Shown: piece by piece, positions 1-64,000 of the stretch | Layout: the number at the start of each line of letters is the position of its first letter | Position numbering within the stretch: the stretch's first letter is position 1 | DNA from: Escherichia coli phage vB_EcoS_Ace | Sequence record: MT833283.1 | Direction: 5' to 3' (one strand) | DNA: 64,000 bases | The notes under the pieces: generated by a model | Database searches by the model: none | What the model was told of the DNA's origin: nothing | What the model saw: only the letters and a program-made list of their open reading frames with translations | Position numbers and translations under genes: made by a program

Positions 1-68
1 CCTGGGATTCGAACCCAGAACTGACGGATTAAAGGTCCGCTACTCTTATCCAGTTGAGCTAGCAATCC
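1..68 (-). tRNA. tRNA, 3' acceptor end cut by window edge; anticodon loop read as CCTTTAA (possibly UUU, Lys)
   Basis: Minus-strand hand fold: D-arm GCTC/GAGT, anticodon stem GCGGA/TCCGT, T-arm CTGGG-TTCGAAT-CCCAG; the 3' acceptor strand lies outside the window. C at position 33 is atypical. Confidence 0.55.
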
Positions 69-700
69 AATTTTTCTACTAATAATTTAAAAGCATCTAG
101 TACAGGTACTTCAAACCACTCTCCAGATACTCTATAATCTTTAAGAAGATTATGTAATTCTTTCTCTGTACGTCTTTTATCCGACGAAAATCTGAAATGG
201 TATAGCTTGTAGTCTCTATTAGGTGAATAAGTTTGATAACTTGCTAACCTCTCATTCACATCTATAGTCATACCTATTTTATACATGCCTGGCCATGCTG
301 GATTACCAATTACATATATAAAACCTTCCGTTATAGGTATTTTATGCTCCCTTTTATACTTTAAGAGATTTAAGGCTGCCATTCGATAACAGAATCTAAA
401 CTCTGAAGTTTTTAACTTACCTTCTTTACCCGAAATTTCGTTATATTTGCTCATATAAGCTCTTATGAGCTTATCATCTATAATGAAGTTATCAGGAAGG
501 TTTAAGGCAGCTAAAACTTTATTAATTAGCATAGACTTCCTTAATAGAGTATCCTTAATAGAGTAGACTTTCAAGTAAGGATGATTGATTCCTAATTCCG
601 CCATCACTTCGTTTTTATCTTTACCGTAATGGGCTAGTGGATACTTCTTACGATCTTTGCTAGATCGTAGATCACTTACCTTTAAACGAAATAATTTCAT
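59..700 (-). CDS. GIY-YIG-like (T5orf172/MUG113-type) domain protein, homing-endonuclease-like
   Basis: 213 aa ORF; core FIYVIGNPAWPGMYKIGMT...NERLASYQTYSP resembles the GIY-(10 aa)-YIG motif; paralog of the 3847-4377 ORF; sits between tRNA genes. Confidence 0.7.
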   Translation of the reverse strand: MKLFRLKVSDLRSSKDRKKYPLAHYGKDKNEVMAELGINHPYLKVYSIKDTLLRKSMLINKVLAALNLPDNFIIDDKLIRAYMSKYNEISGKEGKLKTSEFRFCYRMAALNLLKYKREHKIPITEGFIYVIGNPAWPGMYKIGMTIDVNERLASYQTYSPNRDYKLYHFRFSSDKRRTEKELHNLLKDYRVSGEWFEVPVLDAFKLLVEKLDC

Positions 701-721
701 TTCGAAATCCTTCTATTAAAT

Positions 722-799
722 TGGAAGCGGGTGTAGGAATCGAACCTACCTCTTTCTAGCTTATGAGACTAGCGATCTCTACCAAAGATCTAACCCGCA
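722..799 (-). tRNA. tRNA with CAT anticodon (Met or lysidine-modified Ile2)
   Basis: Hand fold: anticodon stem CTAGT/GCTAG, loop CTCATAA, T-arm GTAGG-TTCGATT-CCTAC; CCA encoded (plus 722-724 tgg). Confidence 0.7.
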
Positions 800-805
800 A
801 TTGTT

Positions 806-882
806 TGGTCTCCAATGAAGGACTCGAACCTTCAACCCCACCGCCCCAAACGGTGTACTCTAGCCAATTGAGCTAATCGGAG
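806..882 (-). tRNA. tRNA-Pro (TGG)
   Basis: Acceptor CTCCGAT/ATTGGAG, D-arm GCTC/GAGT, anticodon stem CACCG/CGGTG with loop TTTGGGG, T-arm GAAGG-TTCGAGT-CCTTC, CCA encoded. Confidence 0.8.
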
Positions 883-891
883 AATATTATT

Positions 892-1089
892 TTATTGTGG
901 TGGAATATTAATATTCCGTCCATCTATGCAGTAAATGGTACTAGGAATTGTAGAGTGTATACTGAAGTTTTGTATTTTACTCTCTCCACCACAGAAATTT
1001 TTTGCAAATTCATACTCCTTGTTAATGGTTGAATCAAATTTAAAGCAACCAGTGAGTAAGAATACAGATAGTAACATAACTTTTTTCAT
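892..1089 (-). CDS. small lipoprotein (lipobox LLTGC), function unknown
   Basis: 65 aa ORF starting MKKVMLLSVFLLTGC (signal peptide plus lipobox Cys); a T5-type promoter lies directly upstream on the minus strand (about 1110-1165). Confidence 0.6.
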   Translation of the reverse strand: MKKVMLLSVFLLTGCFKFDSTINKEYEFAKNFCGGESKIQNFSIHSTIPSTIYCIDGRNINIPPQ

Positions 1090-1139
1090 TTTGCTTTCCT
1101 TCTCAACACTTTATAAGATATATTATACAGAGAATTAAG

Positions 1140-1408
1140 CAAAATAGCAAATGAATTTTTAATAAATTTACTTATTGCGTAGGCCACCTGGAGGGTTCAA
1201 GCCCCACGTCTGACAAAGAAGTTTGCGAGACTTCTCTTAAACGCCAGAATAGACCCGCCGATCTATCGGAACCTACTCAATAAGTAAACTTTCGTTTACC
1301 TACACCTACCTGGTCGGGAGGATTTTCAGCTACTAGAACCGGCCGGAAACTCATCGCCTTGTTTACCTTGTAGTCCCACTATAAGTGACGCGACCTACAA
1401 AGATTTTG
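1140..1408 (-). other. ORF-free GC-elevated segment with tRNA-like stem-loops that I could not fold into a canonical tRNA
   Basis: No ORF of 60 aa or more; hairpin GAAGT-CTCGCAA-ACTTC (minus strand, 1218-1234) looks like an anticodon arm; neighbouring TTCAAGC T-loop-like element has a poor stem. Confidence 0.3.
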
Positions 1409-1479
1409 TGCGGTCGGAGGGAATCGAACCCTCAACTTCTGGTTGGCAACCAAAAATTATACCTTTTAACTACGAACGC
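1409..1479 (-). tRNA. tRNA-Gly (GCC)
   Basis: Acceptor GCGTTCG/CGACCGC (one mismatch), anticodon stem TTTGG/CCAGA with loop TTGCCAA, T-arm GAGGG-TTCGATT-CCCTC; CCA not encoded. Confidence 0.7.
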
Positions 1480-1489
1480 ATAATGAGTC

Positions 1490-1690
1490 AATCTAGGTAG
1501 GACTTGAACCTACTATCACTTGTGCGGATTTACGAGAACCATTCTTTCACTCGAATCGAACGAGCTTCTACCCTCGGCAAGCTGGTGTCCCCTCTCCACC
1601 ACGCTAGAATGATAATTAATGCCTGCTCCTTTGAATCAAGAAGTCCACCCCGGACTTTGGGTCTTTGCAGTACATCACGCTGCTCTGATG
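1490..1690 (-). other. tRNA-like region with two T-arm-like elements, unresolved (tRNA pseudogenes or an atypical long tRNA-like RNA)
   Basis: T-arm-like GTAGG-TTCAAGT-CCTAC (plus 1497-1513) and GCTCG-TTCGATT-CGAGT (plus 1549-1565); candidate acceptor pairing 1490-1496 with 1604-1610 would give about 120 nt, too long for a standard tRNA. Confidence 0.3.
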
Positions 1691-1692
1691 TT

Positions 1693-1769
1693 TGGTACAC
1701 CCACTAGGACTTGAACCTAGAACCTACCGCTTAAGAGGCGGTAGCTCTAACCAATTGAGCTATGGATGT
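1693..1769 (-). tRNA. tRNA-Lys (CTT)
   Basis: Acceptor ACATCCA/TGGGTGT, D-arm GCTC/GAGC, anticodon stem ACCGC/GCGGT with loop CTCTTAA, T-arm CTAGG-TTCAAGT-CCTAG, CCA encoded. Confidence 0.8.
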
Positions 1770-1775
1770 ATAATT

Positions 1776-1850
1776 TGGCGGTACTAAGGGTAATCGAAAC
1801 CCTACCTCTCCCGTGACAGGGGAGTATCCTAACCGTTAGACTATAGTACC
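1776..1850 (-). tRNA. tRNA-Asp (GTC)
   Basis: Acceptor GGTACTA/TAGTACC perfect, anticodon stem CTCCC/GGGAG with loop CTGTCAC, T-arm AGGGT-TTCGATT-ACCCT, discriminator G then CCA encoded. Confidence 0.85.
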
Positions 1851-2371
1851 TTTAACTTTTTAAGTTCTTTAGGATTGCCTCCTAAAGAAGTGTATCTTTT
1901 ACGCAACCCATTATCTGAATAACTTAACTTTCTCCCTGCACCTGACCAGCCTAGCTCTCTTACTGTAACCTCGATTATTTCTTTAGTTATAGAGATATCT
2001 TTTGGTTTATGTGAAGAGCACTCCTGACATTTTTCAGCTTTTAAAGAAATAGCTTTACCACAATCCTTACAACAATTATCATGGTTTAGTTTACTAAATC
2101 CTTTATCTTTTAAAGTCTTTTCTAGATGCTGCTCTTTTGTGAGCACTTGTAAGTTATTAAGACCCCAATAAGTAATGTCTGTGTTAATATGGTCAACTTC
2201 TAGTTCAGAGTCTAGACTTGGTAATTTCTTAAATGCACATGCTAAAATCCTATGTACACCAGTATTTCTCTGTTGACCATTTTTATGGAGACGTATAGAT
2301 AAGTATCCGTAATTACTGGTTATTGGGGTTAGTATTTTGTTTGATTTGATACTAAATACTAACCCATCCAA
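1841..2371 (-). CDS. HNH homing endonuclease
   Basis: 176 aa; HNH core VHRILACAF...EVDHINTD...NNLQVL; C-terminal Cys-rich region; located within the tRNA island. Confidence 0.75.
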   Translation of the reverse strand: MDGLVFSIKSNKILTPITSNYGYLSIRLHKNGQQRNTGVHRILACAFKKLPSLDSELEVDHINTDITYWGLNNLQVLTKEQHLEKTLKDKGFSKLNHDNCCKDCGKAISLKAEKCQECSSHKPKDISITKEIIEVTVRELGWSGAGRKLSYSDNGLRKRYTSLGGNPKELKKLKVL

Positions 2372-2425
2372 ACTTACTAAGTACTTCTCAAACCCTGGAA
2401 TGGGTAAGGATATTCAGTGCATAAT

Positions 2426-2611
2426 TTACTCAGTTTTGAGTTTTTCGATAGCTTCCTCAACCTCTTTTAGAGCTTCACGACGCTCTACTTGACCTTGAAG
2501 TTCTTCAAGAAGTTCAGCTTTCAGAGCCTTAATAATATTACCACGAACCTTAATATTATTAATCAGATTATCACGATCAGCTTCTAGTCGAGCAATTGCA
2601 CGAGTTGTCAT
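2426..2611 (-). CDS. hypothetical small coiled-coil protein
   Basis: 61 aa ORF with RBS GAGGAAA upstream of the ATG on the minus strand. Confidence 0.5.
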   Translation of the reverse strand: MTTRAIARLEADRDNLINNIKVRGNIIKALKAELLEELQGQVERREALKEVEEAIEKLKTE

Positions 2612-2714
2612 ATCTATTTCCTCAGTTGTTAATGAAAAATGGTATCTGTGACTGAATTCGATATCAGCAATGATAGCTGGTTGGCTACCGGTTTACTTAA
2701 CTCTACACAGAATA

Positions 2715-2797
2715 TGGCGGGCCGTGTAGGATTCGAACCTACGTTGTCTTTCGACATGGATTAACAGTCCACCGCCAAACCGCTTGGCTAACGACCC
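2715..2797 (-). tRNA. tRNA, anticodon read as GTT (Asn) with an unusual 13-nt extra arm
   Basis: Acceptor GGGTCGT/ACGGCCC, D-arm GCCA/TGGC, anticodon stem GTGGA/TCCAT with loop CTGTTAA, extra arm GTC-GAAA-GAC, T-arm GTAGG-TTCGAAT-CCTAC, CCA encoded. Confidence 0.6.
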
Positions 2798-2804
2798 TAA
2801 AATT

Positions 2805-2880
2805 TGGACGACCGCATGAGATTCGAACTCACATAAGGAGGTTTTGCAGGCCTCCGCCTAAGCCATTCAGCCAACGGTCG
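2805..2880 (-). tRNA. tRNA, anticodon uncertain (apparent 9-nt anticodon loop CCTGCAAAA; GCA/Cys or TGC/Ala)
   Basis: Acceptor CGACCGT/GCGGTCG, T-arm GTGAG-TTCGAAT-CTCAT, CCA encoded; anticodon stem GGAGG/CCTCC encloses 9 nt. Confidence 0.55.
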
Positions 2881-3058
2881 ATTTATCTTGCTTTTCGAGA
2901 TTAGTAAACTCTAGATCTATAGAATGTCCTATAGATCTAGCATAATAGCCATCTCCAGCATCATAGCCTGACTTACCACACTCACACATCTTAAACTCTC
3001 TATAACGAGTGAAAATATGTTCAGAACCACAACACTTAAATTTAACTAACATTTTCAT
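2867..3058 (-). CDS. hypothetical small Cys-rich (zinc-ribbon-like) protein
   Basis: 63 aa ORF with CC...C.C pattern (KFKCCGSEH...CECGKSG); 3' end overlaps the tRNA 5' end by about 14 nt. Confidence 0.45.
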   Translation of the reverse strand: MKMLVKFKCCGSEHIFTRYREFKMCECGKSGYDAGDGYYARSIGHSIDLEFTNLEKQDKSTVG

Positions 3059-3297
3059 TTAACACGCTCCGGTAAATCTTCGAGTTTATATTGAGTAGCC
3101 ACATTAGCAGCATCTAGTAACAAACCCATATGTTTAAGAATCCTAGTGATAGCCTCGCCTTCTGCTTCTTCTACAAAAGTGCGTAGTTGAATGAAGTCAA
3201 TACCACCATCCATACCAGAGAAAATGTTAAGTAAGCGAAGCATTACCAGCTTACGTTCTTTCAGTTCTTGTTCTATCATGTTGCTTCTCCAGTTCAA
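3055..3297 (-). CDS. hypothetical protein
   Basis: 80 aa ORF, stop/start overlap with the downstream ORF; minus-strand promoter at about 3305-3350. Confidence 0.5.
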   Translation of the reverse strand: MNWRSNMIEQELKERKLVMLRLLNIFSGMDGGIDFIQLRTFVEEAEGEAITRILKHMGLLLDAANVATQYKLEDLPERVK

Positions 3298-3329
3298 TTT
3301 ATGTAATAATTATACAGAACTTTAAGGAT

Positions 3330-3668
3330 TTAAGCAACTACATTTTTCAGAAATTTGATGCCTTTCTTACACTTCTTATACCACCACGTCTTAGAGTTTT
3401 GTCGATTATGAACGCTTGAGATCTTCGCCTCATTAAAGTGCTTCAAAAGCATATAATCAGCCCCTAATTGCTCAAGTGGAATGTGATCTCCACTAGAATC
3501 ATAAACATAAGGCCGTTGATTAGCTCTGTAGTGATATACCTTATTAATCCGGCGTTTAAGCAAAGGACTAGTACAGTATATAAAGAAGTTTTTAGGATGC
3601 ATCAGCATCTCCTTCAAAATTGGTGCACCCCGTTGGTAACGATCCAACCTCTCAAGCTCTTCAGGCAA
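3330..3668 (-). CDS. hypothetical protein
   Basis: 112 aa ORF on the coding strand of this block. Confidence 0.5.
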   Translation of the reverse strand: MPEELERLDRYQRGAPILKEMLMHPKNFFIYCTSPLLKRRINKVYHYRANQRPYVYDSSGDHIPLEQLGADYMLLKHFNEAKISSVHNRQNSKTWWYKKCKKGIKFLKNVVA

Positions 3669-3701
3669 GCGCTAATCCATCTCAGCTAAAGGTGCAAATA
3701 T

Positions 3702-3777
3702 TGGCAAACCTACTAGGACTCGAACCTAGACCGTACGGTTTTGGAGACCGACATGCTGTCCAGTAACACTCTAGGAA
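3702..3777 (-). tRNA. tRNA-like, low confidence (anticodon read as CCA, Trp); acceptor pairing poor
   Basis: Good T-arm CTAGG-TTCGAGT-CCTAG and CCA encoded (plus 3702-3704), anticodon arm CGGT-CTCCAAA-ACCG; the 5' acceptor strand has two mismatches in my fold. Confidence 0.45.
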
Positions 3778-3786
3778 TGCAGAAAT

Positions 3787-3860
3787 TGGTATTCTCACAC
3801 GGATTCGAACCGAGATTTCTGGAGTGAAGTTCCAGTGACCTAACCATTAGTCGATGAGAA
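3787..3860 (-). tRNA. tRNA, anticodon read as TTC (Glu)
   Basis: Acceptor GTTCTCA/TGAGAAT, anticodon stem CTGGA/TCCAG perfect with loop ACTTCAC, T-arm CTCGG-TTCGAAT-CCGTG, CCA encoded. Confidence 0.6.
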
Positions 3861-4377
3861 CATTATATTCTTTTGCTTTCTCTAATTTTAGAAAAGACTT
3901 TAATTCTTCTAAGTTAATTATATTAAACCATTCACCTTCTAGTGCAAAAGGTTTAAGAAACTTATGTATTTTTGATTCTACCGCACGTCTATCGGAGTAG
4001 AATTGATAGTGCTCCAGAGTAAAATCTCTGTAAGGACTATATGTTTGATATGACCTCAGTCTTTCATGGACATTTACTGTCATACCTATTTTGTAACAAT
4101 TAGGCCATGCTTTATTGCCAATAACATATACCATACCTTCATACACAGGTAATTTATGCGCTTGTTTATACTGAATAAGATTTAAAGCAGAAATTCTATC
4201 ATACTGCATTATTCTTTTAGTATTCTTCTTTTCAGTACAAGTACCTTTTATCTCATTATAGATTTCTCGATATTTAGCAAGTAAATCTACATCAATAACA
4301 AAAGGTATAGTAGGAGAGATAATATCTCTTTCCTCCATAGCGCTAATTACTATTTTTGGTATATCTGGTATTGCCAT
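3847..4377 (-). CDS. GIY-YIG-like (T5orf172/MUG113-type) domain protein, paralog of 59-700
   Basis: 176 aa; shared core GMVYVIGNKAWPNCYKIGMTVNVHERLRSYQTYSPYRD with the 59-700 ORF. Confidence 0.7.
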   Translation of the reverse strand: MAIPDIPKIVISAMEERDIISPTIPFVIDVDLLAKYREIYNEIKGTCTEKKNTKRIMQYDRISALNLIQYKQAHKLPVYEGMVYVIGNKAWPNCYKIGMTVNVHERLRSYQTYSPYRDFTLEHYQFYSDRRAVESKIHKFLKPFALEGEWFNIINLEELKSFLKLEKAKEYNVLID

Positions 4378-4397
4378 TTTTAGACCTTAGTTAAATT

Positions 4398-4485
4398 TGG
4401 TGGGCGTTAATGGAGTCGAACCACTCGAGTCGCAATGACCAGGGATTTACAATCCCCTCCGCTACCACTTACGGAATAAACGCCC
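4398..4485 (-). tRNA. tRNA-Tyr (GTA), type II with long variable arm
   Basis: Acceptor GGGCGTT/AACGCCC, D-arm TCCG/CGGA, anticodon stem GGGGA/TCCCT with loop TTGTAAA, about 15-nt variable arm, T-arm AGTGG-TTCGACT-CCATT, CCA encoded; 88 nt. Confidence 0.75.
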
Positions 4486-4616
4486 ATATTTAGAAGTATT
4501 CAAAAAATTCTCATTTAAACACTTTTAAATATGTTTCCAAATTAGATAACTATTATATCAAGTTTTATGGCACTGAGCAAGTCAGATTTTAAAGAACTTG
4601 CTCAGTGCTGTATTAG

Positions 4617-4892
4617 TTAGTCGAACTTAGGAGTGACAGTTAAGGAGAACGGAAGTTCAAAAACTTCTTCACCCTCATCACTAACAGTGATTACCCGACC
4701 CTCTAACTTATTCATGCTAATCTCAACATCAGCCGTAGCATCTGGAGCCATGCCAGCTTCAACACATTTAGCTTTAATTTCCGGCAGAAGTTCTACATCA
4801 TAGAAATAAAGCCATTCAATCTCACCTTCCCAGCCTTCCCAGGATTTACAGATTGCACTTTCAATACCAGTTGTTATAACACGATTTTGCAT
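4617..4892 (-). CDS. hypothetical protein
   Basis: 91 aa ORF; strong hairpin (4570-4610) just downstream on the minus strand. Confidence 0.5.
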   Translation of the reverse strand: MQNRVITTGIESAICKSWEGWEGEIEWLYFYDVELLPEIKAKCVEAGMAPDATADVEISMNKLEGRVITVSDEGEEVFELPFSLTVTPKFD

Positions 4893-4982
4893 TCGTTAAC
4901 TCCTTCATCAATTTATATAACTATTATAACAGAAATCTTAAGTAAAAAGCAAGTACATTTTTAAAATTTCTGCTTGGAGGAG

Positions 4983-5255
4983 TTAAACTCCTGATTCTTC
5001 AGCCAGATCAAGCCCAACCAACGTGATTGCCATAATAGCCGCGCCATGTTCCTTCTCTCCTAGCTCTTTAGCTTGAGTGAGAATATTGAGGAATTGCTTT
5101 TGAAAATCTGTAACTTCTTCTGTCATGCCTGCTTCAGCAATAATTCCTTTCAGCATAAAGCGTTGTGCCGTAATTTCAGGATTAGCCATTTGTTTTCTCC
5201 AGTTATTTAGAATGTAAGCCAAACTTAGGATCATAGCGATCATAAGTCGTACCAT
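4983..5255 (-). CDS. hypothetical protein
   Basis: 90 aa ORF. Confidence 0.5.
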   Translation of the reverse strand: MVRLMIAMILSLAYILNNWRKQMANPEITAQRFMLKGIIAEAGMTEEVTDFQKQFLNILTQAKELGEKEHGAAIMAITLVGLDLAEESGV

Positions 5256-5341
5256 TAGTTGAAGCCTTGATGCTATGAAAACGACAGTACATAAATTTAC
5301 GTAGTGCTTTATTAATAGCTTTCATTTTATTTCCTTTTATT

Positions 5342-5418
5342 TGGTAGGGGTGGTGGGATTCGAACCCACAAAACCTGAATTTTAAGTCCAGTACCTATGC
5401 CAATTCGATTACACCCCC
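5342..5418 (-). tRNA. tRNA, anticodon read as TAA (Leu) with short variable arm
   Basis: Acceptor GGGGGTG/CACCCCT, anticodon stem CTGGA/TTCAG with loop CTTAAAA, T-arm GTGGG-TTCGAAT-CCCAC, CCA encoded. Confidence 0.6.
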
Positions 5419-5426
5419 ATGTAATC

Positions 5427-5765
5427 TTAGCGAATCTCTAAACCCTGGAAATATCGAGGGAATGGAGAGCCAACTTCAAAATTAATACCCCAATTAAGTT
5501 CAACGAGTTCAGATTTATTAAGATCCAGACCATTACCTTCAAAGATATAGCCGTAAACCGCAGGGAACATAGCTGCTAGATCTTCCATATCGGAATGAGC
5601 ATTGTGTTCTTCACGAAACTGCTCAAACTCTTCAAAGAACTTTTCTAGGAAGAACTCTGGTACAATGAACGTTACTACATCTGTGGTATCATCAATACGA
5701 TAGATGGTAGCTTGGAATAGACCTACACCTAAAAGGTTGACTGCCGGAGTTGTAAAAATATCCAT
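5427..5765 (-). CDS. hypothetical protein (start moved to internal ATG)
   Basis: The ORF track starts at 5876, but the ATG at 5765 has RBS GAGG and follows the stop of the upstream ORF (TAA-A-ATG), avoiding a 110-nt overlap. Confidence 0.5.
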   Translation of the reverse strand: MDIFTTPAVNLLGVGLFQATIYRIDDTTDVVTFIVPEFFLEKFFEEFEQFREEHNAHSDMEDLAAMFPAVYGYIFEGNGLDLNKSELVELNWGINFEVGSPFPRYFQGLEIR

Positions 5766-5766
5766 T

Positions 5767-5952
5767 TTAGCCTCGCTCAATATCAAAAGAAATTGCATAA
5801 TTAGGGTTAATGCCAGAACCTTTACAGGTAGGACATTCCCATTCGTTATAGAAAATGTCCCCAGGTTCAGCATCATTTTGAGTGCCAGAACCCCAACATT
5901 CAGTACACATACATTCTTCTAGCTCTTGAGCAATTTCTCGAAAGCGTGACAT
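5767..5952 (-). CDS. small zinc-finger-like protein
   Basis: 61 aa with CxxCxGSG...CPTCKGSG motifs; RBS AGGAGA upstream. Confidence 0.55.
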   Translation of the reverse strand: MSRFREIAQELEECMCTECWGSGTQNDAEPGDIFYNEWECPTCKGSGINPNYAISFDIERG

Positions 5953-5969
5953 ATAGTCTCCTAATTAAT

Positions 5970-6047
5970 TGGTGGCTCCCGGAGGATTCGAACCTACCTA
6001 CCTTTCGCTTATGAGGCGACGGCTCATACCAAATGAGCTTGAGAACC
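5970..6047 (-). tRNA. tRNA with CAT anticodon (second copy; Met or Ile2)
   Basis: Acceptor GGTTCTC/GGGAGCC, D-arm GCTC/GAGC, anticodon loop CTCATAA, T-loop TTCGAAT, CCA encoded. Confidence 0.7.
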
Positions 6048-6052
6048 AAATC

Positions 6053-6146
6053 TGGAGGAAGATGCCAGATTCGAACTGGCACACCGTGTTTCCACAGCTA
6101 CTGGCTGTTTAGCAAACAGCTCCCTTACCATTAGGGTTAATCTTCC
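6053..6146 (-). tRNA. tRNA-Ser (GCT), type II
   Basis: Acceptor GGAAGAT/ATCTTCC perfect, anticodon stem GCTGT/ACAGC with loop TTGCTAA, long variable arm, T-arm GCCAG-TTCGAAT-CTGGC, CCA encoded; 94 nt. Confidence 0.8.
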
Positions 6147-6197
6147 GAATTTATGAATATATTATACAGAAAATTTCGACATTAAGCAAGTGAAATT

Positions 6198-6494
6198 TTA
6201 CTGAACCTTGCACTGATATACTTGTTTGATACGTGTCACTGACTTCTTAGTTGGATTGATAGAAGAACCCTGCCACCAACGTGATTCTGAGCTGAGAACA
6301 GTACCAGGAACAGCTTGTTCTTTTGGCAGAACAATATCAAAACACTGTTCACCCATATTATCTTTAATGTGCGACCAAATGTCTAGAGTAAATCGTTCTA
6401 GCTTATTACAAACTTGAACTTGACAAAGTTCCTGTTGTGGAGCAGCAAATACAGAAGTAGATACTAGAGTCAATGCAAGTACAATGCGTTTCAT
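6198..6494 (-). CDS. secreted protein with signal peptide
   Basis: Start at ATG 6494 (MKRIVLALTLVSTSVFA) preceded by the T5-type leader TTTGAGAGAGGAATCAAAT and a promoter at about 6515-6570. Confidence 0.65.
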   Translation of the reverse strand: MKRIVLALTLVSTSVFAAPQQELCQVQVCNKLERFTLDIWSHIKDNMGEQCFDIVLPKEQAVPGTVLSSESRWWQGSSINPTKKSVTRIKQVYQCKVQ

Positions 6495-6600
6495 ATTTGA
6501 TTCCTCTCTCAAATTTATAAATATATTATACAGAAATTTTCTATATTAAGCAAGTGAAAATTTCTGTATAATAGCCCTCGCTTAGAGGGCTATAGCTACT

Positions 6601-7293
6601 TTATTTGTTAACGCGTACAAAGTATCCTTTATATGCCCCAAGAATAGAGTTACCTAAAAATACTAGCCACATTGCTAGGATTGCATAAGATGCACCTGTA
6701 GATTGAGCAGTTACAAGCCAAATGTATACAGTACCAATGTTAATAGCAATCCAGATCAGCCACTGCTCGGCATACTGCTTAACCATAAGCCACATAGCGA
6801 TCACACTACCTACCGCAGTAAATGCATCCAACATTGGGAATGGATCAGCCGTAGTAGTTAAGAAACTACCATACCCTAACGTGGCTACTGCTAGAATCCC
6901 TAGAGTCAGCAGAGCTTGGACTTTAGTCAGAATCTTAGTTGGAACATCTGGCAGATTACTTGGCTTATTTTTATGCCATAAGTACATTCCATAAAACTGC
7001 ATAGGAACGTAGTATAGCAGGTTTAGTGCAGCGTTACCATAAAGATCTTCGTTTAAAGCTGTAATACCATAGGTAAGAACACCAACTAAGCCCCAAATAT
7101 AGTTAGAAACACGTCCTTTAGCAACCAAAATAACACAAACTACGTTGGTTATCGCAGTAGCCCAATCTAGAGGTGTACCATTATAGTTAGCTAAACTAAT
7201 GAAGGCAACCGCTATGAACAGCCACAGATATTCCAGAGGTTTCCAGTTTTTAAAGTCATTTACGAGATAGTTAGTCATATTAAAACTCTCCAA
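6601..7293 (-). CDS. pnuC: nicotinamide riboside transporter PnuC
   Basis: 230 aa multi-pass membrane protein; segments PMLDAF and VIAMWLMVKQYAEQWLIWIAINI match PnuC family signatures as I recall them from E. coli PnuC. Confidence 0.8.
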   Translation of the reverse strand: MESFNMTNYLVNDFKNWKPLEYLWLFIAVAFISLANYNGTPLDWATAITNVVCVILVAKGRVSNYIWGLVGVLTYGITALNEDLYGNAALNLLYYVPMQFYGMYLWHKNKPSNLPDVPTKILTKVQALLTLGILAVATLGYGSFLTTTADPFPMLDAFTAVGSVIAMWLMVKQYAEQWLIWIAINIGTVYIWLVTAQSTGASYAILAMWLVFLGNSILGAYKGYFVRVNK

Positions 7294-7903
7294 CGTTAAA
7301 GTGATGAATCAGCCAGTCTACTGCGTTTACTGCTTCGTCCATACGAACTTTGTAGTCCGGGGAGTCGATGTACACAGTACGCCCTTCAGGGAACTGATTT
7401 GGAAATTCTTTCTTCATCTGCTCGAACAGTTCAGAAGTAATTGAACGATCGGAGTTAATACGTAAACCATCATCTACCCACTTGACAGTGGGCGCTAGAA
7501 CAATTACTAAATCGTAATGTTCTTCTTTTGCAATTGCTGTAACCACAGGGTTCTTACGATGTTCATAAAGTCTGTGGTAGAACTCAGTAATAAAAGCATT
7601 TGTATCCACAAACATGATCTTATTTGCAGTACGTTCTGCCTCAAACTCTAGCTCTTTGTGTCTGAACGCAATTTTACTATAATCTTCGCTGGTAAGCAGA
7701 TTTTCGTTACCAACTAGATCAACTTCACAATACGTTCGACCATATTCTTCTACCCACGAAGTGTTGTATAGCTTCGCAAGGTATTTTGTTAAAGTAGTCT
7801 TTCCTGAGCTTTCAGTCCCAATGATTACAACCCTACGCACGTAATCTTTACGAACTACGCTAGGAAGAAACTCCCAATACTTCATAAGATCATTACGAAT
7901 CAT
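7280..7903 (-). CDS. nadR: NadR-like ribosylnicotinamide kinase domain (downstream part of a nadR-like gene interrupted by an in-frame TAG)
   Basis: Walker A IIGTESSGKTTL; translation of the same frame upstream back to the TAG at 8114-8116 gives ...RVPISATMIRNDL (nucleotidyltransferase ISxTxIR motif) with no further stop. Confidence 0.75.
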   Translation of the reverse strand: MIRNDLMKYWEFLPSVVRKDYVRRVVIIGTESSGKTTLTKYLAKLYNTSWVEEYGRTYCEVDLVGNENLLTSEDYSKIAFRHKELEFEAERTANKIMFVDTNAFITEFYHRLYEHRKNPVVTAIAKEEHYDLVIVLAPTVKWVDDGLRINSDRSITSELFEQMKKEFPNQFPEGRTVYIDSPDYKVRMDEAVNAVDWLIHHFNVGEF

Positions 7904-8113
7904 TGTAGCTGAGATTGGAACACGAGTCCGATCAGAATCTACAATATAATGACCAAACTTCGGCAGATATTTCTTATATTCTGCATCATAGTCTAGTTCG
8001 CTAGAGAAAATGGTGATCTCAGGTAAATGTCCGTAATTTTCATTAAGGATTCTAGCATATTCCGGCCAACCATTCGGATATTCAGGAATATCATCTTCAA
8101 TAATATACTCTAC

Positions 8114-8335
8114 CTAAACGTGCTCAATATCCGCGTAAGTTTGTTCTAACCAACGAAGACGATTCTTTAACTGTAATACTTCCTGATCACGTGTGTTCTG
8201 CTTATCCAGCCAACGATTATCATGACTAACTACAATAATAACTCGTTCACACATAGTTGCTGCTGTATTTATTAGGTTAATATGGCCACGCGTTAAGGGT
8301 GCGAACTTACCAATTACTAGACCAGTCTTAATCAT
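8114..8335 (-). CDS. nadR: NadR-like NMN adenylyltransferase N-terminal fragment, ending at in-frame TAG
   Basis: MIKTGLVIGKFAPLTRGHINL carries the (H/T)xGH nucleotidyltransferase motif; same frame as 7280-7903; start ATG 8335 has RBS AGAGAGG and a T5-type promoter. Confidence 0.7.
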   Translation of the reverse strand: MIKTGLVIGKFAPLTRGHINLINTAATMCERVIIVVSHDNRWLDKQNTRDQEVLQLKNRLRWLEQTYADIEHV

Positions 8336-8365
8336 GTTTGATTCCTCTCTCAAATTTATAAATAT

Positions 8366-8394
8366 ATTATACAGAGAATTTAGCATTCAAGCAA
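8366..8394 (-). promoter_or_regulatory. sigma70-type T5 early promoter (-35 TTGCTT, 17-nt spacer, -10 TATAAT) for nadR
   Basis: rc of 8366-8394 gives TTGCTT-N17-TATAAT followed by leader AAATTTGAGAGAGG. Confidence 0.7.
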
Positions 8395-8547
8395 ACGAAT
8401 TTTTAAACTTTTTAGTGGAAAAATCTCAGGGCATTTAATGGTAGCACGTTGTTGCAGCAACAATAGTATGCGATTCTAAAGAATTAAATACTAAAGACCT
8501 TAGTTGAATAACTTATGGGCTTTTCTTTTGCCTTAAATACAGAAAAG

Positions 8548-8578
8548 CCCGCGCTCTCGGAGGGAACGCGGGCTTGGT
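8548..8578 (-). terminator. rho-independent terminator downstream of the SPFH gene
   Basis: Inverted repeat GCCCGCG...CGCGGGC followed by a T-run on the minus strand. Confidence 0.6.
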
Positions 8579-8598
8579 TCGAAGATTACGTGTAACTA

Positions 8599-9543
8599 TT
8601 ACTTGTTACGCATATCCATGATCATTTGACCATCGTAGCCAGTACCAACAACAGTCTGCGGTACACCACCTTGGTATTTTTCAGCACGAAGCATTTCAAC
8701 TTCCAGCTGCTTCCAACGAATCATTTCAGGAGTAATGGTACGTTGCAGCGCGGCGTTAGCTTCAGCTTCTTTCTTAGCTGCGTACAGTTTAGCATCTGCG
8801 TCACGTTCGTTAGCTACTGCCATGTTTTCACGAGCAGAACGATCAGCTTCAGCTTGCTTAACTTTCTGCTGTGCTTCTTGTTCAACACGAGCCAATTCAG
8901 CTTTTGCAGCGTTAACTTGTTCTTCACGAACTTTAGTGTTCTGTACCTGTTCCATGATTACCGGTGGCAGAGTAATATCCTGAAGGAATACTTGCTTAAC
9001 CGTGTAACCATAAGGACGCGCGTACTCTTCTACCTCTTGCTGAATAGCAGTTTGCAGTTGAGCCTGAATCTTAGCGTCGAACAGATCTTGTGCTTTTGGT
9101 ACGGACTTACCAAACTCACGAATCGTAGACAGCATCTTCTCTTCAACGTACTTGTTCAGAGCTTGATCCTGAGTACCTGCGTTAACACGGTTCATAGGAG
9201 CTTTAGCACCATCAAACTGCAACATAACGGTAATGTCAACAGTAGACTTAAACTTATCCTGGCTAGGAACCTGAAGTTTATCCAGTTTCATGGAAATATC
9301 TTTCGTACTAAAAGTATCAAAAGAAGCAAATGGGTTAACAATATGGAAGCCTGGCAGTACAGGGTTCGGGCTAACTTTACCCAGGAAGGTCTGAGTCTTT
9401 ACAGTACCATCCTGAACAACTGTGTAGGAATTGAGAGCCAGAATAAGAGCACCAAGACCAACTACAGCACCAACACCCCAACGTTTAATAGTACGAATTA
9501 CTTTTTGCTCAGAAGTCAGTTCTTTAGTGTTTTTAGTAAACAT
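8599..9543 (-). CDS. SPFH/band-7 (stomatin/prohibitin/HflK-like) membrane protein
   Basis: 314 aa; N-terminal TM helix (WGVGAVVGLGALILAL), SPFH-like core, long charged coiled-coil C-terminus (EQVNAAKAELARVEQEAQQK...). Confidence 0.65.
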   Translation of the reverse strand: MFTKNTKELTSEQKVIRTIKRWGVGAVVGLGALILALNSYTVVQDGTVKTQTFLGKVSPNPVLPGFHIVNPFASFDTFSTKDISMKLDKLQVPSQDKFKSTVDITVMLQFDGAKAPMNRVNAGTQDQALNKYVEEKMLSTIREFGKSVPKAQDLFDAKIQAQLQTAIQQEVEEYARPYGYTVKQVFLQDITLPPVIMEQVQNTKVREEQVNAAKAELARVEQEAQQKVKQAEADRSARENMAVANERDADAKLYAAKKEAEANAALQRTITPEMIRWKQLEVEMLRAEKYQGGVPQTVVGTGYDGQMIMDMRNK

Positions 9544-9554
9544 ATATTTCCTTA

Positions 9555-9755
9555 TTATTTAGAAGAGTTAGCTACTACAGTTACTTTAGTTGCAGAAATA
9601 AACAGGCCAGCATCCACAGCAAATTCAGGAGCTTTGATATCTCCATTATGAAATATGACTATACCGGAGATTACCTCAAATGCTAGTGCTGTAACATCGG
9701 TGGTATTTACTTGTGAATGTTCACCTACTACTTTTACTATATATCGTGTTTTCAT
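9555..9755 (-). CDS. hypothetical protein
   Basis: 66 aa ORF immediately downstream of the SPFH gene. Confidence 0.45.
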   Translation of the reverse strand: MKTRYIVKVVGEHSQVNTTDVTALAFEVISGIVIFHNGDIKAPEFAVDAGLFISATKVTVVANSSK

Positions 9756-9781
9756 TTTATTTTCCTAACAGTTAATAAAAT

Positions 9782-9856
9782 TGGCCGAGGTGACAGGATT
9801 TGAACCTGCATAAAGGAATTTAGAAGACTCCTGCCTATCCCTTAGACTACACCCCG
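9782..9856 (-). tRNA. tRNA-Arg (TCT)
   Basis: Acceptor CGGGGTG/CACCTCG, anticodon stem GGAGT/ATTCC with loop CTTCTAA, T-arm GCAGG-TTCAAAT-CCTGT, CCA encoded. Confidence 0.75.
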
Positions 9857-9864
9857 AAAGTTAA

Positions 9865-10374
9865 TCATTTAATGACTTTATTCAATTTAGTTTGACTTTC
9901 AACAGCTTCTTTAGCAGATTTCTCAGCATTTTTAGCTGCACGTTGTGCTTTAGAGTCAATCAATAGCTTGTCATACTTGATATTAACGAACTCTTTAATA
10001 TCGTGGTAGAAACGTTGATGTGCCATGTATTCTTGTGCATCTGCGTCATAACAGCGCATATAGAAGTAATCACTAGGCTCTCCGCGAAGTGTACTCTCTA
10101 GAATCTGCGGGCGATAACGACGTAATGTATCTTTCGCCATTTTTACTTCATCAGTTTCTTCACCAAGCTGAACTAGGTGATAAAGACGAGTATTGTCGAT
10201 GTAATCCAAAGCTACGCTAAAGTATTCACCTTCTCGAAGATTATATCCTGTAATCTCACTCATTTTCTCGCGAGCTTGATCAAGTGTCAATCGTTCAGAG
10301 AAATGTGCTATATGCAGAATACGAGGGCAACACATTTCTTGAAGATCAAAGATACAAGTTGTTCCTAGATTCAT
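9865..10374 (-). CDS. hypothetical protein
   Basis: 169 aa ORF; RBS AAGGA upstream; lies at the 3' end of the ORF-free transcribed block. Confidence 0.55.
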   Translation of the reverse strand: MNLGTTCIFDLQEMCCPRILHIAHFSERLTLDQAREKMSEITGYNLREGEYFSVALDYIDNTRLYHLVQLGEETDEVKMAKDTLRRYRPQILESTLRGEPSDYFYMRCYDADAQEYMAHQRFYHDIKEFVNIKYDKLLIDSKAQRAAKNAEKSAKEAVESQTKLNKVIK

Positions 10375-11247
10375 ATTGATTCCTTTTGTTAGGTATTTTT
10401 AAGAACTCTCGAAAAAGCTCTTAAAGATACCCGGCGGTAGGTAGGGTCAGCCCCCTCAGATTAAGCTCTGCAGCCCTTCCGTCAGACAATATCCTCCAGT
10501 TTAAGTCAGGGTGACTTTGTGGTTATGTTCTCCGTATGTGAAGAACTCGGTTAGGCTTAGGTCATGACTCCCAGCCTACTGCTGCCACTCAACAGGAATT
10601 ATCGCGAATTACCTGTACTATTGGGCACCATTAGTGACATCTCTCATGCCAGCATTTCCCACTCTCATATTCACGCGGTCTGGTAGAATCACACCTCCGA
10701 TTTTCGATGCGAAGCTGGATGCCTAGTCTCTATGTTAAACGGGGCACACACTAGGCAGTGATCCCGAGTTCCGAGTTTGGTTGAGGCCGTCAGGTTTCCT
10801 CGTGGTTTAGCTGTTTCGATTCTAACCTAATACTGATCAGGCGGCGTACCTCCTGAACCGTCATAGTATGTACTCCAGCAGCGAATGCTTATCCGGTATA
10901 AGCCCGAGTTATCCGATTCTTTCCGACCGCAGGATTCGAACCTGCATCTTCCACCAGTTACGGTTTAATATTACCGTTTATACTAGGACGGCAGTGTTAT
11001 CACATAAGTCAGTTCGACACCCCACTAACATAAACTAGAGAAGAGTTTACGAGATTTCGGGACAGCTCCCGTGTTTTCCGCAGATTTTCAGTTCCCTATC
11101 AATAGCAATAAGCGTTAGCTCGTAGCCTCTCTCAGAGTACTTACTAGTCTCCAACTCACCGACTCTATTCAGTGGAATAGCTATCCTAGTAGGAATCACT
11201 AAACTCACTCAGCGTAATCGGCTCGCTGTTCTCTACTTTATGAATTT
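10375..11247 (-). ncRNA. candidate long structured non-coding RNA or very long leader (ORF-free, GC-elevated, promoter-driven)
   Basis: About 870 nt with no ORF of 60 aa or more in the track; visibly more GC-rich than flanking DNA; strong T5-type promoter at 11248-11276 reads into it; contains canonical T-arm GCAGG-TTCGAAT-CCTGC (plus 10928-10944) without a foldable tRNA body. Confidence 0.4.
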
Positions 11248-11276
11248 ATTATACAGAATTTTGAAGCGTTTAGCAA
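11248..11276 (-). promoter_or_regulatory. sigma70-type T5 early promoter (-35 TTGCTA, 17 nt, -10 TATAAT) firing into the ORF-free block
   Basis: rc of 11248-11276 gives TTGCTA-N17-TATAAT, then TAAATTCATAAAGTAGAGAACAG resembling the conserved leader but without an ATG. Confidence 0.65.
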
Positions 11277-11284
11277 ACCAATTT

Positions 11285-11728
11285 TTAATTAAATTCGCCA
11301 GCAACCTGAGCAGCAATGCCACCGTCGTAACGACCAGGAAACTCTTCCTTAATCGCTTTCATCAGCATACCCTTTGTAATCCCAGGATTCAGCTTAACTA
11401 ATTCTGCGAAGTATTTGCGAATCTCAGTAGGAGATAACTGAGGCGGCAGATACTGCTGTAGCCATTTGTTCAGTATATACTCATACTGAGCAGACTGCAA
11501 GCTATAATTATCGAGGTCTTGACCGTGAAGTTTAGCTTTCGTATGATTAATGCTTTTCAGTTGAGCTTTTAGATAAGATACAAACTGTTCAGAAGTTATG
11601 AAGTCTTTATCAATACGCTGAAGATCTCCGATTATGGTCTGGTAGCTTTTAGCTACTTCTTTATCAGAACCATCAACCTTAGATTCCTGCAAAACTCTAC
11701 GCAAAACAGATAGAATATTCTCTTCCAT
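11285..11728 (-). CDS. GatB/YqeY-like domain protein
   Basis: 147 aa; C-terminal region (GITKGMLMKAIKEEFPGRYDGGIAAQVAGEF) resembles the YqeY/GatB C-terminal domain; assignment by motif memory only. Confidence 0.5.
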   Translation of the reverse strand: MEENILSVLRRVLQESKVDGSDKEVAKSYQTIIGDLQRIDKDFITSEQFVSYLKAQLKSINHTKAKLHGQDLDNYSLQSAQYEYILNKWLQQYLPPQLSPTEIRKYFAELVKLNPGITKGMLMKAIKEEFPGRYDGGIAAQVAGEFN

Positions 11729-11898
11729 TATTTAATTTCCAGTGCTTGGTTAAAAGATTGTTCTGTCATAACTGCTGAGACTTTGGCGAAATCAAACTTC
11801 TTAGGGTTTGTAGTAATTTCAGCAACGTTAGTAGTTTTAACTGTTTTCGTAGTACGGATACCACGAGTATTAACACCAATAATTACAACTGATTTCAT
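11728..11898 (-). CDS. small hypothetical protein (56 aa), absent from the ORF track
   Basis: ATG at 11898 preceded by RBS GAGAGGAAG and a T5-type promoter (11920-11980); stop TAA overlaps the ATG of the GatB/YqeY-like gene (TAATG). Confidence 0.55.
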   Translation of the reverse strand: MKSVVIIGVNTRGIRTTKTVKTTNVAEITTNPKKFDFAKVSAVMTEQSFNQALEIK

Positions 11899-11966
11899 AT
11901 TTCGCTTCCTCTCATTAATTTATGAAAGTATTATACAGAAATTTAAGGCTTTAAGCAATCGAATTT

Positions 11967-12419
11967 TTAAGTTTTCTTAACCACAGGCTTGTAGAACGTA
12001 TGGCCTTGAATCTTCGTTGTTTTCTTAAACTTCTTTGTCCAGTACGGTTTATCTTTACCACTATGGAAGTATAACGCTCCATGTGTTGGATCTTGTGGTA
12101 AATCAACGTAGTATATCACTCTAGCTAAATTCTTAGCAACTTGCCAAGCCTCATCGGTTTTATCAACTTTTGGTCTCTTGGCCACCCAAGAGAACTGGTT
12201 AGACTGATATACTACTTTACAGTAAGAATCAGGAAAAGTACCAGAGTTAACACGATTTTTAGTAACCTGTGCAACTGCGATCATTCCTTTAGTGCCCTCA
12301 CCACGACTCTCAAAATAGATGTTTTTTGCAATACAGTCTATCTCTTTAGCATCATGTGTGGCATAAGCAGGTAAGCTACTTATAGTAGTGGCCAGCAGGA
12401 GTAATACTTTCAACATAGT
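11967..12419 (-). CDS. secreted SleB/CwlJ-like cell-wall hydrolase
   Basis: Start moved to internal ATG (MLKVLLLLATTISSLPAYA signal peptide), just downstream of the HNH gene stop; hydrolase core NIYFESRGEGTKGMIAVAQVTKNRV...QSNQFSW. Confidence 0.7.
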   Translation of the reverse strand, partial: TMLKVLLLLATTISSLPAYATHDAKEIDCIAKNIYFESRGEGTKGMIAVAQVTKNRVNSGTFPDSYCKVVYQSNQFSWVAKRPKVDKTDEAWQVAKNLARVIYYVDLPQDPTHGALYFHSGKDKPYWTKKFKKTTKIQGHTFYKPVVKKT

Positions 12420-12420
12420 A

Positions 12421-12945
12421 TCACTCCTTATACGGCTGGTATAGGGCAAATTCACCGAATAGGTCAAACCTTAAATCATTTGCTACATCTACCGCTTCTT
12501 TTAGACTAAGAAAGGTTCCGCCCTCTATAGGCTTTTTATCTTTCTTTACAATAACCCTCCACCCTTGAGGTGTTTTATACACATTTTTATAGCCAGAAGT
12601 ATTGGCCTTCCCAATATCTTTATTAGCATTATTTTGTGAATGAGTGGCGTCTCTGAGATTTTCTATTTTATCGCAGAAAGGATTAGTGTCATGCCTAGTC
12701 CTATCTTTATGATCAACTTGTACTGGTAAGTATCCTTTATGATATAAAAATACTAATCTATGGTGTCTGTATGATTTATTATCAATGGACACTACTATTG
12801 ATTTCCCATCTTTAGCCCCAGCAGGCTTATCCGCCCATTTGGCATTCCATGCAGGGGCTTTATTGGGATTAGCTTTCCAGTACAATCTACCTTCCTCACT
12901 ATTGTAGTGAAATAAGGATAATAGGTTTTCCTGGGTTATTTCCAT
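12421..12945 (-). CDS. HNH endonuclease with AP2-like DNA-binding domain
   Basis: 174 aa; HNH region HHRLVFLYHKGYLPVQVDHKDRTRHDTN...ENLRDATHSQN; AP2-like SGYKNVYKTPQGWRV. Confidence 0.7.
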   Translation of the reverse strand: MEITQENLLSLFHYNSEEGRLYWKANPNKAPAWNAKWADKPAGAKDGKSIVVSIDNKSYRHHRLVFLYHKGYLPVQVDHKDRTRHDTNPFCDKIENLRDATHSQNNANKDIGKANTSGYKNVYKTPQGWRVIVKKDKKPIEGGTFLSLKEAVDVANDLRFDLFGEFALYQPYKE

Positions 12946-12949
12946 TTAT

Positions 12950-13267
12950 TTACTCCTGCCAATCGTACTCAATACGATTGGGGTTTTCTTGATAACCAGC
13001 TGTTTTTAACTGTTGGCGCATATTTTCTGCAGCAACAGAATTGCTGGTGACTAAAACCACCTTTTTAGGGTACAAATCTTTATCTTCTAGGATACGACTT
13101 AACAAATGGTGGCCTTCTACTTTACTACCCATGTCATTATCTAAATAAAGATAATTACCCTGGAGTTGTAACTGATAGAGCATTTCGTACGCTACATCAG
13201 GGTTTCTGATGATGATATCCATTCCATTTAAGTCACGTACATCATCAAACAAAATATGTAAAGTCAT
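12950..13267 (-). CDS. hypothetical protein
   Basis: 105 aa ORF; minus-strand promoter TTGCAA-N17-TATAAT at about 13285-13320. Confidence 0.5.
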   Translation of the reverse strand: MTLHILFDDVRDLNGMDIIIRNPDVAYEMLYQLQLQGNYLYLDNDMGSKVEGHHLLSRILEDKDLYPKKVVLVTSNSVAAENMRQQLKTAGYQENPNRIEYDWQE

Positions 13268-13711
13268 AGGAGCCTCGTCTCATCAATTTAAAAATATATT
13301 ATACAGATAATTAAACTGTTTTGCAAATACATTTTTAGATTGAGAGAACTAGTAAACCGATAAACAGCCTAGAGGCGCCACAGGCCATATCTTATGAGCC
13401 ATGTACCTTTGATCTAGGGTTTGAATCATCAACGAATACTTTGCATCTTTTAGCTTTAGAAGGTTAGAAGTTTGAGTGCTTTTAACTTTTCAGCTTTCAT
13501 ACTTGAGCGTTGATCTTTGAAGTTGTGTTGGTACTACCAACGACCTTTTGTTTTTACGTGTCAGATTAAATGTCTGATGTAATAAACATAATCTCCAATA
13601 GATTATACTTTATAGTATGGTCAGCGGTCTTATTTAACCTCGTATTTCAACCGCTGCTGCGAGGTAAGATGCTTGGGCTTTCGTCTACCGATTTACTAGT
13701 CTTTTAAATTA

Positions 13712-14350
13712 TTACTCTACTTCGATAAAAGTAGAGGCGTTGGACTCAGACAGAACAAAGTCAACGTTAGTTGCAAAGTCCTGGTACTCTTCGTCGTGTT
13801 GCTTGATCAGCTTTTCCAGCTCCAGCGGATCGATCAGGAACGGAGTGTTCTTGAGTTCCAGCAGGTTAAGCTGCATCTTAACTTCATCCTCGGAAGTCTT
13901 CTTGTCGCGGGTAGCCATGGTATCCTGCAAACGCTCATACTTAGCATCAAACTGAGCTTTCTGAGTGTTAAACTTAACAGTAGCAGCATGGAACTGCTTA
14001 CGCATGTTAGCCAGCAACTGAGCTTTGAGTTCCATAGAACGCTTAGCTTCGATTGCTTCCGCAACAGTCATAGAGCGAGAACCGATCTCTACAACAGTTT
14101 CAGCATTGCTCTTGATCAGCGCAGCTTTCAGACTATCACGCTGGGACATCATATCCAACAGAGACTGGAAATCAGTCTTAATACGAGTAGACAGAGCATC
14201 TACTTCGATTGCAGCGCCAACTACAACTTGGTTCTTATCCTTACCTTCACCAACAGCAATCAAAAGCTGTTGTTCAGTAGCTTTACGGATTTTAGCTTCT
14301 AGAGACTTGATAGTTGCCAGAGCACGAGTTTTAGAGATACGAGTAGTCAT
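13712..14350 (-). CDS. hypothetical coiled-coil protein
   Basis: 212 aa, predicted coiled-coil throughout. Confidence 0.55.
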   Translation of the reverse strand: MTTRISKTRALATIKSLEAKIRKATEQQLLIAVGEGKDKNQVVVGAAIEVDALSTRIKTDFQSLLDMMSQRDSLKAALIKSNAETVVEIGSRSMTVAEAIEAKRSMELKAQLLANMRKQFHAATVKFNTQKAQFDAKYERLQDTMATRDKKTSEDEVKMQLNLLELKNTPFLIDPLELEKLIKQHDEEYQDFATNVDFVLSESNASTFIEVE

Positions 14351-14403
14351 TATTTCTTCCTTATATGAAGTTTGAGATTTGAATTTGTTTTAAAAATGGT
14401 CTA

Positions 14404-14586
14404 TTACAGACCGATTGCCAGCAGAGTGCGCAGAACAGTATCAGAACTGTTATCAATATTCGGGTTGGCGCGATTCAGCACATTAAAGATTTTCTGGATG
14501 CCGGACTGACGCTCAGCCATACGACGCAGACCCAGGTTACGTTTTGCTACTTTACCATTTTTACGGACGTTTTTAGATACTGGCAT
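14404..14586 (-). CDS. small basic protein
   Basis: 60 aa Lys/Arg-rich ORF directly downstream of a T5-type promoter/leader (14600-14656). Confidence 0.5.
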   Translation of the reverse strand: MPVSKNVRKNGKVAKRNLGLRRMAERQSGIQKIFNVLNRANPNIDNSSDTVLRTLLAIGL

Positions 14587-14656
14587 AATTATTTTCCTTT
14601 TGTTGTTCTCTCAAATTTATGAATATATTATACAGAATTTTGGAGCTGAAAGCAAA

Positions 14657-15358
14657 TCAAATTTTGATTTTTTTGATCATGACGGCTACACAATAACTTT
14701 CAACTAAAGCATCAAATGCTGGATCATGCTTCACAGGATAGATTCCATAACGAATGGTGTCCATCTTTTCCATTTTAGCTTTTGCCCAGCTAGCACCTTC
14801 GGCTTCTAGATCTTTATAGCTATAACCAGCTTGCATCCACTGATTACGGAAAGATCGAACGTTACCTAAGTTCCAGAATTTCCACGGAACTATTTCTTCA
14901 TGGGTTCCGGCATGGAACGTATTTGCAGAGTAGATTGTCATATCAAACTCTGGGCCATTGCCGTAATACAGAGCATTATCTCCTAGAGACAATTCCATAA
15001 TGTTCTGAGCCATAGAGAAGGCAGCATAATTAGAGCCTACGTCATTAGTGCAGTGATGCTTACCATCACGGAAGGCAATTAGTTTAGGATTACGACCATT
15101 TAGAGCCTCCATAATATGGAGCGCAGATGGACTGTTTTTAGCTTGATCCATCCAGAATGCAATAGTAGAGGCAGTTACCTTAGCACCCGCATTAAGCTGA
15201 TCTTGAACGTCTAGAGTAACGAATACCAGATCAGGATCTTTATCAATTCCGTGCATCGCTACAAAAGCGAAAGAAGGCATTGCAATATGAGTAGTACCGC
15301 AATTTCCTGGAGTACCTAGAGATTCAATGTCCAGCATACCAAAGGGCTTGAATTTCAT
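14657..15358 (-). CDS. DEDDh-type 3'-5' exonuclease (DnaQ/oligoribonuclease-like)
   Basis: 233 aa; Exo I-like GMLDIESLG and Exo III-like YPVKHDPAFDA motifs. Confidence 0.6.
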   Translation of the reverse strand: MKFKPFGMLDIESLGTPGNCGTTHIAMPSFAFVAMHGIDKDPDLVFVTLDVQDQLNAGAKVTASTIAFWMDQAKNSPSALHIMEALNGRNPKLIAFRDGKHHCTNDVGSNYAAFSMAQNIMELSLGDNALYYGNGPEFDMTIYSANTFHAGTHEEIVPWKFWNLGNVRSFRNQWMQAGYSYKDLEAEGASWAKAKMEKMDTIRYGIYPVKHDPAFDALVESYCVAVMIKKIKI

Positions 15359-15388
15359 AATTATGTCCTTTATTGTTGTAGAAAACTA

Positions 15389-15601
15389 TTAAAGAGCTGT
15401 CTCTTTAATAGACTCCCACTGTTTGGGGTCTTTCAGAGGAAGTTCCTCTTCTTCAAACAGGTCTGTTCCATTTTCACTAACATCCCAGTTTTCTTCCATG
15501 ATTTCTTCTAGAAGCTCATGTTTAGAAAGACGAGTGTAGTCTCTAGCAGACTTGTGAGTGCTAGCACGGTTAAAATCATTCTTTGCAACGAAGTTACGCA
15601 T
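15389..15601 (-). CDS. hypothetical acidic protein
   Basis: 70 aa ORF. Confidence 0.45.
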   Translation of the reverse strand: MRNFVAKNDFNRASTHKSARDYTRLSKHELLEEIMEENWDVSENGTDLFEEEELPLKDPKQWESIKETAL

Positions 15602-15611
15602 AGTTTCTCCA

Positions 15612-15634
15612 AATAAGAGGGGCTTTCGCCCCCT
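15612..15634 (-). terminator. hairpin terminator (GGGGCTTTCGCCCC family)
   Basis: GC hairpin then T-run on the minus strand; a near-identical hairpin occurs at 15896-15918. Confidence 0.5.
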
Positions 15635-15642
15635 GATTTAAA

Positions 15643-15858
15643 TTACTTGCCCAGCAGTTTAAGGATATTTTCCTTAATAGTTTGAGCAGATTTTTCACTC
15701 TTATTGGTTTCAGCCAGTTTCAGAGCGAGTTCTTCCTGCTGTTTCTGAATATCAGCAGCAGTTTTCTGGTCAGCTTCAATACGAGCTTGAAGTTCATCAG
15801 TAATAGTGGTAAAGGAAGCAACGATTTCAGTAACGGAACGTGGTTTCTTAGAGAACAT
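15643..15858 (-). CDS. hypothetical coiled-coil protein
   Basis: 71 aa ORF. Confidence 0.45.
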   Translation of the reverse strand: MFSKKPRSVTEIVASFTTITDELQARIEADQKTAADIQKQQEELALKLAETNKSEKSAQTIKENILKLLGK

Positions 15859-15919
15859 AAAAATATCCTTGATTAGTCAGAGAAAGAGTTAGTATATGGG
15901 GCTTTCGCCCCCTCAATCA

Positions 15920-16435
15920 TTACTTCGCTTTACGCTTACGAGTAGGTTTAGCGGATTTACGATCAGAAGCACCAGTAAACTTAATACCGATACCGTAGCA
16001 CAGAGCGCGAACGTTGTCACGGCTATACTCTACACCTAAAATATTCGGTTTAACGGAGCCAAACTGTCCACGGGATTCACGCATTACGTCAGCCATTGGC
16101 TTACGCTTCTGATTGACTGCTTTTTCGTAGTCTTTCAGAGCCATACCGTTGCGGGCGAACATCTCAGCACCGCCGTTAAAGCTCAGAGTTACAGGTACAG
16201 ACTTATGACCTTCACCCTTGATGAACACAACCTGCTTAGCAGTTGCGCGAGTAGAGTTCTTGGCCTTCGGCTTCTGGCGAACCGGAGCCGCAGACTTCAG
16301 GGCAGTCTGAGCCTGAGCATCAGTAGGATGCTTACGCAGATGACGTTCCAGACGAGCCTTACGATTGGCCTCGGTCTGAGCGAAAGTTTTAACTGCCGGA
16401 GCTGCCTGAGTTTTTGCGTTTTTCTGCTTAGCCAT
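15920..16435 (-). CDS. Lys/Ala-rich basic protein (possible nucleic-acid-binding)
   Basis: 171 aa; basic low-complexity N-terminus; host-like high-expression codon choices; T5-type promoter upstream (16440-16518). Confidence 0.55.
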   Translation of the reverse strand: MAKQKNAKTQAAPAVKTFAQTEANRKARLERHLRKHPTDAQAQTALKSAAPVRQKPKAKNSTRATAKQVVFIKGEGHKSVPVTLSFNGGAEMFARNGMALKDYEKAVNQKRKPMADVMRESRGQFGSVKPNILGVEYSRDNVRALCYGIGIKFTGASDRKSAKPTRKRKAK

Positions 16436-16518
16436 TATTTGTTTTCCTTTTTGTTGATCAATTTATGAGATATATTATACGAAATTTTGAAGCGTTTAGC
16501 AAATGAATTTTTTAAAAA

Positions 16519-16797
16519 TTATCTGCCGATCATCTTAGCTTGTTCCTCACTGGAAACGTACTGATAACCACCCTTGTTATATGCAGGAGCAGTACACAGT
16601 TTCTTGCGCTCAATTTCTTCTTGAGCTTTGCGTTCCCTTTCGGCTAATTCTTCATCTAGATAAACTAGACGCTGCTCCGGAGGTGGTGGAAGCCTAGTTT
16701 CTGGCTCACCAATATTTGCCTTTCTGATCTGACGCGGAGATTGTGCGCGTTTTCTCAAAGGTTTAAATCCTAATGAATTTGAGTTGTAAATTCGCAT
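16519..16797 (-). CDS. hypothetical protein
   Basis: 92 aa ORF with promoter at about 16800-16870. Confidence 0.5.
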   Translation of the reverse strand: MRIYNSNSLGFKPLRKRAQSPRQIRKANIGEPETRLPPPPEQRLVYLDEELAERERKAQEEIERKKLCTAPAYNKGGYQYVSSEEQAKMIGR

Positions 16798-16873
16798 AAA
16801 GCCCTCCTCACTTTCAATACGAATATTATACTAAATTCGAGGGCTTTAAGCAAGTGAATTTTTAAATTATTTA

Positions 16874-17362
16874 TTACATCTCAGCAAGTTCTTGCTCAGT
16901 AATTACAGTATTGCATAGAGCATCAACTTCTTCATTACCACGAATACCTGAGTGACCTTTAACCTTAACAAAGGTTGGATTGGTATCATGGAAGTTAATA
17001 TACTGTTGAGTTAGTTTAAATGCTTCTTGCCAGAGTTCTAGATTAAGAGGAGTTTCACCATCTCCCTTCTTCCAGCCTTTCTTCTGCCAAGACCACATCC
17101 AGCTTTCCATACCATTTTTGCAGTAAGCAGAATCAGTGTAGATAATTACTGGACGATTATCTTTCTTAGTAGACCAACGAAGAACTTCTACAATTGCAGT
17201 AAGTTCCATTTCGTTATTAGTAGTTTTAGGGCTGAAGCCAGATTTAGAGCCAATACGATCATCATTATCATTATAGACAACGAATCCCCACGCACCTAAA
17301 CCAGGATTGCCTTTACATGCACCATCTGTATATATGTGGAAAACCGACATTATTTGCTCCAA
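16874..17362 (-). CDS. rnhA: ribonuclease H
   Basis: 162 aa; RNase HI motifs YTDGACKGNPG...ELTAI...YTDSAY...GH. Confidence 0.85.
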   Translation of the reverse strand: MEQIMSVFHIYTDGACKGNPGLGAWGFVVYNDNDDRIGSKSGFSPKTTNNEMELTAIVEVLRWSTKKDNRPVIIYTDSAYCKNGMESWMWSWQKKGWKKGDGETPLNLELWQEAFKLTQQYINFHDTNPTFVKVKGHSGIRGNEEVDALCNTVITEQELAEM

Positions 17363-17619
17363 TCAATTTCAAGCCAAAAACCTTCACGTTGCTCATACTT
17401 AGCTTCCACAACATAACCTAGTTTGCTAAGTTTTTGCATGACGCTATTTCTAGCGTTTTCTGAGTATTCAGTTAATCCCTGGATGTGACAATTAAATTCT
17501 TTATCTTTAATAGCTTTGTCAATCTCTACGGCAATAAGTGATTCTAGGTCAATTACTTCCTTTTTAATGCTAGCAATAGTATTTTGTTTTGCTTCTAGAG
17601 CAGATAAAAGAATAGACAT
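17350..17619 (-). CDS. hypothetical protein
   Basis: 89 aa ORF overlapping the RNase H start by 13 nt. Confidence 0.5.
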   Translation of the reverse strand: MSILLSALEAKQNTIASIKKEVIDLESLIAVEIDKAIKDKEFNCHIQGLTEYSENARNSVMQKLSKLGYVVEAKYEQREGFWLEIDWSK

Positions 17620-17621
17620 AT

Positions 17622-18200
17622 TTATTCTCCAATTACTAAAACATCATGTTGAGAAGATACACCACACATATAATCTGCACAATGCGTAAAAGCCAGATCA
17701 ATGATTTCAAATATATCATCTACATCTAAATCTGTGGCTCGACAATACGCAATAGCTAAACCTGTACGAATACTGGAAAGTACATCTTCTCCTCCACAGC
17801 CTACACCGGCATATTCAACTTCTAGAATAGAAGCATTAGATTGGAAAATAAAGATTCTTCCTTTGTAGAGCATAATAAATTGTCCCAGATTAGGTTCAGC
17901 ATATTTTTCATTTTTCTTTTCGCCAAAATCTTTCTGGTTAAACATATCACGTAATTTAGGTACTATTTCCGTGTATAAATATTTATCATCAGAAATATCT
18001 GCTAAACGTGGTGGTACAGTAAAGCTATGCTCTAGTAATTGTCCCATGTAGAAGGAACTAGTGTATCCGAAGTACAAATCATCAGAGATTTTGAATACTT
18101 TCGGATTTTTAACCAGCAGTTTCGTATAGCCATTAGAACCCATACGATCACCAGCTAAGTATACTTTATCTTTATATTTAAATGCTACTATGGCTGTCAT
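17622..18200 (-). CDS. Ntn-hydrolase, HslV/proteasome-beta-like
   Basis: 192 aa; Thr immediately after iMet (MTAIVAFKYKDKVYLAGD) like the HslV N-terminal nucleophile; Gly-rich AGVGCGGEDV segment. Confidence 0.55.
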   Translation of the reverse strand: MTAIVAFKYKDKVYLAGDRMGSNGYTKLLVKNPKVFKISDDLYFGYTSSFYMGQLLEHSFTVPPRLADISDDKYLYTEIVPKLRDMFNQKDFGEKKNEKYAEPNLGQFIMLYKGRIFIFQSNASILEVEYAGVGCGGEDVLSSIRTGLAIAYCRATDLDVDDIFEIIDLAFTHCADYMCGVSSQHDVLVIGE

Positions 18201-18298
18201 TATTAAATCCTTCTGTCAAATTAGAAGTATATTATATTTAAATTTCACTCAGTAAGCAAATGAAATTTAAATATAATAGCCCCGAAGGGCTATTTGAA

Positions 18299-18652
18299 TT
18301 AGATTATAATCAAGATTATTAGGGCGTATGTCAGATAATGCAGTAACTGATCAAATCCTAAAGCTATCCAAAACTTAGCATCGCTTATAGCGTATTTACA
18401 GCGTTGTGCTTTCCAATAATCTATAATAAAGTGTAGAATTAATTCCATAATAGCTAAAGCTATAGACATTCCTGGTGATGTGAATAGGATTAGAATTGCA
18501 AATGTTAATCCAGCATGTACTAGCGAATGGGTTAATAATGGAAGTTTCCACCCTATTTTATGCGTCTTTCTTAGCATATATGGTGTTTGGAGTGGATAAT
18601 CGGCCATAAAATGTTTTAGAAATAATATGACAAATAATAGTATAATTAACAT
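18299..18652 (-). CDS. small integral membrane protein
   Basis: 117 aa, strongly hydrophobic with three or four predicted TM segments. Confidence 0.55.
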   Translation of the reverse strand: MLIILLFVILFLKHFMADYPLQTPYMLRKTHKIGWKLPLLTHSLVHAGLTFAILILFTSPGMSIALAIMELILHFIIDYWKAQRCKYAISDAKFWIALGFDQLLHYLTYALIILIII

Positions 18653-18655
18653 ATG

Positions 18656-19510
18656 TTACACCGTAAATGGATATGCAATAGCAGGATGGTGTTCATAGCC
18701 ACGAACAGTAAAATCATCCTTACTTACCCACGTTAATACATCATCCAAAGTTCTAATATTTGGATTGATTTCTAAAGTAGGAGGTGCAAAAGGTTCACGA
18801 TCGAATTGCTTGTGCTCCATCAGAACATTATACTGATCTTCATAGATATGAAGATTAATAATCTTTTGACGAGCAATACCTGGCTTAAGACCTGTAATCT
18901 GTGCCATAATAGCTAGAAGTGCATAGCATTGCACCATATTAAATACTTGGCCCAGCAAGAAATCATTAGACCTCTGGAAAGAGTTTAGGTATAGTGTATC
19001 ACCTAAAATAGAGAATTGATGGGTATGCATACACGGACGTAGGCATCCTTTACGAAATTCCCCAGGGTTCCAAAAAGTTAAAATTTCTCCACGATCGTCA
19101 ATCCCTCTTTTCAAATTATGATAGACTTTGGCTAACTGATCAAATACCATACCATCAGAATTAGTCCAATGACGTCCTTGAACACCATAAACTCGTCCCA
19201 TATCATCCTCGCCTTTACGGAATGGATTACCTAGCCAGGCAATATTTTCATTTGCATTAGCATTCCATGTATTAACACCAATAGCGCGGAATTGTGCTGC
19301 TGAGTCGTACCCACGGAGATATCCGATCATTTCCATTATTGCTTGTTTAGCAAATGCTTTACGAGTAGTTACTAGCGGCAGTTCTCCTGCTCCTACGTTA
19401 AAGGTAAAGTCTGCATCAATAATGGTTAGGCAACGAACCCCTGTTCTAGGATTCGTTACCCATACACCCTCTTCAAGAATACGTTTTCCAGTTTCAATAT
19501 ATTGCTTCAT
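18656..19510 (-). CDS. thyA: thymidylate synthase
   Basis: 284 aa; ThyA-like region [43 protein letters not shown] aligns with the ThyA active-site region by eye. Confidence 0.85.
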
Positions 19511-20037
19511 TTAAATATCACCAATTCTTGTAAGAATGAAAGCGTTTTATCTGCATTCTGTCCTGCCACATAGTCCATTCTAGTTGCCATTGAATTAGTT
19601 AAAGTAATATGATGATGCAGATGTACATCAGCAGATAATGGTGTGGCTGAAGTAATAGTAGAGATATACGCCATATCTAGATGATTTTTGACATACATTT
19701 CAAGAAGCAGAGTTGCTCCCCCTAATACTACAGTTACCTCTTCCTTGAGAAAATCAGGCAGACGGTATCCAATGTTGCTTATGCGTGTAGCTGATCCTAC
19801 AGAGTTAGGTAGTGGTCTATTTGCATAAATAAATAGGTCAGAATCTCCTAGTATTCTTTTTTGCAGAGTCTCAGGGAAGGCTAACCAAGTTCCTGCTCCT
19901 ACAATAATATTATCAGGTGCTAGAGAATCCAAAGTAGCATAGAAAGTATTTAGTTCTTCTTTGAAAGAACCCCAAGGGAGTTTACCATTGAGGCCGAACT
20001 CCCCATTCGGCCCAGTTGCATAGATTGCTGCTATCAT
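19507..20037 (-). CDS. folA: dihydrofolate reductase
   Basis: 176 aa; N-terminal [21 protein letters not shown] and VLGGATL resemble DHFR signatures; stop/start overlap with thyA. Confidence 0.7.
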
Positions 20038-21182
20038 TAGAACATGCCCTCAAATTCGTTACCCAGATCTTTCAGGGTATCAGCAGAAGTTTCAGTTACC
20101 TGACCCACACGATATGCTGCACCAATCTGGATTTCTTGTGGGGCAGGCTGTAAGGAAGTAGTATCCAGCCAGTTCATAATCCACGGAATAGGGTTCTTAG
20201 TAATTACAGGTAAGTGGCTTGGCCATTCTACACCAATGTGCATAAATGCGTTACGTCCTACAAAGTAAAGGTATTCTTCAAGCAGTTCTGCGTTCAAACC
20301 AATCAGACTACGGCCTTTAAAGATAAAGTGACCCCATTCAATCTCAGTTTTCAGAGTTTTTAGGAGTTGTGTTGGTGCTTTAGCTAATGCTTCATCTACC
20401 AGATCTTTATCAAACTGCTGGAACATAATCTGGATGATAGCTTTAGACATTTGAGTATGTAGAGCTTCATCTTTAGCGATTAATTGCAGGTTCTTAGCAA
20501 TACCTTGCAGAATATCGTTCTCTGCTAGAGCAAAGGTACATGCAAAGGATGCGTAGAACTGCATTGCTTCTAGACCGTAGATTGCAAAGTAAGCGTCTAA
20601 CAGTTTAGCCTGAGTTTCACGTTTAACTTCAGGGAACTCAGTTTCTGGATAAGTATTATCACCACGATGATCACGTACTGCAAGGAAATACTGGCCTAAC
20701 AGATACAATTCATCAAACAGTTCAACAGAATCTGCGATACGTGCAAATGCTTCTTGGTTTTTAGTTACAGAATCAATAAATTCTGCTGGATCAGTCAGAA
20801 CGTTACGAATAATGTTACTATATGCACGGCTATGCAGATCTTCGAAGTAGCTCCACTGCTTGAGCATACCCTCCAATTCAGGACGGCTTACAAGCGGCAT
20901 AATAGCTGCTTCAGGAGCACGGCTAATGAAAGAATCTGTTTGGGTCTGCCATGCTAAGTTCAGGAGAGTAATTTCCTGAATATCACGCGGAAGGTTTGGC
21001 CATTGTTTCTTATCAGCTTCCAGACTGATTTCAGTTTCAGTCCAAAATTGAGAACGTTGCAGAAGTGCTAGACGCTCAAGTTCAGGATGTGCTACACGAA
21101 CGTAATCTGCGATACCAAGAGAATCGCCCAGGAAAAGGTCAGCGTTAGTATGATCCCAATTCAGGTTTAGTAAAGTAGTCAT
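20037..21182 (-). CDS. nrdB: ribonucleotide reductase class Ia small subunit
   Basis: 381 aa ferritin-like protein placed directly downstream of nrdA. Confidence 0.85.
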   Translation of the reverse strand: MTTLLNLNWDHTNADLFLGDSLGIADYVRVAHPELERLALLQRSQFWTETEISLEADKKQWPNLPRDIQEITLLNLAWQTQTDSFISRAPEAAIMPLVSRPELEGMLKQWSYFEDLHSRAYSNIIRNVLTDPAEFIDSVTKNQEAFARIADSVELFDELYLLGQYFLAVRDHRGDNTYPETEFPEVKRETQAKLLDAYFAIYGLEAMQFYASFACTFALAENDILQGIAKNLQLIAKDEALHTQMSKAIIQIMFQQFDKDLVDEALAKAPTQLLKTLKTEIEWGHFIFKGRSLIGLNAELLEEYLYFVGRNAFMHIGVEWPSHLPVITKNPIPWIMNWLDTTSLQPAPQEIQIGAAYRVGQVTETSADTLKDLGNEFEGMF

Positions 21183-21254
21183 TGATTTTCCTCTTTCTCA
21201 CTATTTCAGGAATATTATAGCAAATCTGGTAGCGATTAGCAAGTAAAATTTCAA

Positions 21255-21284
21255 AGAAAAAGGAGACCCGAAGATCTCCTTGTT
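21255..21284 (-). terminator. hairpin terminator after nrdA
   Basis: Inverted repeat GGAGATCTTCGGGTCTCC then TTTTCTTTG on the minus strand. Confidence 0.55.
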
Positions 21285-21288
21285 TTTA

Positions 21289-23724
21289 TTATAGGTTACA
21301 ACCACCGGATGCACAACCTGCTGCTTCTTCACCAGCTCCACCACCATTTTCAGTGTTGAAGTTAGCGTAGTACCAAGTTTTCCAACCGTACTTAACAGCA
21401 GTCATGAAATCACGAACTACTACTGGACCAGGAATGATTTCATTCTCAAACTTGGTGTAGTCATAGTACATATTCGTACTGATAGACTGACTGAAAAATT
21501 TCTGCATGGTTGCTACCCATTTGATCCACTCGATACGATCTACATCATAAGCCAGTTTATAGCTCATTAATATATCCCAATCGGTTGCACCTGGAGCAAT
21601 TGCAATTACTTTATTCACTGCACTACCCTTGATAGATACAATCTTACGAGGTGGTTCAATAGAGTTAGTAACACCTAGCAGTACAGAGGAACTTTCACCC
21701 GGCATCTGAGCAGTCAGAACAGAGTTACGCATACCGTATTTCAGGATATCTGCACGCAGAGATTCCCAATCCATTTCTAGACCTACGGTTACCAGTTCAT
21801 CAACAGTTTTCTTGTACGTGTCGATTACCAGAGTTCCTTTGGATGGCTTAGTACGATTAAACCAGTCACATGCACCTTGTTCTTTAGCCAGACGTACAGA
21901 TGCTTTGTGCAGGAAGTAAGACAGTTTTTCAGCTTCACGGTGAATCCAGTTACGAGCTTCAACACCTTCGTAAGCCAAACCTTCTGCTGCCATTGCACCT
22001 GCTGCGTTCATCAGGCCAATACCAACGTTTCGACGTTTCTTAGCCGTGTATTCCATAGTTGGGAATGGGTAATCCTGAATCTCGATGATTGTATCAACTA
22101 ATTTCAGAAGGATGTAGCAAGTTTTCTCCCATTCAGCCAGAGATTCCATGCGGCCTAGTACAACACCACCTAAGTTACACAGAGATACTTCACCAATATC
22201 TTCTGGACGCATATCGTCTAACTGATCTTGGGTTTTATACAGTTCCGTAATGTGATGGAATGGACGGGTTGGCTGAGTAATTTCAACACAAAGGTTGGTC
22301 ATACGAATCGGGTCAAGGAAGTTACCATGACGGTTAGATTCACCAATGTGATGAGCATACATACGCCCTGTTTCCATACGGATACGTAACCAAGTATCTA
22401 GGATTTCTTTTGCAGAGATTCTAGGAGCTGCTGGAATTGTTTTTCCTTCGTGGTCGGTCTTTGTAAGAGATGCCACACGTTTCTCCGCTGCCACGTAGAT
22501 TTCTTCAAACTTAGCCTCATCTTCACCATAAAACGCTTCATGAACTTCTGGTGCGTAGAAGTAGGACATTAGCGTAATATCTTCGTTTTTCAGGTAACGT
22601 TTTAACAGAAGGTTGTTAAAGCTCAGAGAATAATCCATCTTATCGATTTTATTCTCGTCTGTAGCACGTTGCTGCTTAACCTGCATCAACTGAATGATTT
22701 CAGGATCGAAGTATGGATAAGACACAGTAGCAGAACCGCCACGGGTTTGCTGAGTGTTAGCTTTTACTGAACGGTCAATGTGTCTATAATATGGCAGTTT
22801 TCCGGAATGCGGGAATGCCCCATTTCGCACCGGATCAGCAATTGATCGGCTTTCAAGATGATACCCGATTCCCGCTCTGGCTGCGACCATTTTGAAGACG
22901 ATATGCTCGGCTGTGTCGATTGAATCGAGGGTATCAGTACTATCAACAAGACAACAAGAAGCAAAACCGCGGTCGCTGCTCCTAAGACCCACGAGAGGTG
23001 GAGTAGGAACGTTGATTTTGTGGAGCGACATTGCATTGTAGAGGTCGATTGCATCTAGAATTGTCCAGTTAGGTTGAGATAACATCGCCATTGCCATACC
23101 CATGTAAGCAAACTGCGGGGTTTCATAAATTTCACCAGTTGCAATATTACGACGGGAATACTTGTCGAAGAACTGTTTCAGCCCACCACTGGTGAATAAA
23201 CGATCGCGATCATGATCAATAACTTGATTCAGAGCATCAAACTGATCATCGCTAATCCATGCACTCATGTCTTCCCAAGCTCCAACACTAACCATATGAT
23301 CGTGGAAGAAACGCAGAGAAGGAGGCTCGAAGGAGTCATATAGACGTTTACGCATCTGCGCAAGACGTAATTCCTTAGCTGGCACATCATATGCTGGGTT
23401 ATCTTTGATAAGACCTTCAGCGGCTTTAATTAACGCATCCATTAGGGTGTCGGAGTCTACAACACCTTTAGGTAGAGTTTTTTGAGCAGCCATAGTGATG
23501 GATGACCAGCTTACATCAACTGTTTTGCAGCCATACACTGCCCAACCATTGAGTTTTTCAGGAGCAAAGTCTTCTACAGTACCGTCACGTTTGATTACTT
23601 TTTCTATGCGATGGCTCATTTGGCTTTCCTTTTTGTAGTTATCAGGATTTAGGAAATAGTTTACTTTATTCTCAGTCATTTGGCAAATAAAATTTTCTGA
23701 TAGAAAAGGCCCGAGTATTTTCAT
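21289..23724 (-). CDS. nrdA: ribonucleotide reductase class Ia large subunit
   Basis: 811 aa; active-site NLCVEI, C-terminal Cys pair GCASGGCNL; an alternative start at ATG 23619 (MSHRIEK, RBS AAAGGAAAG) would give 776 aa. Confidence 0.9.
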   Translation of the reverse strand: MKILGPFLSENFICQMTENKVNYFLNPDNYKKESQMSHRIEKVIKRDGTVEDFAPEKLNGWAVYGCKTVDVSWSSITMAAQKTLPKGVVDSDTLMDALIKAAEGLIKDNPAYDVPAKELRLAQMRKRLYDSFEPPSLRFFHDHMVSVGAWEDMSAWISDDQFDALNQVIDHDRDRLFTSGGLKQFFDKYSRRNIATGEIYETPQFAYMGMAMAMLSQPNWTILDAIDLYNAMSLHKINVPTPPLVGLRSSDRGFASCCLVDSTDTLDSIDTAEHIVFKMVAARAGIGYHLESRSIADPVRNGAFPHSGKLPYYRHIDRSVKANTQQTRGGSATVSYPYFDPEIIQLMQVKQQRATDENKIDKMDYSLSFNNLLLKRYLKNEDITLMSYFYAPEVHEAFYGEDEAKFEEIYVAAEKRVASLTKTDHEGKTIPAAPRISAKEILDTWLRIRMETGRMYAHHIGESNRHGNFLDPIRMTNLCVEITQPTRPFHHITELYKTQDQLDDMRPEDIGEVSLCNLGGVVLGRMESLAEWEKTCYILLKLVDTIIEIQDYPFPTMEYTAKKRRNVGIGLMNAAGAMAAEGLAYEGVEARNWIHREAEKLSYFLHKASVRLAKEQGACDWFNRTKPSKGTLVIDTYKKTVDELVTVGLEMDWESLRADILKYGMRNSVLTAQMPGESSSVLLGVTNSIEPPRKIVSIKGSAVNKVIAIAPGATDWDILMSYKLAYDVDRIEWIKWVATMQKFFSQSISTNMYYDYTKFENEIIPGPVVVRDFMTAVKYGWKTWYYANFNTENGGGAGEEAAGCASGGCNL

Positions 23725-23740
23725 ACCCAGGCCTTCTATA

Positions 23741-23983
23741 TTACCAGTCTAGTTTTTCGGCTTGATTAATTACTTTTGCTTTCGCATTCGCCCTCAGAAG
23801 AATATCTACTGATGTTGAAAGTTCATTATAATTAAAAGGCCGATTTGGATTAGAGGCTACAATTTTCCACGCTAGGGTAGTCTTAGGACTTTCTTCCCCT
23901 TCCTTACGTGTAATCATATTAGCAGCACTCAGTGAAGTACGGTGGATCTTAGTTTTGCGGTGCAGATGTACGACGTTTCCCAT
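23741..23983 (-). CDS. hypothetical protein
   Basis: 80 aa ORF between phoH and nrdA. Confidence 0.5.
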   Translation of the reverse strand: MGNVVHLHRKTKIHRTSLSAANMITRKEGEESPKTTLAWKIVASNPNRPFNYNELSTSVDILLRANAKAKVINQAEKLDW

Positions 23984-23984
23984 A

Positions 23985-24746
23985 TTACACCTTCCCCATA
24001 TCCTTAAAGATATCGTAGAATGCTTTAGACTCTGGTGAGCGAACGTTGTCGATCAGTTCGATCATAGAGAAAGGAGAGTTTTCATACTTCTCATAGACTT
24101 CCATAAGAAGTGCTAGACCTGAATCACCCTTGATGTCTTTCTGAGCTATATCTCCACAGATAATTAAACGACAATCTTGTCCTACACGAGTCAAAAGACA
24201 GATCATTGCTTCAACGGAGATATTCTGAGCTTCATCGACAATTACATAGGAGTTGTTGAAAGTTCGGCCACGGGCATGTTCGATAGCCAGGAATTTGATT
24301 TTCTGACGTTCGACATATCCTTTGTAGGCATGATCACCGATTGCCCATTTCATACCATCGGCTATTGGTTCCAACCAAGGCTCTAGCTTTTCTGCTAGAT
24401 CACCTGGGAGCATACCAAGAGATTTACCTAGAGGTTCGTTCGGACGCACGAGGATCACTTGCTCAATATCTGAGTGAATGTCTACGAGTTCCTGAGCTGC
24501 AAGAACGGATGGAATAAAGGTTTTACCAGTACCTGGTTCACCTATACCCACAGTCACTGTGTTGTTCTTGATCATATTGATATATGATTTTTGCTCACGG
24601 TTTTTACCAACTAGGGATTTAGCAACTGGATTGGCGTAATCACCAGAGAAATCTGCTTGAATTACGTTACTCTCGTACTTGTTGCCACGCTTTCTTGAAC
24701 CATTGCGGTTCTCTCTTTTTTGACGTGCTTTTCCCATAAATAACAC
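23985..24746 (-). CDS. phoH: PhoH-like ATPase
   Basis: 253 aa; Walker A GEPGTGKTF, Walker B VIVDEAQN. Confidence 0.85.
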   Translation of the reverse strand: MLFMGKARQKRENRNGSRKRGNKYESNVIQADFSGDYANPVAKSLVGKNREQKSYINMIKNNTVTVGIGEPGTGKTFIPSVLAAQELVDIHSDIEQVILVRPNEPLGKSLGMLPGDLAEKLEPWLEPIADGMKWAIGDHAYKGYVERQKIKFLAIEHARGRTFNNSYVIVDEAQNISVEAMICLLTRVGQDCRLIICGDIAQKDIKGDSGLALLMEVYEKYENSPFSMIELIDNVRSPESKAFYDIFKDMGKV

Positions 24747-25031
24747 TCCTATAGTGTACTTCGCTAACAGAGGATCAACAAAAAGATCTTGTTTATCAAC
24801 TTACAAATATATTATACCAATATATACGGGAGAAAGCAACTACAATTTTAAATAAGCCTATGATATTGCATTTAAATAAAAAATTTGCTTGCTTTTATTG
24901 GGAAATGTATGGTACTAGATAATCATTTTATATCGCGTACACGGGTGCGTGATTATACTATTTTTAGTAGAGGTTGGCAAATAAAATTTTTTGACTCAGA
25001 TCAATTTACAGAATGTTATAGTAAAATATTG

Positions 25032-25060
25032 TTGACATCCGCCTTCGAATGAGTTATAAT
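25032..25060 (+). promoter_or_regulatory. consensus sigma70 promoter (TTGACA-17-TATAAT) upstream of nrdD
   Basis: ttgaca 25032-25037, tataat 25055-25060, then RBS GAGAAGGAGAG before the ATG at 25090. Confidence 0.7.
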
Positions 25061-25089
25061 AGTAGTCTTAGTTAGAGAAGGAGAGTATA

Positions 25090-26964
25090 ATGAATCGCAA
25101 TGAAGAACTAAAGTATAAAGGAATGCAGTCCTTGATTCGAAACTGCAAAGAAATTATCGAAGGTTCAGCAGATGAAGAGCTGCTGTTTAATAATGCCAAT
25201 AAGCCCTCAGAACGTTTCCCTACACAAAGGGATATGCTTGCAGGGGAATTGAGTAAATATCTGATTCTGGAAGAAATGCCAATCCAGATTCGAAATGCTC
25301 ACATGATTGGTGATATTCACTTCCATGATGCTGATTACGCTGCATTAGGTATGACTAACTGTTGCCTGGTTGCTTTGGAAGATATGTTGAAAAACGGTAT
25401 GAAGGTTGGTAATGCTGAAATCAGTACGCCAAACTCCATTACTACTGCGGCTGCTATTACAGCTCAGATTATTACTCAGGTTAGCTCCCATCAATATGGT
25501 GGTACTTCTGTAGACCGATTAGATGAAGTACTGGCTCCTTATGTTCGTAAGTCTTATGATAAGAATCATGCGTTTGCAAAACGTTGGACTAAGGATGAAG
25601 CCAAAGCATCTGTAATGGCTACGGAAATGACTGAGAAAGAAGTTTACGATGCCTGTCAGGGCCTGGAGTATGAAATCAATACGATGTTCAACTCTAATGG
25701 TCAAAGTCCGTTTATTACCTTTGGGTTTGGTCTAGGAACTTCTTGGGAAGCACGTCTTGTACAGAAAGCAATCCTAGAAGTGCGTATGGATGGTTTGGGT
25801 ATCAATAAACGTACAGCTATCTTCCCTAAACTGGTATTTGTTTTGCGTGATGGCGTAAACATGAAACCTGGTGATGTTAACTATGATATCAAGAAGTTAG
25901 CTATGAAATGTACTGCTGAACGTATGTATCCTGACTACATCAGTTATGATAAGGTTGTAGAAGTTACGGGAGACTACAAAGTCTCTATGGGCTGTCGTTC
26001 ATTCCTGGCTGCTGCGGAAGATGGTGAAACTTCTGGTCGTAACAACTTAGGCGTTGTTTCCGTAAACCTTCCTCGAATCGCTATCGAAGCGGAAGGAAAT
26101 ATTGATCTATTCTTCGATCTACTTGAGCTGCGTGTGGATACCGCGTTAAAAGCATTGGAGTGGAGGGTTGATCGCTTAAAATACATTCAAGCTAAAGCTG
26201 CGCCCATCCTCTATATGTCAGGAGCCTTTGGATTACGTCTGGGGCCAGATGAATATGTATTTGATCATTTCTACAAGCGTGCTTCCGTATCTCTAGGATA
26301 TATTGGTTGCCACGAAATGTTGCAGCTCATGTTTGGTAAAGATGTAGATACAATGTCTGAGTCTTGTATCAAGTTCGTTCAACGTGTGCTACAATATATG
26401 CGTGATCGTGCTGATCAGAAGAAGGAAGAGACTCAGTTAGGTTATAGTCTGTATGCTACACCATCTGAATCTCTGTGTGATCGCTTCTGTCGTCTAGACC
26501 GTGAGTACTTCCCAGAGCATGAGGATATTCTGGCTAAAGGATATTACACTAACTCCCATCACCTTGATGTAGAACGTAAGGTTGCTCCAAATGTGAAATT
26601 TGATTATGAGTCTAACTTTACTCCTATTGCTTCTGGTGGGTGCATTTCCTACGTGGAATTACCTGACATGAAGAAATTCCCAGATGCCCTAGAATGGGTA
26701 ATTAACTATGCTGCAAGTAAAGTTCACTACTTTGGTATTAATACTCCAGTTGATTCTTGTGGTGAGTGTGGATTCTTAGGCGAAACAATTGCTTCTGAAG
26801 ATGGATTTAAATGCCCAATTTGTGGCAACCATGATCCTGAGACTCTTGAGGTAACACGTCGTGTTTGTGGGTACCTTGGTAATCCAGGTGCACGCCCATT
26901 TAACCCAGGTAAACAGCATGAGGTTATGGGACGAATCAAGCATGCAGATGTAAGAGCTAAATAA
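25090..26964 (+). CDS. nrdD: anaerobic ribonucleoside-triphosphate reductase (class III)
   Basis: 624 aa; glycyl-radical motif RVCGYLG near the C-terminus; Zn-ribbon CGECG...CPICG. Confidence 0.9.
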   Translation: MNRNEELKYKGMQSLIRNCKEIIEGSADEELLFNNANKPSERFPTQRDMLAGELSKYLILEEMPIQIRNAHMIGDIHFHDADYAALGMTNCCLVALEDMLKNGMKVGNAEISTPNSITTAAAITAQIITQVSSHQYGGTSVDRLDEVLAPYVRKSYDKNHAFAKRWTKDEAKASVMATEMTEKEVYDACQGLEYEINTMFNSNGQSPFITFGFGLGTSWEARLVQKAILEVRMDGLGINKRTAIFPKLVFVLRDGVNMKPGDVNYDIKKLAMKCTAERMYPDYISYDKVVEVTGDYKVSMGCRSFLAAAEDGETSGRNNLGVVSVNLPRIAIEAEGNIDLFFDLLELRVDTALKALEWRVDRLKYIQAKAAPILYMSGAFGLRLGPDEYVFDHFYKRASVSLGYIGCHEMLQLMFGKDVDTMSESCIKFVQRVLQYMRDRADQKKEETQLGYSLYATPSESLCDRFCRLDREYFPEHEDILAKGYYTNSHHLDVERKVAPNVKFDYESNFTPIASGGCISYVELPDMKKFPDALEWVINYAASKVHYFGINTPVDSCGECGFLGETIASEDGFKCPICGNHDPETLEVTRRVCGYLGNPGARPFNPGKQHEVMGRIKHADVRAK

Positions 26965-26969
26965 TGAAT

Positions 26970-27003
26970 CAGCCAGGTCGCTAGTCGATCTGGCTTTTAT
27001 TTT
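26970..27003 (+). terminator. rho-independent terminator after nrdD
   Basis: Hairpin AGCCAG...CTGGCT followed by TTTTATTTTAC. Confidence 0.55.
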
Positions 27004-27005
27004 AC

Positions 27006-27034
27006 TTGCTTTCTAGCTAAAACTTATGTATAAT
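27006..27034 (+). promoter_or_regulatory. T5-type early promoter (TTGCTT-17-TATAAT) with conserved leader
   Basis: ttgctt 27006-27011, tataat 27029-27034, leader ATAAATTTGAGAGGAG. Confidence 0.7.
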
Positions 27035-27063
27035 TGATTTATAAATTTGAGAGGAGAAAACGA

Positions 27064-27282
27064 ATGGCAAAAGTACCACAAGAATTTACGGATGGAATTA
27101 AGGCAGATCTAGATGTAATGCTAATGGCCCAATGGGAGTCTGGCTTCCGAGATGGAATTGATTGTTGTGTGGCCGTGCTCGATACTATTAGTTGGCAGCT
27201 TATTCAATCTGGAAATGATGCAGAAGGCAACCTTCTAGCTAACCTTTCTAAACAAATTAGGGAAATGAAATGCGCAGATTAA
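27064..27282 (+). CDS. hypothetical protein
   Basis: Start at ATG 27064 (MAKVPQEF) with RBS GAGAGGAGAAAA; the upstream ATG at 27034 lies inside the promoter. Confidence 0.5.
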   Translation: MAKVPQEFTDGIKADLDVMLMAQWESGFRDGIDCCVAVLDTISWQLIQSGNDAEGNLLANLSKQIREMKCAD

Positions 27283-28112
27283 TTATTGTTAGTGGTGCAG
27301 GTTTGAGTGTAGATAGTGGTGTTCGTGCTTTCCGTACTGATACTGCTAGTGGGAAATCCTTGTGGGATGAGTACGATCTAGAGGAAGTATGTAGCTTGCC
27401 TAACTTTGAAGCTGGCTTCCGTCGCTTCTGTGGTGAAGATGATCCTAACTACTTCAGTGCTCGTTTCCCTGGCATTGATGAAGATGGTAACGATCTGTAT
27501 CTCAAGACTCATGAGTTCTACAACATGCGTCGTCAGGAATTACAGACTGTTGAGCCTAACATTGCCCATCTGCGAATTGCAGAATGGTTCCAGCGTTATG
27601 ATGCGGATAGCGTGAAGAACTTCACTACTAACGTTGATGACCTTCTGGAACGTGCTGGTATCCCTCGTGATGAAATCATTCACGCTCACGGGTACTTGAA
27701 AGAGGTGATCTATCGTCAGGGTCGCAATCAAATCATCGAAGATGTTGGGTATACTGCGATTGCCCCTGAAGATTACGAATGGGTAAAACCAAACGTAACA
27801 TTCTTTGGTGAGACGGCTCCGTGGTATATGGGTCAGATTAACCTGTTTGATACGCTTACTAGCAATGATATGGTTATTGTGGTAGGTTGTAGCAACCAAG
27901 TGATTGACTTCAACTGGGAACTATTCCCTGCTGTATGTCGTGGAACTAAGATGATGGTTGTTAACCCTCAAGTTCGCTATGATGAACAGCTTGAATATGA
28001 GAAACGTGGTGTTACTGTATGGCGGGCTGGAGCTGCCGAAGTTTTTGGTAACAAGCATTTCATTGGTCAAGTAGAAGCCTTTATGGAAGGAACTATTTAT
28101 GTCGCATCCTAA
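27270..28112 (+). CDS. Sir2-family (sirtuin-like) NAD-dependent protein, no obvious Zn-ribbon
   Basis: 280 aa; Sir2 motifs GAGLSVDSGVRAFR, TTNVDDLLERAG, HAHG, PNVTFFGE, IVVGCS. Confidence 0.7.
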   Translation: MRRLIIVSGAGLSVDSGVRAFRTDTASGKSLWDEYDLEEVCSLPNFEAGFRRFCGEDDPNYFSARFPGIDEDGNDLYLKTHEFYNMRRQELQTVEPNIAHLRIAEWFQRYDADSVKNFTTNVDDLLERAGIPRDEIIHAHGYLKEVIYRQGRNQIIEDVGYTAIAPEDYEWVKPNVTFFGETAPWYMGQINLFDTLTSNDMVIVVGCSNQVIDFNWELFPAVCRGTKMMVVNPQVRYDEQLEYEKRGVTVWRAGAAEVFGNKHFIGQVEAFMEGTIYVAS

Positions 28113-28314
28113 TAAGGGTAAAATGGGAGATATGGGATCAGACCCCCGATTTTACAAATCGCCTAAAAGACACCCTGATGATATAATTGTATGGCCAGAT
28201 AAAACATGGTGCTATCGTGAAGAGTTGTGGGAAATGGATTATATGTCAGATGATTTCTGTGTAATCTATATCGACACACCGGAACATAAAGCGTTCCTAG
28301 AGGAGAACGAATGA
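28099..28314 (+). CDS. hypothetical protein
   Basis: 71 aa ORF overlapping neighbours. Confidence 0.45.
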   Translation: MSHPNKGKMGDMGSDPRFYKSPKRHPDDIIVWPDKTWCYREELWEMDYMSDDFCVIYIDTPEHKAFLEENE

Positions 28315-28496
28315 TAAAGAAGATTTTTAAGGGTATCTGGAAAGGTCTAGTATGGTTTGTCAACCTAATCGGTATGATTACCATTTATTCTCTGTTCCTA
28401 TCTGTTATGTGGGGTAAAGGTGAATTGAAGGTTCCGGTTCCTTTTACTGAGGAAGTTAAAGTCTGGACGTGGGATGCTACTGGTGGAAATAAGTAA
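28311..28496 (+). CDS. small membrane protein
   Basis: 61 aa with one hydrophobic helix (GLVWFVNLIGMITIYSLFLSVMW). Confidence 0.45.
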   Translation: MIKKIFKGIWKGLVWFVNLIGMITIYSLFLSVMWGKGELKVPVPFTEEVKVWTWDATGGNK

Positions 28497-28989
28497 TACT
28501 CCTGTGATTTTCCTGGATATTGATGGGGTGCTCAATTCGAGCATCTCTCACCATCATGCTCCAGACAGTGAAAAGCTGTTCTTTGGCAGTGATTGGGTTT
28601 ATAAGCCATTACTCCAGGCTTTTCAGAACTTTCTTAAACCCTCCCCAATAATGATTGTTGGGGTCTCTTCATGGTTTTCTGTACGAAATGAAATGGAGAA
28701 CGTTCAGATTATGACCGGACTCGGTTTGATCGATCGTTTCCTTGGTACAACAGATTTTACTGGAGGTGGTTTATCTCGGGGTAATTCTGTTTTACGTTTC
28801 GTCGAAAAATATAAGCTCAAGCATTGGTGTGTCCTAGATGATGCTGGTGCTATGATGTACCAATTCCCTACTGTTATTGTAAATGGCAGGACTGGAATAA
28901 ACCTTCAAGATTTAAATGCTATCAGCTATATGCTGGAGTTTAGTCCAGATCTTGAAATGTGTAAGGCTCTTCAGAAACTTAAGGTGTAA
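28474..28989 (+). CDS. HAD-like phosphatase (putative)
   Basis: 171 aa; N-terminal VIFLDIDGVLNSS resembles HAD motif I; weak assignment. Confidence 0.45.
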   Translation: MLLVEISNTPVIFLDIDGVLNSSISHHHAPDSEKLFFGSDWVYKPLLQAFQNFLKPSPIMIVGVSSWFSVRNEMENVQIMTGLGLIDRFLGTTDFTGGGLSRGNSVLRFVEKYKLKHWCVLDDAGAMMYQFPTVIVNGRTGINLQDLNAISYMLEFSPDLEMCKALQKLKV

Positions 28990-28991
28990 AT

Positions 28992-29420
28992 ATGTTCGAT
29001 AATCTTTTCATGAAAGAGGTAAACCCTATGCTCCTCAACTTCTGGCGTTCTCTCCCTAATGGTATGTATAATGAAACCATCAATCTGCTTAAGATTTGGT
29101 GTGAGAATAACGATATCTTCCTATCCTTTAAAGGCCCACTAGAGGAAGCTCCATGTATTGGAGTTAGCGTGGATTTAGGTGAGGGAGTAGAAGAAATTGT
29201 AGACTGGAAAGAACTCGATGAAATGGGTCTGGTTTTTGCCTTGAACCATAAGCTGTTTATGCCTGCAAATCACCGTCTTATTGTAAACTATCGCACTGGT
29301 GAAGCTCCTGCTTTCCAGGTAAATGAACGTGAGGGCTGGTCATATTCGCCCAAAGAAGTAAATGAGGGGATTCAGAAACTTCGTCGTTTCGGGTATATGA
29401 TCCCAGGTTTAACTGCTTAA
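28992..29420 (+). CDS. hypothetical protein, tandem paralog A
   Basis: 142 aa; shares ELDEMGLVFALN...YRTGEAP...RRFGYMIPGL pattern with the next ORF. Confidence 0.5.
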   Translation: MFDNLFMKEVNPMLLNFWRSLPNGMYNETINLLKIWCENNDIFLSFKGPLEEAPCIGVSVDLGEGVEEIVDWKELDEMGLVFALNHKLFMPANHRLIVNYRTGEAPAFQVNEREGWSYSPKEVNEGIQKLRRFGYMIPGLTA

Positions 29421-29429
29421 GGAGGCAGA

Positions 29430-29825
29430 ATGGAACAAGTATTTTGGCGTCAGATAGATCCTAGTTTGGTAGAGCGTGCTGAAGGGCTCCTTGCACGTTG
29501 GTTGGGGGTTGACAAGGTTAGTGTAACATTTCCGTTTACTTCTGTAACAGACCCTAGTGTAGGTGTCTTTGTGGACGAAGATGAAGATGATGGTTGGGAA
29601 GCTGACTGGAATGAATTGTCCAGTATGGGCTTGATTGTTGCCCTCAACTTCTCTATATTCCATCCACGTGGCTTAGCCATTACACGTGACCCCGAAACTG
29701 GTGAATCCCCTTATCTTTTGCAAGTAGAAGATGATATTTGGGAGTACACCGAAGATATTCTCGAAGAAGCTAAAGGTCAATTAAATCGCATTGGGATCTA
29801 TGTTCCAGGCCTAAATGATGATTGA
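29430..29825 (+). CDS. hypothetical protein, tandem paralog B
   Basis: 131 aa; ELSSMGLIVALN...PETGESP...NRIGIYVPGL parallels the previous ORF. Confidence 0.5.
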   Translation: MEQVFWRQIDPSLVERAEGLLARWLGVDKVSVTFPFTSVTDPSVGVFVDEDEDDGWEADWNELSSMGLIVALNFSIFHPRGLAITRDPETGESPYLLQVEDDIWEYTEDILEEAKGQLNRIGIYVPGLNDD

Positions 29826-30438
29826 TTTTCATTAGTCCAATCCTGATTACCGAGTCATTTTGGCTCGGTTTTCTCTGTGCTCAAAGACACTGATAGCACC
29901 TTCGGAAAAATTTTACTTGCAGGATGCTCAAAATCTTGATATAATATTTATATTGAATTGAGAGACATTAGTAAAAATTGATTTTGCTAATTTTTCTTGT
30001 TTACAATCCGCAATACGGAACAGTTAGGCTGCCCCATTAAGGGTTGTTTTAACTATTACTAGTGTTTATACTGCATTAGTTAATTATCAATTAAGTGATC
30101 TGCGTACCCTGAATTCGGAAAGGTAAATCCAAACCGTGCATATTTAGCTCGTTATATAGGCAGAGCTTTATATGGGGGTGCGAACGAAAAGAGCAGCGAA
30201 TGGTGACACGTCCAGTAGCCACCTACCAATAGGATAGTGAGGGCAATCAGAATAGGCTTAGCGGCCAATGACCTAGGTTCTGATCTGGATAAGAGTTAAG
30301 AGAGCGCAGCACTGAGGTATGATAACTTATTCATACTGCTTGATGATTAATGTTTGTGTAAATGGTAGTAATAGTTGTTCTATTCTTTTGAATAGTCCTA
30401 AAGAAAGATATCCGAATAACCAACATAGGAGTATTGTT

Positions 30439-33228
30439 GTGTTCTCAATCCTACAAGGTCACGCAGGATTTTCCAGAGATAAAGCCACTGGCATCTGGAA
30501 AGAGATCAAAGTGGAAGATTACACCTTTGCAAAGCGATTCTCTAAAGAGCATCCAGAAGGTAAACCAGCTTCCATGCCCTTCAAATTTGATGTACTTGAA
30601 GAACTTGACCCGCAAAACCTTGCTGAAATGTTACCTATCATGCGTCGTCTTACCAAAGACCCGCATATTGTAGCTATTCGTGGTAAATGTCTAGCTCCAA
30701 AAGATAATGTGCGTCGTACCAGAGGAAACTTTAACGTATCCAATCCTAGTCATATTATCGCTATGGACGTGGATGGTATTGTAGATACTGGTGGCTATGA
30801 CAAGTTTAATCTTGTTGGCATGGCACGTCATATTATTAAGATGTTGAATAGTATTAGTGAGGATATGTTTCCTCTTGATGCAGGGTTTATTGCTCATGCA
30901 TCGTCTTCGGCTGGATTAAAACCAGGTATCCGAATGCACTTAATGCTAGAATCTAATGTCAAGGTAACGCAGGGGCAATTAAAATTCTTATTTACATCCA
31001 TCAATGACAGTAGTAAGCAAAAGTATGGCTTTGATATTGCTGACTTAGCTTATTATTCTTCTGTTCAGCTTCACTATTTCGCAGATCCCTTATTTGATGA
31101 TGGTATAGTCGATCCGTTTAAAGCGGAGAATAAACCACGTCTTGTGTATGTTAAGGGTTCGAAAGTGAATCTACCCAATAACCTAGTTGACTTTGAAACA
31201 ACTAGAGGTGAGTTTAAAGAAGAATTCTACTCCTTACTTGACCAAATTAAAGGCAAGAAGGCTGCATCTGATAAAGTGGAAGAAACCATCAGCGAACTAG
31301 AAGAAGCTGAGGATGGGGTGTACCTGCGTATTATCCCAAAACTTTATCACAGAGCGTTAGAAGATGGTGTTGACTTTACGTGGTTAGAACGTGAGATTAA
31401 ACCAGCTTTATCTGAATATATTGCAACTAAAGATAATAGTCGTAATATTCAAGATTACTTTAATAACGGTCGTAAGCAGGCTCTAAAAGCCTTTGTGAAT
31501 AACTCCAAACGTGAGATTCCACCCAACTTAAAAGGTGTACCACTAAAGCGTCTGGACACAGATTCACCGCCAGAAGTTCCATACTTGAAGATTAACATTG
31601 TACCCCCAAAAGGACATTTAACATTTGTTAAGGCAAGTCTTGGTACAGGTAAAACCACAGCAGTAACTAAGTGGCTAGATGCAGGTGTTCTTCCAGGAAA
31701 CTTTATTGCAATCACGAATACTAGGGCACTTGTATCTTCAAACGCGAAGAAATTCGGTGCTGGTCAGTATGATAAGTCAGTTGATATGCTGAACTTCAAA
31801 CGTGGTGCTATTGATCGTATGTCTTCAACTATTCACTCTATCCATAAGTTCAAGAGCTTTGTGGGTCAGATTGATACGATCTTTATTGATGAATGTGACG
31901 CAGTAATGAATGATCTGTTATTCGCCCCGGTTGTTAAAAACCGTCGTGAATGTATTCAGGTTCTTCGCGATATTCTTATTACTGCAAAAACGGTTATCTT
32001 ATCTGATGGTGATATCAGTGCAGAAACGATTGAAGCCTATGGTTCTTTGATTGATTTTGATAAACCGGTCGCGTTCTATAATCATCACCGTAAAATGCTG
32101 GCAAAAGCTCATGCATATGAGTTCCCTGATGAATCCAGTATTTGGGTCGCACTCCAGACTTCACTAGAGATGGGGGAGAAATCAATCCTAGTATCTGACT
32201 GTGGGCCAGATGAACTGAATGAAAAGGGGATGGCGTTACGTCGTAACACTGGTGCGTTAGTTAAAGAAATTCACTCAAACTCTACGTCTGATGTAGATAT
32301 CCGACGTATTCTGGATTACACTACTAATGAGCTAATTGATCAACAGATTGATTGTTTGTTATGTAGTCCATCTGTAACGAGTGGCGTTGACTTTAACTAT
32401 TTTGATAACGTATTTGTTATCACTAGAACCTCAAACCAAGCGCCAAACATGCGTTTTCAAGCAATCAGGCGCGACCGTGGTGCTCAGAACATTTATTATT
32501 TTATTGATAAATCTACGAGTGGATTTTCTGCGGGTTCCGAGCAATATAATATTGACGAAGGTTGGATTGAGTTAGCCCAACAACTGTACGCACGTCGTCG
32601 TGAGCTGGAATCTAGAAACTATACTAGTACTTTGCGTTATTATCTGCTTGATCAGGGTGCAACTATCGATATTTTCAGCGAAAGCTGGGGAACTATCGAA
32701 GGTGCAGGAAAAGAGTATACAGAAGAGCGAATCAAAGCTATTTTGCACTCAACTCCTGAATATTGTGCACCACGTCATGCAGATGCCTATGAAGCCAAGT
32801 TACTTCTGGTTCGCTATTATCATCTGGATTCTATTAAAGATGTAACAGTGGAACACGTTGAACAGTATATCAAGGATAAACCAAACGATAGAGCTGCATT
32901 CTTCCATAAGATGCACGACATGTTCTGGGAAGATATTAAAAAGTGTTCAAACGTAACAATCAAACCGTTTATCGAAGCTCTTAAGAATAAGAAGAAGGAT
33001 TTCTTCCTTAAGACAGGTCAGAGCGCTAACCCAAAATATGCTCGTATGTATCTTGGCATGATGGGTATCGGTAAAGATCTGGATACGGAAAAGATTGTGG
33101 ACTGGTACAGAACTTACTGTAAGATCGAATGTATGCCGATTCCAGTTAAGTTTATGACAGATGAAGAACGTCAGATGCATGAGGAAGCTCTTGCTGAATT
33201 GGGGGCTAGAAATGACAGCGAAGAATAA
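30439..33228 (+). CDS. origin-binding-type SF2 ATPase/helicase (replication initiator candidate)
   Basis: Walker A SLGTGKTTAVT and DExD-like IFIDECD; start reassigned to GTG 30439 with RBS AGGAG 7 nt upstream; the track's ATG at 30319 has no RBS. Confidence 0.6.
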   Translation: MFSILQGHAGFSRDKATGIWKEIKVEDYTFAKRFSKEHPEGKPASMPFKFDVLEELDPQNLAEMLPIMRRLTKDPHIVAIRGKCLAPKDNVRRTRGNFNVSNPSHIIAMDVDGIVDTGGYDKFNLVGMARHIIKMLNSISEDMFPLDAGFIAHASSSAGLKPGIRMHLMLESNVKVTQGQLKFLFTSINDSSKQKYGFDIADLAYYSSVQLHYFADPLFDDGIVDPFKAENKPRLVYVKGSKVNLPNNLVDFETTRGEFKEEFYSLLDQIKGKKAASDKVEETISELEEAEDGVYLRIIPKLYHRALEDGVDFTWLEREIKPALSEYIATKDNSRNIQDYFNNGRKQALKAFVNNSKREIPPNLKGVPLKRLDTDSPPEVPYLKINIVPPKGHLTFVKASLGTGKTTAVTKWLDAGVLPGNFIAITNTRALVSSNAKKFGAGQYDKSVDMLNFKRGAIDRMSSTIHSIHKFKSFVGQIDTIFIDECDAVMNDLLFAPVVKNRRECIQVLRDILITAKTVILSDGDISAETIEAYGSLIDFDKPVAFYNHHRKMLAKAHAYEFPDESSIWVALQTSLEMGEKSILVSDCGPDELNEKGMALRRNTGALVKEIHSNSTSDVDIRRILDYTTNELIDQQIDCLLCSPSVTSGVDFNYFDNVFVITRTSNQAPNMRFQAIRRDRGAQNIYYFIDKSTSGFSAGSEQYNIDEGWIELAQQLYARRRELESRNYTSTLRYYLLDQGATIDIFSESWGTIEGAGKEYTEERIKAILHSTPEYCAPRHADAYEAKLLLVRYYHLDSIKDVTVEHVEQYIKDKPNDRAAFFHKMHDMFWEDIKKCSNVTIKPFIEALKNKKKDFFLKTGQSANPKYARMYLGMMGIGKDLDTEKIVDWYRTYCKIECMPIPVKFMTDEERQMHEEALAELGARNDSEE

Positions 33229-33445
33229 AAAGTGGGAAACAAGGAAGTTTCCCGTAAAAGAACGTAAAACTTCTGTTTACGATACTGCGGAGAAACTATG
33301 TAGGGTTGTACCACCTCGTCTCGCTGGCATCCCTAACGTCTCCATATGGTTACTTAAACAACGGAAGACTCGTGTGTCTCTTCGTATTGGCTTTGAGTTA
33401 GATAAAGTCTATGCTGAACTTGCTTCTTTGCTCAAAGAATCGTAA
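33212..33445 (+). CDS. hypothetical basic protein
   Basis: Start moved to ATG 33212 (MTAKNKKW), overlapping the stop of the upstream gene. Confidence 0.45.
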   Translation: MTAKNKKWETRKFPVKERKTSVYDTAEKLCRVVPPRLAGIPNVSIWLLKQRKTRVSLRIGFELDKVYAELASLLKES

Positions 33446-33454
33446 AAATTTATT

Positions 33455-33482
33455 TGCTTTTAGGAAAATTTTTCTGTATAAT
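33455..33482 (+). promoter_or_regulatory. T5 P-N25-like early promoter with conserved leader and RBS
   Basis: TTATTTGCTTTTAGGAAAATTTTTCTGTATAATAGATTCATAAATTTGAGAGAGGAG matches the classic T5 N25 promoter-leader from memory. Confidence 0.8.
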
Positions 33483-33513
33483 AGATTCATAAATTTGAGA
33501 GAGGAGTTTAAAT

Positions 33514-34218
33514 ATGGCTGGTTCTCGTAGAAAGAAACTTATCCATGAAATCCCTGATGAAACCTTTAAAAAGGTTATTGAACATCTGGAGAATGGTGGT
33601 ACTAAGAAAGCAGCATGTGAAATGCTCGGCGTTTCTTCTAACCCAACTATGGAACGAATGATCGAGGAATGGAGAGATCGTCAGGTTCAAGTTGCGGAAA
33701 TGAAAAAGAAGAAGCGCGGAACACTGATTGAGGGGGTTGAGCTTGCAAACGTAATTGAACAGTATCTTTCTGGTGATTCTTTTGAAGAAATTGCTGATCG
33801 TAACTATCGTTCTGTAGCGATGATTAAATCTGTTCTGGAACGTTATGGTGCTCTGCTTCGTTTAAACGATATTGTTGATCCATTGAATCCTCCGTTGATT
33901 CCTGATGATGCAATGGCAGAAGAATTTGAAGTTGGTGAACTTGTTTGGGTTCCTGGCTATCAGTGTATTGGTGAAATCAAGAAAGCAATGACTAACCCAG
34001 TTGGCTGCTACCGTGTTTGGTTGTTATCAGAAGGTAAACAACAGAACGTTCACTATATGCACTACGAATTAGCTTCTGTTAAACATCTGGAAAAGCTGGG
34101 AGTTGATGTTAAGGCTCTGGGCTTTAAATGGAGTCGTGAAGAAGTTATCACGTTGGTTAATGAAGCTGTTAAAGCTGCCTTGAAACTCGATAAAGAGAAA
34201 GGAAAACGCCGTGAGTAA
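33514..34218 (+). CDS. putative HTH DNA-binding protein
   Basis: 234 aa; N-terminal HTH-like GGTKKAACEMLGVSSNPTMERMIEEWR. Confidence 0.5.
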   Translation: MAGSRRKKLIHEIPDETFKKVIEHLENGGTKKAACEMLGVSSNPTMERMIEEWRDRQVQVAEMKKKKRGTLIEGVELANVIEQYLSGDSFEEIADRNYRSVAMIKSVLERYGALLRLNDIVDPLNPPLIPDDAMAEEFEVGELVWVPGYQCIGEIKKAMTNPVGCYRVWLLSEGKQQNVHYMHYELASVKHLEKLGVDVKALGFKWSREEVITLVNEAVKAALKLDKEKGKRRE

Positions 34219-34474
34219 ACTAACTGATCTGTTAAAAGCTGGAGACGTAAAATATCTCCAGCGAGATAGTTGGGTTAACTGGGATGTTCGTAGCTGCTAC
34301 TCTACCATTATAAAGGTAGATGTTGATAATAATGATATTATCGAATTTACTTGGTGGCCTGATGTAGGTGGGTATACTAATCTCTCTTTTGAGAAAGCAT
34401 CGTGGAAAACCACTGAGCTGACTCTAGAAGAAGCTCTGGCCGACGATTGGGAGATCGTTGAACTAGATATGTAG
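34211..34474 (+). CDS. hypothetical protein
   Basis: 87 aa ORF overlapping the upstream stop. Confidence 0.45.
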   Translation: MSKLTDLLKAGDVKYLQRDSWVNWDVRSCYSTIIKVDVDNNDIIEFTWWPDVGGYTNLSFEKASWKTTELTLEEALADDWEIVELDM

Positions 34475-34581
34475 CAGTTACTGAAAAATTTCAGTTGCTT
34501 AATCCTGTAATTCTTGATATAATATTCTCATAGTTTGAAAAAACTATTCTGTTTAATTCTTAATTAAGGAAATCGAAAAAT

Positions 34582-34992
34582 ATGACTACTCCAACTCAGT
34601 GGACTGATGAACTGTTCGAAAAAATGTCTTCCGACTACGTTGCTCGTATGGAGCAAATCCCAGAAGATGAGCGTCCGGGCGTTAGCATGGAAATTGTTAG
34701 CGAAATTGCTCAGGAAAATGGTGTAACTCCGAACGGTTTTCGTATGAAGCTGACCAAAGCAGGTCTGTATATCAAGAAAGCTGCTGGCTCTACTTCTAAA
34801 TCAAGCGCATCTACTGGAGAAAAAGCTTCTGGTGGTTCTCGTACTTCCAAAGCTCAGGCTCACTCCGATCTTCGCTCTGCATTCTCTGATGCTGGCTTAG
34901 CACCGGACTTCCTGGACGACGCAATCATCGACAAGCTGACCGGTAAAGCAGCTGCTCATCTAGCAGAAGCTATCCGAGCTATCACTAAGTAA
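34582..34992 (+). CDS. hypothetical protein with host-like high-expression codon usage
   Basis: 136 aa; shares an AEIA...G-type motif with the 37909-38676 protein. Confidence 0.5.
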   Translation: MTTPTQWTDELFEKMSSDYVARMEQIPEDERPGVSMEIVSEIAQENGVTPNGFRMKLTKAGLYIKKAAGSTSKSSASTGEKASGGSRTSKAQAHSDLRSAFSDAGLAPDFLDDAIIDKLTGKAAAHLAEAIRAITK

Positions 34993-35028
34993 TTCTTAGA
35001 TAAATCCACCAACACAAGGAATACAGTT

Positions 35029-35325
35029 ATGAATAAAGCTGAAATTATTGCTCAATGCGAAAAATTTGGTGAGTTTTATCTTCATTACGAAAAACTTCGT
35101 CAGAAAGGAACCACGTACCTTCAGGGTACGATGGGATTTGATCCAGCTCAGGATAAATACCTGGCTGAGCGTATTAAACGTGAGCGCATCCGTAAGCCGA
35201 AAGAAGATGAAATCCTCGTTTTCTCTCGTACTAACGATAGCTTCCGTTTCATTCCTGTTGCGAAAGTTCGCCGTGTGACGAGCCTCCAGTCAGAGTTAGA
35301 TCGTGCTTCTCCAGTAGGCCGATAA
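35029..35325 (+). CDS. hypothetical protein
   Basis: 98 aa ORF with RBS AAGGAATACAGTT upstream. Confidence 0.5.
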   Translation: MNKAEIIAQCEKFGEFYLHYEKLRQKGTTYLQGTMGFDPAQDKYLAERIKRERIRKPKEDEILVFSRTNDSFRFIPVAKVRRVTSLQSELDRASPVGR

Positions 35326-35375
35326 GAAACCAATTAGCCCCTATATGGGGCTTTTTGTGTATTTGGGATATGTAA

Positions 35376-35684
35376 ATGAGCGATCAGGTAAATCAAAACT
35401 ATGAAGGACACGTTGACGACCAGTCCATCATGCTTTGGGAGAAGGAGGGAGAACAAGTAAGACTAACCGTATCTGAATTTCGTGGGAATCTATACATGGG
35501 AATTCGTTACTGGCTCCAAGATATTACTGGAGAGTGGTTTCCAACGAAATCCGGCTTCTCTTTTCCTTATACCCTAGAAACTACGTCACAGCTATTCTAC
35601 GCTTTTACGCAAATCCTCAGTGAATCCGAGGTCTTGCATGAAGTACAGAAACGAGCTGAAGAACTCAAAGCCAAGAATGCCTAG
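35376..35684 (+). CDS. hypothetical protein
   Basis: 102 aa ORF. Confidence 0.5.
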   Translation: MSDQVNQNYEGHVDDQSIMLWEKEGEQVRLTVSEFRGNLYMGIRYWLQDITGEWFPTKSGFSFPYTLETTSQLFYAFTQILSESEVLHEVQKRAEELKAKNA

Positions 35685-35751
35685 TTCTTGGCTTTTTCTT
35701 TATAAATGTACTTGCTTTCGACTCAGTTTTCATATATAATATTTATATAAA

Positions 35752-35970
35752 TTGATGAGAGGATCAATTATGGCAATGACAATAACACTTCCAAAGATTC
35801 AAGCAAAACTTAATTTGCTTTCCATAGCAAAGATCAATTATCAGGACAATATTGGCACTCCAAACCAGAAAGCGTACAAAGATGCGTGGTTAAAAGAAGC
35901 TGCTGATTTAGCTGGTATGGCTGCTCAGTATAATAAAGAACTCAAAATGGAAATCGCAGACGATGAATAA
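35752..35970 (+). CDS. hypothetical protein
   Basis: 72 aa ORF after a T5-type promoter/leader (35710-35765). Confidence 0.45.
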   Translation: MMRGSIMAMTITLPKIQAKLNLLSIAKINYQDNIGTPNQKAYKDAWLKEAADLAGMAAQYNKELKMEIADDE

Positions 35971-36934
35971 TGTAAAAGACTTTATCAAACGTTGTCAAGA
36001 AGCGTACTACCAGGGAATGAGTCTTATTTCCGATGAAGAATATGATCGTCTGATTAAAAGATTCCCACTAGAGGAAGAAATCGGACCGAAAGGTGATATT
36101 CCTCACTTGTATCGTATGTATTCTTTGCAGAAAGTCTATTACGGTCGTGGTGATAAAGCTCCATTCAATCCATTAGGTCAGGTTGAAACTGATAAGTTAG
36201 ATGGCTGTGCAATTTCTCTGTTATATATTAATGGTGAATTTGTTCAAGCGTTAACTCGTGGTAACGGTATTCTAGGGAATGATGTAACGCATAATGTTAA
36301 AATGCTAAACATCCCCAAAACTATTTCCCAAAAAGTACCAACTCAAATCACTGGTGAAGTTCTCATTACTAAAGAAGTAGAGAACAAACGTAACTACGCT
36401 TCGGGTGCTATTAACCTGAAAGACAGCGATGATTTCATGCAACGTATTGGTGAAGGTGGTTTAATCTTCGTTGCATATGGTATCCAGTGTTCAGCGGAAA
36501 CAGTCGGTATTACAGAAGCCTATTTAAAAGATATGCTTTGGCTAGAGAATGAGAACTTCTTGACAGTTGTTAATGTTCGTTCCTTCTTTAAGTGGATTCC
36601 GACGGATGGTAAAGTTGTTCGTATTAATGATAACAACAAATTCTTCCGTGAAGGTTGGACTAATAAATTTCCTCGCGGTGCATTTGCTATTAAAGAGGAT
36701 GAAGAAGGCGAAATTACCACACTTGTTAAAGTTGAATGGCAAGTAGGGGCTTCTGGTAAAGTAACTCCAGTTGGTTATTTCGAGCCGGTGATTATTGATG
36801 ATGCCACAATCGTTAAAGCAACTCTTAATAACGTTGATTATATTAACGCTCTCGATTTAGAGATCGGTTGCCAGATTCGAGTGATTCGTGCTGGTGGTGT
36901 AATCCCTTGTATAGTAGAGCGAGTATACGACTAA
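35963..36934 (+). CDS. ligA: NAD-dependent DNA ligase, adenylation/OB part (subunit A of a split ligase)
   Basis: 323 aa; KxDG adenylation motif (TDKLDGCAISLLY), TRGNG motif. Confidence 0.8.
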   Translation: MNNVKDFIKRCQEAYYQGMSLISDEEYDRLIKRFPLEEEIGPKGDIPHLYRMYSLQKVYYGRGDKAPFNPLGQVETDKLDGCAISLLYINGEFVQALTRGNGILGNDVTHNVKMLNIPKTISQKVPTQITGEVLITKEVENKRNYASGAINLKDSDDFMQRIGEGGLIFVAYGIQCSAETVGITEAYLKDMLWLENENFLTVVNVRSFFKWIPTDGKVVRINDNNKFFREGWTNKFPRGAFAIKEDEEGEITTLVKVEWQVGASGKVTPVGYFEPVIIDDATIVKATLNNVDYINALDLEIGCQIRVIRAGGVIPCIVERVYD

Positions 36935-37136
36935 TTCGTAACCCTTTGCTACCCGTTTACCATGTCGGAATTATAAAGTGGTTATTGACATTTTCGCCGC
37001 TTAGGTATATACTATTATCATTCAGTTGAGGGATAGAAAGTTATGGCGAGGGTAAGCAAAGTTAGTTAAAATTGTAGTTGCTAAATGCTTAAATACTTGC
37101 TATAATATTTATATAAATTGATAAGGAAGAAATTTG

Positions 37137-37916
37137 ATGAAAATCGAAATTCCAACACAATGTCCCTCTTGTGGTTCTAAGCTAGATCTTGTCAACGGGC
37201 AATTATTCTGTAGGAATAAGTCCAACTGTCCAGCGCAATCAAGTAAGTTAATCGAGAACTTCTGCACAAAAATGAAGTTAAAGGGCTTTGGCCCGAAAAC
37301 TATTGAGAAGCTGGAGCTGACTAAGATCTCAGAACTGTTTTACCTGACCGAAGAAGATTTGGTAGGAGCTGTGGGTAGCAAGGTTGCCGCTAAGTTGATT
37401 AGCGAGTTAAATACTAAGGTTCGCGGAGACATTGACTTTGGTTCAGTTCTCGGTTCTTTAGGAATTCCTCTTATTGGAGAGGTTGCAGCAAAGAAACTGT
37501 CCCAAAATTGCACTAGCTTCCACGATGTGAAGGCTGACGGCAAGGCTGGAGAAAATTACAAAACCTGGCTAAATTCCCCACAAGGCAAGGATGTTATTGA
37601 ACTACCGTGGAAATTCTCAACTGGTATTCGAGGTGCTAAAGCTGATATCATCATTACAGATGATTTAGTTGCCCAGCCAAATGGAATCACGGTCTGTATT
37701 ACCGGATCTTTGCAAGACTTTGCAAATCGAACGGATGCAACAAACTATTTAGAAAGTCTAGGATATACGGTCAAGAAGTCCGTTACCAAAGACGTCAAAT
37801 ACCTAATCTGTGAGGATGAATCAAAACGTTCTTCCTCATCTTATAAGAAAGCCGAAACGAATGGGATAGAAATCCTGTCGATTAAAGAACTATTGGAGAA
37901 AAATAATAATGTCTAA
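37137..37916 (+). CDS. ligB: NAD-dependent DNA ligase, Zn-finger/HhH/BRCT part (subunit B)
   Basis: CPSCGSKLD...CRNKSNCPAQ zinc finger, HhH-like GFGPKTIEKL, C-terminal BRCT-like region; ATG 37137 with RBS AAGGAAG. Confidence 0.75.
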   Translation: MKIEIPTQCPSCGSKLDLVNGQLFCRNKSNCPAQSSKLIENFCTKMKLKGFGPKTIEKLELTKISELFYLTEEDLVGAVGSKVAAKLISELNTKVRGDIDFGSVLGSLGIPLIGEVAAKKLSQNCTSFHDVKADGKAGENYKTWLNSPQGKDVIELPWKFSTGIRGAKADIIITDDLVAQPNGITVCITGSLQDFANRTDATNYLESLGYTVKKSVTKDVKYLICEDESKRSSSSYKKAETNGIEILSIKELLEKNNNV

Positions 37917-38676
37917 ACTGAACTGGAACGTAGAAGGTGTAACCGAGTCTCTGAAAGCAAAAGCCACTGCTCTGGGTGTTGCTGTAATCTCTCAAGAACA
38001 AGTAGCTGCTATCGCTGCTGAACTGGCTACCGAGACTGGCAAAGACGTTACCGCTCGCTCTGTTGGCTCTAAGCTGCGTAAAGAAGGTTTCGAAGTACAG
38101 AAAGCTAACGAAGTACAGAAATCCCCGTGGACTCCTGAGCAGGAAGCTGAACTAGTTGATTTCCTGAACGCTCATGCTGGTCAGTATACTTACGCTGAAA
38201 TCGCTGCTGCTGTAGCTGGTGGTCAGTTCGGTGCTAAGCAGGTACAGGGTAAGATCCTGAGTCTGGAAATGACCGCTTCTGTTAAGCCAACTGAAAAAGC
38301 TGCTGCTGTTCGTTCCTTCACTCCTGACGAAGAAACTGATTTCGTTAATCAGGTTGTTGCTGGTGCTACTATTGAAGCTATCGCTGCTCACTTCGGTCGC
38401 AATATTAAGCAGATTCGTGGTAAAGCTCTGAGCCTGCTTCGTGAAGGTCGTATCGCTGCTATGCCGGTACAGGAAACTTCAAGTGCTAAAACTCGTGAAG
38501 ATCTGTTAGAAGGTCTGGATCTGGCTAACATGACTGTTGCTGAGATCGCTGAGAAAACTGGTAAGTCTGAGCGCGGTGTTAAATCTATGCTGTCTCGTCG
38601 TGGTCTGGTTGCTAAGGACTATGATGGTGCCGCTAAGCGTGCTAAACTGGATGCAAAAGCTGCGGCTGCTGAATAA
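37909..38676 (+). CDS. Ala-rich protein with repeated HTH-like motifs (abundant early protein candidate)
   Basis: 255 aa; three or four repeats of the pattern AEIAxxxGxxxxxVxxKxLSL; codon usage enriched in ctg/ggt/cgt/gct unlike neighbours. Confidence 0.55.
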   Translation: MSKLNWNVEGVTESLKAKATALGVAVISQEQVAAIAAELATETGKDVTARSVGSKLRKEGFEVQKANEVQKSPWTPEQEAELVDFLNAHAGQYTYAEIAAAVAGGQFGAKQVQGKILSLEMTASVKPTEKAAAVRSFTPDEETDFVNQVVAGATIEAIAAHFGRNIKQIRGKALSLLREGRIAAMPVQETSSAKTREDLLEGLDLANMTVAEIAEKTGKSERGVKSMLSRRGLVAKDYDGAAKRAKLDAKAAAAE

Positions 38677-38692
38677 TCTGGTAAATTAAACC

Positions 38693-38728
38693 TAAGGGGA
38701 GGGGGCTATGCTCCTTCCCCTTTTTGCA
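38693..38728 (+). terminator. rho-independent terminator
   Basis: Hairpin AAGGGGAGG...CCTTCCCCTT followed by TTTTTG. Confidence 0.6.
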
Positions 38729-38758
38729 TTTAGAAGGCACGAAAGCGTGCAAAGGAGA

Positions 38759-40231
38759 ATGACCTTGTTTAACGTGCAAGCTGTAGTGTTGAAGATGCTT
38801 CTCGCTTCTGAACAGAAGCAAGTAGCATTGGAAACATTCTCAAAACTGCATAAAGATCATTTTAATGACGCTTTCTCCTCAATTTACCAAGCCGTCCAGA
38901 ATTATTATAAGAAATATAACGCAATGCCGTCCATTGACGCACTGATGCTTGAGGCCAATAGGAACGCCCGCCTTTCTCAAGCTCTTGTCGTCTTAGCTAA
39001 CACTCAAATTCCAGAAGTGAGCATGGAACAGGCACTTGAAGTCCTAGAAGCTGAATATACGCAGGATCTATTCCTGAAACTTCTAGAAACAGACGTGCTT
39101 CAAGATTTAACAATGCTGGATCAGGGAGAAATTCTCAACCGAGTTGCCTCCCTTCACTTAAAATTAGAAGAGAAAGTAACGAATACTGGAAAGGTATTCA
39201 ACGCAGACACAATGCGTATTTTCCAGAGAGAAGAAGATACCAAACTGAACTTGATCGCTCTTGGTATTTGTAATGAGTTCGACGCTCAAATTGGTTTAGC
39301 TCGCACAGAAACGTTACTGCTTGGTGGTTGGCGTGGTACTGGTAAATCCATTATCTGTTCAAACATACAGGTTCAGCAATATTTGAATGGAGACATTGCT
39401 CCATATTTCTCAATTGAGATGAAAGAGCACGAAGTGTTTAGACGTAATCTGGCTATGTTAGCTGGAGTATCTGCATTAGCAATGCGTAATAACACTCTTG
39501 AAGGTGCTGCTCTGTTGAGATTAGCCAGAACTAGGGCTAGGATGTTTAATGGTGGTGAAGAGCTTTTCGATAACTTCGTTAAGCAATACACTATGGCTAA
39601 AATGAGTGACTTCTATGATATGGAAAGTAAACTCCTTGAAGGCTATGAGCTTCACACTCCTATGATCATCGTTTACGATCCTGAACTGTCTATTACGACG
39701 GTTGATGTAGAATTAAATAAACTAGTTGCTAAGTATGGTGATAAGGTTACTGTAGCTCTTCTAGACTATATTAACCAAACAAGACTTCCAGATTCAAAGA
39801 CCATTGATATGTATGACTGGAAAGAACAGATGGTTGTTAGTTCATCTTTCAAATCTATCTGCCAGAAACATAACGTGGCTGGTGTTGCCCCTTACCAGAT
39901 TGACCAAGATGGTAGAACGCGTATGTCTAAAGGGATTCTTGATTCCGCAGATATGGCTGCTAATCTTAATGCTGCAAAAGCTGATAACGGTCAAGGTGCT
40001 ATTATGTTTGACTTCGTTAAGACTCGTTCCTCTGATAGTGTGAAGTTTATGCCTAAGATGAACTGGGAAACTCTGCGAATGGATAACACTACCAACCTAG
40101 CAATGGAAGATATTGCGCAAATGGAAGCTGAGTTCGTTATTCCTATTGAAAAGGATAAACCAGCTCAACCTAAACGTGCTAAGAAAGACAAAGCTGAAAA
40201 TTCAACAGGTGAACAGGCCAGCGATATATGA
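38759..40231 (+). CDS. DnaB-like replicative helicase
   Basis: Walker A GGWRGTGKSI; start moved to ATG 38759 (RBS AAAGGAGA) because the track's ATG at 38708 lies inside the terminator hairpin. Confidence 0.7.
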   Translation: MTLFNVQAVVLKMLLASEQKQVALETFSKLHKDHFNDAFSSIYQAVQNYYKKYNAMPSIDALMLEANRNARLSQALVVLANTQIPEVSMEQALEVLEAEYTQDLFLKLLETDVLQDLTMLDQGEILNRVASLHLKLEEKVTNTGKVFNADTMRIFQREEDTKLNLIALGICNEFDAQIGLARTETLLLGGWRGTGKSIICSNIQVQQYLNGDIAPYFSIEMKEHEVFRRNLAMLAGVSALAMRNNTLEGAALLRLARTRARMFNGGEELFDNFVKQYTMAKMSDFYDMESKLLEGYELHTPMIIVYDPELSITTVDVELNKLVAKYGDKVTVALLDYINQTRLPDSKTIDMYDWKEQMVVSSSFKSICQKHNVAGVAPYQIDQDGRTRMSKGILDSADMAANLNAAKADNGQGAIMFDFVKTRSSDSVKFMPKMNWETLRMDNTTNLAMEDIAQMEAEFVIPIEKDKPAQPKRAKKDKAENSTGEQASDI

Positions 40232-41118
40232 GTAGAATAACAGAACTACTTGATCTGAAAGGCATTGAATACAAAGACACAGGTGGGGATATCCTCATCT
40301 GTTGTCTCAATCCAGATCATGATGATAAACACCCAAGTTTGCGTATTGATCCTGAATCAGGAATTATGCATTGCTTGAGTTGTGGCTTCGGTAGAGGAAT
40401 ACCGAGCATTTACCATTATTTTAATGAGACTCAGTACAGACAGTCACCAAGATTGTCACAAGTACGTAAAAAGATTTCAGAGATTAGGAATGGATCTACG
40501 AATCTTGCAATTCCTGAATCTGCTTACCTTTTCGAAGGTGATTTCCGAGGTATCAGTTCTAAGACCTTGAAGAAATATTTTGCTTTCCAACATCAAGCAG
40601 ACTGGGAAGGCAGAATTGTATTCCCAATAACAGATGCTGTTGGACGCAATATCCTATTCCTGGGACGTTCTATAAACAGTTCTGCCCCTCCTAAATACTT
40701 AGTAAAACCAAAACAAGTTTCACCACCGATTTTCCCCGTACGATATAATACACCAGTTCTTGTTCTAGTTGAAGGTATCTTTGATATGTTAAATCTAGAA
40801 GATAACGGTGTGGATTATGCTTCTTGCTGCTTTGGTACACATCAGTTTACATCTGATAACATTGCTGATAAGTTCAGTCCTTACATTATTGCTGGAGTAA
40901 GAGTAGTTGTTATCTTGCTAGATAATGATGCCTCTGGTAATAAAGCTGCTCAAGCACTAGCGAAGCTAATTCGTACAAAAACACGTTTAACACCTGTAGT
41001 TGGTAACTTCCTTCTTCCAGAAGGTAAAGACCCAGGTGATTTAAATAAAGAAGAGATCGATATGTTGGCTCAACGTATTGAAATTTTAGTTGCCGAATCG
41101 CTCAAAGATTTGGTATAA
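40228..41118 (+). CDS. DNA primase (DnaG-like: zinc-binding plus TOPRIM)
   Basis: CLNPDHDDKHPSLRID...CLSCG zinc-binding motif, TOPRIM-like VLVEGIFD; ATGA overlap with the helicase stop. Confidence 0.75.
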   Translation: MSRITELLDLKGIEYKDTGGDILICCLNPDHDDKHPSLRIDPESGIMHCLSCGFGRGIPSIYHYFNETQYRQSPRLSQVRKKISEIRNGSTNLAIPESAYLFEGDFRGISSKTLKKYFAFQHQADWEGRIVFPITDAVGRNILFLGRSINSSAPPKYLVKPKQVSPPIFPVRYNTPVLVLVEGIFDMLNLEDNGVDYASCCFGTHQFTSDNIADKFSPYIIAGVRVVVILLDNDASGNKAAQALAKLIRTKTRLTPVVGNFLLPEGKDPGDLNKEEIDMLAQRIEILVAESLKDLV

Positions 41119-41180
41119 TATATTGGTAAGTTAGAGAAGAAACACTGAAGTTATACTTACTTACCAAAAGGAGACTAAAT

Positions 41181-43748
41181 TTGAAAATTGCAGTAGTTGA
41201 TAAAGCTCTAAATAACACTCGTTATGATAAACACTTCCAGCTTTATGGTGAGGAAGTTGATGTATTCCATATGTGTAACGAGAAGTTATCTGGTCGTTTG
41301 CTGAAAAAGCATATTACAATCGGAACTCCAGATAACCCGTTCGATCCGAACGATTACGATTTTGTTGTGCTAGTCGGTGCTGAACCTTTCCTGTATTTCG
41401 CAGGTAAGAAAGGTATCGGTGATTATACTGGTAAACGTGTAGAGCATGGTGGCTATGCCAACTGGATTGCAAGTATTAGTCCAGCTCAGCTACACTTTAA
41501 ACCTGAAATGAAACCAGTTTTCGATGCTACTGTTGAAAGTATTCACGACATTATTAATGGTCGTGAGAAGATTGCAAAAGCTGGTGATTATCGTCCTATT
41601 ACTGATCCAGACGAAGCTGAAGAATACATCAAGATGGTGTATAACATGGTTATCGGACCTATCGCATTCGACTCCGAAACCTCAGCTCTGTATGCTCGTG
41701 ATGGTTATCTTCTTGGTGTTTCTATGTCTCACCAAGAGTATCAGGGTGTCTATATTGACTCTGACAGCATCACCGAAGTAGCTGTACATTATCTCCAGAA
41801 AATTCTGGATAGCAAGAATCATCAGATCGTTTTTCATAACTTGAAGTTCGATATGCACTTTTATTCCTATCATCTAGGACTTTCCTTTGAGAAAGCGCAT
41901 AAAGAGCGTAGACTTCACGATACCATGTTACAACACTATGTTCTCGATGAACGTCGTGGTACTCACGGCTTGAAATCTCTGGCTATGAAGTACACTGACA
42001 TGGGTGACTATGACTTTGAACTGGATAAGTTCAAGGATGATTATTGCAAGGCACATAAGATCAAAAAAGAGGATTTCAGCTATGATCTGATTCCTTTTGA
42101 TATTATGTGGCCATATGCTGCAAAAGATACCGATGCTACTCTGCGTCTGCATAACTTCTTCTTACCAAAAATTGAGAAGAACGAAAAGCTTTGCAGTCTA
42201 TACTACGAAGTTCTGATGCCTGGTTGTGTATTCCTGCAACGTGTTGAAGATCGTGGTGTACCGATTTCCGTTGATCGCTTGAAAGAAGCTCAGTATCAGT
42301 TGACACATCGATTAAATATGGCTCGTGAGAAGCTGTATACTTATCCAGAAGTCGTTCAGCTGGAGAAGGATCAGAACGAAGCGTTTAACCCGAACTCTGT
42401 TAAGCAACTCCGTGTTCTTCTGTTTGATTATGTTGGTTTGACTCCAACTGGTAAACTGACGGATACAGGTGCAGATTCTACAAATGCAGAAGCTCTGAAT
42501 GAACTGGCTACTCAGCACCCGATTGCTAAAACTCTGCTAGAGATTCGTAAGCTGACTAAGCTGATTTCTACTTATGTTGAGAAGATTCTTCTGAGCATCG
42601 ATGCAGATGGTTGCATTCGTACAGGTTTCCACGAACACATGACTACTTCTGGTCGTCTGAGTTCTTCTGGTAAGCTGAACCTGCAACAGTTACCACGTGA
42701 TGAATCTATTATCAAGGGTTGTGTAGTAGCTCCTCCTGGATATCGTGTAATCGCATGGGACTTAACAACTGCGGAAGTTTACTATGCTGCTGTTCTATCT
42801 GGTGACAGAAATATGCAACAAGTATTTATCAACATGAAGAATGAGCCTGATAAATACCCTGACTTCCACTCAAACATCGCACACATGGTATTTAAACTGA
42901 CTTGTGAACCACGTGATGTTAAGAAGCTGTTCCCAGCTCTGCGTCAGGCTGCTAAGGCAATTACCTTCGGTATTCTGTATGGTTCTGGCCCAGCGAAAGT
43001 AGCTCATTCTGTTAACGAAGCTCTTCTGGAACAGGCTGCTAAGACAGGCGAACCGTTTGTTGAATGTACCGTTGCAGATGCGAAGGACTATATCGAAACT
43101 TACTTCGGTCAGTTCCCTCAGCTTAAGCGTTGGATTGATAAGTGCCACGATCAGATCAAGAACTTTGGATTCATCTATAGTCACTTTGGTCGTAAGCGTC
43201 GTCTGCACAATATCCACTCCGAAGATCGTGGTGTTCAGGGTGAAGAAATCCGTTCTGGATTTAACGCAATCATTCAGTCTGCATCTTCTGATAGCCTGTT
43301 GTTAGGTGCTATTGATGCTGATGAAGAAATCCTGTCCCTGGGTCTAGGAAAAGAGATGAAGATTGTCATGTTGGTTCACGACTCCGTGGTTGCTATTGTA
43401 CGTGAAGATCTGATTGATCAGTATAACGAGATTCTGATTCGTAACATCCAGAAGGATCGTGGTATTAGTATCCCTGGCTGCCCAATCGGTATTGATTCTG
43501 ATTCTGAGAAAGGTGGTTCTCGTGACTACTCTTGTGGTAAGATGAAGAAACAGCACCCATCAATCGCTTGTATTGATGATGATGAATATACTCGTTATGT
43601 TAAGGGTGTATTACTCGATGCAGATTTCGAGTATAAGAAGTTAGCTGCAATGGATAAAGAGCATCCAGACCACAGCAAGTACAAGGATGATAAGTTTATT
43701 GCTGTATGTAAAGATCTGGATAATGTGAAAAGGATTTTAGGTGCTTGA
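41181..43748 (+). CDS. DNA polymerase (family A, with 3'-5' exonuclease domain)
   Basis: 855 aa; exonuclease motif IAFDSETSAL; palm-like KAITFGILYG and HDSVV motifs; TTG start with RBS AAGGAG. Confidence 0.85.
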   Translation: MKIAVVDKALNNTRYDKHFQLYGEEVDVFHMCNEKLSGRLLKKHITIGTPDNPFDPNDYDFVVLVGAEPFLYFAGKKGIGDYTGKRVEHGGYANWIASISPAQLHFKPEMKPVFDATVESIHDIINGREKIAKAGDYRPITDPDEAEEYIKMVYNMVIGPIAFDSETSALYARDGYLLGVSMSHQEYQGVYIDSDSITEVAVHYLQKILDSKNHQIVFHNLKFDMHFYSYHLGLSFEKAHKERRLHDTMLQHYVLDERRGTHGLKSLAMKYTDMGDYDFELDKFKDDYCKAHKIKKEDFSYDLIPFDIMWPYAAKDTDATLRLHNFFLPKIEKNEKLCSLYYEVLMPGCVFLQRVEDRGVPISVDRLKEAQYQLTHRLNMAREKLYTYPEVVQLEKDQNEAFNPNSVKQLRVLLFDYVGLTPTGKLTDTGADSTNAEALNELATQHPIAKTLLEIRKLTKLISTYVEKILLSIDADGCIRTGFHEHMTTSGRLSSSGKLNLQQLPRDESIIKGCVVAPPGYRVIAWDLTTAEVYYAAVLSGDRNMQQVFINMKNEPDKYPDFHSNIAHMVFKLTCEPRDVKKLFPALRQAAKAITFGILYGSGPAKVAHSVNEALLEQAAKTGEPFVECTVADAKDYIETYFGQFPQLKRWIDKCHDQIKNFGFIYSHFGRKRRLHNIHSEDRGVQGEEIRSGFNAIIQSASSDSLLLGAIDADEEILSLGLGKEMKIVMLVHDSVVAIVREDLIDQYNEILIRNIQKDRGISIPGCPIGIDSDSEKGGSRDYSCGKMKKQHPSIACIDDDEYTRYVKGVLLDADFEYKKLAAMDKEHPDHSKYKDDKFIAVCKDLDNVKRILGA

Positions 43749-44238
43749 TTTCAAATTGCCCGTATATGCTTTACGGGCATTTGTATCAATTGAGCAGGAA
43801 GGTGATTATTCCGTAATTACAACAAGATATAATAAATATGTGCTAGATAACAGGGAGTTGCCTGGCACATTCTCTCAACGTAGGTTAGCCTTATTTGAGA
43901 AGCGGAAAGAATTACCTTATAAGCTCTATCCTATTCGTGGTAGAATATCAATGTTGTCCCAATTAGTTGGGTCAAAGCGTAGCCAGTTCATAGATTCTGA
44001 TGGAAATCTCATTAACTGGAAGAAAACTACGTTCTACGATGTTATCACGTCTAAAGTTCTGCATTCTGCAAGAATTTATAATGGAAAGTATCAATGCTAT
44101 GTGGCTAAAGTCCCATATCCATTCGTGCTATCCTATGTTCCAGCTTATATAAGCTATATTCTGGTAAATAATAGCCCTGTTATTTATCAAGTCCATCAAG
44201 AGGAGCCTGAAATTCCTAGACTTAGAATAAAATTATGA
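43741..44238 (+). CDS. hypothetical protein
   Basis: 165 aa ORF between the polymerase and helicase genes. Confidence 0.5.
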   Translation: MLDFKLPVYALRAFVSIEQEGDYSVITTRYNKYVLDNRELPGTFSQRRLALFEKRKELPYKLYPIRGRISMLSQLVGSKRSQFIDSDGNLINWKKTTFYDVITSKVLHSARIYNGKYQCYVAKVPYPFVLSYVPAYISYILVNNSPVIYQVHQEEPEIPRLRIKL

Positions 44239-45587
44239 AGGTTGTTATATCTAATAAAGCCTATTTCAAGCCCGATGATGAACTCTGGGATTATTGTAGT
44301 AAACAAACCACTTACCACATCGAGACAATGACTAGTAAATACCCTATTATGTATAAGAATAGTGGTGTTGTTGCTAAAGAGATTAAGTGGATTCCCATTA
44401 CGCGTCTGGATTTGCTAGATGCTAAGGGAGTAAAATACGAATTAGTTGATAAACGCACGTTAGCTCCGGTAAAAATACCAGAACCTCAGTTCAAGCTGCG
44501 TGAAGAAGATCAACTCCCTATATATGAAGAGTGTGATGATACTTGTATTATCAATGGTAAGCCCGGATTTGGTAAAACTATCCTAGCTTTAGCTCTTGCA
44601 TATAAGTTTGGCCAGAAAACTCTGGTAATCTGCACCAACACATCCATACGGGAAATGTGGGCTGCAGAAGTTCGTAAATGGTTTGGATTCGAGCCTGGTA
44701 TTATAGGTTCTGGAAAGTATAATATTGATCCACCAATCGTGGTCAGTAATATACAAACCGTGAATAAACATGCGAATAATCTTTCTAAGGTGTTCGGTAC
44801 TGTTATAGTTGATGAAGTTCACCACTGTGTGGCTACAACTTTCACTAATTTCTTAGAGATCTCGTGTGCTCGCTACAAGATTGGTTTATCGGGTACGTTA
44901 AAACGTAAAGATGGCCTACAAGTTATGTTCAAAGATTTCTTTGGATATAAGATCTTTAGTCCGCCTGTCAATAACACTGTTCCACCCACAATCCATAGGT
45001 ACTCCGTGCCTGTTGAGTTATCAGGAAACCAGAACGTACCGTGGGCATTACGTGCTAACGATGTGTATAACCATCCTGAATATCGAGAGACTATTATAAA
45101 TCTAGCTCATTTATATGTGTCTATGGGGCATAAGGTTCTCTTTGTAAGTGATAGAACAGAACTAATTCAAACAATACTAGAAGCTCTCGCACAACGTGGT
45201 GTTACAACCTATGAGATTATAGGTGCAACTCCTTTGGATGATCGATTGAGAATCCAGAAAGATGTAGCGGAGGGCGGACCTTGTGTACTTGCAGCAGCTC
45301 AGAGTATCTTCTCAGAAGGTATTTCTCTTAACGAGCTATCTTGTTTAATAATGGGGAGTCTCATTAATAATGAATCTCTCATAGAACAGTTAGCAGGCCG
45401 CGTTCAACGTATTGTTGACGGAAAGCTAGATCCGATTGTTGTAGATTTAATTATGAAAGGAGGTACTGGTTTAAGACAGGCTTCTGGACGTATGGCCGTG
45501 TATCGCAATAATGCGTGGAAAACTATTACTATGACTCCGGAGAAAGCAGTACAATTAGCTAAAATTGCATTTGGCAACTGCTCATAA
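44235..45587 (+). CDS. SF2 helicase (DExH-type)
   Basis: 450 aa; Walker A GKPGFGKT, Walker B VDEVHH. Confidence 0.75.
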   Translation: MKVVISNKAYFKPDDELWDYCSKQTTYHIETMTSKYPIMYKNSGVVAKEIKWIPITRLDLLDAKGVKYELVDKRTLAPVKIPEPQFKLREEDQLPIYEECDDTCIINGKPGFGKTILALALAYKFGQKTLVICTNTSIREMWAAEVRKWFGFEPGIIGSGKYNIDPPIVVSNIQTVNKHANNLSKVFGTVIVDEVHHCVATTFTNFLEISCARYKIGLSGTLKRKDGLQVMFKDFFGYKIFSPPVNNTVPPTIHRYSVPVELSGNQNVPWALRANDVYNHPEYRETIINLAHLYVSMGHKVLFVSDRTELIQTILEALAQRGVTTYEIIGATPLDDRLRIQKDVAEGGPCVLAAAQSIFSEGISLNELSCLIMGSLINNESLIEQLAGRVQRIVDGKLDPIVVDLIMKGGTGLRQASGRMAVYRNNAWKTITMTPEKAVQLAKIAFGNCS

Positions 45588-45727
45588 TTATTGTATAATA
45601 TACACATAAATTTGAGAGAGAAAGTTTCGGATTGATAAGAAAGTCCGAAGCAGAAAAATAAAAATTGTACTTGTCAAATCCTCCCGATTTAATGTATAAT
45701 ATATACATAAATTGATGAGAGACAAAA

Positions 45728-46090
45728 ATGAAATTCTTTGATTACGAGAGAATTTACCTCTTAGCTAGAGGAAACTCCGACCTGATTGTCAAGCTATTTA
45801 ATAGAATGCTTGCAGAGCCTGATGCTCACCAGTTACTGGTCGGTTCTTCATTCATCTTGAATGAATCAACTATTGTTGATAACCCTTACAAATTGTCTAA
45901 TAGACAACTGGCAGAATATCTAGGAATTCTAAGTCTACGAAATTATGCCGAATATAAGTTTACAAACGATCCGAGTTTGGACATGCAATATGTCCCCATA
46001 TGGATACCACGTTCTGTAATCGACACTAACCCACTAATTGCAATCAATAAATCGAAGATAATCTTTAAAGAGGAAATAAAATATGGCTAA
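45728..46090 (+). CDS. hypothetical protein
   Basis: 120 aa ORF downstream of T5-type promoters at 45590-45720. Confidence 0.5.
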   Translation: MKFFDYERIYLLARGNSDLIVKLFNRMLAEPDAHQLLVGSSFILNESTIVDNPYKLSNRQLAEYLGILSLRNYAEYKFTNDPSLDMQYVPIWIPRSVIDTNPLIAINKSKIIFKEEIKYG

Positions 46091-46856
46091 GTCTTGGGGC
46101 GAAACTACTGGCGGTTCTAACGATAAAATCGACTTCCTGAAATTCAACAACGGTGTAACTCGTGTTCGTATCGTTTCTGGTGTTCTTCCACGTTATGTCT
46201 ACTGGCTGACTAACAAAGATGGTAATGCAGCTCCGTTTGAGTGCCTGCGTTTCAACCGTACTAAAGAGAGCTTCGTTCGCGGTAAAGCTGACCCGATTCA
46301 CGAAATGGGCTTCTTCGAGAAAGAGCTGGACAAAGATGGTAATCGTGTTCCGCTGAAACCGAAGAAAAACTACATCGCTTTCGTTATCGACCGTTCTGAT
46401 AACAAACTGAAAGTTATGGAAGTTAAAGCTACGATCCTGAAAGGCATCCAGTCTATCATGAAGCAGCTGAAACTGTCCGACCCGTTCGATATCGATATTT
46501 CTATCGAGAAGAAAGGTAAAGGCTTCGATACTGAGTACGATGTACAGCAGATCGCAGCAATGCAGTTCCAGATGGCTCTGAAAGATCCTACTAGCGCAGA
46601 AGCTAAACTGCACGCCGCAGATGCCGATATCCTCGGTGAAGCTATGTGTGATGATACTGGTGAGTTCATCAAGTTTGAAAAAGTTCCTTCTCTGGAAGAA
46701 ACCTACCCGGTTCCGTCCTACGAAGAGCAGAAAGAAGCTATTCTCGCCTTCATGGAAGGTCGTGAGAAGCAAGACGGCGGTGACGCTAAGTCTGGTGGTG
46801 ATGCTGGTTCTCAGAAAGGCATCGACGCTGAAGCTGCTAGCGATCTGGACGACTAA
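46083..46856 (+). CDS. single-stranded DNA-binding protein-like (acidic C-terminal tail)
   Basis: 257 aa; acidic C-terminus ...EAASDLDD typical of SSB tails; high-expression codon usage; inference only. Confidence 0.5.
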   Translation: MAKSWGETTGGSNDKIDFLKFNNGVTRVRIVSGVLPRYVYWLTNKDGNAAPFECLRFNRTKESFVRGKADPIHEMGFFEKELDKDGNRVPLKPKKNYIAFVIDRSDNKLKVMEVKATILKGIQSIMKQLKLSDPFDIDISIEKKGKGFDTEYDVQQIAAMQFQMALKDPTSAEAKLHAADADILGEAMCDDTGEFIKFEKVPSLEETYPVPSYEEQKEAILAFMEGREKQDGGDAKSGGDAGSQKGIDAEAASDLDD

Positions 46857-46895
46857 TAAACCAAGTGGAGCTACGGCTCCCTTTCTTTTTAACTT

Positions 46896-47873
46896 ATGAG
46901 AATACTATTTAGTGCTGATCATCATATCAAATTAGGACAAGATAAAGTTCCAAAGGAATGGCAGAAGCGTCGCTTCCTGATGCTAGGAGAACGGTTAAAT
47001 GACATATTCCATAATCATAACTGTGATCTGCATATTGCTGGTGGTGATATTCTTGATGTTGCCGACCCATCGTCGGAAGAAATAGAACTTCTTGAACAGT
47101 TCATGTCAAGACTTGACCATTCAGGCAAGATCTTCACTGGGAACCATGAAATGTTAACTAAAACTATTTCATGTCTGTATCATTATGCAGGAGTTATTAA
47201 TAAAGTAACAAACGGAAATTGGGAAGTCATTACTAAACCATATCGTTCTCCTGAATTTGATATTATCCCTTATGATGAAATCCACAAACCAAAGTGGAAA
47301 CCATCTGAGTCAAAACTATGTTTCACGCATGTTCGTGGTGAAATCCCTCCACATGTAAAACCAGAGATTGATCTAACGAGGTATAACTGTTATGACACTG
47401 TAATTGCTGGCGATTTACATTCTTATACTAATAGTCAAACTGTTGGTTCTACTAGACTTCTTTATCCAGGATCTCCATTAACTACATCGTTCCATAGAGA
47501 ACGAACAAAAGGTACAAATGGTTGTTTTATCATTGATACCGACACATTAAAAGTAGAATGGATTGAACTTGGTGACTTACCACAACTGATTCGTAAAACA
47601 ATCGGAGTTGGTGAGGAAATGGAGCCTAGTGACTATGACCGTGTAATTTATGAAGTCACTGGTGACGTCGTTCAGTTAAAGTCTATTAAAGATTCTGATC
47701 TCTTAGATAAAAAGATTAACCATCGAGTTACTAAAGATGCTAAGTTAAATCTTGTTGATCTTGATATGTTAGGCGAGCTTGAGCTTTACTTCCGTGAAGT
47801 TGAAAAGCTGCCTCAAGACGACATTGATAGAATCTTGGCTAGAGCTGCTAAATATGTCAAAGATTATAATTAA
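46896..47873 (+). CDS. SbcD/Mre11-like metallophosphoesterase nuclease subunit
   Basis: 325 aa; phosphoesterase motifs ILFSADHH, GGD, GNHE. Confidence 0.8.
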   Translation: MRILFSADHHIKLGQDKVPKEWQKRRFLMLGERLNDIFHNHNCDLHIAGGDILDVADPSSEEIELLEQFMSRLDHSGKIFTGNHEMLTKTISCLYHYAGVINKVTNGNWEVITKPYRSPEFDIIPYDEIHKPKWKPSESKLCFTHVRGEIPPHVKPEIDLTRYNCYDTVIAGDLHSYTNSQTVGSTRLLYPGSPLTTSFHRERTKGTNGCFIIDTDTLKVEWIELGDLPQLIRKTIGVGEEMEPSDYDRVIYEVTGDVVQLKSIKDSDLLDKKINHRVTKDAKLNLVDLDMLGELELYFREVEKLPQDDIDRILARAAKYVKDYN

Positions 47874-49692
47874 GACACTAAAATTCAGCAACGTTATGTC
47901 TTACGGTAAGGATATCGTAATTCATTTCGATAAGAATCCAGTTACTCAGTTAATCGGAGGAAACGGTCTAGGGAAGTCCACTATTGCTACTGTTATTGAG
48001 GAATTGTTTTATAACAAGAACTCACGTGGTATCAAGAAGGACGCCCTATTCTCTTGGGGTTCTCCGAAGAAAGAGTATGATATGCATGCTTACTTCTCGA
48101 AAGATGAAGATGAGTATGAATTGCATAAAGTAGTTAAATCAACTGCTAAGGTTACACTGATTAAGAATGGAGAAGATATCAGTGGACACACAGCAACTCA
48201 AACGTACAAGATGATTGAAGAGATTATGGGTGGTGACTTCCAAACATTCACTAAACTAATCTATCAATCTGTTGGTTCCAATCTAGACTTCCTCAAAGCA
48301 ACTGATGCAACACGTAAAGCTTTTCTTGTTAATCTGTTCAATCAGGAACAGTATAAAGAGATGTCAGAAACTATTAAGGCTGATCGTAAAGAAGTGGCAA
48401 GTACGTTAAGTAACTTGCAAGGCCAGATGGCCGTAATTACGAAGATCCTCAATGGAAAAGGTAATCTCGGAAGTTTACAGGAGCCAGTTGAAGTTCCAGA
48501 ATTTGATGAAGAACCGTTAGCACAAGAACTTACTGAATCGAAAATTAAGGCGGCATTAGCCAAGTCACAAGAGGCTAATATTACTAAACTCCGTAATTTG
48601 GACAAAGCTGTACAAGTTGCCGAACAATCTTTCGAGCCTTTCAAAAATTTCCCTGCGCCCACTGACCAATCTGAAGAGATCTCAAGTGTTACGCGTGACT
48701 TAACGATTGTTACCTCACGTGCGGGAGAAGTCAAGAAACGTTATCAGAAGTTTAAGCAAGAGGCTTCAAATACTGAATGTCCTACTTGTGGCACTCACCT
48801 TGATACAACTGCTGCTCAAAAAGCAATGGATATGGCTAGAACAGAATATGATCCTCTGTTTAAAGAGAAACAATCTCTTGAAGCTACATTGGAGCAGTTG
48901 AAGAAAGAACAAGTCGAGTACACTGCGTATACTAGAGCTAAGGATGCTTTGGATAAGGCAATAGCAGCTAGGGGCGAGTTCAAAAATTCAATGAGTGATG
49001 CTTCTTTTGAAGAACTCAATGTGCAAATCCTACAGGTGCAAATCCGACAATTAGAACAGGAAATCGCAGATGGACGTTCTAAAGTTGCAATTGCCAAAGA
49101 GCATAATGCAAATGTCGAGTTAGCCAATGCAAAGTATAAAGTGAAACTAGAACAGATTGAGAAAGCTGAGGCAGAAATGTCTGAGATAACGTCCAAACTG
49201 GATGGAGTATCAGAAGCTGTCGCTGATCTTGATATTCTGATAGCTGCATTGAAAAATCTGGTAGGATATAAACTAGAGCATAGTGTGAAAGTATTTGAGG
49301 AATTGATTAATAAATATCTTTCTATTATGACTGGTGGTAAGTTCGCACTTGGATTTGAGCTTGATGAAACTAAATTACAAGTAGTAATCTTCAATGATGG
49401 AAACCGTACCAGTATGGAGAACTGCTCTACTGGTCAGCAGAGTAGAATTAACCTAGCAACTCTGTTGGCAATTCGAATGCTGTTAACATCTATCAGCAAA
49501 GTTAATATTAATCTTCTATTCCTTGACGAAGTTATTAGCTTTATTGATACGAAAGGACTTGATACTCTTGTTGAACTATTAAATGAGGAAGATAGTCTGA
49601 ACTCTATCATTGTTTCTCATGGGCATACGCATCCATTAGCCCATAAGATTACTGTCAAAAAAGATGCAGAAGGATTTTCCTACTTAGAATAA
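47854..49692 (+). CDS. SbcC/Rad50-like ATPase
   Basis: Walker A GGNGLGKST, long coiled coil with CPTCG zinc-hook-like motif, C-terminal LLFLDE; start at ATG 47854 (MSKIIIKTLKF). Confidence 0.8.
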   Translation: MSKIIIKTLKFSNVMSYGKDIVIHFDKNPVTQLIGGNGLGKSTIATVIEELFYNKNSRGIKKDALFSWGSPKKEYDMHAYFSKDEDEYELHKVVKSTAKVTLIKNGEDISGHTATQTYKMIEEIMGGDFQTFTKLIYQSVGSNLDFLKATDATRKAFLVNLFNQEQYKEMSETIKADRKEVASTLSNLQGQMAVITKILNGKGNLGSLQEPVEVPEFDEEPLAQELTESKIKAALAKSQEANITKLRNLDKAVQVAEQSFEPFKNFPAPTDQSEEISSVTRDLTIVTSRAGEVKKRYQKFKQEASNTECPTCGTHLDTTAAQKAMDMARTEYDPLFKEKQSLEATLEQLKKEQVEYTAYTRAKDALDKAIAARGEFKNSMSDASFEELNVQILQVQIRQLEQEIADGRSKVAIAKEHNANVELANAKYKVKLEQIEKAEAEMSEITSKLDGVSEAVADLDILIAALKNLVGYKLEHSVKVFEELINKYLSIMTGGKFALGFELDETKLQVVIFNDGNRTSMENCSTGQQSRINLATLLAIRMLLTSISKVNINLLFLDEVISFIDTKGLDTLVELLNEEDSLNSIIVSHGHTHPLAHKITVKKDAEGFSYLE

Positions 49693-49695
49693 AAC

Positions 49696-50178
49696 ATGGC
49701 CGTAGATAGTAGAGAGAAAGGTAAACGTGGTGAATATCAGGTAAGAGATATACTGCGTGAACGTACAGGTCTTGAGTGGGAACGTGTTCCAGGCTCTGGT
49801 GCTTTTGGCCAGAGCCATGGACTGAAGGGTGACATCTACCTTCCACCACAAAGCGGACACATTAGTAAATACTGCTTCGAAGTTAAGTGGTATAAAGATG
49901 ATAACATATCAAGTAATTTATTTAACGTTGGTGAATCCACTCTAGAGAAGTGGTGGCAGCAGTGTTCCCGTGAAGGTGAACAGATGAACTCCAAACCAGC
50001 CTTAATATTCAAGAAAGACAGAGGACAGTGGTTAATTGCTTTGGATAGCTCAGACCCGATGGTTGACAACTTAATGAGTCGCACCCATATGGTGTTAAAT
50101 AAGAAAGACATGGAAATCGTAATCGGGTTATTCGAACCGTGGTTACATCACGCATCTGTTGAGGACTTAATTAAATAA
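49696..50178 (+). CDS. putative PD-(D/E)xK nuclease (Holliday-junction-resolvase-like)
   Basis: 160 aa; E...GDIY...FEVKWYK consistent with a PD-(D/E)xK core; tentative. Confidence 0.5.
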   Translation: MAVDSREKGKRGEYQVRDILRERTGLEWERVPGSGAFGQSHGLKGDIYLPPQSGHISKYCFEVKWYKDDNISSNLFNVGESTLEKWWQQCSREGEQMNSKPALIFKKDRGQWLIALDSSDPMVDNLMSRTHMVLNKKDMEIVIGLFEPWLHHASVEDLIK

Positions 50179-51053
50179 TGAGTAAATCCTGGGGAAAATT
50201 TATTGAAGAGGAAGAAGCTGAGCTGGCTTCTCGTCGCAACCTAATGATTGTTGATGGAACTAACTTGGGCTTCCGCTTCAAACATAATAATAGTAAGAAA
50301 CCATTCGCATCAAGTTATGTTTCTACAATTCAATCTCTCGCAAAATCCTATTCAGCTAGAACCACAATCGTTCTCGGTGATAAAGGAAAGTCTGTATTCC
50401 GTTTAGAGCATCTTCCTGATTACAAAGGGAACCGTGATGAAAAGTATGCTCAACGTACAGAAGAAGAGAAAGCACTAGATGAACAGTTCTTCGAGTATCT
50501 TCGTGATGCTTTCGAGTTGTGTGAAACCACATTCCCAACTTTCACTATTCGTGGTGTAGAAGCAGACGATATGGCAGCTTATATTGTTAAGCTCATTGGT
50601 CATTTATATGATCACGTTTGGCTGATCTCTACTGATGGTGACTGGGATACTCTATTAACTGATCGAGTTTCTCGCTTCTCCTTCACCACACGTCGTGAGT
50701 ACCATCTTCGTGATATGTATGAACACCATAACGTTGATGATGTTGACCAATTTATCTCTCTGAAAGCAATTATGGGAGATCTCGGTGATAACATCCGTGG
50801 TGTTGAGGGCATTGGTGCAAAACGTGGTTATAACATTATCCGTGAATTTGGTAATGTTCTGGATATTATTGATCAACTCCCTCTGCCTGGAAAACAGAAG
50901 TATATACAGAATCTGAACGCATCGGAGGAGTTGCTTTTCCGAAACTTGATTCTGGTTGATTTGCCGACCTATTGTGTAGATGCTATTGCTGCTGTGGGTC
51001 AAGACGTATTAGATAAGTTTACGAAAGATATTTTGGAGATCGCAGGACAATGA
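50178..51053 (+). CDS. flap endonuclease / 5'-3' exonuclease (T5 D15-like)
   Basis: 291 aa; FEN N-terminal motif LMIVDGTNLGFRF, acidic active-site residues, HhH-like GIGAKRG. Confidence 0.85.
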   Translation: MSKSWGKFIEEEEAELASRRNLMIVDGTNLGFRFKHNNSKKPFASSYVSTIQSLAKSYSARTTIVLGDKGKSVFRLEHLPDYKGNRDEKYAQRTEEEKALDEQFFEYLRDAFELCETTFPTFTIRGVEADDMAAYIVKLIGHLYDHVWLISTDGDWDTLLTDRVSRFSFTTRREYHLRDMYEHHNVDDVDQFISLKAIMGDLGDNIRGVEGIGAKRGYNIIREFGNVLDIIDQLPLPGKQKYIQNLNASEELLFRNLILVDLPTYCVDAIAAVGQDVLDKFTKDILEIAGQ

Positions 51054-51496
51054 TTAAAATTAAACTAACTCATCCAGATTGCATGCCGAAGATTGGTTCT
51101 GATGATGCCGCAGGTATGGATCTGCGTGCATTCTTTGGTACTAACCTTGCAGCAGATTTACGTGCTATTGCACCAGGCAAATCCCTTATGATCGACACCG
51201 GTGTCGCGGTGGAAATTCCGCGAGGTTGGTTTGGTCTGGTAGTTCCTCGCAGCTCTTTAGGTAAGCGTAAACTAATGATCGCAAATACCGCAGGAGTGAT
51301 CGACTCAGACTACCGTGGTACTATTAAGATGAACCTGTTTAACTACGGTTCTGAAATGCAAACTCTGGAGAATTTCGAGAGACTTTGTCAGCTAGTAGTA
51401 CTACCACACTACTCAACTCATCATTTTGAAATCGTTGACGAACTAGAGGAGACTGATCGTGGAGAAGGCGGCTTTGGAAGCTCAGGAAGTAAATAA
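51050..51496 (+). CDS. dut: dUTPase
   Basis: 148 aa; dUTPase motifs AGMDLRA, GVIDSDYRG, C-terminal RGEGGFGSSG. Confidence 0.85.
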   Translation: MIKIKLTHPDCMPKIGSDDAAGMDLRAFFGTNLAADLRAIAPGKSLMIDTGVAVEIPRGWFGLVVPRSSLGKRKLMIANTAGVIDSDYRGTIKMNLFNYGSEMQTLENFERLCQLVVLPHYSTHHFEIVDELEETDRGEGGFGSSGSK

Positions 51497-51722
51497 TTAT
51501 TCAGATCTTAATATGGTAGGTAATTTTGAGCAGTCAAATACTTATCATGTAGCAGTTGCTGAACCTAATCTGAATAACGTGGTTCTTAAAGTAGACCGTG
51601 AAGGTAATGTAATCCATTGGGATGAAGACGCTTTTGTCGAATTGTGTAGTAAGTCTGAAGATCCTACACTCAGAGCTATGTTAGCAGTATTTAATTTAGG
51701 TGTTATTGCCGGAAGTAGATAA
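51459..51722 (+). CDS. hypothetical protein (start uncertain)
   Basis: 87 aa ORF overlapping the dut 3' end; last plus-strand ORF before the terminator. Confidence 0.4.
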   Translation: MEKAALEAQEVNNYSDLNMVGNFEQSNTYHVAVAEPNLNNVVLKVDREGNVIHWDEDAFVELCSKSEDPTLRAMLAVFNLGVIAGSR

Positions 51723-51726
51723 TAAT

Positions 51727-51757
51727 AAACCCCAGTGGACAATCCACTGGGGTTTTC
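51727..51757. terminator. bidirectional rho-independent terminator at the early/late strand switch
   Basis: Perfect hairpin AAACCCCAGTGG-ACAA-TCCACTGGGGTTTT with T/A runs on both sides, between convergent gene blocks. Confidence 0.7.
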
Positions 51758-51759
51758 TT

Positions 51760-53526
51760 TTACTTAGTGAGTAGTTGTTTTACTAATTCCTTGAGTTCAT
51801 CAATTTCTTGCCTCTGTTGCTCAACAATCCCATTAAGTTCGTTAACAGCGCTAACTAGAAGAGCAGAAACACCACCATAACTAACACCAAGATAACCGTC
51901 TTGGCTTACTTGGTATACAGCTTCAGGTAATACTTTCTGGAGATCCTGAGCAATAATACCTGCTTCCATAGAATAATCTTTGCTTTCAGGGTCATCAATA
52001 TTAGTTCGTTTCTGGTAAGTATAGCCGCATAACAGCTTAACCTTACTTAGAGAATCTTCGATCTTAGTAAGATTAGACTTAGTTCTAATATCAGAAACGT
52101 TAATCCAGTTAGATGCTCTAGCTCCCCCATCACTATGGAAATAGAATCTGGAAGCACCTGTCATTATATCCAGTTCAGAAGTGCCATCCCCCCATAGGAT
52201 ACCATCAACGTTACAAGCGTATCCCTTTCCAGGAATAGTTACTTTGGCAATACCTACAGCTACATCAGTAGTGTTACCATCTACGCTAACAGCTACAGGC
52301 CTATAAGACCAACTAGATAGAGCACCCCCATTAATTTTACAACCATAACCATACGACCAATCCCCTCCTTTATAGTCAGGCAGGTATACTGAGTCGAAAA
52401 TTACTTGCTGACGTGTGCCAAGAGATAAGTTATTACGGGCAGTATTAACATCTGTACCTCCTGTACCTCCCGAAGCAATAGGTAGAGGTTTTCTAATAGC
52501 AGCAGACTTATCGTAGACACCCCAATCTCCTGCAGCATATACAAAGAAATAGGTATCTTTATCCGGAGCCCAAAGCATTGATTGTTCCCCCGCTCTATCT
52601 ACCTGGTCTACTAAGAGATTCTCTCTTGCCTTAGCCACTGTAGTAGCTCCTGTCCCTCCATTTGTAATAGGAACGGTAGACTGACCGTTAAATTGTTTTT
52701 GCCACGGCAACCAGTTACCAGTACCGTTTAGTATAGTAAGCCATGAGCTTCCAGATTTTCCTACCGCCTTCAATATACCGTATTGGGCGAAGCCATCAAT
52801 ATCTGTACTATGACAGTGAAAATTAAAAGTCCACCAATCCTCGTCTACTGGAGGACCAAAGGTAATTAGGTTACCTGAAGAGTAGTAACCACTTTGCCCG
52901 GTAGCACCAATAAAACCAAGAACATTACTGTTAGGAGGAATAGGTACAGCAGTAGCCCCTACAGGAACATCTAGATTTTTTCTTGCTGTTTTAGCATCAG
53001 AAGCCCCTGTTCCACCGAACTGCACTTTCATGGCCTGGACGGCAGCGGTAGAACTATTGATTAATCCAAAGTCTCCGCTATTATAAACGAATAAAGAATA
53101 TTTTCCATCAGGAGACGTAATAAAGGTACCATTATCCTGCTGTCTTAAACGATCTATTTGTAAAGCTGTTTTTGCCTCTAATAAGGTGCTAGCACCTGTA
53201 CCACCCTGAGCAATAGTAATAGCCTTAGTCAGTGCGTTTAATTCTGTAATATCGTTATTAGCACCTTTTGCCGCCTTCGTACCTAGGTTAGTGTTAATAC
53301 CGCCAATAGCAGTATTGATATTACCTATTGATTCGTTAATACTATTAATATATGCGTCAGTAGCAGTCTTATCAGTAGTATATTTTGTAAGCTGTAGATA
53401 TTTAGAGGTTAGTACAACAGCACCAGCCTCCCCATCAACAGAGAAAACACCAGCAACCGCCGCATCTCTGTTAACAACAACATAGGGGGCCATAGCCCCA
53501 CTTTTTGGCATTAATTGTCTAGACAT
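51760..53526 (-). CDS. tail fibre protein with C-terminal intramolecular chaperone (S74-type) domain, LtfB-like
   Basis: 588 aa; repeated GGTGAS/GGTGAT motifs; C-terminal SDIRTKSN...GIIAQDLQKVLPEAV plus terminal coiled coil. Confidence 0.7.
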   Translation of the reverse strand: MSRQLMPKSGAMAPYVVVNRDAAVAGVFSVDGEAGAVVLTSKYLQLTKYTTDKTATDAYINSINESIGNINTAIGGINTNLGTKAAKGANNDITELNALTKAITIAQGGTGASTLLEAKTALQIDRLRQQDNGTFITSPDGKYSLFVYNSGDFGLINSSTAAVQAMKVQFGGTGASDAKTARKNLDVPVGATAVPIPPNSNVLGFIGATGQSGYYSSGNLITFGPPVDEDWWTFNFHCHSTDIDGFAQYGILKAVGKSGSSWLTILNGTGNWLPWQKQFNGQSTVPITNGGTGATTVAKARENLLVDQVDRAGEQSMLWAPDKDTYFFVYAAGDWGVYDKSAAIRKPLPIASGGTGGTDVNTARNNLSLGTRQQVIFDSVYLPDYKGGDWSYGYGCKINGGALSSWSYRPVAVSVDGNTTDVAVGIAKVTIPGKGYACNVDGILWGDGTSELDIMTGASRFYFHSDGGARASNWINVSDIRTKSNLTKIEDSLSKVKLLCGYTYQKRTNIDDPESKDYSMEAGIIAQDLQKVLPEAVYQVSQDGYLGVSYGGVSALLVSAVNELNGIVEQQRQEIDELKELVKQLLTK

Positions 53527-53573
53527 TTTATTACCTTTATAGGGGCTTTCATAAGCCCCCTATTATACTTTTT

Positions 53574-56500
53574 TTATACTGGAGTTAAGGCAGCTACAAC
53601 TTGTTTGAGTTGTTCTAACTCTTGTTCTAAAGTATTCATTTTATTACCCATGTACACCATAGCACAAGCCATATCCGTTAGAATAACGTTACTATCAAGA
53701 GCAAGTGTGTCATCAGCTCTATCGGTTTCAATTTGACGATCCACATATTCGTTACCATCCGTGTCAACTCCAATTACGTCTTCAAAAACTGGAGAGCCAG
53801 GTACGATTTTTACATATTGAAGATCTATTTTTGCAAGATCCTGGGCTATAAGACCATAACGTTGAGTATCGCCCCACTTATATTTAAACATAGTAGGCAA
53901 CCACTGCATAACACGGTCATAACTTTCCTTTCCATCTGTGTAAATAATTTCTTTCTTTAAGTCACGGTCTGAAGTTGGGTTTTTTGCAAAATCATAACCA
54001 ACTCCCCACATATCCCCGGGCGCGTTTGCCCATGTTCCTAAACTACCATCTACGTTAAATTCAAATCCTCTATGTTTATCGTTATCACCTAGCAGCTTGA
54101 GTATTGTCCTGGACCATCCAGCGGCGCCCGGGGACAACATACCAATTGCGAAACGTATGTTATAACCGTTTGGAGTTGAAGTGCCTCCCGCGACTACCGG
54201 ACTGAATGATGCGTTATTGTTAGTTGTACTCACTGAATTGAATGGAATTCCATTACCACTATCGTACTGCTCAATACCCCAACCATGAATGTTACCCACA
54301 GTGCCAGCATTAAATGCACGCGCTTTATGGTAGCCTGTTGGATAGAAATCAAAGTCCGCCACATCAATACTAGGACTATAAACTCTTAAACGATGACATT
54401 TAATCTTGTCTGAACCAGATCTAACAGCACCGGATATTGACATATCATTATACCAGTTATACCTAGTAAAGTTAGCCCAATCATCCAAAGGAACACTAGC
54501 CCCGGCATAAAGCTCAAGATTGTTTCGCTCACCTCCTTCCATTGTAAAAGCGTAGTTAGCACCAATTTTTATTTTCTGAGCACTAAATTGACCATTTTCG
54601 TCAAACTGGTAGAAGGCTGTTTTATCGGTGGTTGAGTTTGTAGTCCTTATTGTTGTTTTCGCTACACCAGATTGAAGTTCGTTGTAAATAGAGGAATAAG
54701 AAATTAAGTTTCTAGAAGCATCGTGATTCCTCATATATAACAGACCAGAATTGAATCCATTATATAAGCTAGCAGCAACTTCGGCAAAGCTAGGTGTATT
54801 AGTTTCTCCTAATTCTATGTTAGCCCTTGCACCTGCTGCATTCGTCGCCCCTGTACCTCCATTATTAATAGCTAGAATTCCCTGGGTATCATTATTTAAA
54901 TCAGGCTTATTTGCTGAACCGTATAGAATATTAGTATGGATAGTAGGATTTTCACTATCTAATTGATTATCATTTATAGTCCCGACAAAAACAATACCAC
55001 TAGAGTATTGGGGGCAAATAAATGAGTGAGTATCTGCAGTTTTAGAGTAAAATCCTGCAGAATACGCCGGTAGCCCACCTATTCCTATGTCGTTTCTATA
55101 GTAGCCAGAACCAAAAGCTCTCATAGCTTTAAAAAGAGATACTAAATCAGGCTCGTTTAAAGTGAGTCCTGCACCACCTAAGCCAAAAGCACCACGAAGT
55201 AAAACCTCACCATTAATGCCATCCCAAACATTCTTAGTAACAACGTTACCTAGAGAAATATTACCACTCTCGTCTGGGCGAATAGTTCCGTTAACCATTG
55301 CTACATAAGGAAGTTTAATAGCTCCGGTATCATCAGCAGGACCAATTCCATTCACAGTAGTGATATAAGGAATCTGTTCCTTAATAGCACCGCCGTCTTC
55401 TTCTCCCTTAGTAGGTGCACGAAAAGCCTGCCCTTGCATCATATCTGGTAGGCGGAATGTGGTAGAACCGTCACCAGTGGAGAAGTAGAGAGTTGCACCG
55501 GCTTGCCATTCAGCTTCTGAAACAGAAGGAATTAGACCAGCTTCGATGGCTTCCCAAGTATCAGGATAGTCAACACGAAGTACTTCACGGCCATCAGCAG
55601 GTAGAACACCAGGGTAACCAACACCTGAATCCTTGTTATAAGGGAACCAAGTAACTTCACCCAACCATAGAGAAGGGTTACCACCCGGAAGTGTAATCTG
55701 TACGTTACCTGCATCATCTGCATGAACGTTGTTGATTGATACGAGTTTTTGCTCGGTTTCTACTAACTCTAGGACAGGAGCTTCAGCAGTACCAGCAACT
55801 TTATACCAACCGTACTTTGAATCAGTTTGATTCCAGACTAGAACCTTTTCGTCTAGAACACGGTTTGCAACATCAGCATCAGCTTCTGCTTTCGTCTTAT
55901 AAACTTTGATAAAACCAGAAATATCTACTTTATCAAGTTTACCATCAACAACCTGAGTAGCACGATCTGCCTCAGCTTTAGCACGATCTGCCTCAGTAGT
56001 AGCATCGATAGCTTTATCGCCAGCTTCAGTAGCAGAACCAGCAGCATTAGTTTCAGAAATCTTAGCGTTTAGTTCTGATTGCTTAGCAGCAGCAGCATGC
56101 TCACCAGCAGTTGTTGCAGCAGCATCGGCTCCTTCTTTAGCAGTTTCTGCACCAGTTTGTGCAGTTTCAGCGGCTACTTGAGCTTGTTGAGCAGCAGTTT
56201 TAGCTTGTTCGGCTAGTTCTCTACTTCTTTCAGCATTTTGAGCAGCTAACTGAGCCGCATCTTTGTGTGTGCCGGCTTCTGTAGCAGATGCAGCGGATTC
56301 TTCAGCGCTAGCCTTAGATAATCCAGCTTGTCTCTCAGATTCCGTAGCAGAAGTAGCTGCTTGAGTAGCAGAAGCTTCAGAAGAATCAGCGTAAATAGCA
56401 GCTCTATTTTCTGAGTCTCTAGCGTTAGTTTCAGATAATTTTGCTGCAATTTCAGAATCTTTTGCTGCCGCAGCAGAAGCAGCAGAGGCTTCTACAGCAG

Positions 56501-56636
56501 CAGTTAATTCACCAGCAGTAATAGAACTAATAGAATTACCTAAAACTACTGTATATTTAGGATACTTACTAGCAGTAGTTGTAGTGTCATCTATGTTCAG
56601 AATCTGCTGTACAATAATTTTAGTTTTAAGTGCCAT
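53574..56636 (-). CDS. ltf: L-shaped tail fibre protein (pb1/LtfA-like) with C-terminal intramolecular chaperone domain
   Basis: 1020 aa; Ala-rich coiled-coil N-region, C-terminal SDRDLKKEI...GLIAQDLAKIDLQYV plus terminal coiled coil. Confidence 0.7.
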   Translation of the reverse strand: MALKTKIIVQQILNIDDTTTTASKYPKYTVVLGNSISSITAGELTAAVEASAASAAAAKDSEIAAKLSETNARDSENRAAIYADSSEASATQAATSATESERQAGLSKASAEESAASATEAGTHKDAAQLAAQNAERSRELAEQAKTAAQQAQVAAETAQTGAETAKEGADAAATTAGEHAAAAKQSELNAKISETNAAGSATEAGDKAIDATTEADRAKAEADRATQVVDGKLDKVDISGFIKVYKTKAEADADVANRVLDEKVLVWNQTDSKYGWYKVAGTAEAPVLELVETEQKLVSINNVHADDAGNVQITLPGGNPSLWLGEVTWFPYNKDSGVGYPGVLPADGREVLRVDYPDTWEAIEAGLIPSVSEAEWQAGATLYFSTGDGSTTFRLPDMMQGQAFRAPTKGEEDGGAIKEQIPYITTVNGIGPADDTGAIKLPYVAMVNGTIRPDESGNISLGNVVTKNVWDGINGEVLLRGAFGLGGAGLTLNEPDLVSLFKAMRAFGSGYYRNDIGIGGLPAYSAGFYSKTADTHSFICPQYSSGIVFVGTINDNQLDSENPTIHTNILYGSANKPDLNNDTQGILAINNGGTGATNAAGARANIELGETNTPSFAEVAASLYNGFNSGLLYMRNHDASRNLISYSSIYNELQSGVAKTTIRTTNSTTDKTAFYQFDENGQFSAQKIKIGANYAFTMEGGERNNLELYAGASVPLDDWANFTRYNWYNDMSISGAVRSGSDKIKCHRLRVYSPSIDVADFDFYPTGYHKARAFNAGTVGNIHGWGIEQYDSGNGIPFNSVSTTNNNASFSPVVAGGTSTPNGYNIRFAIGMLSPGAAGWSRTILKLLGDNDKHRGFEFNVDGSLGTWANAPGDMWGVGYDFAKNPTSDRDLKKEIIYTDGKESYDRVMQWLPTMFKYKWGDTQRYGLIAQDLAKIDLQYVKIVPGSPVFEDVIGVDTDGNEYVDRQIETDRADDTLALDSNVILTDMACAMVYMGNKMNTLEQELEQLKQVVAALTPV

Positions 56637-57058
56637 TATTGAGTTACTCCATCGCTGATGTATACTTTACCTTCCATAATACGGAAAGAACTGACTTCAG
56701 AGCCAATTACATCACGAGTCATTAGGATATCATAATAACCAGCAAAACGTTGTCTTGGGTTATACTTATCACGTTCTTTAGATGCTTTTTCACCAATATT
56801 AGTAACGTCTGCAACGGAAAGACTAATTGCAGCAGCACCTTGAGCAGCATCAATAACACGAGTTTTAAAGTTAGCTAGAACCTCGGCGTTCTCATCTAAA
56901 CTAGATTTAATAGTTCCTCGGAGTGAATACCCCGTCAAGTTAACAGGAACTTCTGTTGGTGGATATACACTATCATCAACATCCATAAATTGCATGATAA
57001 GACCATAAGGTACTTTTTCATCAACAACAATATCAATAACTCGGTTTTCTGTACTCAT
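56636..57058 (-). CDS. tail collar protein (T5 p132-like), tentative
   Basis: 140 aa ORF between the pb4-like and fibre genes; assignment by size and synteny with T5 only. Confidence 0.45.
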
Positions 57059-57063
57059 TATAA

Positions 57064-59121
57064 TTACCTTATATGGATATACCCACTATTTAGGTCTATC
57101 TTCATCTTGTAGTATGCTTCAGGGTTCCCTGATAATGCAGCATTTCTATCGTAGATTATATTAACACCGATTTGCGATAAGAAGGCATTTCCTGCCACAA
57201 TCTTATCCGCAGTAACAGTCCCATTAACAATCATATTGCCATGAAGAACCATTGCAGGGTTAATCCATCCAGCTCCGTTCCATTGACGGGTAAATGCTGT
57301 TTGCGGAGCATTACTGTTAAATTGTGTTAGAACATCATACTTAACCGGAGGTTTTCCAAAGTTATTTTGGAAGAATGCGTTAGCTTGTCCATCATCCCAA
57401 CCACCTAGTCCAGGAATACCCATGGAGTACATCCCAGGACCACGCTGTCCATCATGTCCTATAGTACCTTCAGTACCACTCCACTGAACTACATCAGACC
57501 AGCTAGTACCTTCAAGAAGTTTGTTAGTAACTGGATCAAGTGTACCTGTAGTCGCATAGATATTTTGTGTCATATCTGTACGGTTAGGTGGAGTTTTTGC
57601 CCAACCAGGAGGCGGATAATCTTGTTCTAGCGGTTTGGCCGGTAAAGATGTTGCTAACTTATAAACAAATACTGTTTGCTTACCTTGTAAACCAGTTCCA
57701 ATATCTACGTCACCATTTGGCGTTCCAATTACTACACCACTAGAGATGCGCAGAGTAGTACCATCATAACGTATCCATTGTGTAGCATTACCAATGTCTA
57801 GTTTCGCTTTGGCAGAGGTATTATCCATACCCATCCAAATACCAGAATTATTATCTCCCCAAGATTTACCTTGAGTGTAAATTGCTGGATTATCTTTACC
57901 AGACAAGTTAGTCATGATAAAGTTCGCAGCATTAATATCTCTAGTAATTACTTTACCATCAACGTTAACAACACGATTTATAGGGTCGAAAGAAATAGGT
58001 GCTTTTCCTTCTTCATCGAGCAGACCAATGTTAATAGCACCAGTAGCTGCATCAATTAAGAATGTCTGTCTCCAGATTTCCCCATCTTTCATACTACCCT
58101 TAATAAAGGCATAGTTAACATCAATACCCGTCTCATTGACAAAACTGTTATCTAGAGGAGTATCCTCATTCAGAATAAATGTTACAGGAGCTGATTCTGT
58201 TATATCTTGCTTATTTGGTCCCCAGGCAATTGATGAAACCTTAAAGGTATGTTCAACTTTCCATGGGAATGATATAATCGTTGCAGCTCTAGCAGCCCCC
58301 ACGTTTATCTTTTGAGCTTTAGCCCAGCCAGTCTTAGCGTATTCTTCGGAGTTTATATAAGTAACCAAGAACTCACGAACATTAGCACCAGCACCGCGTT
58401 CCCAATCCCACTCAATTCTAACATCATATCGTTCTTTACCATCAGCAATTCGTGCAGCTTTAAAAACAATATCGATAGGTGCAGTAGGAGGAACAAAATT
58501 ATAAGCTACAGTTAGAATACTAGGGAACTCATAGTAACCAGAAGAATCAACTGTAACACCATCAGGCATAGTTACTTGACCAGATATTCTGATCTTATAA
58601 TCTCCGATAGGAACTCCACCAAATTTAATAGTAGAACCTAAAGCCCCAATGTAATACTTAGTCCAAGGACTATCTTCCGTGGCTGTACTTTTTAACTCAA
58701 TAGTACAGTAACTTGCTTCACCAGTAGTTTCCACAACAACTATCGGTGCGCCCACCCCAACATCCACTGGTTCTGACTCAGACCTTGCTGTAACAATTAT
58801 TGGCTTCTCTTTTGTTTTAAAGTTAGTTTCATTAGAGAGGTTAATACCAATTTTTGCATTTAAAAGTTCTGAGTCAATAATTGAGTCATAAAAAGCTCCC
58901 TGAACCTGATAGGTAGTTGAGGGAGTTAAGTTATTGATCATAACAAAGAAAGTGTCGATTCCAGTGAAATCTCTTCTATCCACTTCTTCGCCAAGTTTAA
59001 GCCAGAATGATCTACCGATAACATCGTAGTCGGTATAGATAGAATGCTGGATATACGCCATAGTATATCCAGTCATAATACTATTTAAGACCATCTTGGC
59101 TGGTGCATTATTCGAAATCAT
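57064..59121 (-). CDS. baseplate/tail-tip protein (T5 pb4-like)
   Basis: 685 aa; position downstream of the hub gene and size match T5 pb4; beta-rich repeats. Confidence 0.55.
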
Positions 59122-61971
59122 TTAAATAGATGCCCAATCCACAGATTGCTCGCCATTATCACCTTCTGCTCTTATACGGAAGCGTAACTTCCTATTAATA
59201 CCTAGAGCATCCTCGTTATGAAGAGCATAGTCTGCCTTATTGTATATCAGTAGATAATCGTAGACATACTGATCTTCAATTCGTACACTTCTTAATAAAC
59301 GATCTAGGTTATCGTAGATTTCGAGAGTGTAGAAGATTCCATCAATGATATCTTCTTCTGGAATTCTATCCCAGGCCAACTTAACGTCTGGTCCTACAAA
59401 CTCCGATGCATCTCCTGAAGCTGTATTAGTAACCCTGAAATTACTAACGACGCTTAAGTTTTTAGCAGAGTTAAGTTCTACCGATAGTGTTACAGGAGAA
59501 CTTCGTCTACCATTAATATCTACAGCTCTAATCTCAAAGACTGCTAAACCAGCAGGTTCTCCAATAATTTCTTGGATCATTCGTAGATTTGGATTAGTTT
59601 CTAATTGCTGTACGATGTAAGGATCAGCATGTCCAGAATGAACAATGGAGTAGTAAACAACGTTATTAGTTAAGCTAGGAAGCCAAGATAACTCACCATT
59701 CTTACCAATAGATCCTACTTGTCCACCCGGTGTTGGTGTATACATAAAGTCTCTAGGAGGCAGTACATTATTACTAACATCAGGGATATCGTTACCACTA
59801 TTATCAACCTGCTCGGAGTTAATGAATACATCCTCACCATACTCTTGCAGTGTAATATTAATCTTACCTTCTCTAGAGTTTTCAACCTCATCAACTAGGA
59901 AGTATTTCTTATTCCAACCATAACGACCATATGTAAAAGCAATCGGATCGTTAGGCTCAATGCCTATGAAATGATATGGTAATGAGAATGTGAGAGTTCG
60001 TGAGTAACGAGACTTTTTCAGTTCTCTATCTGCAAAGCTACGTGCAGTATAGTAGTTAGTGATATTTGCAAAAGAAAGCTGAAGTTTTTTATCTAATCCT
60101 TTATCTTGTTCCTTAAATATAGAGTTAAAGAATGTAATGGAGTTAGTCTTCCAGCTTAATGCAGGATCTAATATGGAGGCTTGTACTGAGTTGAACTTAT
60201 TTCTACCTGTGGTATCTGATAGCTCCAAATCACCGTAGGTATCTAAGAAGTCAATCTCTAATGGGGTGTTTGAGAACTTCTCAACAGTTATTCTATATTG
60301 ACCAGATAAGTTGTTGATAGCACCACCATAAGACTCTATTAATCCCTGCACGTTTTTAAATACTGACTCAGAGGTATCGAGAATAGTGTTCATTTGAACT
60401 ATTTGTCTATTCTCTCCTACAGCATCAGTCCATCCAACGTATCTCCAATAGGGTTGCCAAGAAACCTGGTAGGATTCATCAATGATATCCAAAATAGCTG
60501 CTTCTTGAATAAGTTGCTGGAGTGGGAACTGATCGATAGTGATATTAGCACCGTAGCGATCAGAGGTTAGGTAGTCCAGAGTTTGCCATATACCATTTAA
60601 GCTGGTCTTATCAGCAGTTACTCTACCATCTGAATGATAGATCTTAATCTTCTTACCTTGAACTTCAGCACTAACTTCTGGAATTTCTGTTCTGTTTTCA
60701 TTAATAGTAAAGCGAACGATAGCATAAGCAGTATCTAACAGTTTATAACGAGAGTCCCAGTATTCCGGTCCATTCTCATTCATGTTCTGTAGATAGAAAC
60801 CTTTCTCTTTTGCAATGTTAACTAGAACATCAGCAGCAGATTGATCAGCCTTACCATGATAAGTCCAGATACGGATATCGCCATTACCATCATTATACTT
60901 ATATTCCTGTCCATGAATAGAAGGTTCAGAGCTTGGTTGACCAGAAGCAATACGTTGCATGGTATCACCAGCTACTTTCTTAGTACCAAAACAAGTACGA
61001 GACTTACTATCATTAGGATCAATACAGATCATTGGTACATCACCAAAGTAGAAATCTAGAAATCCATCAATCTCACCCTCACAGAAAGCGTATACTACAT
61101 ATACGATATTAGGGTTATGCAGTTCAGTATCTGCAAATACTGGGATTCCAGGAATTTTCTGAACTCCGTATACTACTGGAAGGAATTTAGCTGCTAAGTT
61201 AAAATCAAGATCTACTTCCTTAGTTACAGTCTCATAGTATTTCTTTAGGCTATAGCTTCTAGAAAGACCAAATAACTTTTTCTTAGATTGTAACTTATAA
61301 CGTTCTTCCTGAACCTGATACTTAGCAAGAATAGAAATACTCTTGTTAGCGTGGAAGAATCCGTAGTCCTCTTGATATTCAGGTCGTTTAGCACCATTAG
61401 ATGGAACTAATTGGCCAGCAACAATCTCAAGTCCCCTATGGTCAGCATCATCTGTGAAACGTCCGTTTACTCTATCAAAGTCATAGAATTGGTTTGAACA
61501 GTTCCATGTAATAACAGATGTACTAACTCCAGAAGTACCAATGTTATCCTTAATACCACCACCAGTGATTTTACCACGGAAGTAAAGTAAAGGACCATTA
61601 GTGTCTGGATCTACAGGAAGAATGTTACCTTCTTCATCAATAACCGCTTGATGGATTGAGATGGATCTATCTAGGAAGGATACACCATTTTGGACTAGTT
61701 TTAATACTTCATCTTCAGCAGTACCTGTGATAGTAAAAGAAAGGCTACCAATGGAAAGTTTTCTATTTTGTTTATGTGTTGTTATAGACTTAACTTTACC
61801 AGATGTGTAAAGAATACCATTATAAATTACATCCCTAAAATAGTCTGTAAGATAAATGTACGCAGAACTTGATCCGGTAGAGCTTGGCAATTCAAGAGTA
61901 ATAAGGCATGCAGTTTTTATTTTATTATTGGTTCTTAAATACTCTCTTGCACTGTCAAGAATTTTCTTCAT
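59122..61971 (-). CDS. baseplate hub protein (T5 pb3-like)
   Basis: 949 aa, the same length I recall for T5 pb3, following the Dit gene in conserved order. Confidence 0.65.
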   Translation of the reverse strand: MKKILDSAREYLRTNNKIKTACLITLELPSSTGSSSAYIYLTDYFRDVIYNGILYTSGKVKSITTHKQNRKLSIGSLSFTITGTAEDEVLKLVQNGVSFLDRSISIHQAVIDEEGNILPVDPDTNGPLLYFRGKITGGGIKDNIGTSGVSTSVITWNCSNQFYDFDRVNGRFTDDADHRGLEIVAGQLVPSNGAKRPEYQEDYGFFHANKSISILAKYQVQEERYKLQSKKKLFGLSRSYSLKKYYETVTKEVDLDFNLAAKFLPVVYGVQKIPGIPVFADTELHNPNIVYVVYAFCEGEIDGFLDFYFGDVPMICIDPNDSKSRTCFGTKKVAGDTMQRIASGQPSSEPSIHGQEYKYNDGNGDIRIWTYHGKADQSAADVLVNIAKEKGFYLQNMNENGPEYWDSRYKLLDTAYAIVRFTINENRTEIPEVSAEVQGKKIKIYHSDGRVTADKTSLNGIWQTLDYLTSDRYGANITIDQFPLQQLIQEAAILDIIDESYQVSWQPYWRYVGWTDAVGENRQIVQMNTILDTSESVFKNVQGLIESYGGAINNLSGQYRITVEKFSNTPLEIDFLDTYGDLELSDTTGRNKFNSVQASILDPALSWKTNSITFFNSIFKEQDKGLDKKLQLSFANITNYYTARSFADRELKKSRYSRTLTFSLPYHFIGIEPNDPIAFTYGRYGWNKKYFLVDEVENSREGKINITLQEYGEDVFINSEQVDNSGNDIPDVSNNVLPPRDFMYTPTPGGQVGSIGKNGELSWLPSLTNNVVYYSIVHSGHADPYIVQQLETNPNLRMIQEIIGEPAGLAVFEIRAVDINGRRSSPVTLSVELNSAKNLSVVSNFRVTNTASGDASEFVGPDVKLAWDRIPEEDIIDGIFYTLEIYDNLDRLLRSVRIEDQYVYDYLLIYNKADYALHNEDALGINRKLRFRIRAEGDNGEQSVDWASI

Positions 61972-62582
61972 AGACTTTCCCTCAAGGAAAGTGAAATACC
62001 AGTATATGTACCATTACTATTTAACGTAGAGCCAAAACTGTCTCCGTTCATTAATTTAGTTCTAAACAGAATACCATTAAATACCGGTTTCTCACTACCC
62101 GTAGTAGTAATGAATAGATCAGGATAAACACTTATATTCCAAGTATTTCCTGCTGTGTTGATAGAAGTGATTTTATACACTTTTGGATGGTTGGACAATT
62201 TAAATAAATCGCCTGGTTTAGGCAGTCCACGAAGTGTACCTTTAGTGTCCATAATAACTGTTGAACCTTTTTGTCCAGCAGGAATATTTACAGCACTAGT
62301 ATCACCACGAACTCGGAAAGCTTCATATTGTGGTAATAACACATCAATATAGCTACCTGTTCTTTTATAATCTAGAATGAATGAGTCTAATTTAGCAAAT
62401 TCATCTGGGAATAATTCTGGATAAGAGATATTAATACCCCAATATTGAGCAGACACCTTAACCTCCCTAACTTTACCATTAGGTAATTCATCACGAATCA
62501 TAGGGTCATTGTCTACTAAGTTAACGCTTTCAAAACCTAACCCTGATAGCTCTGGGTTCGTGTATGGGTCTGGTAGTCTCAT
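61968..62582 (-). CDS. distal tail protein Dit (T5 pb9-like)
   Basis: 204 aa, directly downstream of the tape measure gene; size and synteny match; promoter-like TTGATA-17-TATAAT upstream. Confidence 0.6.
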   Translation of the reverse strand: MRLPDPYTNPELSGLGFESVNLVDNDPMIRDELPNGKVREVKVSAQYWGINISYPELFPDEFAKLDSFILDYKRTGSYIDVLLPQYEAFRVRGDTSAVNIPAGQKGSTVIMDTKGTLRGLPKPGDLFKLSNHPKVYKITSINTAGNTWNISVYPDLFITTTGSEKPVFNGILFRTKLMNGDSFGSTLNSNGTYTGISLSLRESL

Positions 62583-62661
62583 AGTTAATTTCTCCTCTTA
62601 ATAACAATATTATAATAGGATTGGAAAATTTTATCAAGAAATTTTTATTTTTCCATAAAGA

Positions 62662-62686
62662 AAAGGAGGACTTTATGTCCTCCTCC
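62662..62686 (-). terminator. hairpin terminator after the tape measure gene
   Basis: rc gives GGAGGAC-ATAAA-GTCCTCC followed by TTTTCTTTATGG. Confidence 0.55.
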
Positions 62687-62690
62687 AGTA

Positions 62691-64000
62691 TTAAGAATTA
62701 CCAAGTGATTTCAGGGTGGTTCCATTCTCATTAAGAGCCTGTTCCACGGCATCCCTGAAAGCAGCACTGTTGCTCGAAGCAAAGTCTCGGAAGCTAGCCG
62801 CATCCATCGTACTGATGTTCAGCACAATAGGTCTACCCGATGTACCCTTTGAAGATCCTTTGAGTTCATCAGTAGGAGTAGCCTTCATCGGAACCATAGG
62901 AGTGATTACTTCGGTACCATGCTCACCCATCTGGTAACTAACTCCAGGATACATATTACCACCTTCTGCACGAGGTACGAAAGAGTTAGCATTACCAATC
63001 CCTTGATCACCTCGAATATAAGAAAGTTCTCCTGCGTTAGCCGACATAGAAACGTCTACGTTCTTCTGGCGCTCTCCAAGAGTTAAGTAACCAGCTGTCT
63101 CAGCACCAGAGTCCCCAATAGAAGACATACCAGATGCAGAGGATGCTTGAGCAAGAGCCATAGCACCTGCTAAACCAGCCGCAACCATCAGAGGAATAGA
63201 GAATGGATACGGAACAGCTGTTGCTGCCTGCATCACCGCTACTGCCGTCTGGATAATGATTTGCTTCTTAGCCGCATCTTGCTGGATCTTGAGCTTTTCA
63301 GCCTCTAACTTCTTGATCTTAGCTTTGGATTGCTCAGATTTACCATCACGTTTCTGTTCTGCTGCAATAGCTGCATCAATAGCACTTACCTGTTGACCAA
63401 CACTATACTGAATCATTGAAGATACAGTTTGCATACCCGCCGCTACTAGAGAAGTGGTATCCAGAGATCCTTGAGAGAACTGGATCATAGCGTTAGTTAG
63501 GTTACCCATGCTTTGTGCTACAGCAGTTGCTTCGGAGTTCAGCTCAGACAGCTTAGAAATAGCCTGGTCGTAAGATGCCATTCTATTCTGCATATCTGCG
63601 AAGTTTTTATCTTCTCCAGTTAATCCAGTAGTAGGAGTATACGTAGCCCCTACAGCTGCACCTACAGAAGACTGCATTTCTGCATCACGCTGTACTCTTA
63701 GAGCCGCAAGCTGGGCTCTAGTTTCTGCTAGCTTTTTGTTATATTCTAGCTGAGCAGCAGCATTCCCTAAAGTTTTTTGCTTAAGGTCTTCGAATAACTG
63801 GATTTGCTCCTTGATACGTTCCGCAGCTCCCATTAAAGGATTTGCAGTAAATTTTCTTTGTTGCTCCTCCTCCCTGCCAGCAGCCATTTCCCTTTGCTGA
63901 TCCTGACGGAATTTCCATATTTCACGTTCAATTTGTGCCTGAGCACGTCTTGATTGTTCAGCTTCCTTATGCTTATCAACCTGTTTGGAGTACCATTCAT
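62691..64000 (-). CDS. tail tape measure protein (pb2-like), C-terminal part; 5' end beyond window
   Basis: Reading frame stays open upstream of the track's ATG at 63887 to the window end; coiled-coil and Ala/Gly-rich segments typical of tape measure proteins; the tentative pb2 identification rests on synteny with the adjacent Dit-like gene. Confidence 0.6.
   Translation of the reverse strand, partial: EWYSKQVDKHKEAEQSRRAQAQIEREIWKFRQDQQREMAAGREEEQQRKFTANPLMGAAERIKEQIQLFEDLKQKTLGNAAAQLEYNKKLAETRAQLAALRVQRDAEMQSSVGAAVGATYTPTTGLTGEDKNFADMQNRMASYDQAISKLSELNSEATAVAQSMGNLTNAMIQFSQGSLDTTSLVAAGMQTVSSMIQYSVGQQVSAIDAAIAAEQKRDGKSEQSKAKIKKLEAEKLKIQQDAAKKQIIIQTAVAVMQAATAVPYPFSIPLMVAAGLAGAMALAQASSASGMSSIGDSGAETAGYLTLGERQKNVDVSMSANAGELSYIRGDQGIGNANSFVPRAEGGNMYPGVSYQMGEHGTEVITPMVPMKATPTDELKGSSKGTSGRPIVLNISTMDAASFRDFASSNSAAFRDAVEQALNENGTTLKSLGNS

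What the first reader, a model, noticed from the sequence alone, without database searches (positions are those of the whole stretch)
10375..11284. Promoter-driven ~0.9 kb ORF-free, GC-elevated block with an embedded tRNA-like T-arm
In a tightly packed, AT-rich phage genome this is the largest stretch with no ORF of 60 aa or more. It is visibly more GC-rich than its flanks, as the tRNA genes are, and a strong T5-type promoter (11248-11276, minus) transcribes straight into it with a leader resembling the conserved one but lacking an ATG. Inside is a canonical T-arm (GCAGG-TTCGAAT-CCTGC, 10928-10944) next to a perfect hairpin ACGGT/ACCGT with an 8-nt loop, yet I cannot fold a standard cloverleaf around it. 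Candidates: a large structured ncRNA (ribozyme or intron-like element, tmRNA-like or other tRNA-derived RNA), a cluster of highly divergent tRNA-like genes, or an unusually long structured 5' leader for the 9865-10374 gene.
Basis: seen in the sequence. Interest (0 to 1): 0.8.

Follow-up and report, generated by a model that had tools for sequence, protein, structure and literature searches.

The report
RNAX: large structured RNA of T5-like phages
The 0.9-kb gene-free stretch is a real, promoter-driven gene for a large, intricately folded non-coding RNA (named "RNAX" in two GenBank records, function unknown) that carries a tRNA look-alike on a long stem, is conserved in hundreds of T5-like phages, and resembles in layout, but not in sequence, the giant GOLLD/ROOL RNAs of other phages.

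Summary
Window 10375-11284 is the largest stretch without an ORF of 60 aa or more (910 nt). It is GC-elevated and lies behind a strong T5-type promoter on the minus strand.

It is the window's copy of RNAX, annotated as "stable RNA with unknown functions" in phage BF23 and DT571/2 records. Homologues occur in more than 500 T5-like phage genomes. Rfam has no family for it.

Comparison of 41 distinct homologues shows a modular, covarying structure:
- a closing helix, P1;
- an optional 5' domain, which is absent in T5 and replaced by an HNH endonuclease gene in some phages;
- a 12-bp irregular stem, P2, that carries a tRNA-like module at its tip;
- a variable linker;
- a conserved multi-helix 3' domain;
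- an invariant terminal hairpin.

The tRNA-like part is not a working tRNA. It scores only marginally, has acceptor-stem mismatches and no CCA, shows inconsistent "anticodons", and is replaced by a plain hairpin in some phages.

One apical loop carries a different GC-rich palindrome in each lineage, and a second loop holds the invariant UCAUGA. This suggests self-association through kissing loops, as in GOLLD, ROOL and OLE.

Function remains unknown. RNAX is deleted in the viable T5 st0 mutant.

The parts
11248..11276 (-). Sigma-70 (T5 early-type) promoter: -35 TTGCTA at 11271-11276, 17-nt spacer, -10 TATAAT at 11248-11253.
   Evidence: Consensus scan gives 10 of 12 matches. The homologous stretch in BF23 is annotated 'promoter P16-17'. 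The same promoter and leader sequence recurs at other early promoters of these phages.
10392..11241 (-). Predicted RNAX transcript body, about 850 nt. The start is inferred at A11241, seven bases after the -10 hexamer. The end is taken at the base of the terminal hairpin. Transferring the BF23 annotation gives 11234-10389.
   Evidence: Homology to the annotated RNAX genes. No ORF is conserved across homologues. Covariation supports RNA structure. The transcription start is inferred by analogy with T5 promoter PN25 (own knowledge); no transcript ends were measured.
11229..11241 (-). P1 helix, 5' strand: AUAAAGUAGAGAA, the first bases of the transcript.
   Evidence: Pairs with 11030-11042 (13 positions, one G-G mismatch). 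That mismatch is a U-A pair in BF23. L024 and L025 have compensatory AGAUG/CAUCU. In T5 and DT571/2 the two strands form a simple hairpin with the 5' domain missing.
11043..11228 (-). Variable, optional 5' domain enclosed by P1. It includes the hairpin CAGCG-AGCCGAUUA-CGCUG (11210-11228), AGUCGG (11159-11164), which can pair with the loop segment CCGAUU, and the hairpin CGGGA-GCUG-UCCCG (11058-11071).
   Evidence: Present in the window, BF23, phiR2-01 and the Klebsiella phages. Absent in T5 and DT571/2. Replaced by a 159-160-aa HNH endonuclease gene in fuchur (L032) and L006. The internal pairings were read from the sequence and were not tested statistically.
11030..11042 (-). P1 helix, 3' strand: UUCUCUAGUUUAU.
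11013..11027 (-). Conserved single-stranded motif UAGUGGGGUGUCGAA at the start of the core.
   Evidence: Nearly invariant in all homologues, including Providencia phage PR1. Its pairing partner is unresolved.
10904..11012 (-). P2 with the element at its tip. The 12-bp irregular stem is 5' CUGA-C-UUAU-G-UGAU (10999-11012) paired with AUCG-G-AUAA-C-UCGG (10904-10917), with conserved C-C and G-G mismatches. The conserved internal loop is AACACU (10993-10998) opposite AAAGA (10918-10922).
   Evidence: 99.4% of cells are paired, and 7 of 12 pairs show changes on both sides in 14 sequences. RNAalifold finds all 12 pairs unaided. Model R2 scores 175 bits here and 65 bits (E 1e-13) in phage PR1.
10921..10992 (-). 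tRNA-like module at the tip of P2. It has an acceptor-like stem, a D-arm with GG, and a T-arm GCAGG-UUCGAAU-CCUGC (10929-10945). The 'anticodon' arm is degenerate and there is no CCA.
   Evidence: Rfam tRNA model 29.7 bits against gathering 29. ARAGORN makes no call. Acceptor pairs 1-72 and 5-68 are mismatched in most homologues. 'Anticodons' differ between lineages (ACU, CGA, UAG, UCA). The arm is expanded in a second Klebsiella group. The whole module is replaced by a plain hairpin in L003, L005 and PR1.
10887..10903 (-). P3 hairpin: GCUUAU-ACCGG-AUAAGC.
   Evidence: Covaries between lineages: GCUUUU/AAAAGC, GGUUC/GAACC, GCUUC/GAAGC, GCGUA/UACGC.
10666..10886 (-). Variable linker between the P2/P3 module and the 3' domain. 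It contains the AAACCAC motif (10798-10808) and the helix UCGCA...UGUGA (10689-10712).
   Evidence: Not alignable between window-type and T5-type phages, and length varies. UCGCA/UGCGA versus UCACA/UGUGA in Klebsiella phages was read from the alignment and not tested formally.
10504..10665 (-). Conserved 3' domain: a multi-way junction closed by Pa (GUGG/CCAC). Its helices are Pb (10635-10651), the Pc/Pd region (10592-10628), Pe (10552-10578), Pf (10527-10546) and Pg (AGUCA-CCC-UGACU, 10504-10516).
   Evidence: 97.5% of cells paired. Seven pairs change on both sides, a value no shuffle in 500 reached. Slid controls give 34-47% paired. RNAalifold recovers Pa, Pb, Pe, Pf and Pg. Model R1 finds exactly one copy per T5-like genome, scoring 197.9 bits here. 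In Klebsiella phages the outer part of Pe is fully compensated: GUGAC/GUCAC versus UAGGC/GCCUA. The Pc/Pd pairing is ambiguous.
10602..10607 (-). Palindrome UCGCGA in the apical loop of hairpin Pd. This is a candidate symmetric kissing-loop site.
   Evidence: The homologous loop holds a different palindrome in each lineage: UCGCGA, CGCGCG (T5), CUCGAG (L005), UCCGCGGA (Klebsiella), GUGCGCAC (phiR2-01) and GUGCAC (My1, DU_PP_V). Only L028 is reduced to CGCG. Chance per shuffled loop is 0.07-0.29, with a product of 1.1e-5. UCGCGA occurs only once in RNAX.
10562..10569 (-). Invariant 8-nt loop AGUCAUGA of hairpin Pe. It contains the palindrome UCAUGA.
   Evidence: Invariant in all Markadamsvirinae homologues. 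My1 has AGUCAUGC. A loop AAGUCAUGACA also occurs in the distant relative L081.
10433..10503 (-). 3' tail: the UAAACUGGA motif, then a closing helix (GACGG.../...CCGCC) around two small hairpins.
   Evidence: T5-type phages have the same topology with different sequence (AGACG/CGUCU). Klebsiella phages and L067 show CAG/CUG where the window has CGG/CCG, around a conserved A-A mismatch. This was read from the alignments and not tested formally.
10392..10432 (-). Terminal long AU-rich hairpin: GGGUAUCUUUAAGAGCUUUUUCGAGAGUUCUUAAAAAUACC. A likely processing or 3'-protection element, not a terminator.
   Evidence: Sequence-invariant in all Markadamsvirinae and Pectobacterium homologues. It occurs once in the window, with none expected by chance, and once per genome. 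No U-tract follows and it is not called as a terminator. In BF23 and T5 it directly precedes tRNA-Arg.
9865..10374 (-). Context: a 169-aa ORF of unknown function with its own Shine-Dalgarno sequence (AAGGA). It is inserted between RNAX and tRNA-Arg in this lineage and is not part of RNAX.
   Evidence: No Pfam or PHROG match. Absent in BF23, T5 and DT571/2, where RNAX abuts tRNA-Arg. Present in fuchur.
9782..9856 (-). Context: tRNA-Arg(UCU), the conserved downstream neighbour of RNAX.
   Evidence: It also follows the RNAX-like RNA of the distant phage L081.

Best explanation
Window 10392-11241 (minus strand) is the gene for RNAX, an RNA of about 850 nt that is not translated and works as a folded RNA.

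Shown:
- A strong early sigma-70 promoter points into the region.
- No ORF is conserved in it.
- Homologues sit at the same place in more than 500 T5-like phage genomes: after the YqeY-like gene and before tRNA-Arg(UCU).
- The sequence evolves as base-paired RNA on this strand.

Architecture:
- P1 pairs the very 5' end of the transcript with the segment just before the core, and so encloses an optional 5' domain.
- A 12-bp irregular stem, P2, presents a tRNA-like module (acceptor stem, T-arm and D-arm elbow, but no usable anticodon arm and no CCA) across a conserved internal loop, AACACU/AAAGA.
- After a variable linker comes a conserved multi-helix 3' domain.
- An invariant long hairpin ends the RNA.

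Inferred:
- The RNA is made early in infection as part of a transcript that reads through into the downstream ORF and tRNA-Arg.
- It is released by processing at the terminal hairpin. In T5 and BF23, RNase P cleavage at tRNA-Arg would do this.
- It acts in trans as a structural RNA.

Most likely mode of action (about 0.35 on its own): homo-oligomerisation through self-complementary apical loops. These are the lineage-specific palindrome in Pd and the invariant UCAUGA in Pe. The assembly would display the tRNA-like elbow, in the manner of the phage RNAs GOLLD and ROOL, which also sit in tRNA islands. Its role would be accessory, related to tRNA, translation or host defence, and is not needed in laboratory hosts.
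For: Identity and conservation:
- The BF23 and DT571/2 records annotate the homologous stretch as misc_RNA RNAX, with a promoter.
- 531 phage records match.
- Models R1 and R2 each find one copy per genome.

Non-coding:
- This is the largest ORF-free gap in the window.
- Short ORFs differ in place and frame between homologues.

Structure:
- 3' domain: 97.5% paired, 7 compensatory pairs, a value no shuffle in 500 reached, slid controls 34-47% paired.
- P2, tRNA-like module and P3: 15 pairs with changes on both sides; P2 is 99.4% paired.
- RNAalifold finds the same helices unaided.
- Klebsiella phages fully compensate the outer part of Pe.
- P1 has compensatory variants.

Strand:
- 20 and 26 G-U cells in the two alignments.
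- Pairing drops from 97.5% to 91.4% and from 91.3% to 85.8% on the opposite strand.
- The promoter and the tRNA genes are on the same strand.

Self-association:
- A different palindrome sits in the homologous loop in six lineages; chance product 1.1e-5.
- The same reasoning was used for OLE and GOLLD (PMC12286853).

Analogy of layout with GOLLD: phage tRNA island, conserved 3' half, variable 5' half, tRNA in the linker.
Against: - No transcript data were available here. 'Stable RNA' is only a GenBank note.
- Folding energy is only modestly better than shuffles, z = -1.84.
- RNAX is inside the deletion of the viable T5 st0 mutant, so it is dispensable in the laboratory.
- The 5' domain and the tRNA-like module are each lost or replaced in some phages.
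- Palindromes are not enriched overall in RNAX: 9 seen against 13 expected. The kissing-loop idea rests on one loop position. The palindrome register shifts between lineages rather than covarying pair by pair, and L028 keeps only CGCG.
- No similarity to the GOLLD or ROOL models was found.
- The Pc/Pd pairing is ambiguous.
- Model R1 does not detect the My1 or PR1 versions.
Confidence: 0.6

Rival explanations
1. tRNA-mimic decoy or sponge. RNAX acts as a monomeric RNA or RNP. The tRNA-like elbow held on P2, together with the conserved internal loop, binds and titrates a host protein that recognises tRNAs. Candidates are an anticodon nuclease or another tRNA-directed defence, a tRNA-modifying or repair factor, or Ro/Rsr as for YrlA. 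The rest of the RNA serves as scaffold.
For: - The acceptor stem, T-arm and D-loop GG are the conserved parts of the module, while the anticodon arm drifts freely.
- The topology, a tRNA-like domain at the tip of a stem made by its flanking strands, is that of bacterial Y RNAs (own knowledge).
- The RNA lies in the phage tRNA island. Phage tRNAs are known to counter tRNA-targeting defences, as cited in PMC10644984.
- It is accessory in laboratory hosts.
Against: - The module is replaced by a plain hairpin in L003, L005 and PR1 while the rest is kept. The tRNA mimic therefore cannot be the sole active part.
- No Y-RNA or YrlA model matches.
- This reading does not explain the lineage-specific palindromic loop.
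Confidence: 0.15
2. Processing precursor. RNAX is not one functional RNA. It is a polycistronic precursor cut by RNase P and RNase Z/E at the tRNA-like module, and by RNase III at the terminal hairpin, into several small stable RNAs. T5 is annotated with other such RNAs (RNAI, RNAIII, RNA1 and others).
For: - The T5 st0 record annotates six small stable RNAs in the tRNA region.
- A tRNA-like module is a natural RNase P and RNase Z signal, as for mascRNA in MALAT1 (own knowledge).
- The modules are separable in evolution and appear in a different order in PR1-like phages and L081.
Against: - P1 and P2 pair segments that lie on either side of the putative cleavage sites. The pieces would stay together, or the structure is built as a whole.
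- The acceptor stem is extended by a paired leader and trailer and lacks CCA.
- The depositors annotated one 636-784-nt RNA.
Confidence: 0.12
3. Cis-acting leader. The structured region regulates translation or stability of what lies downstream: the 169-aa ORF at 9865-10374 and tRNA-Arg.
For: There is no terminator between RNAX and the ORF. The ORF's Shine-Dalgarno sequence follows the terminal hairpin closely.
Against: - The ORF is absent in T5, BF23 and DT571/2, where RNAX is equally conserved.
- 850 nt with many covarying helices is far beyond any known leader.
- No riboswitch or T-box model matches.
Confidence: 0.04
4. Decaying remnant. The block is debris of old tRNA genes and homing-endonuclease traffic, kept only by linkage, or it is a DNA-level element such as a protein-binding palindrome or an origin.
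For: - There is a marginal tRNA pseudogene-like hit.
- HNH genes insert here.
- The region is dispensable in T5 st0.
- The palindromes are also restriction-site-like DNA motifs.
Against: - Compensatory substitutions keep 12-bp and multi-helix structures across genera, including G-U pairs that are specific to this strand.
- The single-stranded motifs are invariant.
- Only one tRNA-like unit is detectable.
- A strong promoter is conserved.
Confidence: 0.04

Closest known systems
RNAX of phages BF23 (NC_042564.1) and DT571/2 (NC_047749.1), GenBank misc_RNA 'stable RNA with unknown functions'
   Same: Homologous sequence: about 75% identity over 74% of the region, with model scores of about 198 bits in both. 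Same promoter, same upstream YqeY-like gene and same downstream tRNA-Arg(UCU).
   Different: The window's copy has a different linker and 3' tail. A 169-aa ORF is inserted before tRNA-Arg. The tRNA-like module is more degenerate: ARAGORN calls it in BF23 and T5 but not here. I found no published structure or function for RNAX.
GOLLD RNA (giant ornate phage/prophage RNA; forms a 14-mer cage)
   Same: Phage-encoded and about 800 nt or longer. It lies in or next to a tRNA island. [quoted passage not shown] Symmetric kissing loops made of palindromes change between lineages (PMC12286853).
   Different: No detectable similarity to the Rfam model. The hosts are enterobacteria and the phages are strictly lytic siphoviruses. 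Oligomerisation of RNAX is untested.
ROOL RNA (rumen-originating ornate large RNA; forms an octameric cage)
   Same: A large, ornate phage RNA near tRNA genes with unknown function. It has a variable internal linker and conserved kissing loops.
   Different: No model match. The helices and motifs differ.
Bacterial Y RNAs (YrlA) and tmRNA: RNAs with a built-in tRNA-like domain
   Same: A tRNA-like acceptor, T-arm and D-arm elbow without a decoding anticodon arm, joined to a long helix. In YrlA, as here, the helix is made by the strands that flank the tRNA-like domain (own knowledge).
   Different: There is no Rfam or ARAGORN match. RNAX is 5-8 times larger than YrlA. Unlike tmRNA, it has no CCA end and no tag reading frame, and its tRNA-like domain is internal.
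mascRNA/MALAT1-type embedded tRNA-like processing signals
   Same: A tRNA-like fold embedded in a long non-coding transcript that RNase P or RNase Z could recognise (own knowledge).
   Different: Here the flanks of the module are base-paired (P2), and the module is dispensable in some lineages. Cleavage is untested.

Membership tests
RNAX (annotated stable RNA of BF23 / DT571/2) | Sequence and structure homology to the annotated RNAX genes | tested here: met
   blastn gives 74.8% identity over 74% of the region to BF23 RNAX. Model R1 scores 197.9 bits in the window and 198.7 bits in BF23. Model R2 scores 175 bits in the window.
RNAX (annotated stable RNA of BF23 / DT571/2) | Same genomic place: own early promoter after the YqeY-like gene, tRNA-Arg(UCU) downstream | tested here: met
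   In the window, one extra ORF lies between RNAX and tRNA-Arg.
RNAX (annotated stable RNA of BF23 / DT571/2) | Accumulates as a stable RNA in infected cells | not testable with these tools
   This rests only on the depositors' note. I found no paper with data.
tRNA (Rfam RF00005) | Covariance-model score at or above the gathering threshold | tested here: inconclusive
   29.7 bits against 29. This is the weakest of the window's 16 hits, and the anticodon arm is left unaligned. The Klebsiella homologue scores 26.6 bits, below threshold.
tRNA (Rfam RF00005) | Complete cloverleaf with a 5-bp anticodon stem and 7-nt loop, called by ARAGORN | tested here: not met
   Not called in the window. In homologues the calls give incompatible identities: Ser-ACU, Ser-CGA, Leu-UAG, SeC-UCA. 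In one group the arm is expanded by a 13-nt hairpin.
tRNA (Rfam RF00005) | Fully paired 7-bp acceptor stem followed by discriminator and CCA (encoded in this phage's real tRNAs) | tested here: not met
   Pair 1-72 is unpaired in 10 of 14 sequences and pair 5-68 in 9 of 14. The stem is followed by AAAGA and continues into helix P2. tRNA-Arg next door encodes GCCA.
GOLLD / ROOL | Match to the family covariance model | tested here: not met
   No hit at E up to 10 on the window's RNAX or on the 1.3-kb Klebsiella version.
GOLLD / ROOL | Large ornate covarying RNA encoded by phages next to tRNA genes | tested here: met
   The family description comes from PMC12286853.
GOLLD / ROOL | RNA-only homo-oligomer (cage) held by kissing loops | not testable with these tools
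   Only indirect support: lineage-specific palindromes in one apical loop and an invariant palindromic loop. There is no overall enrichment of palindromes.
tmRNA | tRNA-like domain formed by the 5' and 3' ends with CCA, plus a tag reading frame; detected by ARAGORN or Rfam | tested here: not met
   ARAGORN finds no tmRNA, standard or permuted. Rfam gives no hit. The tRNA-like module is internal and contiguous.
Y RNA / YrlA | Match to Rfam Y-RNA-type models; Ro/Rsr-binding stem | tested here: not met
   No Rfam hit. Only the topology is shared. Rsr binding is not testable here.
Self-splicing introns / small ribozymes | Match to group I, group II or ribozyme models; interrupts a host gene | tested here: not met
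   No Rfam hit. The flanks are a complete YqeY-like gene and a separate ORF or tRNA.
Cis-regulatory 5' leader | Always precedes the regulated coding gene | tested here: not met
   In BF23, DT571/2 and T5, RNAX is followed directly by tRNA-Arg, not by an ORF.

The most novel reading that the evidence does not exclude
RNAX is a third, evolutionarily independent class of self-assembling, RNA-only multimer made by phages, alongside GOLLD and ROOL. In this case it comes from the classical, genetically tractable T5 family. Two self-complementary apical loops would link the protomers into a dimer or a closed higher-order assembly. That assembly would display tRNA-like elbows and act on the host's tRNA, translation or defence machinery.
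Probability: 0.25. Interest if true: 0.9.

Novelty: new variant of a known kind. Interest (0 to 1): 0.7.

Why it matters
Giant ornate phage RNAs (GOLLD, ROOL) sit in tRNA islands and form striking RNA-only cages, but nobody knows what they do. Part of the reason is that their hosts and phages are hard to manipulate.

RNAX has the same layout: a large covarying RNA in a phage tRNA island, with a conserved 3' half, a variable 5' half, a tRNA-like element in between, and candidate palindromic kissing loops. It belongs to T5-like phages of E. coli and Salmonella. Deletion mutants, defence-system strain panels, in-vitro transcription and cryo-EM are all routine for these phages.

RNAX is conserved in more than 500 sequenced therapeutic and model phages. 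It is usually left unannotated or mis-annotated as small "hypothetical proteins", "tRNA-OTHER" or "tRNA-Sec". It is missing from Rfam.

A covariance model and structure for it would correct those annotations. They would also give the field a tractable system for asking why phages invest in large structured RNAs next to their tRNAs.

Tried and rejected
- Known RNA families. Rfam was run on the region, on RNAX alone, on the Klebsiella version and on the whole window. Only the marginal tRNA hit appeared. ARAGORN gave neither a tRNA nor a tmRNA.
- Folding energy as evidence. The z-score is only -1.84, so it was not relied upon.
- First hairpin pattern. It had one N too many and found only My1; this was corrected.
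- Metagenome scan. It gave 9 loci. Two of them (L069, L073) were chance matches inside a methyltransferase-like gene of an AT-rich organism and were discarded.
- Naive all-against-all search for covarying column stacks. It was too noisy on a sequence alignment. I switched to hand-defined helices tested with controls.
- Model R1. It is built from close relatives and does not detect the My1, DU_PP_V or PR1 versions. Model R2 does detect PR1 and DU_PP_V.
- General palindrome enrichment. Absent: 9 seen against 13.1 expected.
- Helix Pc as I drew it. It has no change on both sides, and RNAalifold prefers a longer Pd stem. This is left open.
- Pa (GUGG/CCAC). There are competing partners: an upstream CCRC, and a second AGUGGGG/AAACCAC pair. 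This is unresolved.
- Conserved small ORFs. None exists.
- Literature. Eight searches or readings found no paper describing RNAX, its expression or its function.
Full report
**1. The observation**

Window 10375-11284 holds no ORF of 60 aa or more in any frame. The longest are 56 aa (plus strand) and 53 aa (minus strand). It is the largest such gap in the 64-kb window, at 910 nt against 493 nt for the next one.

Its GC content is 0.455, against 0.399 for the window and 0.37-0.38 for the flanks. It ranks 27th of 1262 among 900-nt windows. The window's tRNA genes average 0.50.

A promoter with 10 of 12 consensus matches lies on the minus strand and points into the block: TTGCTA, 17 nt, TATAAT, at 11276-11248. 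The T-arm GCAGG-UUCGAAU-CCUGC is at 10929-10945, and the ACGGU/ACCGU hairpin is next to it.

ARAGORN finds 14 tRNAs in the window but none here. The Rfam tRNA model gives 29.7 bits at 10921-10992, against a gathering score of 29. The folding energy of the sense strand is only modestly better than shuffles (z = -1.84; antisense z = -0.38).

**2. What it is homologous to**

The window is a T5-like phage. The best DNA matches are Salmonella phages beppo, oselot and Stitch and related Epseptimavirus phages. A sensitive DNA search finds the region in 531 phage records.

Two records annotate the homologous stretch as a gene. The BF23 tRNA-region record has "misc_RNA rnaX, RNAX, stable RNA with unknown functions" (784 nt), preceded by "promoter P16-17" and followed directly by tRNA-Arg. 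DT571/2 has the same gene at 636 nt. Most other records leave the stretch blank, or fill it with small "hypothetical proteins", "tRNA-OTHER", "tRNA-Sec" or "tRNA-Ser".

The upstream gene is a YqeY-like protein. Downstream, the window has an extra 169-aa ORF with no family match, then tRNA-Arg(UCU).

I found no paper in the held library that describes RNAX.

**3. Modular anatomy**

I collected loci through the neighbouring protein, through GenBank hits and through motif scans of viral and metagenome collections. This gave 41 distinct homologues with pairwise identity of 52-97%. Alignment shows the following modules.

(a) The promoter and the first transcribed bases are conserved.

(b) Helix P1 pairs the transcript's 5' end (11229-11241) with 11030-11042. 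It shows compensatory variants. In T5 and DT571/2 it is a simple hairpin, because the 5' domain it encloses is missing.

(c) The 5' domain (11043-11228) is optional. In fuchur and L006 it is replaced by an HNH homing-endonuclease gene.

(d) A core begins with UAGUGGGGUGUCGAA. It is followed by the long stem P2, the tRNA-like module at the tip of P2, and hairpin P3.

(e) A linker follows that cannot be aligned between lineages.

(f) A conserved 162-nt 3' domain lies at 10504-10665.

(g) A 3' tail has conserved topology.

(h) A terminal AU-rich hairpin of about 40 nt (10392-10432) is sequence-invariant from Salmonella to Pectobacterium phages. It occurs once per genome.

No ORF is conserved in place or frame.

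**4. Evidence that it is a folded RNA**

For the 3' domain I drew seven helices by eye on nine diverse sequences. In the test, 97.5% of cells are paired and seven pairs change on both sides. No shuffle in 500 reached the observed values. With partners slid by 1-3 columns, pairing falls to 34-47% with 0-1 compensatory pairs. RNAalifold, without my input, returns Pa, Pb, Pe, Pf and Pg. It prefers a longer stem in the Pc/Pd region, so I leave that part open.

A covariance model of this domain (R1) finds exactly one copy per T5-like genome. It scores 55 bits in L005, 24.8 bits (E 5e-5) in phiR2-01 and about 15 bits in the Klebsiella phages. In the Klebsiella phages the outer part of Pe is fully compensated (GUGAC/GUCAC for UAGGC/GCCUA), and Pf shrinks to GC-GAAA-GC.

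For the P2, tRNA-like and P3 block in 14 sequences, 15 pairs change on both sides (no shuffle in 500 reached this). P2 itself is 99.4% paired, with 7 of its 12 pairs compensatory. It keeps two conserved mismatches (C-C and G-G) and a conserved internal loop, AACACU/AAAGA. RNAalifold finds all 12 P2 pairs unaided.

On the opposite strand the same pairs are less often standard: 91.4% against 97.5%, and 85.8% against 91.3%. This is because of 20 and 26 G-U cells. That agrees with the direction of the promoter and of the tRNA genes.

**5. The tRNA-like module is not a tRNA gene**

The module sits at the tip of P2, so its 5' and 3' flanks are base-paired. It has no CCA, whereas the neighbouring tRNA-Arg encodes one. 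Acceptor pairs 1-72 and 5-68 are mismatched in most homologues.

The "anticodon" arm is a 3-4-bp stem with a 6-nt loop. Where ARAGORN does call it, it reads ACU, CGA, UAG or UCA. In a second Klebsiella group and in L074 the arm carries an extra hairpin. In L003, L005 and the Providencia phage PR1 the whole module is replaced by a plain hairpin, while P2 and its internal loop are kept.

What is conserved is the acceptor stem, T-arm and D-loop GG, that is, the tRNA elbow.

**6. Breadth of the family**

Model R2 finds the P2/P3 module in PR1 at 65 bits, E 1e-13. A scan of IMG/VR with the module's motif adds a PR1-like phage and a 104-kb T5-like phage, L081.

In these phages the module lies at the 3' end of an RNA of about 0.75 kb, followed in L081 by tRNA-Arg(UCU). 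The upstream part contains hairpin loops GUCGCGAA and UGAUCA, the latter with covarying stems, and in L081 a loop AAGUCAUGACA. The family therefore spans several Demerecviridae genera, with its modules in a different order.

All true hits are complete T5-like phage genomes or metagenome contigs of that kind.

**7. Dispensability**

The T5 st0 record shows a deletion running from inside the YqeY-like gene (T5p079) to T5p066, next to tRNA-Asp. In wild-type T5, RNAX lies immediately downstream of that gene. Neither model finds RNAX in the st0 region.

RNAX is therefore not needed for growth on laboratory hosts. This fits an accessory, host-interaction role, as for the phage tRNAs.

**8. How it may work**

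Shown: a promoter, absence of coding potential, and purifying selection on a large base-paired architecture with invariant unpaired motifs.

Inferred: transcription starts near 11241. This is by analogy with T5 promoter PN25 (own knowledge) and is consistent with P1 starting at that base. The terminal hairpin has no U-tract and is not called as a terminator. In BF23 and T5 it is followed at once by tRNA-Arg, which has no promoter of its own. The RNA is therefore probably cut out of a longer transcript. RNase P at tRNA-Arg is one candidate enzyme, and RNase III at the long hairpin is another, though that is my guess.

The most suggestive functional clue is in the apical loop of hairpin Pd. Every lineage has a GC-rich palindrome there, but a different one: UCGCGA, CGCGCG, CUCGAG, UCCGCGGA, GUGCGCAC or GUGCAC. 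The stems below the loop also differ. Adjacent bases of a palindrome cannot pair within one chain, and no second copy exists in the RNA. The natural partner is therefore the same loop of another RNAX molecule. This is the argument used for OLE L9.3 and GOLLD L21a (PMC12286853).

The chance of a palindrome of 6 nt or more in each shuffled loop is 0.07-0.29, and the product over six lineages is 1.1e-5. The Pe loop AGUCAUGA (palindrome UCAUGA) is invariant.

Caveats:
- Palindromes are not enriched in RNAX overall.
- The palindrome register shifts between lineages rather than covarying pair by pair.
- One lineage keeps only CGCG.

I put the oligomer reading at about 0.35 on its own.

**9. Comparison with known systems**

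By membership, this is RNAX, a gene named in GenBank but uncharacterised.

By layout, the closest systems are GOLLD and ROOL. Both are phage-encoded RNAs in tRNA islands, very large and ornate. GOLLD has a conserved 3' region, a variable 5' region, and tRNAs sometimes in its linker. Its subunits are joined by palindromic kissing loops. However, RNAX does not match their covariance models, nor any of the other Rfam models. It is not a member of those families.

The tRNA-like domain on a stem recalls YrlA/Y RNAs and tmRNA. Neither model nor their defining features fit.

**10. Verdict**

The element is already named in two database records, so its existence is not new. As far as I could find, the following points are new:
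- the covariation-supported architecture;
- the finding that the tRNA-like part is a displayed module rather than a gene;
- the family's breadth and modular rearrangements;
- the candidate self-association loops.

Function remains unknown.

Noticed in passing
window 3624-3695 (minus strand): The Rfam tRNA model scores 33.4 bits here, but ARAGORN calls no tRNA. The site lies just downstream of tRNA-Trp (3702-3778) on the transcribed (minus) strand. It may be another degenerate or tRNA-like gene.
   Followed up: no
window 4398-4485 (minus strand): ARAGORN calls an 88-nt tRNA-Tyr(GTA), but it is missing from the Rfam list at gathering threshold.
   Followed up: no
window 29826-30318, 13268-13711, 24747-25089: These are the next-largest stretches without any ORF of 60 aa or more (493, 444 and 343 nt). 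They have no Rfam hit. They could hold further non-coding elements or regulatory regions.
   Followed up: no
window about 16489-16502 (minus strand): A second exact copy of the promoter string TTGCTAAACGCTTC occurs here, so another T5-type early promoter with the same -35 region lies in the window.
   Followed up: no
window 9865-10374 (minus strand): A 169-aa ORF with no Pfam or PHROG match is inserted between RNAX and tRNA-Arg in this lineage and in fuchur. It is absent in T5, BF23 and DT571/2.
   Followed up: partly
L032 1544-2023 (Salmonella phage fuchur) and L006: An HNH homing-endonuclease gene (PHROG 99, E 2e-50) occupies the place of the RNAX 5' domain and starts right at the RNAX promoter. 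The endonuclease mRNA would therefore run on into the RNAX core.
   Followed up: partly
L066 3745-4400 (Providencia phage PR1), L080, L081: Distant T5-like phages have an RNAX-like RNA with the modules in another order. The P2/P3 module is last. The palindromic-loop hairpins (UCGCGA, UGAUCA, and GUCAUGAC in L081) and a T-arm-like element come first. PR1's record annotates a minus-strand 'hypothetical protein' (PR1_88) across it.
   Followed up: partly
L039 219-364 (minus strand) and L049 1715-1867 (minus strand): Weak full-length matches to the P2/tRNA-like model R2 (31 and 24 bits) lie downstream of RNAX in DU_PP_V and in a Klebsiella phage. They may be a second P2-like module around a tRNA, or noise.
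   Followed up: no
L065 (T5 st0 record AY692264, 28000-36000): The depositors annotate six further small 'misc_RNA' genes in the T5 tRNA region: RNAI, RNAIII, RNA1, RNA2H, RNAIV and rna2. None of them is in Rfam. The window's tRNA region may hold homologues.
   Followed up: no
L029 and relatives (Klebsiella phages), about 1.3-kb RNAX: The Klebsiella versions are about 450 nt longer and contain the AAGUGGGA junction motif more than once. GenBank fills them with four to six small 'hypothetical protein' CDSs that are probably spurious.
   Followed up: partly

What the first reader, a model, noticed from the sequence alone, without database searches (positions are those of the whole stretch)
11967..12945. 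HNH-AP2 endonuclease wedged against a secreted SleB-like cell-wall hydrolase
The HNH-AP2 ORF (12421-12945) ends inside the longest reading frame of the downstream hydrolase. The hydrolase's functional start (signal peptide MLKVLLLLATT) begins immediately after the HNH stop, as if the endonuclease gene inserted just upstream of it. The hydrolase has a Sec signal peptide and a SleB/CwlJ-type core, which is unusual for a phage lysis enzyme and could act from the periplasm.
Basis: partly seen in the sequence, partly recalled or inferred. Interest (0 to 1): 0.4.

Follow-up and report, generated by a model that had tools for sequence, protein, structure and literature searches.

The report
Homing endonuclease beside secreted phage hydrolase
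A selfish, mobile endonuclease gene has been spliced exactly between two neighbouring genes of a T5-like phage, carrying foreign flanking sequence with it, including a replacement export signal for the cell-wall hydrolase downstream; this is a clean example of a well-known phenomenon.

Summary
The window comes from a T5-like phage (Epseptimavirus).

**Genes on the minus strand**
- 12421-12945 encodes an intact HNH_3 endonuclease with a C-terminal domain of AP2 fold.
- 11967-12416 encodes the T5.083 orthologue: a 19-residue Sec-type signal peptide followed by a SleB-type (Hydrolase_2) catalytic domain.
- The longer TTG-started frame that overlaps the HNH gene is an artefact.

**Evidence that the HNH gene is an insertion**
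- It is absent from about 97% of relatives. Only 13 of 443 phage records carry it, representing 9 phages.
- In phages without it, T5 included, the upstream cREC gene is 5 nt from the hydrolase start.
- The 529-bp insert sits exactly at that start codon.
- In the phage collection it is always linked to deeply divergent flanks: the cREC core, and the first 114 nt of the hydrolase including the signal peptide.
- This cassette is 99-100% identical in backbones that are only 75-90% identical next to it.

These are the marks of a free-standing homing endonuclease that spreads by co-conversion of its flanks.

**The hydrolase**
It is conserved across T5-like and many other phages, nearly always with an N-terminal signal. 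It lies about 22 kb from the canonical holin/endolysin/spanin cassette, so it is an accessory enzyme whose role has not been tested, not an unusual endolysin.

**Verdict:** an ordinary new member of known kinds; low interest.

The parts
13298..13327 (-). Sigma-70-like promoter (TTTGCA-N18-TATAAT) of the cREC / HNH / hydrolase transcription unit
   Evidence: Promoter scan, 10 of 12 matches. The -10 and its surroundings are conserved with T5, where a promoter is annotated at the equivalent place upstream of T5.084. No minus-strand terminator-like site lies between 11700 and 13800.
12950..13267 (-). cREC_REC-domain gene (T5.084 orthologue), a deeply divergent allele that travels with the HNH gene; the divergent core is 12995-13238
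   Evidence: Pfam PF20274, E 1.9e-12. It is 54% aa identical to the common allele, and 116 of 244 nt differ in the core. This allele is 100% aa identical in exactly the 13 HNH-carrying records; 429 of the other 430 are below 60% aa and one falls in the 60-80% band.
12946..12994 (-). 49-nt conserved island between the divergent cREC core and the HNH ATG. It holds the cREC stop, the GGAG Shine-Dalgarno (12953-12956) now used by the HNH gene, and a 9-bp inverted repeat (12959-12981). It is the inferred upstream half of the homing site.
   Evidence: Only 3 mismatches against the HNH-less allele. RNA hairpin with z about -2.3 in the window, chee130 and T5, unique in the window. The role as recognition site is inference only.
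12421..12945 (-). Free-standing HNH-AP2 homing endonuclease gene (174 aa). HNH_3 domain about 12628-12768; AP2-fold domain about 12448-12597.
   Evidence: Pfam HNH_3 and phrog_99. D78, H79, N96 and N105 are invariant in the family alignment A2. AP2 is supported by 14 of 19 homologues and by fold. It is present in 13 of 50,697 phage records at >=95% aa, with the next best at 48.6%.
12417..12945 (-). The 529-bp insertion relative to HNH-less relatives (HNH ORF plus a 4-nt spacer). Its 3' end supplies a new Shine-Dalgarno (AAGGAG, 12424-12429) for the hydrolase.
   Evidence: Alignments with chee130_1, 8sent65 and T5, where the cREC stop is 5 nt from the hydrolase ATG. The record spans of HNH-less relatives are 529 bp shorter.
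12417..12467 (-). Spurious N-terminal extension of the 'longest ORF' of the hydrolase (TTG 12467); not a real coding start
   Evidence: It is encoded by the HNH 3' end in another frame, so it is absent from HNH-less relatives. AAGG lies only 1 nt from the TTG. The extension would bury the signal peptide.
12360..12416 (-). Signal peptide of the hydrolase (19 codons, MLKVLLLLATTISSLPAYA), a replaced allele linked to the HNH gene
   Evidence: Rule-based check: K3, hydrophobic core with 9-residue Kyte-Doolittle mean (KD9) 2.7, A-Y-A at -3/-1. 12 of 19 codons are non-synonymous against the common allele MKAALLLIAALTYSFNSHA, which obeys the same rules. This allele occurs only in the 13 HNH-carrying records and, 82% nt identical over 12300-12416, in the second HNH lineage L005.
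12303..12416 (-). Downstream divergent (co-converted) tract: the first 114 nt of the hydrolase gene
   Evidence: 48 of 114 nt differ from chee130, then only 3 of 336. In the mature part, 11 differing codons are synonymous and 4 non-synonymous, which indicates old divergence under purifying selection.
11967..12359 (-). Mature SleB-type (Hydrolase_2) peptidoglycan hydrolase, T5.083 orthologue. Catalytic-groove residues are E36, R55, Y116 and H139; the conserved Cys pair is C28/C66.
   Evidence: Pfam PF07486, E 4.3e-26. SleB 4F55/4FET by sequence and fold. E36, R55 and H139 are invariant or near-invariant, and C28+C66 co-occur in 109 of 112 homologues. The spacing matches the B. subtilis SleB groove E203/R222/Y278/H301 (PMC13556211).

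Best explanation
The window is a T5-like (Epseptimavirus) phage genome. In it, a promoter at about 13300 drives a small early transcription unit. In most relatives that unit reads cREC-domain gene (T5.084), then 5 nt, then secreted SleB-type hydrolase (T5.083).

A free-standing homing endonuclease gene of the HNH-AP2 type has been inserted exactly at the hydrolase start codon.
- It has no promoter of its own.
- It uses the Shine-Dalgarno that formerly served the hydrolase.
- It carries a new Shine-Dalgarno in its last codons, so the hydrolase is still translated (shown by sequence).

Inferred mechanism:
1. In a mixed infection the enzyme nicks or cuts the HNH-less allele at or near the cREC-stop/hydrolase-start junction.
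2. Repair copies the HNH-carrying genome.
3. Because the donor flanks are too divergent for crossovers (about 48% on one side, about 42% on the other), the whole roughly 1-kb cassette moves as one block. The cassette is the divergent cREC core, the HNH gene and the divergent signal-peptide region (12303-13238).
4. Insertion and the divergent downstream half-site make the carrier immune to its own enzyme.

The hydrolase is not the phage's lysis endolysin. It is a conserved accessory enzyme that is most likely exported by Sec, has its signal cleaved after residue 19, is oxidised to a C28-C66 disulfide, and acts on peptidoglycan from the periplasm as a lytic transglycosylase-like enzyme, independently of the holin (inferred).
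For: Identity of the genome: the best match is 98.3% to Escherichia phage SUT_E1620, 443 Demerecviridae-type records match, and there is a tRNA cluster.

Domains.

Presence and absence:
- The HNH gene is in 13 of 443 related records, or 9 distinct phages.
- T5, chee130_1 and 8sent65 have the 5-nt junction with no HNH gene.

Linkage: the divergent cREC allele and the divergent signal-peptide allele occur in exactly the same 13 records.

Sharp tract ends: 48 of 114 nt differ, then 3 of 336; the cREC core differs at 116 of 244 nt.

Incongruent history:
- The cassette is 99-100% identical to CitS1, YZU-L1 and falkor.
- The adjacent genes are only 86-90% identical in CitS1 and 75% in YZU-L1.
- The HNH-less chee130 is 97-99% identical to the window in those same adjacent genes.
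- Upstream tract ends differ between the window and CitS1.

Second lineage: an HNH gene 83% aa identical sits at the same site with the same type of signal-peptide allele but the common cREC allele. This shows site specificity and independent resolution within the conserved island.

Expression signals.

Hydrolase:
- A signal-like N-terminus is present in 101 of 112 homologues, and both alleles keep the signal-peptide architecture despite 12 of 19 codon replacements.
- The Cys pair is conserved.
- The canonical lysis cassette lies elsewhere.

Literature:
- HNH-AP2 homing endonucleases and nuclease genes at recombination boundaries (PMC10448857).
- Co-conversion by the free-standing HNH MobE (PMC2790892).
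- SleB-like phage hydrolase with a signal peptide, toxic when expressed in E. coli (PMC7344957).
- T5-like phages carry a second, SleB-type 'endolysin' far from the holin (PMC11180984, PMC3326045).
Against: - No cleavage activity, target site or super-Mendelian inheritance has been shown for this enzyme, so homing is inferred from population-genomic signatures only.
- T5-like genomes are mosaics, so ordinary recombination could move any 1-kb module.
- The divergent cREC core is separated from the HNH gene by a 49-nt conserved island and is absent from the second HNH lineage. Its linkage could therefore reflect one ancestral event plus short distance rather than repeated co-conversion.
- The nine HNH-carrying phages could still share some common descent for this segment.
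- The window's own sequence does not reach any Pfam AP2 threshold, and the fold-search E-values are weak (0.09-0.65).
- The signal peptide was judged by rules, not by SignalP. Some depositors call homologues 'SAR endolysin'.
- The enzymatic specificity and the biological role of the hydrolase are unknown.
Confidence: 0.75

Rival explanations
1. The roughly 1-kb block arrived by ordinary homologous (mosaic) recombination between T5-like phages. The HNH gene is a passive or inactive passenger, so no endonuclease-driven homing is involved.
For: T5-like backbones are clearly mosaic: neighbouring segments vary from 60% to 99% identity between the same pairs of phages. Tract ends coincide with conserved sequence, where any recombination would resolve. 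No activity data exist.
Against: The catalytic HNH residues and the full-length ORF are intact and 99-100% conserved in 9 phages. The block is centred on the HNH gene. A second HNH lineage, 83% aa identical, occupies exactly the same inter-codon site with a different upstream flank. Nuclease genes at exchange boundaries are a documented pattern (PMC10448857).
Confidence: 0.12
2. The HNH gene is ancestral at this locus and has been deleted in most T5-like phages.
For: Homing endonuclease genes are known to be lost by decay and deletion. The HNH-less junction is very tight (5 nt), as a precise deletion could leave it.
Against: Deletion would not make the flanks 42-48% divergent. The identical 5-nt junction and the common flank alleles are shared by two genera, Tequintavirus T5 and Epseptimavirus. 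The HNH-carrying cassette is nearly identical in backbones that differ by 10-25% nearby, so it is younger than those backbones. Only 3% of records carry it.
Confidence: 0.03
3. The HNH protein is a domesticated phage function rather than a selfish element. Possibilities are a nicking enzyme that creates T5-type single-strand interruptions, a packaging-associated HNH, or a weapon against co-infecting phages.
For: From prior knowledge, T5 DNA carries site-specific nicks, and T5 HNH enzymes (F-TflI/II/IV) and I-HmuI are nickases. The T5 record lists several heg genes, such as hegF F-TflVI. Cutting a competitor's genome is intrinsically an exclusion function.
Against: The gene is dispensable: 97% of close relatives lack it. 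It is not near the terminase. Its distribution and linked flanks are what is expected for a mobile element. Interference with competitors is compatible with homing rather than an alternative to it.
Confidence: 0.05
4. The hydrolase is the phage's true (or co-equal) endolysin, of the signal-anchor-release (SAR) or secreted type. It would be responsible for timing lysis, rather than being an accessory enzyme.
For: Databases label it 'endolysin' (phrog_938, the RefSeq T5.083 annotation). A homologue in phage DE15 is annotated 'SAR endolysin'. The Cronobacter phage CR3 homologue is said to be implicated in lysis, and CB7_83 is toxic in E. coli (PMC7344957).
Against: T5 and the HNH-carrying relative falkor have a complete holin / M15 endolysin / spanin cassette about 22 kb away. 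From prior knowledge, EndoT5 is the biochemically characterised T5 endolysin. The N-terminus has a short 12-13-residue hydrophobic core followed by AYA/SHA/SQA, which is typical of cleaved Sec signals rather than of the longer Gly/Ala-rich SAR helices. The gene sits in the early region behind a sigma-70-like promoter.
Confidence: 0.15

Closest known systems
Free-standing HNH homing endonucleases of phages (T4 MobE; SPO1 I-HmuI-type HNH_3 enzymes; T5 heg / F-Tfl genes)
   Same: It is a small HNH_3 nuclease gene lying between two conserved genes, with no intron or intein. It is sporadic among close relatives, accompanied by co-converted flanking polymorphisms, and expressed from the host operon (PMC2790892, PMC2988022).
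   Different: The insertion site is new (the T5.084/T5.083 junction). It has no close sequence relatives: the nearest other phage HNH is 48.6% aa identical. The flanks are unusually divergent and include a whole replaced signal peptide. Activity, cut site, and nicking versus double-strand cutting are all unknown.
HNH-AP2 homing endonucleases (Magnani, Sjolander and Hake 2004; 'IPA-HNH' genes of ICP1, PMC10448857)
   Same: The architecture is an N-terminal HNH plus a C-terminal AP2 DNA-binding domain. Family members hit Pfam AP2, and the model superposes on AtERF1, TEM1 and WRI1 AP2 domains.
   Different: The HNH part is a canonical HNH_3, unlike the ICP1 IPA-HNH genes, which miss that profile. 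The AP2 part of this particular copy is too diverged for Pfam AP2. It also has a roughly 55-residue N-terminal beta-rich extension of unknown role.
SleB catalytic domain (Bacillus cereus 4F55, B. anthracis 4FET), Pfam Hydrolase_2
   Same: The fold is the same (TM 0.76-0.81, 32% identity), and it shares the Y-x-E-S-R-G-E catalytic glutamate motif and the conserved Arg, Tyr and His of the groove.
   Different: It has no N-terminal peptidoglycan-binding domain and no YpeB partner. It has a Sec signal peptide instead, plus a Cys pair (C28/C66) that SleB lacks. Its host is Gram-negative and has no muramic-delta-lactam cortex, so its substrate specificity must differ.
T5.083 and its phage orthologues (AKFV33 ORF81; Pectobacterium phage CB7_83; Cronobacter phage CR3_087)
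   Same: It is the direct orthologue: 86% aa identical to T5.083, with the same length, position and neighbours. The signal peptide was noted for CB7_83, and the early-region location for AKFV33 (PMC7344957, PMC3326045).
   Different: The first 38 codons are a different allele, brought in with the HNH gene. None of these proteins has a demonstrated function.
Secreted and SAR endolysins (Oenococcus fOg44 Lys44, P1 Lyz, phage 21 R; from prior knowledge and PMC7143992)
   Same: It is a muralytic enzyme that reaches the periplasm through Sec without needing holin holes.
   Different: It is not encoded in a lysis cassette. A separate holin-dependent endolysin exists. The N-terminus looks like a cleavable signal peptide rather than a SAR anchor. 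The catalytic family also differs: Hydrolase_2 rather than a lysozyme or glycosidase of the T4 or P1 type.

Membership tests
HNH (HNH_3, I-HmuI-like) homing endonuclease | beta-beta-alpha-metal HNH motif with the conserved His and Asn residues | tested here: met
   Pfam PF13392, 35.1 bits against a cut-off of 24.8. D78, H79, N96 and N105 are invariant in a 19-sequence family alignment. The ORF is intact.
HNH (HNH_3, I-HmuI-like) homing endonuclease | Sporadic presence or absence at one fixed site among closely related genomes | tested here: met
   13 of 443 related phage records carry it, and all others have the 5-nt empty junction where examined. A second lineage, 83% aa identical, sits at the same site.
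HNH (HNH_3, I-HmuI-like) homing endonuclease | Co-conversion of flanking sequence, and a history incongruent with the backbone | tested here: met
   The divergent flanks are linked to the HNH gene in 13 of 13 records. The cassette is 99-100% identical where adjacent genes are 75-90% identical. Tract ends are sharp.
HNH (HNH_3, I-HmuI-like) homing endonuclease | Site-specific cleavage or nicking of the endonuclease-less allele, and super-Mendelian inheritance in crosses | not testable with these tools
   This needs purified protein on the T5 or chee130 junction DNA, and mixed-infection crosses.
HNH-AP2 homing endonucleases | C-terminal AP2 DNA-binding domain (three-stranded sheet packed on a helix) | tested here: met
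   The sequence itself gives no Pfam AP2 hit even at E<=10. However, 14 of 19 aligned homologues hit PF00847 (best E 7.5e-8). The model has strands 122-125, 128-135 and 138-145 plus helix 148-166. The top 8 PDB fold hits are all AP2 domains (probability 0.69-1.00, seven of them 0.97 or higher; 1GCC TM 0.73, rmsd 1.6 A) but with weak E-values of 0.09-0.65.
Pfam Hydrolase_2 / SleB-CwlJ catalytic domain | Profile match above the curated threshold, and the SleB fold | tested here: met
   PF07486, 91.9 bits against a cut-off of 27. 4F55 and 4FET match by sequence (E 4.5e-9) and are the only significant fold matches (E 1e-5, TM 0.76-0.81).
Pfam Hydrolase_2 / SleB-CwlJ catalytic domain | Catalytic glutamate and groove residues (B. 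subtilis SleB E203, R222, Y278, H301) | tested here: met
   E36 is aligned to the SleB Y-G-E-S-R-G-E glutamate. E36, R55 and H139 are invariant in 43 homologues and near-invariant in 112; Y116 is Y, H or F. The spacings 19 and 23 match those of SleB (PMC13556211).
SleB proper (spore cortex-lytic enzyme) | N-terminal peptidoglycan-binding domain, YpeB partner, muramic-delta-lactam-dependent activity | tested here: not met
   The protein is only a signal peptide plus the catalytic domain (149 aa), with no second Pfam domain. The host is an enterobacterium with no spore cortex. It is a Hydrolase_2 family member, not a SleB orthologue.
Sec (signal peptidase I) secretory protein | Positively charged n-region, 7-15-residue hydrophobic h-region, small residues at -3/-1, no lipobox Cys | tested here: met
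   M-L-K / VLLLLATTISSL / P-A-Y-A | T. The alternative allele, MKAALLLIAALTYSFNSHA|T, and T5 (...SSQA|S) follow the same rules. 101 of 112 homologues have a hydrophobic N-terminus, with a 10-residue Kyte-Doolittle mean of at least 1.8. This was a rule-based check only; SignalP was not available.
SAR (signal-anchor-release) endolysin | Uncleaved, weakly hydrophobic, Gly/Ala/Ser-rich N-terminal transmembrane helix of about 18 or more residues | tested here: inconclusive
   The hydrophobic core is only 12-13 residues, Leu-rich, and followed by an AXA-like site, which argues against SAR. No predictor or experiment was available, and one homologue is annotated 'SAR endolysin' by its depositor.
Canonical holin-dependent endolysin of a lysis cassette | Encoded next to holin and spanin genes; cytoplasmic until the holin triggers | tested here: not met
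   In T5, lys T5.040, holin T5.041 and spanins T5.044/045 are at 19.9-23.2 kb, whereas T5.083 is at 42.3 kb. In falkor the holin and endolysin are at 101.4-102.5 kb, whereas the hydrolase is at 78.7 kb. Neither the T5 endolysin nor the T5 holin has a match in the window. The protein also has an export signal.

The most novel reading that the evidence does not exclude
In this reading the endonuclease is more than a selfish insert. It acts as a vehicle that drives allele replacement of its two functional neighbours: a cREC receiver-domain protein only 54% identical to the common form, and a new export signal on a periplasmic peptidoglycan hydrolase.

The cassette would then spread because the swapped alleles change phage fitness, for example by escaping a host defence that senses or blocks the common cREC or hydrolase form, with the endonuclease as the delivery mechanism.

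A related open reading is that the Sec-exported SleB-type enzyme, made from an early promoter, has a role other than lysis, such as wall remodelling or exclusion of superinfecting phage.
Probability: 0.1. Interest if true: 0.5.

Novelty: new member of a known kind. Interest (0 to 1): 0.17.

Why it matters
**For annotation**
- The hydrolase starts at ATG 12416, not TTG 12467.
- The HNH gene, left as 'hypothetical protein' or unannotated in several deposited genomes, is an HNH-AP2 homing endonuclease.
- 'Endolysin' is probably the wrong label for T5.083-type proteins.

**For phage biology**
- The locus is a tidy natural example of a free-standing homing endonuclease dragging about 0.4 kb of foreign coding sequence, including a complete signal peptide, into otherwise 97-99% identical genomes.
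- It marks the T5.084/T5.083 junction as a homing site that could be exploited for marker insertion in T5-like therapeutic phages.
- It also points to an untested question: what a Sec-exported, early-expressed SleB-type hydrolase does in phages that already have a full lysis cassette.

None of this would surprise a specialist.

Tried and rejected
- **Pfam AP2 on the window's own C-terminal 65 residues, at E<=10:** no hit. The AP2 claim therefore rests on homologues and fold.
- **Sequence search of the HNH protein against PDB chains:** nothing at E<=1.
- **BLASTP for paralogues of this HNH among all window ORFs of 80 aa or more:** none at E<0.01. It is not part of a local gene family, although a T5orf172-type endonuclease lies at 3847-4377.
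- **Search for the donor lineage of the divergent cREC allele in the phage collection:** the best match outside the 13 carriers is 58.5% aa (70.7% nt), so the donor is unsampled.
- **Search for HNH-less phages carrying the MLKV signal-peptide allele:** none.
- **Rfam scan of 9500-15000 for an RNA in the conserved intergenic region:** only tRNA hits.
- **TTG 12467 as the real start:** considered and rejected.
- **Virion-associated lysin:** considered and rejected, because a Sec signal and a 15-kDa single-domain protein from an early operon do not fit cytoplasmic virion assembly.
- **SleB structure paper (PMC3415495):** not held, so the catalytic residues were taken from PMC13556211 instead.
- **Literature searches:** these found only annotation-level mentions of SleB-type phage hydrolases and no functional study.
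Full report
**What the window is.** The 3.5 kb around the finding is 98.3% identical to Escherichia phage SUT_E1620. It matches 443 phage records, almost all of them Salmonella and Escherichia T5-like phages (Demerecviridae, Epseptimavirus and Tequintavirus). The first 10 kb of the window carry 14 tRNA genes, as in T5. All genes around the finding are on the minus strand.

**Checking the observation.**
- ORF 12421-12945 (174 aa, ATG start) and ORF 11967-12467 (TTG start) exist as described.
- The first hits Pfam HNH_3 above its curated threshold, and phrog_99 'HNH endonuclease' at E 4.5e-49.
- The second, read from ATG 12416, hits Pfam Hydrolase_2 at E 4.3e-26 and phrog_938.
- The HNH stop (TGA 12423-12421) is followed by 4 nt and then ATG 12416. 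AAGGAG (12424-12429) lies 7 nt upstream of that ATG.
- The TTG-started extension is encoded by the 3' end of the HNH gene in another frame. It cannot exist in relatives that lack the HNH gene, and all of those annotate the equivalent ATG. The overlap is real but is an artefact of taking the longest frame.

**The AP2 label.** The window's own sequence gives no Pfam AP2 match, even for the isolated C-terminal 65 residues at E<=10, and no sequence match to any PDB chain. Other evidence supports the label:
- A database search found 22 homologues, several of which have precomputed AP2 plus HNH_3 architectures.
- In a 19-sequence full-length alignment, 14 members hit PF00847 (best E 7.5e-8). The window's C-terminus aligns to their N-T-S-G-Y-K-G-V...W...G-E-F-A pattern.
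- An AlphaFold2 model (pLDDT 93.4) shows three strands and a helix at residues 122-166.
- The top eight PDB fold matches are all plant AP2 domains (TEM1, WRINKLED1, AtERF1; TM 0.73 and rmsd 1.6 A for 1GCC), although the E-values are weak (0.09-0.65) for so small a domain.

I accept the AP2 assignment at family and fold level. The HNH residues D78, H79, N96 and N105 are invariant in the family.

**Is the HNH gene an insertion?** Yes.
- In chee130_1, in 8sent65 and in T5 itself (T5.084/T5.083), the upstream cREC_REC-domain gene ends 5 nt before the hydrolase ATG.
- Alignment shows a 529-bp insert whose ATG takes the place of the hydrolase ATG behind the same GGAG-N7 context.
- A tblastn search of the HNH protein finds it at >=95% identity in only 13 of 50,697 phage records, and the next best match is 48.6%.
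- The 13 records are nine phages: S113, S132, SE3, SE7, falkor, PMBT31, SUT_E1620, CitS1 and YZU-L1. Four of them are present as both GenBank and RefSeq copies.
- By contrast, 443 records hold the neighbouring cREC gene.
- In 5.8 billion clustered proteins there are only two close clusters, at 99% and 83% identity.

**Flanking signatures.**
- Against the HNH-less chee130_1 the window is 97-99% identical, except immediately around the insert.
- Downstream, 48 of the first 114 nt of the hydrolase gene differ, and then only 3 of the remaining 336.
- Upstream, 116 of 244 nt of the cREC core (12995-13238) differ.
- A 49-nt island next to the HNH start (12946-12994) is conserved.
- In the mature part of the hydrolase tract, most differing codons are synonymous (11 against 4). 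The flank is therefore old, purified divergence imported from an unsampled lineage, not local mutation.
- Both divergent flanks occur in exactly the same 13 records as the HNH gene. For the cREC protein, 429 of the other 430 records are below 60% aa identity and one is in the 60-80% band. No other record matches the signal-peptide region.

**The cassette is younger than its backgrounds.**
- It is 99-100% identical to CitS1, YZU-L1 and falkor.
- CitS1 is only 86-90% identical in the genes just beyond it, and YZU-L1 only 75% on the other side.
- In those same genes the HNH-less chee130_1 is 97-99% identical to the window.
- The upstream end of the shared tract differs between the window and CitS1.
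- A metagenomic T5-like contig (L005) carries an HNH gene 83% aa identical at the very same position. It has the same type of signal-peptide allele but the common cREC allele. The gene is therefore site-specific, and exchange can resolve in the conserved island.

Together these are the classic population-genomic marks of a free-standing homing endonuclease with flank co-conversion, as described for T4 MobE and for nuclease genes at exchange boundaries (PMC2790892, PMC10448857). Cleavage itself is not shown. I infer that the target is the empty junction, formed by the conserved island plus the common signal-peptide codons, which the insert splits in carriers.

**Expression.** A sigma-70-like promoter (TTTGCA-N18-TATAAT, 13327-13298) is conserved with the promoter annotated upstream of T5.084. 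No minus-strand terminator-like site lies between it and the end of the hydrolase gene. The HNH gene has therefore joined an existing operon: it uses the former hydrolase ribosome-binding site and supplies a new one.

**The hydrolase.**
- It is the T5.083 orthologue (86% aa).
- It matches the SleB catalytic domain by sequence (4F55, E 4.5e-9), with the Y-x-E-S-R-G-E motif aligned.
- It also matches by fold, and SleB domains are the only significant matches.
- E36, R55 and H139 are invariant or nearly so, and Y116 is mostly Y. These correspond in spacing to the SleB groove residues E203/R222/Y278/H301.
- It lacks the peptidoglycan-binding domain of SleB, so it is a Hydrolase_2 member rather than a SleB orthologue.

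**The signal peptide.**
- The N-terminus MLKVLLLLATTISSLPAYA|THD obeys the n/h/c-region and -3/-1 rules.
- So does the unrelated-looking common allele MKAALLLIAALTYSFNSHA|TYD. The architecture is kept through 12 non-synonymous changes in 19 codons, which argues for function.
- 101 of 112 database homologues have a hydrophobic N-terminus, and the exceptions look truncated.
- A Cys pair that SleB lacks is co-conserved in 109 of 112 homologues, which fits a periplasmic disulfide.
- SignalP was not available, and a SAR-type anchor is not formally excluded.

**Is it an unusual lysis enzyme?** No.
- Homologues occur in 1363 phage records from many phage groups.
- The signal peptide and toxicity on expression were reported for the homologue CB7_83 (PMC7344957).
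- The SleB-type 'second endolysin far from the holin' of T5-like phages has been noted before (PMC3326045, PMC11180984).
- T5 and the HNH-carrying relative falkor have a full holin / M15 endolysin / spanin cassette about 22 kb away. Neither the T5 endolysin nor the T5 holin has a match in the window.

The best reading is a Sec-exported accessory muralytic enzyme whose role is untested.

**Verdict.** The finding is accurate and the insertion hypothesis is confirmed, but both components belong to well-known kinds and are already present in public genomes, partly annotated. Interest is low. The only mildly noteworthy aspects are the clean cassette structure, in which a whole signal peptide and a neighbouring gene allele hitch-hike with the endonuclease, and the unanswered function of T5.083-type secreted hydrolases.

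Noticed in passing
window 13268-13711 (minus strand, upstream of the cREC gene): This 444-nt intergenic region is more conserved than the flanking genes. Mean column identity is 97% across the window, chee130, T5 and CitS1, and T5 is 94.9% identical here against 86-90% in neighbouring genes. It has no Rfam match and no minus-strand ORF of 30 aa or more. Relatives falkor and 8sent65 carry a second, unrelated homing-endonuclease insertion of about 537 bp inside it, so this 1.5-kb locus has two independent homing sites.
   Followed up: partly
window 12959-12981 (minus strand): A 9-bp inverted repeat, CCAATCGTA-TTGAG-TACGATTGG, lies in the last codons of the cREC gene, 2 nt before the Shine-Dalgarno of the next ORF. 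It is conserved at nucleotide level in both deeply divergent cREC alleles and in T5. The predicted RNA hairpin has z about -2.3, and the repeat is unique in the window. It could be part of the homing site, or an mRNA processing or coupling element.
   Followed up: partly
window 12950-13267: The cREC_REC-domain protein (T5.084 family, PF20274) exists as two allelic classes only about 54% aa identical, with almost no intermediates among 443 phage records: 13 records at 100%, one at 60-80% and 429 below 60%. Its function in T5-like phages is unknown.
   Followed up: partly
window 10921-10992 (minus strand): A tRNA-like element scores 29.7 bits with Rfam tRNA (gathering threshold 29) but was not called by ARAGORN. 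The CitS1 record annotates a tRNA-Sec(tca) at the equivalent place.
   Followed up: no
window 3847-4377 (minus strand): Another probable homing endonuclease, of the T5orf172/MUG113 (GIY-YIG-related) type, is embedded in the tRNA cluster.
   Followed up: no
window 13712-14350 (minus strand): This 212-aa ORF matches phrog_1491 'tail fiber protein' (E 2.4e-81) and is annotated that way in many records. Yet it sits in the early region next to exonuclease and replication-type genes and has no Pfam hit, so the label looks doubtful.
   Followed up: no
window 11967-12416, residues C28 and C66 of the hydrolase: The two cysteines are co-conserved in 109 of 112 homologues from phages and Gram-negative-type metagenomic sequences, but are absent from Bacillus SleB. 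This suggests a disulfide specific to the periplasmic clade.
   Followed up: partly
window 17622-18200 and 8599-9543 (minus strand): One ORF is proteasome-subunit-like (PF00227, E 1.1e-9) and the other is SPFH/Band-7 (PF01145, E 2.9e-19). Both lie in the early region and are conserved T5-like genes of unclear role.
   Followed up: no

What the first reader, a model, noticed from the sequence alone, without database searches (positions are those of the whole stretch)
17622..18200. HslV/proteasome-beta-like Ntn hydrolase encoded by the phage
The ORF begins Met-Thr (MTAIVAF...) so that methionine removal would expose an N-terminal threonine nucleophile. It also carries a Gly-rich segment resembling HslV. 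A phage-encoded protease subunit could remodel host proteostasis or degrade defence proteins.
Basis: partly seen in the sequence, partly recalled or inferred. Interest (0 to 1): 0.4.

Follow-up and report, generated by a model that had tools for sequence, protein, structure and literature searches.

The report
Phage-encoded proteasome-like threonine protease
This T5-like Salmonella/E. coli phage encodes a small enzyme of the proteasome family with every catalytic residue intact; databases and a 2021 survey already recognise it, it is only a distant relative of the host protease HslV, and nobody has yet shown what it does during infection.

Summary

It is not an HslV orthologue. It fails the NCBIfam HslV models, BLASTP against E. 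coli HslV is not significant, two of three named HslU-tail pocket residues are changed, and its pore loop is long.

Its ~180-aa relatives are commonest in Streptomyces, Alphaproteobacteria and phages. That fits the "AAH" group of proteasome homologues (Fuchs, Alva & Lupas 2021).

The gene is accessory. It lies between thyA and rnh in EPS7-like phages, and that slot is empty in T5.

Near-identical proteins are already annotated "Proteasome subunit" or "peptidase HslV family". I found no functional study.

Most likely it is a self-assembling N-terminal-threonine peptidase, made early in infection, that works without HslU. Its oligomeric state, substrates and role are inferred, not shown.

The parts
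17622..18200 (-). CDS of the proteasome-family (AAH-like) N-terminal-threonine hydrolase, 192 aa; the stop codon is at 17622-17624
18195..18197 (-). Codon for Thr2, the predicted catalytic nucleophile (Thr1 after Met removal)
   Evidence: M1 and T2 are invariant in 80/80 relatives, nearly all of which begin at residue 1 of the profile. Aligns to Thr1 of HslV
18147..18149 (-). Codon for Asp18 (equivalent to proteasome/HslV Asp17)
   Evidence: Invariant 80/80; aligned to HslV Asp17 in 'AGD'
18099..18101 (-). Codon for Lys34 (equivalent to proteasome/HslV Lys33)
   Evidence: Invariant 80/80; aligned to HslV Lys33
18039..18068 (-). Residues 45-54, GYTSSFYMGQ: Gly45 is the predicted oxyanion-hole glycine, followed by the family signature [YF]T[STG]SF[RY][MF]GQ at the start of helix H1
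   Evidence: G45 is 80/80; T47, S49, F50, G53 and Q54 are each at least 90%. The locus scan used this stretch as its search pattern. G45 aligns to HslV Gly45
17880..17933 (-). Residues 90-107, KDFGEKKNEKYAEPNLGQ: the loop between helix H2 and the next strand (the 'pore loop' position of ring-forming homologues). It is 18 aa long, has net charge 0 and lower model confidence
   Evidence: Secondary structure and block pLDDT of 80; loop length and charge; role of this loop in HslV and BPH from PMC5777263 and PMC8665760
17790..17807 (-). Residues 132-137, GVGCGG: the glycine-rich loop equivalent to HslV G123-S124-G125-G126 and proteasome Gly128-Ser129-Gly130. Cys135 sits where Ser would be
   Evidence: G134 and G136 are 80/80. 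Position 135 is Cys in 49/80, Ser in 27/80, Ala in 3 and Ile in 1. Alignment to HslV 'IGSGG'
18208..18213 (-). Shine-Dalgarno-like GAAGGA, 7 nt upstream of the ATG
   Evidence: Read directly from the sequence; no functional test
18231..18259 (-). Candidate sigma-70-type promoter: TTGCTT, 17-nt spacer, TATAAT (perfect -10). By eye only and below the scanner's -35 threshold
   Evidence: Sequence. The scanner reported a different weak candidate at 18298->18270. T5 has an annotated promoter in the equivalent thy-rnh gap
18275..18294 (-). Hairpin AATAGCCC-TTCG-GGGCTATT immediately downstream of the DUF3307 gene. Possible terminator or RNA element separating it from the protease gene
   Evidence: Read from the sequence. 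The terminator scan did not call it because the T-tract is imperfect
17350..17619 (-). 89-aa ORF starting 2 nt after the protease stop codon. It matches no family and belongs to the same T5-absent block
   Evidence: no Pfam hit above cutoff. Not present next to the protease in diverged T5-like genomes
18299..18652 (-). DUF3307 membrane-protein gene upstream, part of the same block that T5 lacks
   Evidence: Pfam PF11750 47 bits vs cutoff 23; absent from the thy-rnh junction in T5

Best explanation
SHOWN. The gene encodes a member of the proteasome (peptidase T1, Ntn-hydrolase) family. It has no propeptide. It keeps the full catalytic set: Thr1 nucleophile after Met removal, Asp17, Lys33, the oxyanion Gly, and a G-(C/S)-G loop. 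Its compact four-helix architecture belongs to Fuchs et al.'s 'group I', which contains HslV, BPH, AAH, CPH and PPH. It belongs to a large family of ~180-aa proteins found in phages, Streptomyces, Alphaproteobacteria, Myxococcota and Bacilli. [quoted passage not shown] It is only a distant homologue of host HslV. It is an accessory gene placed between thyA and rnh, inside the nucleotide-metabolism and replication gene block of EPS7-like (Epseptimavirus) phages. T5 has nothing in that slot.

INFERRED. It is transcribed with the early genes. Its initiator Met is removed by host methionine aminopeptidase. It then self-assembles into a homo-oligomeric double ring, like its closest structural relatives BPH and HslV, with the active sites facing inward. 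It cleaves peptides or unfolded proteins by the classical Thr1 mechanism, without needing the host unfoldase HslU. The 18-residue H2/S7 loop is likely to gate or select substrates. Its biological role is unknown; candidates are turnover of particular host or phage proteins early in infection, or peptide recycling.
For: Family and fold:
- Pfam PF00227 full-length, 38.6 bits vs cutoff 22.4; PHROG 1040 E 1.9e-21.
- AF2 model pLDDT 91.1, pTM 0.88, with the beta-sandwich plus H1-H4 topology and no C-terminal H5.
- Foldseek against PDB: HslV and BPH on top, probability 1.00, TM 0.63-0.70.

Catalytic residues:
- M1, T2, D18, K34, G45, G106, G134 and G136 are invariant in 80 sequences that share only 27-73% identity with the query.
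- They map onto HslV Thr1, Asp17, Lys33, Gly45 and G123/G125.

Size and spread of the family:
- 6,638 cluster representatives at E<=1e-3 and 783 at E<=1e-30. Most of the 150 listed are 175-195 aa, and nearly all start at profile position 1.
- 391 confirmed cellular loci. The top 80 are dominated by Streptomyces, Azospirillum, Mesorhizobium, Devosia and Rhizobium.
- Phage homologues occur in Aeromonas, Vibrio, jumbo coliphages, Moorella and Ochrobactrum phages. 28 BFVD viral structures match at E<=1e-3.
- This distribution and architecture match AAH in PMC8665760.

Not HslV and probably HslU-independent:
- The phage protein matches no NCBIfam HslV model, and neither do three bacterial relatives, while E. 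coli HslV scores 303.8 bits.
- BLASTP against E. coli HslV gives E 0.35.
- HslV aligns only in two blocks that skip H1, H2 and the loop. BPH aligns end to end.
- Of the HslU-tail pocket residues Phe54, Phe57 and Gln114 (PMC6429459), only Phe54 is kept. Phe57 corresponds to Gly53 and Gln114 to Glu127.
- HslV is not listed in Actinobacteria in Fuchs Table 1, yet this family is common in Streptomyces.
- No HslU-like gene is found in the window.

Accessory early gene:
- T5 has rnh directly next to thy.
- The same slot holds the protease in diverged T5-like genomes at 50-56% identity.

Precedent for Met removal exposing Thr1: BPH expressed in E. coli (PMC5777263).
Against: No experiment supports activity, assembly or substrates. 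The structure is a predicted monomer, so ring formation and ring symmetry are pure inference from homologues. Fuchs et al. explicitly warn that some new homologues may have unprecedented quaternary structures.

BPH, the closest solved structure, showed no activity on model substrates in vitro, so 'general peptidase' may be wrong.

Cys replaces the Ser that hydrogen-bonds Thr1 in characterised enzymes. The effect is unknown, although Cys and Ser alternate freely across the family.

The HslU-pocket comparison rests on a low-confidence stretch of the profile alignment.

The AAH assignment rests on described properties and taxonomic distribution. I could not compare the protein directly with the AAH reference sequence.

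Early expression is inferred from gene position only. Only 64 kb of the roughly 112-kb genome was checked for an unfoldase partner.
Confidence: 0.62

Rival explanations
1. HslV mimic. The phage protein forms HslV-like hexameric rings that dock the host AAA+ unfoldase HslU, or mix into host HslV rings. This would redirect the host's ATP-dependent HslUV protease toward substrates that favour the phage.
For: It is a true homologue of HslV: profile vs E. coli HslV gives 97.1% probability and E 5e-11, and HslV is the best sequence-profile hit in the PDB at E 6.5e-11. The hosts, E. coli and Salmonella, encode hslVU. Phe54 of the HslU-tail pocket is retained as F50. The phage encodes only the protease subunit, as was noted for jumbo phages (PMC7823757).
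Against: It fails both HslV equivalog models, and pairwise similarity to host HslV is not significant. The H1/H2 region that forms the HslU-contacting surface is the part that does not align. Two of three named pocket residues differ: Phe57 corresponds to a near-invariant Gly (78/80) and Gln114 to Glu. The pore loop is 18 aa long, whereas HslV has a short linker carrying an Arg86/Arg89/Lys90 cluster. The family is abundant in Streptomyces, a phylum where HslV is not listed. BPH, a descendant of HslV, is the structurally closest protein and lost its HslU interface.
Confidence: 0.12
2. A substrate-specific enzyme that does not form a degradation chamber, acting as a monomer or small oligomer. 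It would cut, or like connectase ligate, one particular host or phage protein or peptide.
Confidence: 0.15
3. Virion morphogenesis protease that matures the prohead or scaffold.
For: Many phage-encoded proteases serve capsid maturation. One database record labels some gene in this neighbourhood 'putative head maturation protease' (SP_Thor).
Against: The gene lies among thymidylate synthase, DHFR, ribonucleotide reductase and RNase H genes, not among structural genes. T5 builds the same kind of virion without anything in this slot. SP_Thor annotates this very ORF as 'hypothetical protein' (H16). Known prohead proteases have other folds (established knowledge: herpesvirus-type S80/U9/U35 families and ClpP-like S14).
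Confidence: 0.03
4. Catalytically irrelevant passenger or decoy. The gene would be a drifting accessory ORF, or a protein that works only by binding, for example by sequestering a host factor.
For: The slot is empty in T5, and no phenotype has been reported.
Against: Every catalytic residue is invariant across homologues down to 27% identity. The gene is kept in the same slot at 50-56% identity in diverged T5-like phages. It is at least 95% identical in about 119 sequenced phages. This pattern indicates purifying selection on catalysis.
Confidence: 0.04

Closest known systems
[quoted passage not shown]
   Same: A compact ~180-190-aa subunit with both helix pairs, no insertions, no propeptide and no C-terminal H5. 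The catalytic triad and oxyanion Gly are present. Cellular relatives are concentrated in Streptomyces and Alphaproteobacteria, with some in Firmicutes and many in phages. Structurally it is nearest to BPH, the cluster from which AAH radiates.
   Different: Membership was not verified against the AAH reference sequence WP_035979212 or the CLANS map, because neither was available. This copy comes from a gammaproteobacterial T5-like phage. AAH itself has no experimental characterisation, so the assignment adds no functional information.
BPH (Betaproteobacteria proteasome homolog; PDB 5OVS, 5OVT, 5OVU; PMC5777263)
   Different: Only 13-22% identity. The BPH pore loop is highly acidic, with up to five consecutive Asp/Glu, whereas this loop is neutral (net 0; family mean -1.2). 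BPH has Ser at the Thr1-bonding position where this protein has Cys. BPH is a tetradecamer; the oligomeric state here is unknown.
HslV (ClpQ), the peptidase of the bacterial HslUV ATP-dependent protease
   Different: It fails the HslV equivalog models, on which E. coli HslV scores 304 bits. Identity is 22% and only detectable by profile. Relative to HslV there is a 4-residue deletion after the oxyanion Gly and a different H1 motif, TSSF(R/Y)MGQ instead of GGTADAF. The pore loop is long rather than a short basic linker. HslU-pocket residues Phe57 and Gln114 are not kept. There is no hslU gene beside it.
[quoted passage not shown]
   Same: A phage-borne group I proteasome homologue. It is the published precedent for a 'true viral member' of the family.
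   Different: PPH is about 140 aa and lacks helix H2. This protein is 192 aa with a confident H2 at residues 71-89.

Membership tests
Proteasome / peptidase T1 family (Pfam PF00227) | Sequence match above the curated Pfam gathering score, covering the whole domain | tested here: met
   38.6 bits vs 22.4, residues 2-189 on profile positions 5-188 of 189
Proteasome / peptidase T1 family (Pfam PF00227) | Ntn-hydrolase alpha-beta-beta-alpha fold of proteasome beta type | tested here: met
Proteasome / peptidase T1 family (Pfam PF00227) | N-terminal Thr (or Ser) nucleophile exposed in the mature protein | tested here: met
   Met1-Thr2 with no upstream start; M1 and T2 are 80/80. Actual Met removal was not tested. 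The precedent is BPH in E. coli
Proteasome / peptidase T1 family (Pfam PF00227) | Asp17, Lys33 and the oxyanion-hole Gly (Gly47 in the proteasome, Gly45 in HslV) | tested here: met
   D18, K34 and G45 are invariant 80/80 and in register with HslV
Proteasome / peptidase T1 family (Pfam PF00227) | Ser in the Gly-Ser-Gly loop that hydrogen-bonds Thr1 (Ser129 proteasome, Ser124 HslV, Ser139 BPH) | tested here: inconclusive
   Here it is Cys135. Across the family it is Cys 49/80 and Ser 27/80, with both flanking glycines 80/80. A thiol may substitute, but that is not known
Proteasome / peptidase T1 family (Pfam PF00227) | Peptide-bond hydrolysis, and covalent labelling of Thr1 by epoxyketone or vinyl-sulfone probes | not testable with these tools
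   Needs purified protein
HslV (ClpQ) | Passes the curated HslV equivalog models (NF003964, TIGR03692) | tested here: not met
   No hit at E<=1 for the phage protein. The positive control, E. coli HslV, scores 303.8 and 288.2 bits
HslV (ClpQ) | Conserved pocket for the HslU C-terminal tail (Phe54, Phe57 and Gln114 in Ec/Hi HslV; PMC6429459) | tested here: not met
   F50 is kept. Phe57 corresponds to Gly53 (78/80 Gly) and Gln114 to Glu127. Alignment confidence in H1 is low, so this is a weak test
HslV (ClpQ) | Short H2/S7 linker carrying the basic Arg86/Arg89/Lys90 pore cluster | tested here: not met
   18-residue loop with net charge 0; HslV description from PMC5777263
HslV (ClpQ) | Encoded next to, and working with, the AAA+ ATPase HslU | tested here: not met
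   The neighbours are DUF3307, an 89-aa ORF, RNase H and ThyA. The only HslU-like match in the 64-kb window is a Walker-A stretch in a 207-aa P-loop protein. Functional interaction with host HslU was not testable
BPH | Elongated and highly acidic inner pore loop | tested here: not met
   The loop is elongated (18 aa) but not acidic: net charge 0, family mean -1.2, range -4 to +1
BPH | Tetradecameric double ring | not testable with these tools
   Only a monomer could be predicted
AAH (Fuchs et al. 2021) | Group I compact architecture: helices H1-H4, no insertions, no propeptide, no S12/H5 | tested here: met
   Secondary-structure map of the model, compared with the description in PMC8665760
AAH (Fuchs et al. 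2021) | Most abundant in Actinobacteria and Alphaproteobacteria, also in Firmicutes and in many phage genomes | tested here: met
   The top 80 of 391 cellular loci are mostly Streptomyces, Azospirillum, Mesorhizobium, Devosia, Rhizobium and Ensifer, plus Bacilli and Myxococcota. Phage homologues are listed
AAH (Fuchs et al. 2021) | Clusters with the AAH reference WP_035979212 in sequence space | not testable with these tools
PPH (Fuchs et al. 2021) | About 140 residues and lacking helix H2 | tested here: not met
   192 aa; H2 predicted at residues 71-89 with block pLDDT 93-96
Connectase | Lacks the H1/H2 pair and carries a two-helix insertion between S3 and S4 | tested here: not met

The most novel reading that the evidence does not exclude
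In T5-like phages the AAH-type proteasome homologue assembles into a chambered threonine protease that either needs no unfoldase or hijacks a host one. Early in infection it would destroy specific host proteins, such as defence or stress-response factors. That would make it the first functionally defined viral 'proteasome', in a genetically tractable E. coli K-12 phage system, since the gene is present in BASEL phages such as TrudiRoth and IrmaTschudi.
Probability: 0.15. Interest if true: 0.7.

Novelty: already known. Interest (0 to 1): 0.3.

Why it matters
Proteasome-family proteases encoded by phages have been catalogued (PPH, AAH and CPH in Fuchs et al. 2021), and annotation pipelines routinely label them "peptidase HslV family". 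I found no paper assigning a function, substrate or quaternary structure to any of them. This copy sits in well-studied, easily manipulated T5-like phages of E. coli and Salmonella. It is missing from the same slot in T5, which offers a natural comparison. It is therefore a convenient entry point for asking what a viral proteasome homologue does. The practical value of this check is a corrected label: it is not HslV, and an HslU partnership should not be assumed. As a discovery it is ordinary, because the fold call was right and is already in the databases.

Tried and rejected
1. Direct phmmer of the single sequence against PDB gave only marginal hits (E 0.012 to Plasmodium beta7). A family profile was needed.
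2. NCBIfam and PADLOC gave no useful family. There is no HslV hit and no defence-system model.
3. I looked for a conserved neighbour or partner gene in 80 bacterial loci by naive ORF clustering. The high-GC genomes produced mostly spurious overlapping ORFs. The largest clusters clear of the protease gene span fewer than ten loci, and the examples shown are from Azospirillum. No widely conserved partner or AAA+ gene emerged, but this analysis is crude.
4. I looked for a second proteasome-like subunit in the window with the family HMM and found none. Paired genes exist in Aeromonas phages but not here.
5. I looked for a phage-encoded HslU-like unfoldase by tblastn. The only match is a Walker-A stretch in a 207-aa P-loop protein. 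This has low sensitivity and covers only the 64-kb window.
6. I tried to obtain AAH, PPH or CPH reference sequences from the paper's supplement, which contains none.
7. Active-site geometry could not be measured, because model coordinates are not exposed to scripts.
8. The head-maturation-protease idea was rejected on gene context and on the empty slot in T5.
9. Literature searches for experimental work on phage proteasome homologues, or on this gene in Epseptimavirus, returned only annotation-level mentions.

Full report
**1. Observation.** The window has an ATG-initiated ORF of 192 codons at 17622-18200. It lies on the minus strand, which the finding did not state. It begins MTAIVAF. The reading frame is open for only five codons upstream and these contain no start codon, so the protein cannot carry a propeptide. 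A GAAGGA ribosome-binding site sits 7 nt upstream of the ATG (read). The "Gly-rich segment" is GVGCGG, residues 132-137 (window 17790-17807).

**2. Fold and family.**
- Pfam's Proteasome model (PF00227) matches residues 2-189 against profile positions 5-188 of 189. The score is 38.6 bits against a gathering cutoff of 22.4.
- PHROG 1040, "peptidase HslV family", matches at E 1.9e-21.
- An AlphaFold2 model built on 18 homologues is confident (mean pLDDT 91.1, pTM 0.88). It shows the proteasome-beta topology: two beta-sheets, helix pairs H1/H2 (residues 50-59 and 71-89) and H3/H4 (137-153 and 160-175), and no fifth C-terminal helix.
- Foldseek against the PDB puts HslV and BPH first, with probability 1.00, E about 1e-10 and TM 0.63-0.70.

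**3. Catalytic residues.** I aligned 80 relatives sharing 27-73% identity with the query. The invariant columns are M1, T2, D18, K34, G45, G106, G134 and G136. Profile alignments to solved HslV chains and to E. coli K-12 HslV put these in register with Thr1, Asp17, Lys33, Gly45 and the G123-S124-G125 loop. The one departure is Cys135, at the position of the Ser that hydrogen-bonds Thr1 (Ser124 in HslV, Ser139 in BPH). Across the family this position is Cys in 49/80 and Ser in 27/80. It is a family trait and not a lesion. Removal of the start Met to expose Thr1 was shown by mass spectrometry for BPH made in E. coli (PMC5777263), and Thr is a permissive second residue for methionine aminopeptidase (established knowledge).

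**4. Which member of the family?** It is not HslV.
- The NCBIfam HslV equivalog models do not match it at E<=1. They also fail to match three bacterial relatives, while E. coli HslV scores 303.8 and 288.2 bits on them.
- BLASTP against host HslV is not significant (E 0.35). Homology appears only at profile level (97.1% probability, 22% identity).
- HslV aligns in two blocks that skip H1, H2 and the following loop. BPH aligns in a single stretch.
- Relative to HslV there is a 4-residue deletion after the oxyanion Gly and a distinct motif, GYT(S/T)SF(R/Y)MGQ.
- The H2-to-strand loop is 18 residues with net charge 0. HslV has a short linker with a basic cluster, and BPH has a long, very acidic loop.
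- Three HslV residues are reported to accommodate the HslU tail: Phe54, Phe57 and Gln114 (PMC6429459). Only the first is kept. Phe57 corresponds to a near-invariant Gly and Gln114 to Glu. Alignment confidence there is low, so this is a weak test.

**5. The wider family.** A profile search of 1.84 billion cluster representatives finds 6,638 proteins at E<=1e-3 and 783 at E<=1e-30. Most of the 150 listed are 175-195 aa, and nearly all start at profile position 1. A scan of one genome per species confirms 391 cellular loci. The best 80 are mostly Streptomyces and Alphaproteobacteria (Azospirillum, Mesorhizobium, Devosia, Rhizobium, Ensifer), with Myxococcota, Paraburkholderia and Bacilli.

Fuchs, Alva and Lupas (PMC8665760) described 22 new proteasome homologues. 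[quoted passage not shown] PPH, the "first true viral member", is about 140 aa and lacks H2. CPH is mainly cyanobacterial. This protein has H2 and is 192 aa, so it is not PPH. Its properties fit AAH. I could not compare it directly with the AAH reference sequence, so that assignment is probable rather than proven.

HslV is not listed for Actinobacteria in that paper's Table 1. The many Streptomyces members of this family therefore presumably work without HslU.

**6. Genomic setting.** The window is an EPS7-like T5-like phage, 99.3% identical over 6 kb to Salmonella phage PMBT22. The exact protein sequence is that of E. coli phage vB_EcoS_Ace. The gene lies between thymidylate synthase and RNase H, inside the block of DHFR, ribonucleotide reductase and replication genes.

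In T5, rnh (T5.091) directly abuts thy (T5.092) with only an annotated promoter between them. The DUF3307 gene (18299-18652), the protease and an 89-aa ORF (17350-17619) therefore form a block of about 1.3 kb that T5 lacks. In more distant T5-like genomes (50-56% identity) the protease keeps the same slot without those two neighbours. About 125 phage records carry a copy at least 90% identical, whereas 447 records share the neighbourhood at DNA level.

A hairpin (18275-18294), a possible TTGCTT-17-TATAAT promoter (18231-18259) and the RBS precede the gene. These were read by eye only, and the scanners did not call this hairpin or this promoter. The window holds no second proteasome-like gene. 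It holds no HslU-like gene either. The only HslU match is the Walker-A region of a 207-aa P-loop protein.

**7. Mechanism.**
- *Shown:* a proteasome-family protein with an intact active site, under purifying selection, encoded as an accessory gene among early-type genes.
- *Inferred:* early expression; Met removal; assembly into a homo-oligomeric double ring like BPH (14-mer) or HslV (12-mer); hydrolysis of peptides or unfolded proteins by the Thr1/Lys33/Asp17 mechanism; independence from HslU; a gating or selecting role for the 18-residue loop.
- *Rivals:* an HslV mimic that exploits host HslU; a non-chambered, substrate-specific enzyme in the manner of connectase; a morphogenetic protease; a passenger or decoy. 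Each is scored in the report sections.
- BPH itself showed no activity on model substrates, so a narrow substrate range is a real possibility.

**8. Novelty.** Near-identical proteins are already labelled "Proteasome subunit", "peptidase HslV family", "threonine-type endopeptidase" or "putative proteasome" in GenBank, RefSeq and UniProt. Phage-borne proteasome homologues were described in 2021 (PMC8665760). The BFVD viral structure library holds 28 viral proteins with this fold at E<=1e-3. Literature searches found only annotation-level mentions and no functional work. The finding is correct but already known. What this check adds is the refinement that the protein is AAH-like, as close in fold to BPH as to HslV, and probably HslU-independent. 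The open biological question is what any viral proteasome homologue does.

Noticed in passing
window 17350-18652 (minus strand), compared with L082 (T5, NC_005859) 6413-7862: Relative to T5, where rnh abuts thy, this phage has a three-gene block between them: a DUF3307 membrane protein (18299-18652), the proteasome-like gene, and an 89-aa ORF with no family (17350-17619) that starts 2 nt after the protease stop codon. Only the protease is retained in that slot in diverged T5-like genomes (L085, L087).
   Followed up: partly
window 18275-18294 and 18231-18259 (minus strand): A hairpin, AATAGCCC-TTCG-GGGCTATT (UUCG-type loop), lies right after the DUF3307 gene. It is followed by TTGCTT-17 nt-TATAAT. 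These may be a terminator and a dedicated promoter for the protease gene. The consensus scanners called neither element.
   Followed up: no
L083 3501-4052 and 4070-4954 (Aeromonas phage 4L372D); L088 3501-4052 and 4068-4955: These phages carry two adjacent proteasome-family genes. One is a 183-aa AAH-like subunit, 42% identical to the query. The other is a divergent 294/295-aa protein whose N-terminus matches Pfam Proteasome at 24.8 bits. They could form a two-subunit viral proteasome-like particle. The window has no such second gene.
   Followed up: partly
L084 2565-3173 (Escherichia jumbo phage vB_EcoM_E9.1): Two ORFs upstream of its HslV-like gene, the jumbo phage has a 202-aa gene annotated 'protease' with a weak ClpP-like match (17.5 bits, below the 20.2 cutoff).
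   Followed up: no
window 7280-7903 and 8114-8386 (minus strand): A 207-aa P-loop protein carries a GTESSGKTT Walker-A motif. About 210 nt away, a 90-aa ORF carries a GKFAPLTRGH motif that looks like a nucleotidyltransferase signature. By eye they resemble NadR-type kinase and adenylyltransferase functions split into separate ORFs; I did not test this.
   Followed up: no
hits H13/H14 (Salmonella phage SP_Thor, MW411578 / NC_103484): That record labels genes in this nucleotide-metabolism neighbourhood 'putative head maturation protease' and 'terminase large subunit'. Other records annotate the same region as RNR, ThyA and DHFR, so this is probably a mis-annotation in the deposited record.
   Followed up: no
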